In this document: positions 1 through 20,000 of the stretch, piece after piece | How the letters are laid out: each line of letters begins with the position of its first letter | How positions within the stretch are numbered: the first letter of the stretch is position 1 | DNA from: an uncultured virus (IMG/VR IMGVR_UViG_2822368973_000001) | Taxonomy: Duplodnaviria; Heunggongvirae; Uroviricota; Caudoviricetes | Strand: one strand, 5' to 3' | IMG/VR virus record: IMGVR_UViG_2822368973_000001 | Location: 50,683-70,682 of that record | DNA length: 20,000 bases | The notes under the pieces: model-generated | What the model was told of the DNA's origin: nothing | Seen by the model: only the letters and a program-made list of their open reading frames with translations | Databases searched by the model: none | Program-made: the position numbers and the translations under genes

Positions 1-2
1 TA

Positions 3-113
3 TTTGATTATGGTTCTTTACCAGATTTATCATTTCCTCGGGTAAATCAAGATGCAAATCACTATTATATCCAGCGTCCAGCCAAAACATGGTCTGTGAC
101 GCGCGTGAACTAG
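3..113 (+). CDS. 3' end of an upstream operon gene (partial)
   Basis: Frame 3 is open from the window edge (FDYGSLPDLSFPRVNQDANHYYIQRPAKTWSVTRVN*). Its TAG at 111-113 abuts the GGGGTGA RBS of the next gene. Confidence 0.55.
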   Translation, partial: FDYGSLPDLSFPRVNQDANHYYIQRPAKTWSVTRVN

Positions 114-123
114 GGGTGATTCT

Positions 124-507
124 ATGATAATGCAAAAAAACTTATATGATCCAATCATGTATTTGATGAAAGGATTAATTGACAGGCAAATATATACCGG
201 TGGTAAACCAATGCCTGGTAATGACCCAAACGATGTATTTAAAGAAGGTATGACAGAAGGTTACACCCTCATTCGTGATGGTGCTCGTTTGTCTGCAGTT
301 GATGGAGATAAATATTTACACTATGATGTAGCCTTTAATTCACAAGGTATGCTAGAAAAAGTTCTTATCTCTCATAAAGTAACCGGAAAAGAGATGGAGA
401 TACAATTAATATATAATGCACAAAAACAATTGGAACGTGTGCAGCCGCGACTTCTTAATAAAGGTAACGGTATACTATCTGATTTACCAATTCCCGATGT
501 GTCGTAA
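124..507 (+). CDS. Hypothetical protein of the phage-like structural operon (127 aa)
   Basis: ORF with a GGGGTGA RBS, co-oriented and tightly packed with its neighbours. No recognisable motif. Confidence 0.75.
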   Translation: MIMQKNLYDPIMYLMKGLIDRQIYTGGKPMPGNDPNDVFKEGMTEGYTLIRDGARLSAVDGDKYLHYDVAFNSQGMLEKVLISHKVTGKEMEIQLIYNAQKQLERVQPRLLNKGNGILSDLPIPDVS

Positions 508-526
508 TGATGCACGGGAATTTTTT
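489..526 (+). terminator. Intra-operon hairpin with U-tract (weak terminator/attenuator candidate)
   Basis: AATTCCCG...CGGGAATT stem with a G-U-rich inner stem, ending in TTTTTT. It overlaps the stop codon at 505-507. Confidence 0.45.
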
Positions 527-545
527 AATACAAGAAAAAGGGTGA

Positions 546-926
546 TTGCTCTTGTTTGAAACAACCTATTTAGCCGGTGGCCGATTAGATCCACCTTTTC
601 ATCCGACTAAAACAGAACCATTCATACCTGGTTTCATTATGGATTCTACATCATTTAAAACCGATGAAAAGAAATATACATTACCTGCAGACATGGAGAT
701 TTATGCAGTTAGTGTTAGTTCTTCTATTTACGAATTAGATGATAAATGGGATTTAATCGTGAACGGGCAAACCATTTGCCAAGATATTTATACAAAGCGG
801 ATCCCGGAAGGTATGCATTTTATGGTTTATAAAGCAGTAAAAGCAGGAGACACAATTGTATTTCGATTCCATAATCAAGGAATTCTTGATAAAACAGTTT
901 GGTTTGAATTGCACTTTTTAAGATAA
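546..926 (+). CDS. Hypothetical 126-aa protein, paralog of 939-1316
   Basis: TTG start after AAGGGTGA. It shares YxAGGRxDxPxxPTKTEPFIxG, D.W.L.+NGQ, PEG..F and F.+HN with the next ORF. Confidence 0.85.
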   Translation: MLLFETTYLAGGRLDPPFHPTKTEPFIPGFIMDSTSFKTDEKKYTLPADMEIYAVSVSSSIYELDDKWDLIVNGQTICQDIYTKRIPEGMHFMVYKAVKAGDTIVFRFHNQGILDKTVWFELHFLR

Positions 927-938
927 GGAGGCGTATTG

Positions 939-1316
939 ATGAGTTTTGCTGTTGCCTATATGGCTGGTGGAAGATTCGACGCACCTTACTTCCCAACAAA
1001 AACAGAGCCATTCATACAAGGGCGAAGAGTTGGTATACATGATGAAATTCATGTAGATAAGTTTTCATTACCATTCGAAACAGAAATGATTGCTTTTTCT
1101 GTAGCTGCTTCACATTACAGTGACTCGGACTACTGGAATTTATTTATTAATGGCCAACAAGTATTTAAAGAGGTTTATGTAAAAGATGTGCCGGAGGGAT
1201 TTAATTTCTCCATTGTAAAACCTATACCTGCTAATGCAGAGCTAAAGTTCGAATACCACAATGCATCCGCAGAGAAAAAGGCTATATGGCTTAATTACCA
1301 ACTATTAAGAGATTAG
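939..1316 (+). CDS. Hypothetical ~125-aa protein, paralog of 546-926
   Basis: AAGGAGG RBS; ATG at 939 (TTG at 936 is the alternative). Colinear similarity with the preceding ORF. Confidence 0.85.
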   Translation: MSFAVAYMAGGRFDAPYFPTKTEPFIQGRRVGIHDEIHVDKFSLPFETEMIAFSVAASHYSDSDYWNLFINGQQVFKEVYVKDVPEGFNFSIVKPIPANAELKFEYHNASAEKKAIWLNYQLLRD

Positions 1317-1329
1317 GAGCGTGTAATAG

Positions 1330-2682
1330 ATGGCATACGTTGAAAAAATGTATACAGAAGGCGAATTCCAAGACGAAATTGTTAAATTGGTAATCGCTAA
1401 CGGATGGAAGAAAGTAAAATCATTTTTCAGAGCTGTTTATCCAGATATGGAACAAAAATCTGACGATGATACAAAATTTGAATTTGGCATGAGTAAACAC
1501 ATGTTAGTGAAGAACAATAGCGGTTCTATTTATGGAATTGCTCAAATTTCAAAATGGTCACTTAAAAAGTCAGAGATTAAATACAACTTCACAAATGAAG
1601 AAGGAAAGAAAGCTTTTGCCGAAGACGGTAAAAAACGTCTAGAAAGTGGCAGGGATCGTTCTTGTTTTTATGTTTATATGATTGAAAAAGAACCAAGCGT
1701 TGCTGATGAAGGTATACTTGTTCTTCCTTATGAATCTAATAAATTTGAAAAAATATTATTAGATGTGGAATTAACTAAGATAACAGTTACTACAAAAGTA
1801 AGTCCAGGTGGTGGCGGTAGTACTTACAAAATTTACTCTTACGATGAAGCGGAGACACAAGTCATGATGTCCCCTTGGGTAAAGGTAACATTACGAAATA
1901 CGAATTTACAAGGTATCAACGCTCAAACAAATTGGTGGCCGGATTCATTGGTCCGGATTAATGGCCAAGTTGATGAAAGCCGTGTTGTTTTATTAATACA
2001 AGCTGATAATACACCAGCCTTTGAAAACAACGTAGTTCCAGTTACACCGCTTTATATGGGCCAATTAGAAAGTTACGCTAATGATGATACATTAGGTGAT
2101 GCATTATGGGCAGGAACAGCTTTTGATACAGGTAATGAAGAAGCATCACATAAATTCGATTTTAACGATACGAAACCATATAGAAATGTAGAAAACTACA
2201 TGCCTGTCATGAAGTCTTATCCACGTTCCCCTGGTAATGGTATTGATAACGTGATTATTAAACGTTCAAGATTAGGAGCAAGGTACCAGGCTCATTTTAT
2301 TGCTTGGAATGTAGCGCCTAATGCAATGCCACCAGATCGCGTTGGTAAAGATGGCGGTCAATATTCACTAGCATGGCAATCACAAGATAATGACGAATAC
2401 AAATATCAATTTAACCCGTCTGTTTATAGCAATAAAGTACATACTTCACGCGCTTATATTGTTCATCCAGATGAAGGTGTACGTGGATATTTACCTTATA
2501 TGATCCTATTGTCTCCACTAGGTCTATTAAATGGCGATAGATTAAAAGTTAGAAAGAATACTTGTCCGGATTCGCACGACATTTACAAATTCTTTAATGT
2601 AGATGCTATTTCACCAATTACAAAAAGACCAGCTACTGCGTATCGTCCTGCTGGATTAGGTATTTTTGAGAAAACAGTATAA
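1330..2682 (+). CDS. Putative virion-like structural protein (450 aa), paralog family member 1
   Basis: AGGAG RBS. N-terminal KLVIANGW and C-terminal FNPSVYS...YIVHP..G.+G.L...GD...Y motifs are shared with 2697-4433. Confidence 0.75.
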   Translation: MAYVEKMYTEGEFQDEIVKLVIANGWKKVKSFFRAVYPDMEQKSDDDTKFEFGMSKHMLVKNNSGSIYGIAQISKWSLKKSEIKYNFTNEEGKKAFAEDGKKRLESGRDRSCFYVYMIEKEPSVADEGILVLPYESNKFEKILLDVELTKITVTTKVSPGGGGSTYKIYSYDEAETQVMMSPWVKVTLRNTNLQGINAQTNWWPDSLVRINGQVDESRVVLLIQADNTPAFENNVVPVTPLYMGQLESYANDDTLGDALWAGTAFDTGNEEASHKFDFNDTKPYRNVENYMPVMKSYPRSPGNGIDNVIIKRSRLGARYQAHFIAWNVAPNAMPPDRVGKDGGQYSLAWQSQDNDEYKYQFNPSVYSNKVHTSRAYIVHPDEGVRGYLPYMILLSPLGLLNGDRLKVRKNTCPDSHDIYKFFNVDAISPITKRPATAYRPAGLGIFEKTV

Positions 2683-2696
2683 AGGAGTGTACATAT

Positions 2697-4433
2697 ATGT
2701 GGTTTGATAAAGTCGTATATTTACAAACATTACCACAAGAATTAGAAAAACTATTTGCTGATAACGGTTGGAAACGAACGCTATTTTTCCAAATTAAGAG
2801 CGGCATTTCAAAATTTATTGATGTAAGGTTGTTTGAATCATTAGGAAGTGATGGAGAACGCAGAAGATTCGGTATAGCAAATGCGTATGACACTGCTGAT
2901 TCTGATTTCACTGATAGCCGGTTTATTTCTGCAGATTCTCCACTAGGTAAATTAGGGATGGGAGATGGAGTGAAGAAAGACTTCTCTATCCCTGTTTCTC
3001 CTGTTCTTGGCCCTTCTGTCATTGTATATGTAAATGGGTTTGAACAAGAGAAGAGTAAATATAAGGTGGATGCAACTACAGGAAAAGTAACATTTACTAC
3101 CGCTATTGCAAAAGGCGATAAAGTAACATGCGAATATAGATTAGCTACCAACACATACGAGCCAAACAATGACATGCTGCTATTTACTTTTAATCGATAC
3201 TTTATTGAAAAAGAGATCCTTTCCGGTGATAAATCAGGGGAATTAGGAAAAGGAAATGGAACGAAAAAGAACTTCGCATTGCCATTCCCTAACTTTGACG
3301 AAAGCAGGACCATAGTTTACAAGGATAATACTATTGTTGATCCTAGCGAGTATTCGTTCACTGAAACGGAAATTGTATTTAATAGCGCACCTGCAGCAGA
3401 TACCACAATTAAGATTAGCGGTATTTATTTCTTATTACCAAAAGAAGACGGAACACTGGATACATTAACAGCAAAAACAAGTTTCGATGTACAAAAGATG
3501 GAAAGTATTATGGGCGAAGTATATTCTACGATCAATTTTGTGAACCCATCCCCTTATACATCAATTAGTTTTACACCGGAGCAGCGTTTCTCTAAAGAAT
3601 TAAATCGCGACTCTGTTGTTTATCTGTATGGGAACGCAAACAAGGACCGCTTAATTATGTTTATGCGTGTAGATCCAACACCAAATCCAGTTCGTGCATT
3701 ATTTGTTCCGTTGTATATCGGTAAATTATATACATTCGATGTTGCACCAAGAAAAAACATGATTATTTTAAGCGGCTGCAGACCAGGCGACCAATTTGTA
3801 TATTCACCAAATAAGAAAATTGGTAATGCGCCACTTGATTACGGTTCTGATACATCAAACGGAAACGAAACGGTTCAATTATCACAATCAAGCACAGGAG
3901 CCATGTACCAACACCATTATTTAGCTTTCATTACTCATGATATGTCAGTAGATAGTGGACAAGGACGCTTTAACCCATCGGTATATAGTGGTAAATATCA
4001 TTTATCTCAAATTTATATTGTTCATCCAAACGATGGATATGTTGGAAAGCTAGATGATGTTTATGCAGTTCATCCAAAGAATATCCAGCAAGCCGACGAA
4101 CTAGAAATTGAAAAAACAGTCGTAGATGAAGTACTCGGACAAGGTGACGGACACCGTAAAGTATTTCATCTAGAACATAAGCCAAAGGGCGAAACGTTAA
4201 GATTATTCATTTCATGTAAAGAAGTAGAAAAAGCGGATTATGTATACAATGCAGAAGATAAGACCGTTACATTTAACGAAGCACCGGTTATTGGTTCTGA
4301 AATCACAGGCGCTTATGAAATGGCTCAATTATATCGTTACACATTACCGACAACGCCCGTTTGTCCTATGACACAAGCGAAAGCAACACCATTTAATCCA
4401 ATTGGTTTAGCGATCTACAAAGAAGATATTTAA
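2697..4433 (+). CDS. Putative virion-like structural protein (578 aa) with three inserted G(D/N)G..K.F beta-rich domains (DUF2460-like), paralog family member 2
   Basis: AAAGGAG RBS. Repeats LGMGDGVKKDF...VTFTTA, LGKGNGTKKNF...IVFNSAP and LGQGDGHRKVF...VTFNEAP. The FNPSVYS/YIVHP core is shared with 1330-2682. Confidence 0.75.
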   Translation: MWFDKVVYLQTLPQELEKLFADNGWKRTLFFQIKSGISKFIDVRLFESLGSDGERRRFGIANAYDTADSDFTDSRFISADSPLGKLGMGDGVKKDFSIPVSPVLGPSVIVYVNGFEQEKSKYKVDATTGKVTFTTAIAKGDKVTCEYRLATNTYEPNNDMLLFTFNRYFIEKEILSGDKSGELGKGNGTKKNFALPFPNFDESRTIVYKDNTIVDPSEYSFTETEIVFNSAPAADTTIKISGIYFLLPKEDGTLDTLTAKTSFDVQKMESIMGEVYSTINFVNPSPYTSISFTPEQRFSKELNRDSVVYLYGNANKDRLIMFMRVDPTPNPVRALFVPLYIGKLYTFDVAPRKNMIILSGCRPGDQFVYSPNKKIGNAPLDYGSDTSNGNETVQLSQSSTGAMYQHHYLAFITHDMSVDSGQGRFNPSVYSGKYHLSQIYIVHPNDGYVGKLDDVYAVHPKNIQQADELEIEKTVVDEVLGQGDGHRKVFHLEHKPKGETLRLFISCKEVEKADYVYNAEDKTVTFNEAPVIGSEITGAYEMAQLYRYTLPTTPVCPMTQAKATPFNPIGLAIYKEDI

Positions 4434-4454
4434 GCATAAGGGGGTAGCAGAAGA

Positions 4455-6968
4455 ATGAGTGAAAAAGTTTATTCTATTGCTTCCCCTTCTATATGTACCA
4501 AAGAAAAAAGTCATGTTGTTGTCGTTGGTTCTGGACCAGATCGGAATGAAAAAGTTTATTCTTTTTCTATTACACCAGCGGATACAGAAAACAAAAATGA
4601 TGTTGATTATCCAATTTGCATTGCTCCTTATGCGAGATATAAAGCTGTTAAAGAAGATAACGCAGGAGTAACCGCTACAAAAGTAAGAGCAAAAGGGATT
4701 TTAACAGATGTTGTAGAGAATGCATTGCGACAAATAGAGGTAGAAGCCTACATTTCAAATACAACTGATTTTGATTTAAATCGAAATATAAATGTGGCCA
4801 ATATTGAAATGCAGCATTCCCAACGAATGGACAGTATTTCTGTTCAACTAATTTCTGCAGAAGAATCACCACAACATAGACGAATTTTCGATATAAACCA
4901 TATCGAAGGGGTAGAGAGCGAAAAACCAAGTGAGATAGAAGTAATGGTACACGCTTCTGATGAAACAAATCTTATAACGAATGAATATGAAGTTGCACCG
5001 ATCATAAAGCAGGATTTACTAAAAGGTAAGTTACGTGAATTCGCTGCAGGTGTGGAAGTATTACCGGAATGGGTAAATGTTGCGCGTATTGTATACGGTG
5101 AGGGTTTTTATAATGATCTTATGGCCGACAGAGTTACAACGGATTATGAAGCTGTTTCAATGCATAATGATACGAGCGATATTGTTACCAGGGAGCTAAA
5201 AGCTACACATGCAGAAGTTACTTTATCTACTGCAGTTCCAAATATATATCCTGTATCTATTGTCGAAAATGAAACTGGTGATGTACAGCAAAAAGAAATA
5301 CTTCTTCATGCCCCGGCACAATTCGAATTTGGTACAAAAGAACGAGAAGTTAAAGGGATTATAGAAGAATTTGATTTGTTCAATGGTATGGGTATACCGG
5401 TTTATCTTCCTGATTATGATTTATTTGCTCGTATGCAAAGAGACATTGGAACCTCTGTTGCTACACAATATGAATCGAACCGCTTAGAAGAAATAGAAAG
5501 CGTGAACCTGCTCCCTTATGAAAATATAGAAAGCGCGTATTTAATTCGTGACATAGATGTAGAGCGAATTCACCTGGATCACTCTATTCGAACAAAGGAA
5601 CTTGCTGCAGATGTTATTGCAAGTAATGAAGTAAGCAAGAAAATAAATGTATTTGATACTGAAAGAAATGAAGCTGCATCATTTACAAGAACAAAAGAAC
5701 AGTATGCGAATGTAGATACAACACACGCATTTGAACGTATCGTAGAAACACTTGATTCTGTTTATGCCGATCAACAAGAATTTGCAAATAAAGAAAATGT
5801 ATTTACTGCAGCTGTAGAGGTAGGACAAGAAGTTAAAAATGCTTCACGGGTATTATCTGTTAAAGATATTTCCGGAACTGACGATGCAAATAAATCGCAA
5901 AACATATTCGAGATACAGACAATTGTCGCAGAAGAAGCAGAGAGATTACATGAAATAAATGCCGGTATTTCTACTGCAGATTATTCTCATCGTATCTTAA
6001 AAGAATTACAAGGCGTATCGCCAGACGTTACTTTTGCAGAAGTGAAAAATGAGTTGCAAGCAACTGTAGTTGAACTGGATCAAGCAGATATAGAAGATAC
6101 TGCAGTACTTACACATGTAGATGAAATTTCTTCATTCGGATTAAAAGAACGCTTAATTATTACACATGTAGATACTAATGAAGTTGCCAATAAAACAGAA
6201 AAAGAATTTCAAGCTAACATAGAAGAGTTTGATTTATTTGAGGGCCTTGGTATTCCTGTATATCTTCCAGAATTCGATTTGTTCGGCCGTGTTCAAAAAG
6301 AACTAGAAACACGTATAACTTTATTTAATAATTCATCTAAATCATTAAATGTGATGCAGATGAAACTAGATCAAACAATTGAATCTGAAAAAGCAATAAA
6401 AGAACATACAACTGCAGTAATTGGAGAAGTGGCTTCTGACATCGTTCCAGTTATCTTAGATACTGCACATATATCATTAGATATTTCTTATAAACAGGAT
6501 ACACAACAAGCTCTTATTACAGAGCAAGAAGCCTTTACCGGTATACGTGAATTTGAAAGCGGAATTATCTCTGATATAACACCAGCCGATAAAGAAGTTA
6601 TAACGAGAGATACAAATGTAATTGCAACTGTAGATGCAGCACGGGAATCTGAACGATATGCAATCGTTAGTGAACAAGAATTATTAGAGCGACAGGCTAG
6701 TGTAGACGCTGTGACTAACGAAGTTGATACATTTGATAGGGAACATGAATTAGAAAGTGTTGCAGAGGAATATGAACAGTTTGAACGTATGCCAGAACGA
6801 GAATCAGTTCTAGAGGATAATGCACTATTCAAAATGGAGAGAGTACTAGATACAGAAAAACCAGATGAATTACTAGTGATTGAAAAAGAGAATAATGATC
6901 CGAAGTTATGGCTGCGACATAGTCGCCAATCGTGGTGGACAAATTCAAACTGGAAGAAAACAAGATAA
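4455..6968 (+). CDS. Large acidic protein with internal duplication (837 aa), function unknown
   Basis: AAGGGGG RBS; very E/D/V/I/T-rich. IEEFDLFxGxGIPVYLPxxDLFxRxQ occurs at residues 303 and 589. Basic, Trp-rich C-terminus. Confidence 0.8.
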   Translation: MSEKVYSIASPSICTKEKSHVVVVGSGPDRNEKVYSFSITPADTENKNDVDYPICIAPYARYKAVKEDNAGVTATKVRAKGILTDVVENALRQIEVEAYISNTTDFDLNRNINVANIEMQHSQRMDSISVQLISAEESPQHRRIFDINHIEGVESEKPSEIEVMVHASDETNLITNEYEVAPIIKQDLLKGKLREFAAGVEVLPEWVNVARIVYGEGFYNDLMADRVTTDYEAVSMHNDTSDIVTRELKATHAEVTLSTAVPNIYPVSIVENETGDVQQKEILLHAPAQFEFGTKEREVKGIIEEFDLFNGMGIPVYLPDYDLFARMQRDIGTSVATQYESNRLEEIESVNLLPYENIESAYLIRDIDVERIHLDHSIRTKELAADVIASNEVSKKINVFDTERNEAASFTRTKEQYANVDTTHAFERIVETLDSVYADQQEFANKENVFTAAVEVGQEVKNASRVLSVKDISGTDDANKSQNIFEIQTIVAEEAERLHEINAGISTADYSHRILKELQGVSPDVTFAEVKNELQATVVELDQADIEDTAVLTHVDEISSFGLKERLIITHVDTNEVANKTEKEFQANIEEFDLFEGLGIPVYLPEFDLFGRVQKELETRITLFNNSSKSLNVMQMKLDQTIESEKAIKEHTTAVIGEVASDIVPVILDTAHISLDISYKQDTQQALITEQEAFTGIREFESGIISDITPADKEVITRDTNVIATVDAARESERYAIVSEQELLERQASVDAVTNEVDTFDREHELESVAEEYEQFERMPERESVLEDNALFKMERVLDTEKPDELLVIEKENNDPKLWLRHSRQSWWTNSNWKKTR

Positions 6969-6983
6969 AGAGAAGGTGGTAAA

Positions 6984-8963
6984 ATGGCAAGTCAATTAGG
7001 AAAAAACCTATTGCAACCAGAACCAGGGTGGACTCGTGAACATTGCACTTTAGAGAATGCAAAGCCAGGTAAGTTTTTTTCAAATGTAGACTTAACCGGC
7101 AATATTACAGGAGATAAATGGCGTGTAGTTGGGGATTCTAGCAGTTTAGAGCGGAATAGTTCCTGGTATGTCGGTGACTCTTTAGGTCGTTCATTTTATT
7201 TTAAATTTACAGGGACCGCATTGCGTATATTATTGAAAAATTTTACAACTCATGCATTTAACATTACTGTCACTATAGATAATATAAGATATGTTGGTTG
7301 GGTACCAGCTTATTCTGCTGAATACTCTCTTGTCGTATTTGAGCAACTTAATCTAATTAAGGGTGAACATAACGTTAAAGTAACTACAGAAGGAAGGGCT
7401 TCTGGTGCACCTGGATCTGCTTATACGTTTTTAACTGCTATTGATTACGCAGATTTAGGCGCTAAAGTTGGTGGTGTATTAAAAGAACCGGAACCTGGTT
7501 GGAAGCGATTTGATGATACGGATAGCAATATTCGGTACACAGGTCCTTGGTTTCATAATAGTAATGCGGTAGGTGACTCTAATAATACGTTGTCATACAA
7601 GAACTCAGATCATGGTACTGAACCTACAAAATGCGAGTTCGTATTTTCTGGAAAGGGAATTCGCATTATTTCTAAATACATCAATAGTACAAGTTACAGA
7701 GATCCAATAAAAATCACTATAGACGGTTCTTCTGAAACTTACACACTTTCTCCAAAATCAGCTATTCTTCAATGTTTAGTTTATGAGAAATTGGACATTG
7801 CACCTGGAATTCATACAGTTGTAATTGAAGCTCAAGATAATATTATAGATGCTATTGACGTATTACAGGGAGAATTACTATCACCAGATTTAATTAAAAA
7901 GCCTAAAGTATCCTTGTATGAAAAAGAAAGTGGAAAAATATTTGTAGATGATTTTGATTCTATAAATCCCAAATGGCTTATGTCACCATCAAATACATTT
8001 AACAATGTTGTTAAAAAAGGATTCCTACGTATGAATCATTCTGCAGATAAAGACGTTATGCTTTTAATCGATAAACAACAAAGTAACTTTGCAATCCAGA
8101 TTATTGCGGACTACGCTCCTACAAAAGAAGGAGATGAAGGCGGCTTACTGATTTATCAAAATGAAAAGAATAAAGTTGAGTTTCTTGAATCCTATTCTTC
8201 TAATAGTTCACAAAGCAATAAAGAGTGGATGGCGATATGTAAGGAAGATCAATGGGACTTTTACACAAAGACAGATACATTTTTTGATTATACGGATAAC
8301 GATTCATTAGCAGCAAAAAGAATTGGTGTTGTTTTAAAAAGAGGAACTGCAGAGGGATTTGTACCGCTAGACATCAATAAAATTATTATGACAACAAGCA
8401 ACATGTTACGTCTGCGCCAACTATATGAAAATTATAAGGTTGTATTAAAAGATACTGCAGATAATATCCTGTCTACTAACATTGTAGCTGCAGCTCATAC
8501 AGGGATTGATATTCTACTTCCTTCTTTAGAGTTCGAGGGAATCATAGAAATATATGATGAAGAAAACGAACTACTAGCAAAGAAACAAGCTACCTTCTAT
8601 GGTGGGGATATGTATTGTATGGGTTCATCCCTACAAATCAAAATGAATAGTGCAGAATTAAATACAACAGATCCAACGAATTTAGGTTACATGGTGAATA
8701 ATGAGCGCATTGTAAAAATGACAATCGTAAATAATAACATCGGCGCTGCTACAAATATAAAACTATCCATACAGCAGTACATGGAGAAAATCGGTTACAC
8801 CTGGGCGCTTATTTCATTAGATGGTATTAACTATTTGAATGAAATACAGATTGATTCAGTAGCTGCACAAAGTACTCGTGATTTTTGGGTAAAGGTTGTG
8901 AAGGATACAAATTTCCTAGCATTTGAACCAATTTATTTTAATATTCATCTAAAACATAATTGA
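6984..8963 (+). CDS. Candidate adhesin / receptor-binding protein with two PEPGW-initiated beta-sandwich repeats (659 aa)
   Basis: GAAGGTGG RBS. Two modules begin LxxPEPGW and contain F.F.G..+RI+...I.+TID...V+E.L.+..G.H.V.+...AID, resembling galactose-binding-like jelly-roll domains (inference). Confidence 0.65.
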   Translation: MASQLGKNLLQPEPGWTREHCTLENAKPGKFFSNVDLTGNITGDKWRVVGDSSSLERNSSWYVGDSLGRSFYFKFTGTALRILLKNFTTHAFNITVTIDNIRYVGWVPAYSAEYSLVVFEQLNLIKGEHNVKVTTEGRASGAPGSAYTFLTAIDYADLGAKVGGVLKEPEPGWKRFDDTDSNIRYTGPWFHNSNAVGDSNNTLSYKNSDHGTEPTKCEFVFSGKGIRIISKYINSTSYRDPIKITIDGSSETYTLSPKSAILQCLVYEKLDIAPGIHTVVIEAQDNIIDAIDVLQGELLSPDLIKKPKVSLYEKESGKIFVDDFDSINPKWLMSPSNTFNNVVKKGFLRMNHSADKDVMLLIDKQQSNFAIQIIADYAPTKEGDEGGLLIYQNEKNKVEFLESYSSNSSQSNKEWMAICKEDQWDFYTKTDTFFDYTDNDSLAAKRIGVVLKRGTAEGFVPLDINKIIMTTSNMLRLRQLYENYKVVLKDTADNILSTNIVAAAHTGIDILLPSLEFEGIIEIYDEENELLAKKQATFYGGDMYCMGSSLQIKMNSAELNTTDPTNLGYMVNNERIVKMTIVNNNIGAATNIKLSIQQYMEKIGYTWALISLDGINYLNEIQIDSVAAQSTRDFWVKVVKDTNFLAFEPIYFNIHLKHN

Positions 8964-8975
8964 GGTGAATACAAT

Positions 8976-9356
8976 ATGGGAACTGTAATGAAATTATATA
9001 GATATACATCCGAAAGCGAGATTACACCGTCAATCCTTATTGAGAGGAATGTACAAATTACAATTGAACCAGGAAAAACTCTATATACTCCATTGGATGT
9101 AGGTTGTAACAAATACGATATTCGCACGATTCAAGTTACAAATGATTCAAACGTAGAAGCAATGCTATTTATGTACGACCAAAAAGAGAATGGGAATCAA
9201 ATCTATAAAAGCTTATCCGAAAAAAGAACGTATGATATTTTATCCATTCCTTGCGAGGATAAAGATCATACAAACAAGGCCCATCTTTATATAGAAAATA
9301 GGGGCGTAGCAAACTCTACTTTTAATGTTTCTATGAAAGCCATACGTTTAAGTTAA
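8976..9356 (+). CDS. Hypothetical 126-aa beta-rich protein
   Basis: GAGGTG RBS; within the operon. Confidence 0.8.
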   Translation: MGTVMKLYRYTSESEITPSILIERNVQITIEPGKTLYTPLDVGCNKYDIRTIQVTNDSNVEAMLFMYDQKENGNQIYKSLSEKRTYDILSIPCEDKDHTNKAHLYIENRGVANSTFNVSMKAIRLS

Positions 9357-9371
9357 GGAGGAACATATAAA

Positions 9372-10319
9372 ATGACAAATAAAATTTGTAAGTTACACAG
9401 ACTAGAGCGAAGAGAAGTCTTTATGAAGATTATCGATGAAATGAAAAAGGCTGGATGGCAGCAATTAAATGCTGATGCGCCATCAAAAGATAAAATTTAC
9501 GTCATGTACTCAAGCGGTAACGACGGTATGAAGAACCATTCTTTAGAATTGCGCCCATTCGATTACGTCACTGCAACTAGCAAAGATATTATAGCAGGGA
9601 TATATAGAGATTATGATATAAGAGACCCTGATAAGTATGCTACTGATGCAACCTTTAGATTAATTGAACGATATGATAAAGAGCAGGATGTTACTTTCGG
9701 AGGACCTGGTCCTTTCTACCCTTTGTGTTTTCATCAAGGGAAAGTAACTAACAGCACTAGTGTTACTACTATTAGTAAACCAATTGCTATGGTGGACCTA
9801 TATTTATACGTTGATAAAGACATTGTTATCTATTGTGTTTATGAAAACGATGATAATCTTCCAGAACGAAAAGGGAAGACTGTAATAGGATTATTCGGAA
9901 TTCCAGATGAACTATATCAACAAGAACAATTCAAGCCTATATCTTCTCCTTTTAGTGTCTTGGTGAGTGTTTGTCCAAAGTCCCCTGGTGCAGCAATGGT
10001 AGCTGCTAGAAGTAAGCTTATATATGATGGATTAAATAGTATTCCTGTTAATACTTTCATTTGGGATAAGGTATTTTTAAAGGCACCTTCTTTAAAAGGA
10101 AATATAATATTCACATCATTTTTTATGGGAGATAACGTAGATGGATTAAGGGCAAAATTTGATGGCCTTTACACATATAGAGGTTCAAATTTTGTAACTG
10201 GTGATATCGTTGAAATTTCTCAAGATGAAGAAGTGCAGAAATATAAATTATTTAACACCTACTACTCAAGTGTATGGAGTTCATTTCCGGAGTTCAACAT
10301 TGCATTAAGGGTAGAATAA
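9372..10319 (+). CDS. Putative structural protein (315 aa), divergent paralog family member 3
   Basis: AAGGAGG RBS. N-terminal IIDEMKKAGW and C-terminal GLRAKFDGLY...TGDIVEI...KYKLF resemble the 450-aa protein (GVRGYL...NGDRLKV...IYKFF). Confidence 0.7.
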   Translation: MTNKICKLHRLERREVFMKIIDEMKKAGWQQLNADAPSKDKIYVMYSSGNDGMKNHSLELRPFDYVTATSKDIIAGIYRDYDIRDPDKYATDATFRLIERYDKEQDVTFGGPGPFYPLCFHQGKVTNSTSVTTISKPIAMVDLYLYVDKDIVIYCVYENDDNLPERKGKTVIGLFGIPDELYQQEQFKPISSPFSVLVSVCPKSPGAAMVAARSKLIYDGLNSIPVNTFIWDKVFLKAPSLKGNIIFTSFFMGDNVDGLRAKFDGLYTYRGSNFVTGDIVEISQDEEVQKYKLFNTYYSSVWSSFPEFNIALRVE

Positions 10320-10332
10320 GGCTGGTGATTTT

Positions 10333-10581
10333 ATGACAATAAAAGGCATAATAATTCAACCGAAAACATTGTATCCACCCGTACAACGTAAACCACAAAT
10401 ACGTAAAGGTTCAAAATTAGAAATTAGTGACATGTATATTACAGGGGTTAGGAAAACTTCTATACGGAAAGGAGTTATGTTTAACTTCTCCCGAAACGAA
10501 AGCAAAACTACTGAAAAAGCAGTAATGAAACCACCACGTACTGAACCACTAGAATACGCGTGGACGAAAATGAACATATAA
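10333..10581 (+). CDS. Small basic hypothetical protein (82 aa)
   Basis: GGTGA RBS; lies directly after the previous stop codon. Confidence 0.65.
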   Translation: MTIKGIIIQPKTLYPPVQRKPQIRKGSKLEISDMYITGVRKTSIRKGVMFNFSRNESKTTEKAVMKPPRTEPLEYAWTKMNI

Positions 10582-10650
10582 CTTTATCGAAATCGAGCGT
10601 GCTGCAGCAGGCTTTTTTATATTGGTCAAAATTTGAAAGGAGGTGAGAAC

Positions 10651-11148
10651 TTGGAAAGAATTCACGAACTCATCAAGGCATTGAATATAAGCGATGTTAT
10701 TACAAGTACTCAATTTAAAGTAGGTGGTGCTATCGGTGGCGGATTAGGAACAATAATTAATTTACTCTATGGCAAAGCTAATTTAATTTGGATTTCAATT
10801 TACTGCTGGATTATCATGCTCGACTGGATTACTGGTAGTAAGGCTTCAAAACTAGATGGAACATACTCATCACAATATGGAATTGAGGGCATCACGAGAA
10901 CCGTGGTGCTTTTATCATTACCAGCCCTTGCACATTTATTTGATATTGCTCTTAAACTACCTGATTTCTTTTTCTTCATGGTAGTCGGTGGATTGAGCTA
11001 CCACATTTTTAATAGTTTCGCAGCAAACTGTGCACGAATTGGCTGGGAAAAATGGATTCCTGCATGGTTATTAGAAAGTGTAGCATCCGAAATTCAAGCA
11101 AAAATCCAAAGAAGTGATGCACGAAAAGAAAAACATAATACCAAATAA
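10651..11148 (+). CDS. Holin, toxin-secretion/phage-lysis type (Phage_holin_4_1-like)
   Basis: GAAAGGAGGTGA RBS then TTG at 10651. Hydrophobic segments, an LDWITG...SS..GIEGI.R signature and a charged C-terminus. Lies upstream of an amidase. Confidence 0.85.
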   Translation: MERIHELIKALNISDVITSTQFKVGGAIGGGLGTIINLLYGKANLIWISIYCWIIMLDWITGSKASKLDGTYSSQYGIEGITRTVVLLSLPALAHLFDIALKLPDFFFFMVVGGLSYHIFNSFAANCARIGWEKWIPAWLLESVASEIQAKIQRSDARKEKHNTK

Positions 11149-11170
11149 AAAATACACGCCTTACATAAGG

Positions 11171-11204
11171 AGAGCATTGTCAAAAGACGGTGCTCTTTTT
11201 GTTT
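11171..11204 (+). terminator. Intrinsic terminator-like hairpin between holin and amidase
   Basis: AGAGCATTGTC-AAAA-GACGGTGCTCT (two G-U pairs) followed by TTTTGTTT. Confidence 0.6.
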
Positions 11205-11226
11205 GGCAAAAAGGGGAAAATACACA

Positions 11227-12285
11227 ATGAAAAAACCAATCAAACTATTTAGCTCATTATTTATGACTCTATTACTCTTATTTTCGTTTGCTACGGCTTC
11301 ATTTGCCGATAGAGTACTAATCATCCAAGACTTACCGAAACAAGCATATCGCTACGGTGTGGGCGCTTATGAGGGCGTTGTAGCACATAGTACTGCAACA
11401 CCAGAAGCACCAGCAATTAATATTAGAAATTACGAAGCTAGAACATGGAGAAATGCATTTGTACATTATGCTGTAGATTGGAACGAAACAATTCAAATTG
11501 CTGATACTAAATATGTTGCTTATGGTGCTGGACCAGCTGCAAATAAAAGATTTGTTCACGTAGAACTTTCTGAAACTAGCAACCCAGATAAATTTAAATC
11601 TTCTTACGAACGTTATGTAAAACTATTAGCTAAGATTTTAAAAGATAGAGGGATTCATCCAAGCAAAGGTTTATGGACACATAAAGATATTACTTACAAA
11701 TTAGGTGGAACTGACCATGAAGATCCGATTAATTATCTTCGCAGTCATGGTGTATCAGAATCACAATTCAGAGCGGACGTACAAAAGGCTTATGAAGGCG
11801 CAACAGTTATAGTTAAACCAAAACCACAAGAACCATCTCAAAACGTTGTAGGCGCAACAGGAGTAGCTTACATTGATGGATTTAACGTAAATCTAAGAAG
11901 TGGACCATCAACAAATCATGGTACTATCCGTCAATTAAATAAAGGGGAATCATATCAAGTGTGGGGAAAACAAGGTGATTGGTTAAATCTTGGCGGTAAC
12001 CAATGGATTTATAACAACCCTTCTTACATTCGATATGAAGGGGAACAAACTAATACTTCAAGTTCTGTAGTAGGAAAACGTGTTGTTTCTAAAGTGGACG
12101 ACCTTCGTTTCTATGACTCTGCTTCTTGGTCTGATAAAGATGTAGCAGGAACGGTAGATGAAGGGCTTGGATTTACTATTGACGCTAAAGTATCAGTGAA
12201 TGGTTCACCACAATACAAAGTACACAACAGTAAAGGCACAACATACTATGTAACTGCAAATGAAGCCTATGTGCATGTAAAGTAG
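11227..12285 (+). CDS. N-acetylmuramoyl-L-alanine amidase (Amidase_2) with Sec signal peptide, SH3b and C-terminal wall-binding domain
   Basis: ATG at 11227. Signal peptide MKKPIK-hydrophobic-ASFA. Catalytic motifs VAHSTAT, FVHYAVD, VHVEL, WTHKDI and TDHEDP. SH3b-type NVNLRSGPST...WLNLGGNQWI. Confidence 0.92.
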   Translation: MKKPIKLFSSLFMTLLLLFSFATASFADRVLIIQDLPKQAYRYGVGAYEGVVAHSTATPEAPAINIRNYEARTWRNAFVHYAVDWNETIQIADTKYVAYGAGPAANKRFVHVELSETSNPDKFKSSYERYVKLLAKILKDRGIHPSKGLWTHKDITYKLGGTDHEDPINYLRSHGVSESQFRADVQKAYEGATVIVKPKPQEPSQNVVGATGVAYIDGFNVNLRSGPSTNHGTIRQLNKGESYQVWGKQGDWLNLGGNQWIYNNPSYIRYEGEQTNTSSSVVGKRVVSKVDDLRFYDSASWSDKDVAGTVDEGLGFTIDAKVSVNGSPQYKVHNSKGTTYYVTANEAYVHVK

Positions 12286-12332
12286 GGGAACCGCCAGCAT
12301 CTTGGAATAAAATCATGCTAAGCAAAAAAATA

Positions 12333-12362
12333 AAATAAGCTGCCCATATGGACAGCTTATTT
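12333..12362. terminator. Bidirectional terminator between the amidase and the convergent small gene
   Basis: AAATAAGCTG-CCCATATGGA-CAGCTTATTT inverted repeat. Confidence 0.7.
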
Positions 12363-12385
12363 ACATAATTATCGTTATTGGAAGT
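12358..12385 (-). other. dif-like Xer recombination site A
   Basis: Minus strand reads ACTTCCAATAA-CGATAA-TTATGTAAATA. B. subtilis dif (recalled) is ACTTCCTAGAA-TATATA-TTATGTAAACT, giving 9/11 and 9/11 arm matches with a 6-bp spacer. Confidence 0.75.
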
Positions 12386-12396
12386 TACTTTTTGTT

Positions 12397-12579
12397 TTAT
12401 TTTTTCTCACTAATTTTAAGTCGTTTTGCATTTATGAAAAATGCGCTCCCAATTACGAATATAACAGAAGAGATATACATTGTTATCCCTGAATATTCAT
12501 TATCAAATATTGTAGTATTAAGCAAATTAACAAACACCATCAATATAAGTGATATGTACAATCCATTAATATATTTCAC
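12397..12579 (-). CDS. Small two-TM membrane protein (60 aa)
   Basis: GGAGGG RBS, GTG start, two hydrophobic helices and a basic tail. An extended -10-like TGGTAAAAT lies upstream. Confidence 0.75.
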   Translation of the reverse strand: MKYINGLYISLILMVFVNLLNTTIFDNEYSGITMYISSVIFVIGSAFFINAKRLKISEKK

Positions 12580-12682
12580 TTATGTCCCTCCCTTACTTTT
12601 TTCTTTTCTTCTTTTTCCCTATTTTACCATTTTAAAAAAGTGATATGTTGTTTGATTTTGGTTGTATATCGTATTCATGTAA

Positions 12683-12711
12683 AGTTAACATAACGTCCTA
12701 TTATCGGTAGC
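12683..12711 (-). other. dif-like Xer recombination site B (7-bp spacer)
   Basis: Minus strand reads GCTACCGATAA-TAGGACG-TTATGTTAACT: 7/11 and 10/11 arm matches to B. subtilis dif, same orientation as site A. Confidence 0.6.
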
Positions 12712-12758
12712 AAGAAAAAGGCGAATTCCTCTTGAAAGTAGGGATTCGCCTTTTTCTT
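12712..12758. terminator. 19-bp inverted repeat, bidirectional terminator-like
   Basis: AAGAAAAAGGCGAATTCCT-9 nt-AGGGATTCGCCTTTTTCTT, one mismatch. Confidence 0.7.
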
Positions 12759-13126
12759 TAATAAGTTTTTATAACCCATAATAACATCTCCATTCATTTG
12801 AAAAAATTATGCTATTTTACCGGTATTTTCTAGCACACTTCCGATACTAACTTACAGAAATCTTAAAATAAACAACTTTCAGATAAAAATATTTACAAAA
12901 CAATTCGACACCCCTTCTAAAAACTATATCCTTACTGGGGTTATAATGATTTTTATATAAATAATTTTATTTTTACAATCTAACGATTTACCGATGTTTT
13001 TACGTCAATTGATAAAGGGAAAATTTAATATTCTGAATATTGTTTATAAAATTGTTTTTTACAACTTATTACAATTAAACTTTGTTATGATTGATTTTAT
13101 ATAAACTAAATAAAGGAGATTGCGAT

Positions 13127-14227
13127 ATGATAATTCTGAATAATGAAAAAGTTACTAGACTATTAAATGAATGGTATAAAGTTATTTTATCTAAACAAAT
13201 AACAAAAGCGACAAGAATGAAAGAAGAAGTTGATGAAAAGATTAGTGTCTTAATGGTCGAACAAAACCGAGATCTACAAGATCAAAATCTCTTATTGTAT
13301 TATTCTCTATTGGATTATAGTTATAAAGTGTTAATAAATAAATCATATGTAACTCGTAGCGATTTTGATGCAGTTGAAAAACTTACAACAAAAACTATTG
13401 ATGAGTATTTAAAATACTACTACCATTTCTATAAAGCTGTGCATAACACCATGATTGCTAACTATATGGAAGCTATGGAGCAATTTGAAGAAGCTGAACG
13501 ACTTTTAGAGTATATTCCTAACGAAATTGAAAAAGCTGAATTTAATTATAAACTTGGTGAACTATATTACCATCTTCAACAACCTTTATTAACAATTAAG
13601 CATGTCATGAAAGCAAAAGACATATACAAAAAGCATGAAGACTATGTAATAAATCAAATTGAATGCGATACAATCCTGGGATTGGCAAGTGTCACTTTAA
13701 GTCAGTTTGAACAAGGAGAAGAACTTTTTGTTAGGTGTTTGGATATGGCTAAAAAACATAACTGTACTCGACTAATTACCTTAATTCAATACAACTTAGG
13801 TTTTCTTTATGCAAAACAAGGTATATCCGCAACTGCAATTCGGCATTTAATGGATGTCTATAAATCTGAGAGACCTTACCATAAAACTGTGTTCTTATTG
13901 GCTCGAGAACATTTCAAAGTAAATGAAATTGAACAAGCACAAGAATTTTTGACTCAAGGTTTTGAATTAGCTGACGTTGAATATACACATCATTTACGAA
14001 TACTTCGAGCACAATACGATGAAAATTATAAGCAGAATCTAGAAACAACGATTGCAGATGGACTAGATTACTTCGAATCCCAAAAACTTTATGGATTTAT
14101 GGAAGAGTACGCTGGAATTTTAGCGAAAAAACTTTATCAAGAAGGTAATCATGAGAAGGCTAGCCAATATTTTAATATATCTTATGATGCTAAAGAATTA
14201 CTTCAGAAGGGAAGTGCGTTAAAATGA
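13127..14227 (+). CDS. rap: Rap-family response regulator aspartate phosphatase (RRNPP, TPR repeats)
   Basis: AAAGGAG RBS, ATG at 13127. LLNEWY, DQNLLLYYSLL, YYYHFYKA and IEKAEFNYK motifs. Its stop overlaps a phr-like gene. Confidence 0.93.
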   Translation: MIILNNEKVTRLLNEWYKVILSKQITKATRMKEEVDEKISVLMVEQNRDLQDQNLLLYYSLLDYSYKVLINKSYVTRSDFDAVEKLTTKTIDEYLKYYYHFYKAVHNTMIANYMEAMEQFEEAERLLEYIPNEIEKAEFNYKLGELYYHLQQPLLTIKHVMKAKDIYKKHEDYVINQIECDTILGLASVTLSQFEQGEELFVRCLDMAKKHNCTRLITLIQYNLGFLYAKQGISATAIRHLMDVYKSERPYHKTVFLLAREHFKVNEIEQAQEFLTQGFELADVEYTHHLRILRAQYDENYKQNLETTIADGLDYFESQKLYGFMEEYAGILAKKLYQEGNHEKASQYFNISYDAKELLQKGSALK

Positions 14228-14439
14228 AAAAAGTACTAATGGGATTTGTTAGTTTTGCTGCTGTTTTAACTATTGGAAGTTTTGCAGAATCTAATATATC
14301 ACAAGCTGATCATGGTAGACCGCCTGCACCACAAAGACCAGATTATATTTCTAATGTGGCCGATTTTGATCACGGTAGACCACCTGCGCCGGCATACGAA
14401 TACGGCGATACTTATATTGATCATGGTGAACATATATAA
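14224..14439 (+). CDS. phr: Phr signalling pre-pro-peptide with repeated putative mature peptides
   Basis: ATGA overlap with rap; MKK plus hydrophobic signal peptide; DHGRPPAP twice and C-terminal DHGEHI. Confidence 0.9.
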   Translation: MKKVLMGFVSFAAVLTIGSFAESNISQADHGRPPAPQRPDYISNVADFDHGRPPAPAYEYGDTYIDHGEHI

Positions 14440-14480
14440 AACAAAAAGAGGACGTGATATATACGTCCTCTTTTTGTTTT
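14438..14480 (+). terminator. rap-phr terminator
   Basis: Perfect 18-bp inverted repeat AAAACAAAAAGAGGACGT / ACGTCCTCTTTTTGTTTT with a 7-nt loop. Confidence 0.9.
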
Positions 14481-14787
14481 ATTTTAATTACGACCAAAGT
14501 ATATTTGAAATAATATAAGGGATAATGTTCTAGTATATCAATTTCATCAACAATAATGTCTGGGTGTGGATTGCTATCAAGAAACTATCCGAGTGCCAAC
14601 AGGAAAAAGTGTTAGTTTCTCATATAAATCTCATAATTGAGAATTGGTTTAAATAACCGGTGCACCAACAGCAAAATGCGATTCATATATTTGCACACAT
14701 TTTGCTCACATTTTGTTCGCGTACTATATAAAAAAATATGAAAATCTATAAAAATAATTATTTCAATAAAATTTATTCTAGATATTA

Positions 14788-14830
14788 AAAAGTGCCAAAA
14801 CCCTTGTGGTATAAGGGTTTTGGCACTTTT
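14788..14830. terminator. Perfect 18-bp inverted repeat; likely terminator of the minus-strand Pro/Gln-rich gene
   Basis: AAAAGTGCCAAAACCCTT-GTGGTAT-AAGGGTTTTGGCACTTTT, about 30 bp past the stop at 14862. Confidence 0.75.
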
Positions 14831-14861
14831 GTGTTTTTTATATTTTATCAAATAAACAATC

Positions 14862-15590
14862 CTAAAACTGCTCATTCTTCTCCCAAGATTCAACGATATA
14901 ATGAGCAATTGTGGGGTTATATCCTTTTCCAACTAAAAACATAATCGCAGCGACTTCTGTTAAAGCGTGTTTATGTGAAGTATGTTTCGCTTCATTTAAA
15001 CCATAATCTACCCAAGGTTTTACGAAATCTAATACAGGTTTCTTTAAAGGTAAAAATTGTGTACCGACAACTTGTTGAATTTGTTGTTGAGTCGGTTCTG
15101 TAATAGGCCCAGGTGGTAAAATTTGTGGTTGTGTAATATCTAAAGTCGGACCTGGTGGTAAAATTTGTGGTTGCGTTGGATCAATTGTTGGTGGTTTAGG
15201 TGGTGAGACACGTGCGTCGTAGTTGGGTTGATACATTTGTTGTTGGTATTGTGGTTGTTGTGGCTGAGTTACATACGGATTTTGTTGTTCTTGAGTTTGC
15301 GGTGCTGCATATGGATTTTGAGGATATTCATAATTTGGACGTGTGTCATATGGATTTTGTTGTTCTTGAGTTTGCGGTGCTGCATATGGATTTTGAGGAT
15401 ATTCATAATTTGGACGTGTGTCGTATGGATTTTGTTGTTCTTGAGCTTGCGGTGTAGCGTATGGATTTTGTTCGTATTGTTGTTCTGGCTGTTGTAATTC
15501 TTGTTCCTCATATTGTTCTGTATATCTTTGTTCCGGTTGCTGAGGGTAAAATGGTTGTTGTGGATAAGGTGGTTGATTATTATAGAACAT
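14862..15590 (-). CDS. Pro/Gln/Tyr-rich tandem-repeat protein, probably spore-associated (242 aa)
   Basis: GAAGGAGG RBS before ATG at 15590 (MFYNNQ...). QNPY repeats, TQPQILPPGP repeats and a globular C-terminus. sigmaK-like promoter upstream. Confidence 0.8.
   Translation of the reverse strand: MFYNNQPPYPQQPFYPQQPEQRYTEQYEEQELQQPEQQYEQNPYATPQAQEQQNPYDTRPNYEYPQNPYAAPQTQEQQNPYDTRPNYEYPQNPYAAPQTQEQQNPYVTQPQQPQYQQQMYQPNYDARVSPPKPPTIDPTQPQILPPGPTLDITQPQILPPGPITEPTQQQIQQVVGTQFLPLKKPVLDFVKPWVDYGLNEAKHTSHKHALTEVAAIMFLVGKGYNPTIAHYIVESWEKNEQF
15272..15470. repeat. 75-bp coding tandem repeat (about 2.6 copies), VNTR-like
   Basis: GGATTTTGTTGTTCTTGAG recurs at 15277, 15352 and 15427. The unit encodes QNPYAAPQTQEQQNPYDTRPNYEYP. 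Confidence 0.9.
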
Positions 15591-15623
15591 GTTTATTCCT
15601 CCTTCATGATGATGCCTACCACC

Positions 15624-15652
15624 TAGTGTATGGGCGGACAAGAAAATATGTG
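15624..15652 (-). promoter_or_regulatory. Mother-cell sigmaK(/sigmaE)-type promoter
   Basis: Minus strand reads CACA-16 bp-CATACACTA, matching the sigmaK consensus mACA-N16-CATAnnnTA, about 35 bp upstream of the start. Confidence 0.6.
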
Positions 15653-15699
15653 ATGAAAAAAGGCGGGCGTGTTACAATAAGAAACTGGGTGAAGATAAA

Positions 15700-16347
15700 A
15701 TGACAAAACAAGAAAAGATTAAAAAAACAATTACTTTTGTAAAAAATATTTTAGAAAAAGATGCGAGTGGGCATGATTGGTATCATATTGAGCGCGTACA
15801 TAAACTGGCGATTTCTTTATCCGAGCAAGAAGGAGGAAATCGTTTTATAATTGAAATGGCAGCATTACTTCACGATGTGGCAGATGAAAAGTTAAATGAA
15901 AGTGAAGAAGCAGGAATGAAAAAAGTTTCTGATTGGTTAGAAGAGTTACATGTAGATGAGGAAGAAAGTAAACATATTCTTCATATCATCGCCAATATGT
16001 CTTATAAGGGTGGGCATGGCGGCGCAGTTGAGTCAGTTGAAGGGAAAATTGTTCAAGATGCAGACCGTTTAGATGCCCTTGGAGCAATTGGGATTGCACG
16101 TACTTTTGCATATGGCGGAGCGAAAGGGAGATTAATGTATGATCCAACAATTCCGCCGCGTGAAGTAATGACGAAAGAAGAGTATAGAAAAAATAACGAT
16201 CCATCTTTAAATCATTTTTATGAAAAACTTTTAAAATTAAAAGACTTAATGAATACGAACGCAGCAAAACAAGAAGCTGAAGTTCGTCATTGTTATATGG
16301 AACAGTTTATAGAACAATTTATGAAAGAGTGGAATGCACAAATATGA
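15700..16347 (+). CDS. HD-domain metal-dependent phosphohydrolase (YpgQ-like)
   Basis: GHDWYHIERV, ALLHDVAD and VQDADRLDALGAIGIARTF motifs. Confidence 0.92.
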   Translation: MTKQEKIKKTITFVKNILEKDASGHDWYHIERVHKLAISLSEQEGGNRFIIEMAALLHDVADEKLNESEEAGMKKVSDWLEELHVDEEESKHILHIIANMSYKGGHGGAVESVEGKIVQDADRLDALGAIGIARTFAYGGAKGRLMYDPTIPPREVMTKEEYRKNNDPSLNHFYEKLLKLKDLMNTNAAKQEAEVRHCYMEQFIEQFMKEWNAQI

Positions 16348-18239
16348 AAATGTTAACTGTGGAGAACTTATCGAAATCATACGGAGAAAAACCGTTATTT
16401 GATGGATTATCATGTAGTATTACAGAAGGACAACGTGTCGGAATTATTGGTGTAAATGGTACTGGTAAATCAACATTATTAAAAATTATTGCAGGGTTAG
16501 AAACTCCTGATACAGGTGAAATGACGCATTCACGTGGATATACAATTAGTTATTTATCACAGCAACCAGAGTTTGATGAAAAACTAACAGTATTAGAGCA
16601 AGTGTTCCATGGTGATACACCTTTAATTCGTCTTCTTCGTGATTATGAAAAAGCACTATTAAATATTGAAAAAGATCCAAGTAATGAAAAAGTACAGGAA
16701 CAATTATTTGCAGTGCAGCAACGTATGGATGCAATGAGTGCATGGGAAGCAAATGCAAATGCGAAATCTCTTCTAACGAAATTAGGAATTACAGATTTCA
16801 CTGCAACTGTTGGGAATTTATCTGGTGGACAGAAAAAACGTATCGCAATGGCACAATGTTTTATTGAAACACCTGATTTATTAATTTTAGACGAGCCTAC
16901 GAACCATCTTGACCATGAGACAGTTGAATGGTTAGAAGAATATTTAGCAAGATATACAGGGGCGGTATTACTTGTAACCCATGATCGTTATTTCTTAGAT
17001 CGTGTGACGAATCGTATTTTTGAATTAGATAATGGTAAACTATATAGCTACGAAGGAAACTATAGTACATTTTTAGAAGCGAAAGCACTTCGTGAAGAGC
17101 AAGAATTGGCACAAGAATCCAAACGCCAAAATTTATATCGTCGTGAACTTGCTTGGATTCGCCGTGGTGCAAAAGCCCGTTCTACGAAACAAAAGGCGCG
17201 TATTCAGCGTTTTGATGAGTTAAAGGAACAAGAAGGGCCAGCTGCAAAACAGTCAGTTGATATTGCACTAAGTGGAAGTCGTTTAGGAAAGAAAGTACTT
17301 GAGTTAAAAGATGTAACGAAAAAATTTGGCGATAAGACGGTATTACATAATTTTAATCATATTGTGAAACCAGGCGATCGTATCGGAATTATTGGGGCGA
17401 ATGGAAGCGGGAAATCTTCTCTATTAAATATGCTTGCAGGCAAGTTATCTCCTGATAGTGGTGAAGTTGAAGTAGGACAAACTGTAAAAGTTGCTTATTA
17501 TACGCAAGAAAATGAAGAGATGAATTTAAATCAGCGTATGATTGAATACATTAAAGAGATTGCAGAAGTTATTCATACAACAGATGGAAAAGTAATTGGT
17601 GCATCTCAAATGTTAGAACGTTTCTTATTCCCGACGCATTCACATGGTACACCGCTTGGTAAACTATCTGGTGGTGAAAGAAGACGTTTATATTTATTAC
17701 GTATTTTAATGGGGGAACCAAACGTACTATTACTTGATGAACCTACGAATGATCTAGATACACAAACATTAACAGTACTAGAAGATTATTTAGAAGATTT
17801 CCCAGGTGTCGTTTTAACTGTATCGCATGACCGTTACTTCTTAGATAAAGTAGTAGATGAACTGTTCATCTTTACTGGCGGAGGAGAAGTGCGTGAGTTC
17901 CTAGGTAGTTATACAGATTATTTAGAAATGGAAAAAACGAAAGAACTTATTGAGAAAGCGGAAGTTCAAAAAGAGAAAAAAGTAGTAGAAGCAGCTCCAA
18001 AACAACAACGTAAACGTAAACTTTCATACAATGAGCAGCGTGAATGGGAAACAATTGAAGATACAATTGCCGAACTAGAAGAGAAAATTGAGTCAATTGG
18101 AGAAGAACTTGCGAAAGTTGGATCTGACTTCACAAAGGCACAAGAATTATCTGAAGCACAGCAGAAAACAGAAGAAGAGCTAGAAAAAACGATGGAAAGA
18201 TGGAGTGAACTATCAGATATCGTTGAAGGATTAAAATAA
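16344..18239 (+). CDS. yfmR: ABC-F family ATPase, YfmR/Uup-like
   Basis: Two ABC cassettes (GVNGTGKST / GANGSGKSS, LSGGQ / LSGGE, LDEPTN), no TM segments and a C-terminal coiled coil after KRKLSYNEQREW. ATGA overlap with the HD gene. Confidence 0.9.
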   Translation: MKMLTVENLSKSYGEKPLFDGLSCSITEGQRVGIIGVNGTGKSTLLKIIAGLETPDTGEMTHSRGYTISYLSQQPEFDEKLTVLEQVFHGDTPLIRLLRDYEKALLNIEKDPSNEKVQEQLFAVQQRMDAMSAWEANANAKSLLTKLGITDFTATVGNLSGGQKKRIAMAQCFIETPDLLILDEPTNHLDHETVEWLEEYLARYTGAVLLVTHDRYFLDRVTNRIFELDNGKLYSYEGNYSTFLEAKALREEQELAQESKRQNLYRRELAWIRRGAKARSTKQKARIQRFDELKEQEGPAAKQSVDIALSGSRLGKKVLELKDVTKKFGDKTVLHNFNHIVKPGDRIGIIGANGSGKSSLLNMLAGKLSPDSGEVEVGQTVKVAYYTQENEEMNLNQRMIEYIKEIAEVIHTTDGKVIGASQMLERFLFPTHSHGTPLGKLSGGERRRLYLLRILMGEPNVLLLDEPTNDLDTQTLTVLEDYLEDFPGVVLTVSHDRYFLDKVVDELFIFTGGGEVREFLGSYTDYLEMEKTKELIEKAEVQKEKKVVEAAPKQQRKRKLSYNEQREWETIEDTIAELEEKIESIGEELAKVGSDFTKAQELSEAQQKTEEELEKTMERWSELSDIVEGLK

Positions 18240-18314
18240 AAACAAGCTGCATATATTGAAAAGTAAAGAGAAAAACTTTACACTATTGGTAGAACCTATT
18301 TTAGGAGGGAAAAA

Positions 18315-19046
18315 ATGAGAACATCTAATCCAATGTTGAAAAAAGAGGCATTTCGTAAAGAGGGAGCAAGCGCTTCTGCGATGACTATTGGCGGAACAGT
18401 AGGCAAAACGTTTATCATGCTTATCTTGCTACTTGCAACGTCTGTCTATTCATACATACAGATGATGCAGGGTACGATGAAAATGCCAGTGTTAATTGGT
18501 GCATTAGTAATTGCGGCAATCATCGCATTTGCATCTATCTTCTTCCCGCGAATGGCACCAATTGGGGCGCCAATTTATGCGGCGGTAGAAGGAGTTGTAT
18601 TAGGAAGTATTTCAGCAGTTTATACAATGAAATTTGGCGATTCTATCGTTTTAAACGCTGTATTACTTACAATTTCAATTCTATTTGCAATGTTAGTTTT
18701 ATATGCAACACGCGTTGTAAAGGTAACTGATAAATTCCGTACGGGTGTAATTGCAGCGACAATGGGAATTATGGTTATGTATTTAATCGTATTCTTATTA
18801 AATATGTTCGGTGTAACTGTTCCATATATTCACCAGGGCGGTACAATCGGTATTATCATTAGTGCGGTTGTTATTGTAGTTGCTGCATTAAATTTATTAC
18901 TAGATTTCGATTTAATCGAAAGCGGTGCACGTAGCCAAGCTCCAAAATATATGGAATGGTACAGTGCAATGGGTCTAATGATGACTCTAGTATGGTTATA
19001 CTTAGAAATTCTTCGTTTCGTTTCTTACTTTACGAAAAATGACTAA
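18315..19046 (+). CDS. Bax inhibitor-1/YccA family membrane protein
   Basis: AGGAGG RBS; about 7 TM helices; MRTSNP, LLLDFDLIE and LVWLYLEILR motifs. Confidence 0.88.
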   Translation: MRTSNPMLKKEAFRKEGASASAMTIGGTVGKTFIMLILLLATSVYSYIQMMQGTMKMPVLIGALVIAAIIAFASIFFPRMAPIGAPIYAAVEGVVLGSISAVYTMKFGDSIVLNAVLLTISILFAMLVLYATRVVKVTDKFRTGVIAATMGIMVMYLIVFLLNMFGVTVPYIHQGGTIGIIISAVVIVVAALNLLLDFDLIESGARSQAPKYMEWYSAMGLMMTLVWLYLEILRFVSYFTKND

Positions 19047-19048
19047 TG

Positions 19049-19083
19049 AAAAAATCCTGCATGAAATGTGCAGGATTTTTTTA
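19049..19083 (+). terminator. Intrinsic terminator
   Basis: AAAAAATCCTGCA-7 nt-TGCAGGATTTTTT. Confidence 0.85.
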
Positions 19084-19151
19084 TTTTCAAAGATAAATTG
19101 AATGAATGGTATAATGTGGATGTTAGAAGTTTGAATGGAAGGGGATGGAAT

Positions 19152-19406
19152 ATGATGAAAGAGAAGAAAGGGATTATGAAAAAACTATTTTCTAAAAGTT
19201 TTTTCATAGAACTAGATGATGCTTTAACATATCCGTCAGCAGAATGCATTATTTCAGCCATTGAAGGGTATGCAGCTGAATGTAATGAACTACTAAAATT
19301 TGAGAGTAAAGTTAAACCGATTACATTCTACTTAGACGATGCATTGTTTAGCGCTGAAATAAAGATGGCTCGCGGAGGGTATTACATCTCTTGCAGTGAA
19401 ATATAA
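19152..19406 (+). CDS. Small hypothetical protein (possibly DUF4318-like)
   Basis: AAGGGGA RBS before ATG at 19152 and TGGTATAAT extended -10 upstream. Family name is from recall only. Confidence 0.7.
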   Translation: MMKEKKGIMKKLFSKSFFIELDDALTYPSAECIISAIEGYAAECNELLKFESKVKPITFYLDDALFSAEIKMARGGYYISCSEI

Positions 19407-19414
19407 TATATCTT

Positions 19415-19453
19415 GAAACCTTACATGTTCATAATATGTAGGGTTTCTTTTTT
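19415..19453 (+). terminator. Intrinsic terminator
   Basis: GAAACCTTACAT...ATGTAGGGTTTC followed by a T-tract. Confidence 0.75.
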
Positions 19454-19567
19454 GCTTTTTTATATGCAAAGTAATCCTTTTTACTTTAGAAATATATAAT
19501 TTTATCCTTTTTACCCTTCACACATTTTTCTTTACAATGAAGAAAAACATGCGAGGTGGTATAACTT

Positions 19568-19903
19568 ATGATGAATCGAGTTGTATTAATCGGTAGATTG
19601 ACAAAGGATCCAGAATTATACTACACAAAACAAGGCGTCGCTTATGCACGAATATGTGTTGCAGTGAATAGAGGATTTCGAAATAGTTTAGGTGAACAAC
19701 AAGCAGATTTTATAAATTGTGTCGTTTGGCGAAGAGCAGCTGAAAATGTAACAGAATATTGTACGAAGGGATCACTTGTTGGAATTACAGGGCGTATTCA
19801 TACGAATAATTACGATGATGAAAAAGGAAAGAAAATATATAGAACTGAAGTTGTGATTGAGAGTATTACCTTTTTGGAGAGAAGGAGGAAGGGGGCATCG
19901 TAA
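19568..19903 (+). CDS. ssbB: Short single-stranded DNA-binding protein (SsbB/YwpH type)
   Basis: [16 protein letters not shown]...ADFINCVVW...GRI OB fold. It lacks the acidic DDLPF tail of replicative SSB. Confidence 0.88.
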
Positions 19904-20000
19904 TAAAAGGGGATTTTAAGTAATAGCTTCGGAAAAAATTGTGGAAAGTATTTTAATAAATTTAAAGAAGGGGTACTGTCACATGCCCATCAAGCTAAGA

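Follow-up and report, generated by a model that had tools for sequence, protein, structure and literature searches.

Two dif-like sites as the likely entry and exit of a gene slot in a transposase-free mini-transposon of the Bacillus cereus group

Introduction

How does a single small gene come to lie between two dif-like sites behind a lysis gene, and what moves it? The question is raised by a viral contig of 70,682 bases (IMG/VR IMGVR_UViG_2822368973_000001), of which we analyzed the 20,000-nucleotide stretch from 50,683 to 70,682 (hereafter the window; positions are counted from its first letter unless the contig is named). A preliminary description read the locus as a Xer-mobilized cassette of a Bacillus chromosome, inserted at a hotspot behind an amidase. 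Judged by sequence, that reading is incomplete, in that a Tn3-family repeat at 12285-12322 makes the slot part of a mini-transposon. In our main reading, to which we assign a probability of about 70%, the sites serve as entry and exit for a gene slot that lies in a transposase-free mini-transposon with Tn4430-type ends; the enclosed gene is a cassette, probably exchanged by the host recombinases XerC and XerD.

Such a system would mean that gene cassettes driven by Xer exist beyond Acinetobacter, in a Gram-positive group, and would explain the sharp-ended small accessory genes that are common to unrelated plasmids, prophages, and chromosomes of B. cereus, B. thuringiensis, and B. mycoides. To the question of how a new replicon acquires its first sites, which dif modules have posed, it would offer transposon delivery as the answer. 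The polar pair of 7-bp and 6-bp sites would make the rule of single-module exchange directly testable, and the predicted cointegrate, swap, empty, and hybrid products are all present in public sequence. The well-studied Tn4430 transposase, in turn, would gain a large and so far unnamed set of non-autonomous clients.

Two dif-like sites enclose one small gene

The two dif-like sites described earlier, on the minus strand and with spacers of 6 and 7 bp, are confirmed at 12358-12385 and 12683-12711. They lie in direct orientation, and we call the one with the 7-bp spacer site A, or entry, and the one with the 6-bp spacer site B, or exit. They had been called palindromic; the sites are real, but their 11-bp arms are only imperfectly palindromic. 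The features of the slot are as follows.

12285-12322, plus strand: terminal inverted repeat of 38 bp and Tn3-family type that forms the right end of the mini-element, starting with the G of the endolysin stop codon
12333-12362, minus strand: terminator-type hairpin (13 pairs and a T run) just outside site B, a conserved part of the right end of the element
12358-12385, minus strand: site B, exit dif-like site, with left (XerC-type) arm 12375-12385, 6-bp spacer 12369-12374, and right (XerD-type) arm 12358-12368
12386-12682, minus strand: exchangeable cassette interior, 297 bp, with 25.9% GC versus 37.2% for the endolysin gene
12397-12579, minus strand: cargo gene with a GTG start, for a predicted two-helix membrane protein of 60 residues with two hydrophobic stretches
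12587-12591, minus strand: ribosome-binding site GGAGG, 7 bases upstream of the GTG start
12663-12677, minus strand: palindromic 15-bp box TGWATA-N3-TATWCA, 5 bases inside site A
12683-12711, minus strand: site A, entry dif-like site, with left arm 12701-12711, 7-bp spacer 12694-12700, and right arm 12683-12693
12712-12758: two-way hairpin, the remaining stub of the ≈190-bp left end of the element, whose left inverted repeat is lost

The shuffle comparison suggested in the preliminary description came out in favor of the sites. With up to 2 mismatches allowed, a degenerate two-arm pattern finds five dif-like sites across the 70,682 bases of the contig, whereas 20 dinucleotide shuffles gave a mean of 0.15 and a maximum of 1; the pattern was derived from sites A and B together with the dif sequence of the earlier reader, and the fair count is three further sites against 0.15. 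The ends of the spacers are fixed (T....CG in A, CGA.AA in B) and their middles variable, as would be expected from tyrosine-recombinase chemistry if pairing beside the cuts matters (PMC5357621, in part). A hairpin outside each site was likewise borne out: the one at B, which is of terminator type, has a z score of −4.2 and the one at A scores of −7.4 and −5.7, and none of 200 shuffles equaled either. The flank that carries the site-B hairpin is the same after 116 sites. A search for structured RNA returned eight Rfam matches, every one far under its gathering score.

Nine positions of the 15-bp box are conserved at 85 to 97% across 181 A-type sites, and the box may be a candidate site for an accessory protein or a promoter. 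ARG boxes have a 4-bp center and this box has a 5-bp one, and we did not adopt ArgR as the accessory protein.

Between the two sites lies one open reading frame, of 60 codons. Of the promoter, ribosome-binding site, and membrane gene first assigned to this interval, the GGAGG, the reading frame, and the two hydrophobic stretches stand; the promoter is not supported, as the single consensus match at the cassette start reaches 9 of 12 positions and the region holds 9 matches where 10.9 are expected from shuffles. The cargo protein has 44 homologs, all unnamed or hypothetical except one with a DUF label in its source name. It matches no Pfam family, its single NCBIfam match is weak (SE1626, 19.8 bits versus a cut-off of 70), and its look-alikes in the Atlas are unnamed.

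That this is a mobile single-gene cassette without a recombinase of its own, as first proposed, is supported, and a second copy is known. The interior is identical at 293 of 297 positions to a cassette on the 9.8-kb B. mycoides plasmid NZ_CP136384, where the spacers are different, the flanks are ≈80% identical, and no recombinase is annotated on the plasmid. More generally, a site adjoins the gene in 25 of 30 distinct contexts of close homologs (at least 72% identity) versus none of 21 contexts of distant ones (at most 67%), a co-occurrence that is inflated by the many loci retrieved through site patterns; among close-homolog contexts retrieved by the protein alone, the site stands beside the gene in 14 of 19.

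The slot lies at the lysis end of a prophage

The preliminary description had taken the surroundings for a chromosomal Bacillus locus. A plain chromosomal locus is ruled out by the prophage genes and the 39-bp direct repeat that bounds them: the amidase is a phage endolysin beside a holin, and the slot belongs to a B. cereus-group prophage of ≈55 kb, in which it lies at the lysis end; the window carries the right end of this prophage. From left to right, this end holds tail-like genes, the holin, the endolysin, the slot, a Rap gene with its small partner, and the 39-bp repeat.

10633-11148: holin, directly before the endolysin
11203-12285, plus strand: phage endolysin (Amidase_2 and SH3), from the reading-frame list and a domain match
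13091-14439, plus strand: Rap-family TPR protein and small secreted-peptide-like gene, prophage cargo, from the reading-frame list and a domain match
14862-14900: right attachment site of the prophage, a 39-bp exact repeat of contig position 10440
contig 10568-11704: tyrosine-integrase-like reading frame, so labeled from its sequence alone

The small gene after Rap (14224-14439) contains the motif DHG three times, twice as DHGRPPAP, and is a candidate multi-copy Phr-type signal. The prophage has integrated (14862-15641) at the 3′ end of a gene for a glutamine- and proline-rich protein of 259 residues with no family match, and the 39-bp core restores the end of that gene.

An insertion hotspot behind the amidase, the second part of the earlier claim, did not hold up either. 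Of 381 viral loci that encode a related endolysin we took 80, and among the 73 with at least 100 bases downstream, site B lies behind the endolysin in two (L005 and L006). The other loci mostly have a terminator-like hairpin after the stop codon, where the window has the 38-bp repeat. With only 2 of 73 endolysins followed by site B, the slot is a recent insertion in one lineage rather than a general endolysin feature, and it arrived in the manner of a transposon.

Cargo switches at the sites

Alignment of this locus across strains, proposed earlier as a check, shows gene content switching at the sites (L005 and runs X8, X10, and X14). Locus L005 is identical to the window at 199 of 203 positions up to 12388, three bases beyond site B, falls to background inside, and matches again from 12682. 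In place of the 297-bp interior it holds 964 bp with an unrelated gene for a leucine-rich-repeat protein of 287 residues. It shares the attachment side with the window, its insertion point is identical to the base, and its right end differs at 1 of 73 bases. In one contig of run X14, the stretch between 12390 and 12684 is taken up by 612 different letters, the same joint occurs in X10, and a 17.7-kb prophage contig of X8 diverges from the window at 12387. In runs X1, X3, X5, and X7, the cassette assembles as a separate piece of 358 to 363 bp, which implies that the site regions are repeated in these hosts. The depth of the cassette unitig, which gives no copy number, is close to that of the prophage in X3 and lower in X1, X5, and X7. 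The contigs of the eight runs, which drop rare variants, contain no circle or excision joint of the window's cassette.

Comparison of many slots maps the crossover at B. Where the same cassette occupies different slots (8 families, 50 pairs), the variable positions of the left arm are 0.98 to 1.00 identical, and spacer position 4 is at 0.51 versus a background of 0.48. Where the same slot holds different cassettes (11 families, 33 pairs), the outer markers are 0.91 to 1.00 identical (background 0.49 to 0.78), and the left arm, at 0.60 to 0.75 with a background of 0.49 to 0.73, is not kept. The crossover at B thus maps, on these pair identities, between the left arm and spacer position 4. At site A, the left arm goes with the slot, bases inward of the right arm go with the cassette, and spacer positions 2 to 5 go with neither; the crossover there is blurred. 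We dropped the idea that the site-A spacer always travels with the cassette, as the whole spacer agreed in 9 of 19 pairs with the same cassette and in 5 of 21 pairs with the same upstream side, with a background of 0.20.

The slot is framed by putative transposon ends

The repeat that starts at the endolysin stop codon is identical at 32 of 38 positions to both ends of a 4,149-bp transposon with tnpI and tnpA in three B. thuringiensis plasmids, and the consensus of 33 right ends, out of 115 B sites matched without gaps, agrees with both ends of that transposon at 38 of 38; ungapped matching undercounts ends with insertions or deletions. From its size and genes, tnpI and a Tn3-family transposase gene, we take this transposon to be Tn4430.

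Inverted repeats bound the conserved outer DNA, which extends ≈35 bp beyond B and ≈190 bp beyond A. A second repeat lies at most 330 bp upstream of 48 of 107 first A sites, mostly at 180 to 193 bp, and in 1 of 150 background chunks, where it is the window's own repeat. What is new here is that the conserved flanks of the slot are, by these matches, transposon ends. The left end also contains two mutually inverted 17-bp motifs, derived as a consensus.

Both flanks are visible in 70 elements, and in 18 of them both tips are within 4 mismatches of 16. Five of these 18 intact elements, representing three independent insertions, have an exact 5-bp target duplication, with none at twelve shifted positions. 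The duplication is absent in the other 13, of which five abut an IS231-type end; the remaining unduplicated elements may have been unpaired by single crossovers between elements, with exchange of flanks, or by decay. Intact elements measure 583 to 2,755 bp, and empty ones with both repeats 290 and 293 bp. All are shorter than the 2,964-bp tnpA, so the transposase gene is absent inside them.

The left end of the element is found in 459 plasmid records, 407 of them over most of its length, and in one phage record; the right end is matched in 614 plasmid records. The right end also matches once on records of a ≈182-kb B. anthracis plasmid (81% over 68 bp; H120-H128).

The window's copy keeps the right repeat only. 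Its left repeat is gone, and run X14 contains an additional ≈1.9 kb there. Positions 12741-12758 match both the hairpin of the element and the native region upstream of Rap in L004 and L026.

The window itself ends, at 19969-20000 and just after the chromosomal ssb gene, with the tip of a further transposon repeat and then an IS231-type end. At this position a complete, filled element flanked by a 5-bp duplication is present in two loci (L129 and L143), and in L399 the target is unoccupied and present as a single copy, one base shorter than predicted.

Transposase relatives with an E value of 1e-100 or better occur in 21 of the 104 family genomes that were scored, three of them at 73 to 99% identity with the same repeat, and the transposase gene is present at 99% identity or more in 76 plasmid records. 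Given this scarcity of matching transposases, many copies of the mini-element are probably old and fixed. We found no autonomous parent with the A-side end in 12 transposase loci and eight wider or annotated regions. Another Tn3-family transposon, ≈8 kb long, occurs in two other loci (L324:870-8914 and L325:4007-11621); it has the same terminal repeat and carries a serine resolvase as well as spore-surface and germination genes. The L325 transposase is 79% identical to that of Tn4430, and each of the two elements has one internal dif-like site of another spacer type.

Distribution and order of the sites

A 431-bp region of the locus matched 656 plasmid records at 1,622 places, and 644 of these records are from Bacillus. 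The exact A pattern is present in 64 of 105 family genomes, versus none for the reversed control, and in none of 291 order-level genomes outside the family set, a count in which diverged systems would escape an exact pattern. Sites in records titled Micromonospora, Leifsonia, and Flavobacteriaceae (L118, L125, and L140) include two, on contigs of less than 1.3 kb, that look like Bacillus contamination, not transfer.

Among 132 distinct adjacent pairs of sites on the same strand, which come from 7 to 12 families and are not independent, first A is followed by B in 50, inner A by B in 18, and first A by inner A in eight; B is followed by inner A in two, by B in four, and by first A in none, and the remainder involve unclassified sites. 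Inverted neighbors number 6, against the 132 pairs on the same strand. The slot is polar, with a 7-bp site, cargo, and a 6-bp site in this order, and cassettes range from 291 to 2,807 bp in length. A 7-bp spacer is present at 158 of 161 cassette starts and at none of 116 sites with a B flank, so that the spacer keeps to its right arm; its absence from the latter is consistent with exchange on one side only, the known behavior of cer and CTX phage (PMC9226527, in part).

Rows of several cassettes arise in two ways, through hybrid inner sites or through a conserved linker of ≈57 bp that leads from a B-type to an A-type site. Of 61 inner sites, 27 are of a separate linker type, and 16 show the conserved ≈57-bp linker. 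This linker forms a hairpin and can be seen in L285:3880-3993, L290, L299, L289, and others; another short linker, similar to it, connects B to a third spacer type, the GTGGGG family.

A link to the host Xer system

A TATATA-centered site at 2.56 Mb of a complete 5.24-Mb chromosome, found at the same gene position in a second genome, is taken as the chromosomal dif of the group from its position and form. Compared with it, site A agrees at 11 of 11 positions in the right arm and 8 to 9 of 11 in the left, and site B at 9 of 11 in the left arm and 8 of 11 in the right. Each of five genomes has two genes over the cut-off of the XerD model, the second of which is presumably XerC. On the strength of the arms, we infer that host XerC and XerD act on sites A and B. 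XerCD has been proposed to take part in Cry domain swapping from gene association, in a paper whose accessible part does not contain the words dif and cassette (PMC13730063).

Two other sites deserve mention. In five of five genomes (L149, L156, L157, L160, and L162; for example G001:C1:3677465), a dif-like site with a perfect XerD-type arm lies between two core genes, ≈5 kb from the second Xer gene, and could be a regulatory or XerD-only site. In L163 (G001:C2:4122), a near-copy of the chromosomal dif lies on a second replicon, 59 bp after a degenerate site with a 7-bp spacer; this near-copy is probably a plasmid resolution site.

Mechanism of cargo exchange

The ends, duplications, polarity, breakpoints, and empty and hybrid products are seen in the sequences themselves. 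In the mechanism that we propose, the chassis is a unit of ≈290 bp composed of the left inverted repeat, ≈150 conserved bases, site A, cargo, site B, the hairpin, and the right inverted repeat, and a Tn4430-type transposase would move it in trans. The window's copy landed at the endolysin stop codon and later lost its left repeat through a deletion at ≈18 bp of microhomology. When two slot-bearing replicons meet, recombination of A with A and then of B with B, that is, formation and resolution of a cointegrate, would trade cargo without a free circle. More rarely, A would recombine with B at the edge of the left arm, on the XerC side, to give an empty slot and a reciprocal circle, and such a circle would re-enter at an A site to produce tandem rows.

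We think it close to an even bet that site A, together with the 150 bp that flank its XerC arm, works like cer or psi, so that host Xer rather than TnpI resolves the transposition cointegrate. A more comprehensive proposal, which we put forward tentatively and at somewhat less than even odds, is a system of two tiers, in which the Tn4430-ended mini-transposon would plant a terminator-insulated socket on plasmids, prophages, and chromosomes, and host XerC/XerD would serve both to resolve cointegrates and to exchange cassettes between two non-interchangeable dif-like addresses. The B. cereus group would then share one pool of plug-in genes, in integron-like rows with no integrase of their own.

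An integron-like main route, in which cassettes leave as circles by recombination of A with B and enter at A sites while exchange between like sites is secondary, is unlikely in our view, although both of its predicted products occur. Empty sites consist of the left arm of A with the spacer and right arm of B, and we found four distinct clean cases with both native flanks; in the empty slot L139, the left and right flanks of the filled L127 and L133 are joined exactly at the edge of arm and spacer. The reciprocal hybrid inner sites, with the left arm of B and the spacer of A, occur among other places directly after the same 60-residue gene in L089 and L096. Exchange by XerC alone, resolved by replication, is also known for CTX phage (PMC9226527, in part) and ColE1 cer (PMC5357621, in part). 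The exact empty pattern, however, is present in 5 of 105 genomes versus 64 of 105 for A sites and had no match in viral contigs, the 27 inner sites of the separate linker type do not fit, and replacements of single cassettes predominate, as seen in the 50 pairs of first A and B. Excision is rare by these counts, not blocked. The earlier suggestion that unequal spacers disfavor simple re-excision agrees with the rarity of empty forms, but the spacers do not block it, since precise empty forms exist.

The recombinase need not be that of the host. A 180-residue phage tyrosine recombinase is encoded after ArpU, and its gene ends ≈200 bp before site A in 14 of 27 viral A-site loci; the window's own prophage encodes one (contig 30048-30590), and proteins of this type score as tyrosine recombinases. 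We nevertheless consider it improbable that this enzyme, or another mobile tyrosine recombinase, acts in place of XerC/XerD. Its A-site loci share left and right flanks and thus trace to one insertion, slots on small plasmids, behind chromosomal ssb, and behind the window's endolysin have no such neighbor, the protein has the length of a catalytic domain only and scores far under every Xer cut-off, and the right arm of site A is exactly the arm of dif.

Exchange of cargo by homologous recombination, through RecA or a phage recombinase, would give the dif-like sites another job such as dimer resolution or XerD binding. The ends, conserved over 70 to 190 bp, are long and present in many copies (459 and 614 plasmid records for left and right), and the blurred crossover at site A would suit this explanation. 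At B, on the other hand, the switch falls within the spacer, the left arm going with the cassette and the right arm and hairpin markers with the slot, whereas crossovers in the outer flank would move the right arm and hairpin along with the cassette. Empty and hybrid sites, moreover, are joined precisely at the edge of arm and spacer, and we regard this explanation as quite improbable. The idea that every cargo arrived as its own complete mini-transposon, with the sites as passengers and no exchange of cassettes, draws on the transposon ends and target duplications but is largely refuted and scarcely credible, as the window and L005 share an insertion point to the base yet hold unrelated cargo, and still other cargo occupies this point in X8, X10, and X14.

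Relation to known elements

The closest parallel to the proposed Xer-exchanged slot is found in Acinetobacter, where Rep_3/OrfX plasmids carry dif modules bounded by pdif (xrs) sites and Xer dependence has been shown (PMC13141974, in part). As in the Bacillus slot, XerC- and XerD-type arms of 11 bp bound one or a few genes, and no module has a recombinase; single modules are replaced between sites with matching spacers, for which formation of a cointegrate followed by resolution has been proposed (same source). The Acinetobacter modules alternate in orientation as C and D modules, same-orientation CD modules being exceptional, and have 6-bp spacers (PMC13141974, in part). Bacillus slots, by contrast, are direct and polar, with a 7-bp entry and a 6-bp exit, rows built by linkers, and Tn3-family ends; the host is Gram-positive, prophages and chromosomes are carriers as well, and the role of Xer is deduced. 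Measured as dif modules, they agree with the host dif at 8 to 11 of 11 positions per arm and switch content at the sites, but show neither alternating inverse orientation nor a 6-bp spacer throughout.

The chassis resembles the TIMEs known from Pseudomonas, which lack a transposase, have 38-bp Tn3-family terminal inverted repeats and 5-bp duplications, and carry passenger genes; their minimal form measures 262 bp versus ≈290 bp here. One TIME has its own resolvase and res site, whereas the putatively mobile Bacillus element has dif-like sites and an exchangeable slot instead. The Bacillus family has paired repeats, 5-bp duplications, and no transposase gene, and the window's copy keeps the right repeat (32 of 38). 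Tn4430 shares the terminal repeat of the family consensus (38 of 38), and the same IS231-type end abuts its tips. It differs in having TnpA and TnpI and no dif-like site, and its sequence inside the repeat is unlike the left end of the mini-element.

With cer and psi and with IMEX of the CTX type, the Bacillus sites have in common a Xer core with a center of other than 6 bp and a flank of accessory length, ≈180 bp in cer versus ≈150 bp here, and the hybrid products are consistent with exchange on the XerC side (PMC5357621 and PMC9226527, both in part). Whereas cer needs PepA and ArgR and resolves plasmid dimers (PMC5357621, in part), the Bacillus sites are a heterospecific pair around cargo. 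IMEX integrate at the chromosomal dif; this slot lies in a prophage, and other members of the family are on plasmids and far from dif. Integrons have IntI beside attI; no integrase lies beside the slot, and a recombinase of the 180-residue type (the ortholog from L003) scores 31 bits against the integron-integrase model, whose cut-off is 265 bits. Integron attC sites are hairpins that recombine as folded single strands, and the sites of the slot are dif-like cores of 28 to 29 bp.

Repeats of 100 to 400 bp are also known from the B. cereus group as bcr4 to bcr6 and MITEBth. Among these, bcr5 (310 bp) flanks a gene cluster and is described without inverted repeats, and MITEBth3 is a Tn3-family MITE tied to TnBth1 (PMC3184786, PMC6542083, and PMC6199540, all in part). 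The word Xer is absent from the accessible parts of two B. cereus reviews on these repeats. The empty ≈290-bp element may already stand among the bcr or MITEBth entries, from which it is set apart here by descriptions only, not by sequences. Our literature search, which covered papers outside repeat and MITE listings and supplements, turned up in full texts neither this combination nor B. cereus-group cassettes bounded by dif sites.

Additional occurrences

Genome G000 holds several further sites. Outside its main prophage, after a second ArpU-like gene, a complete row of two cassettes with both repeats occupies G000:C1:1576-3454.

1765: first A site, followed by a gene for 181 residues
2430: hybrid inner site, followed by a gene for 245 residues
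3352: site B

The prophage itself has a solitary B site, together with the right repeat, behind the ArpU and recombinase pair (G000:C1:31958-32059). At 2.7 kb from this lone B, around sporulation-type genes, is an inverted site of another spacer type, GGTTAC (G000:C1:34695-34722), and the same inverted pair is also seen in L211, L215, and L218.
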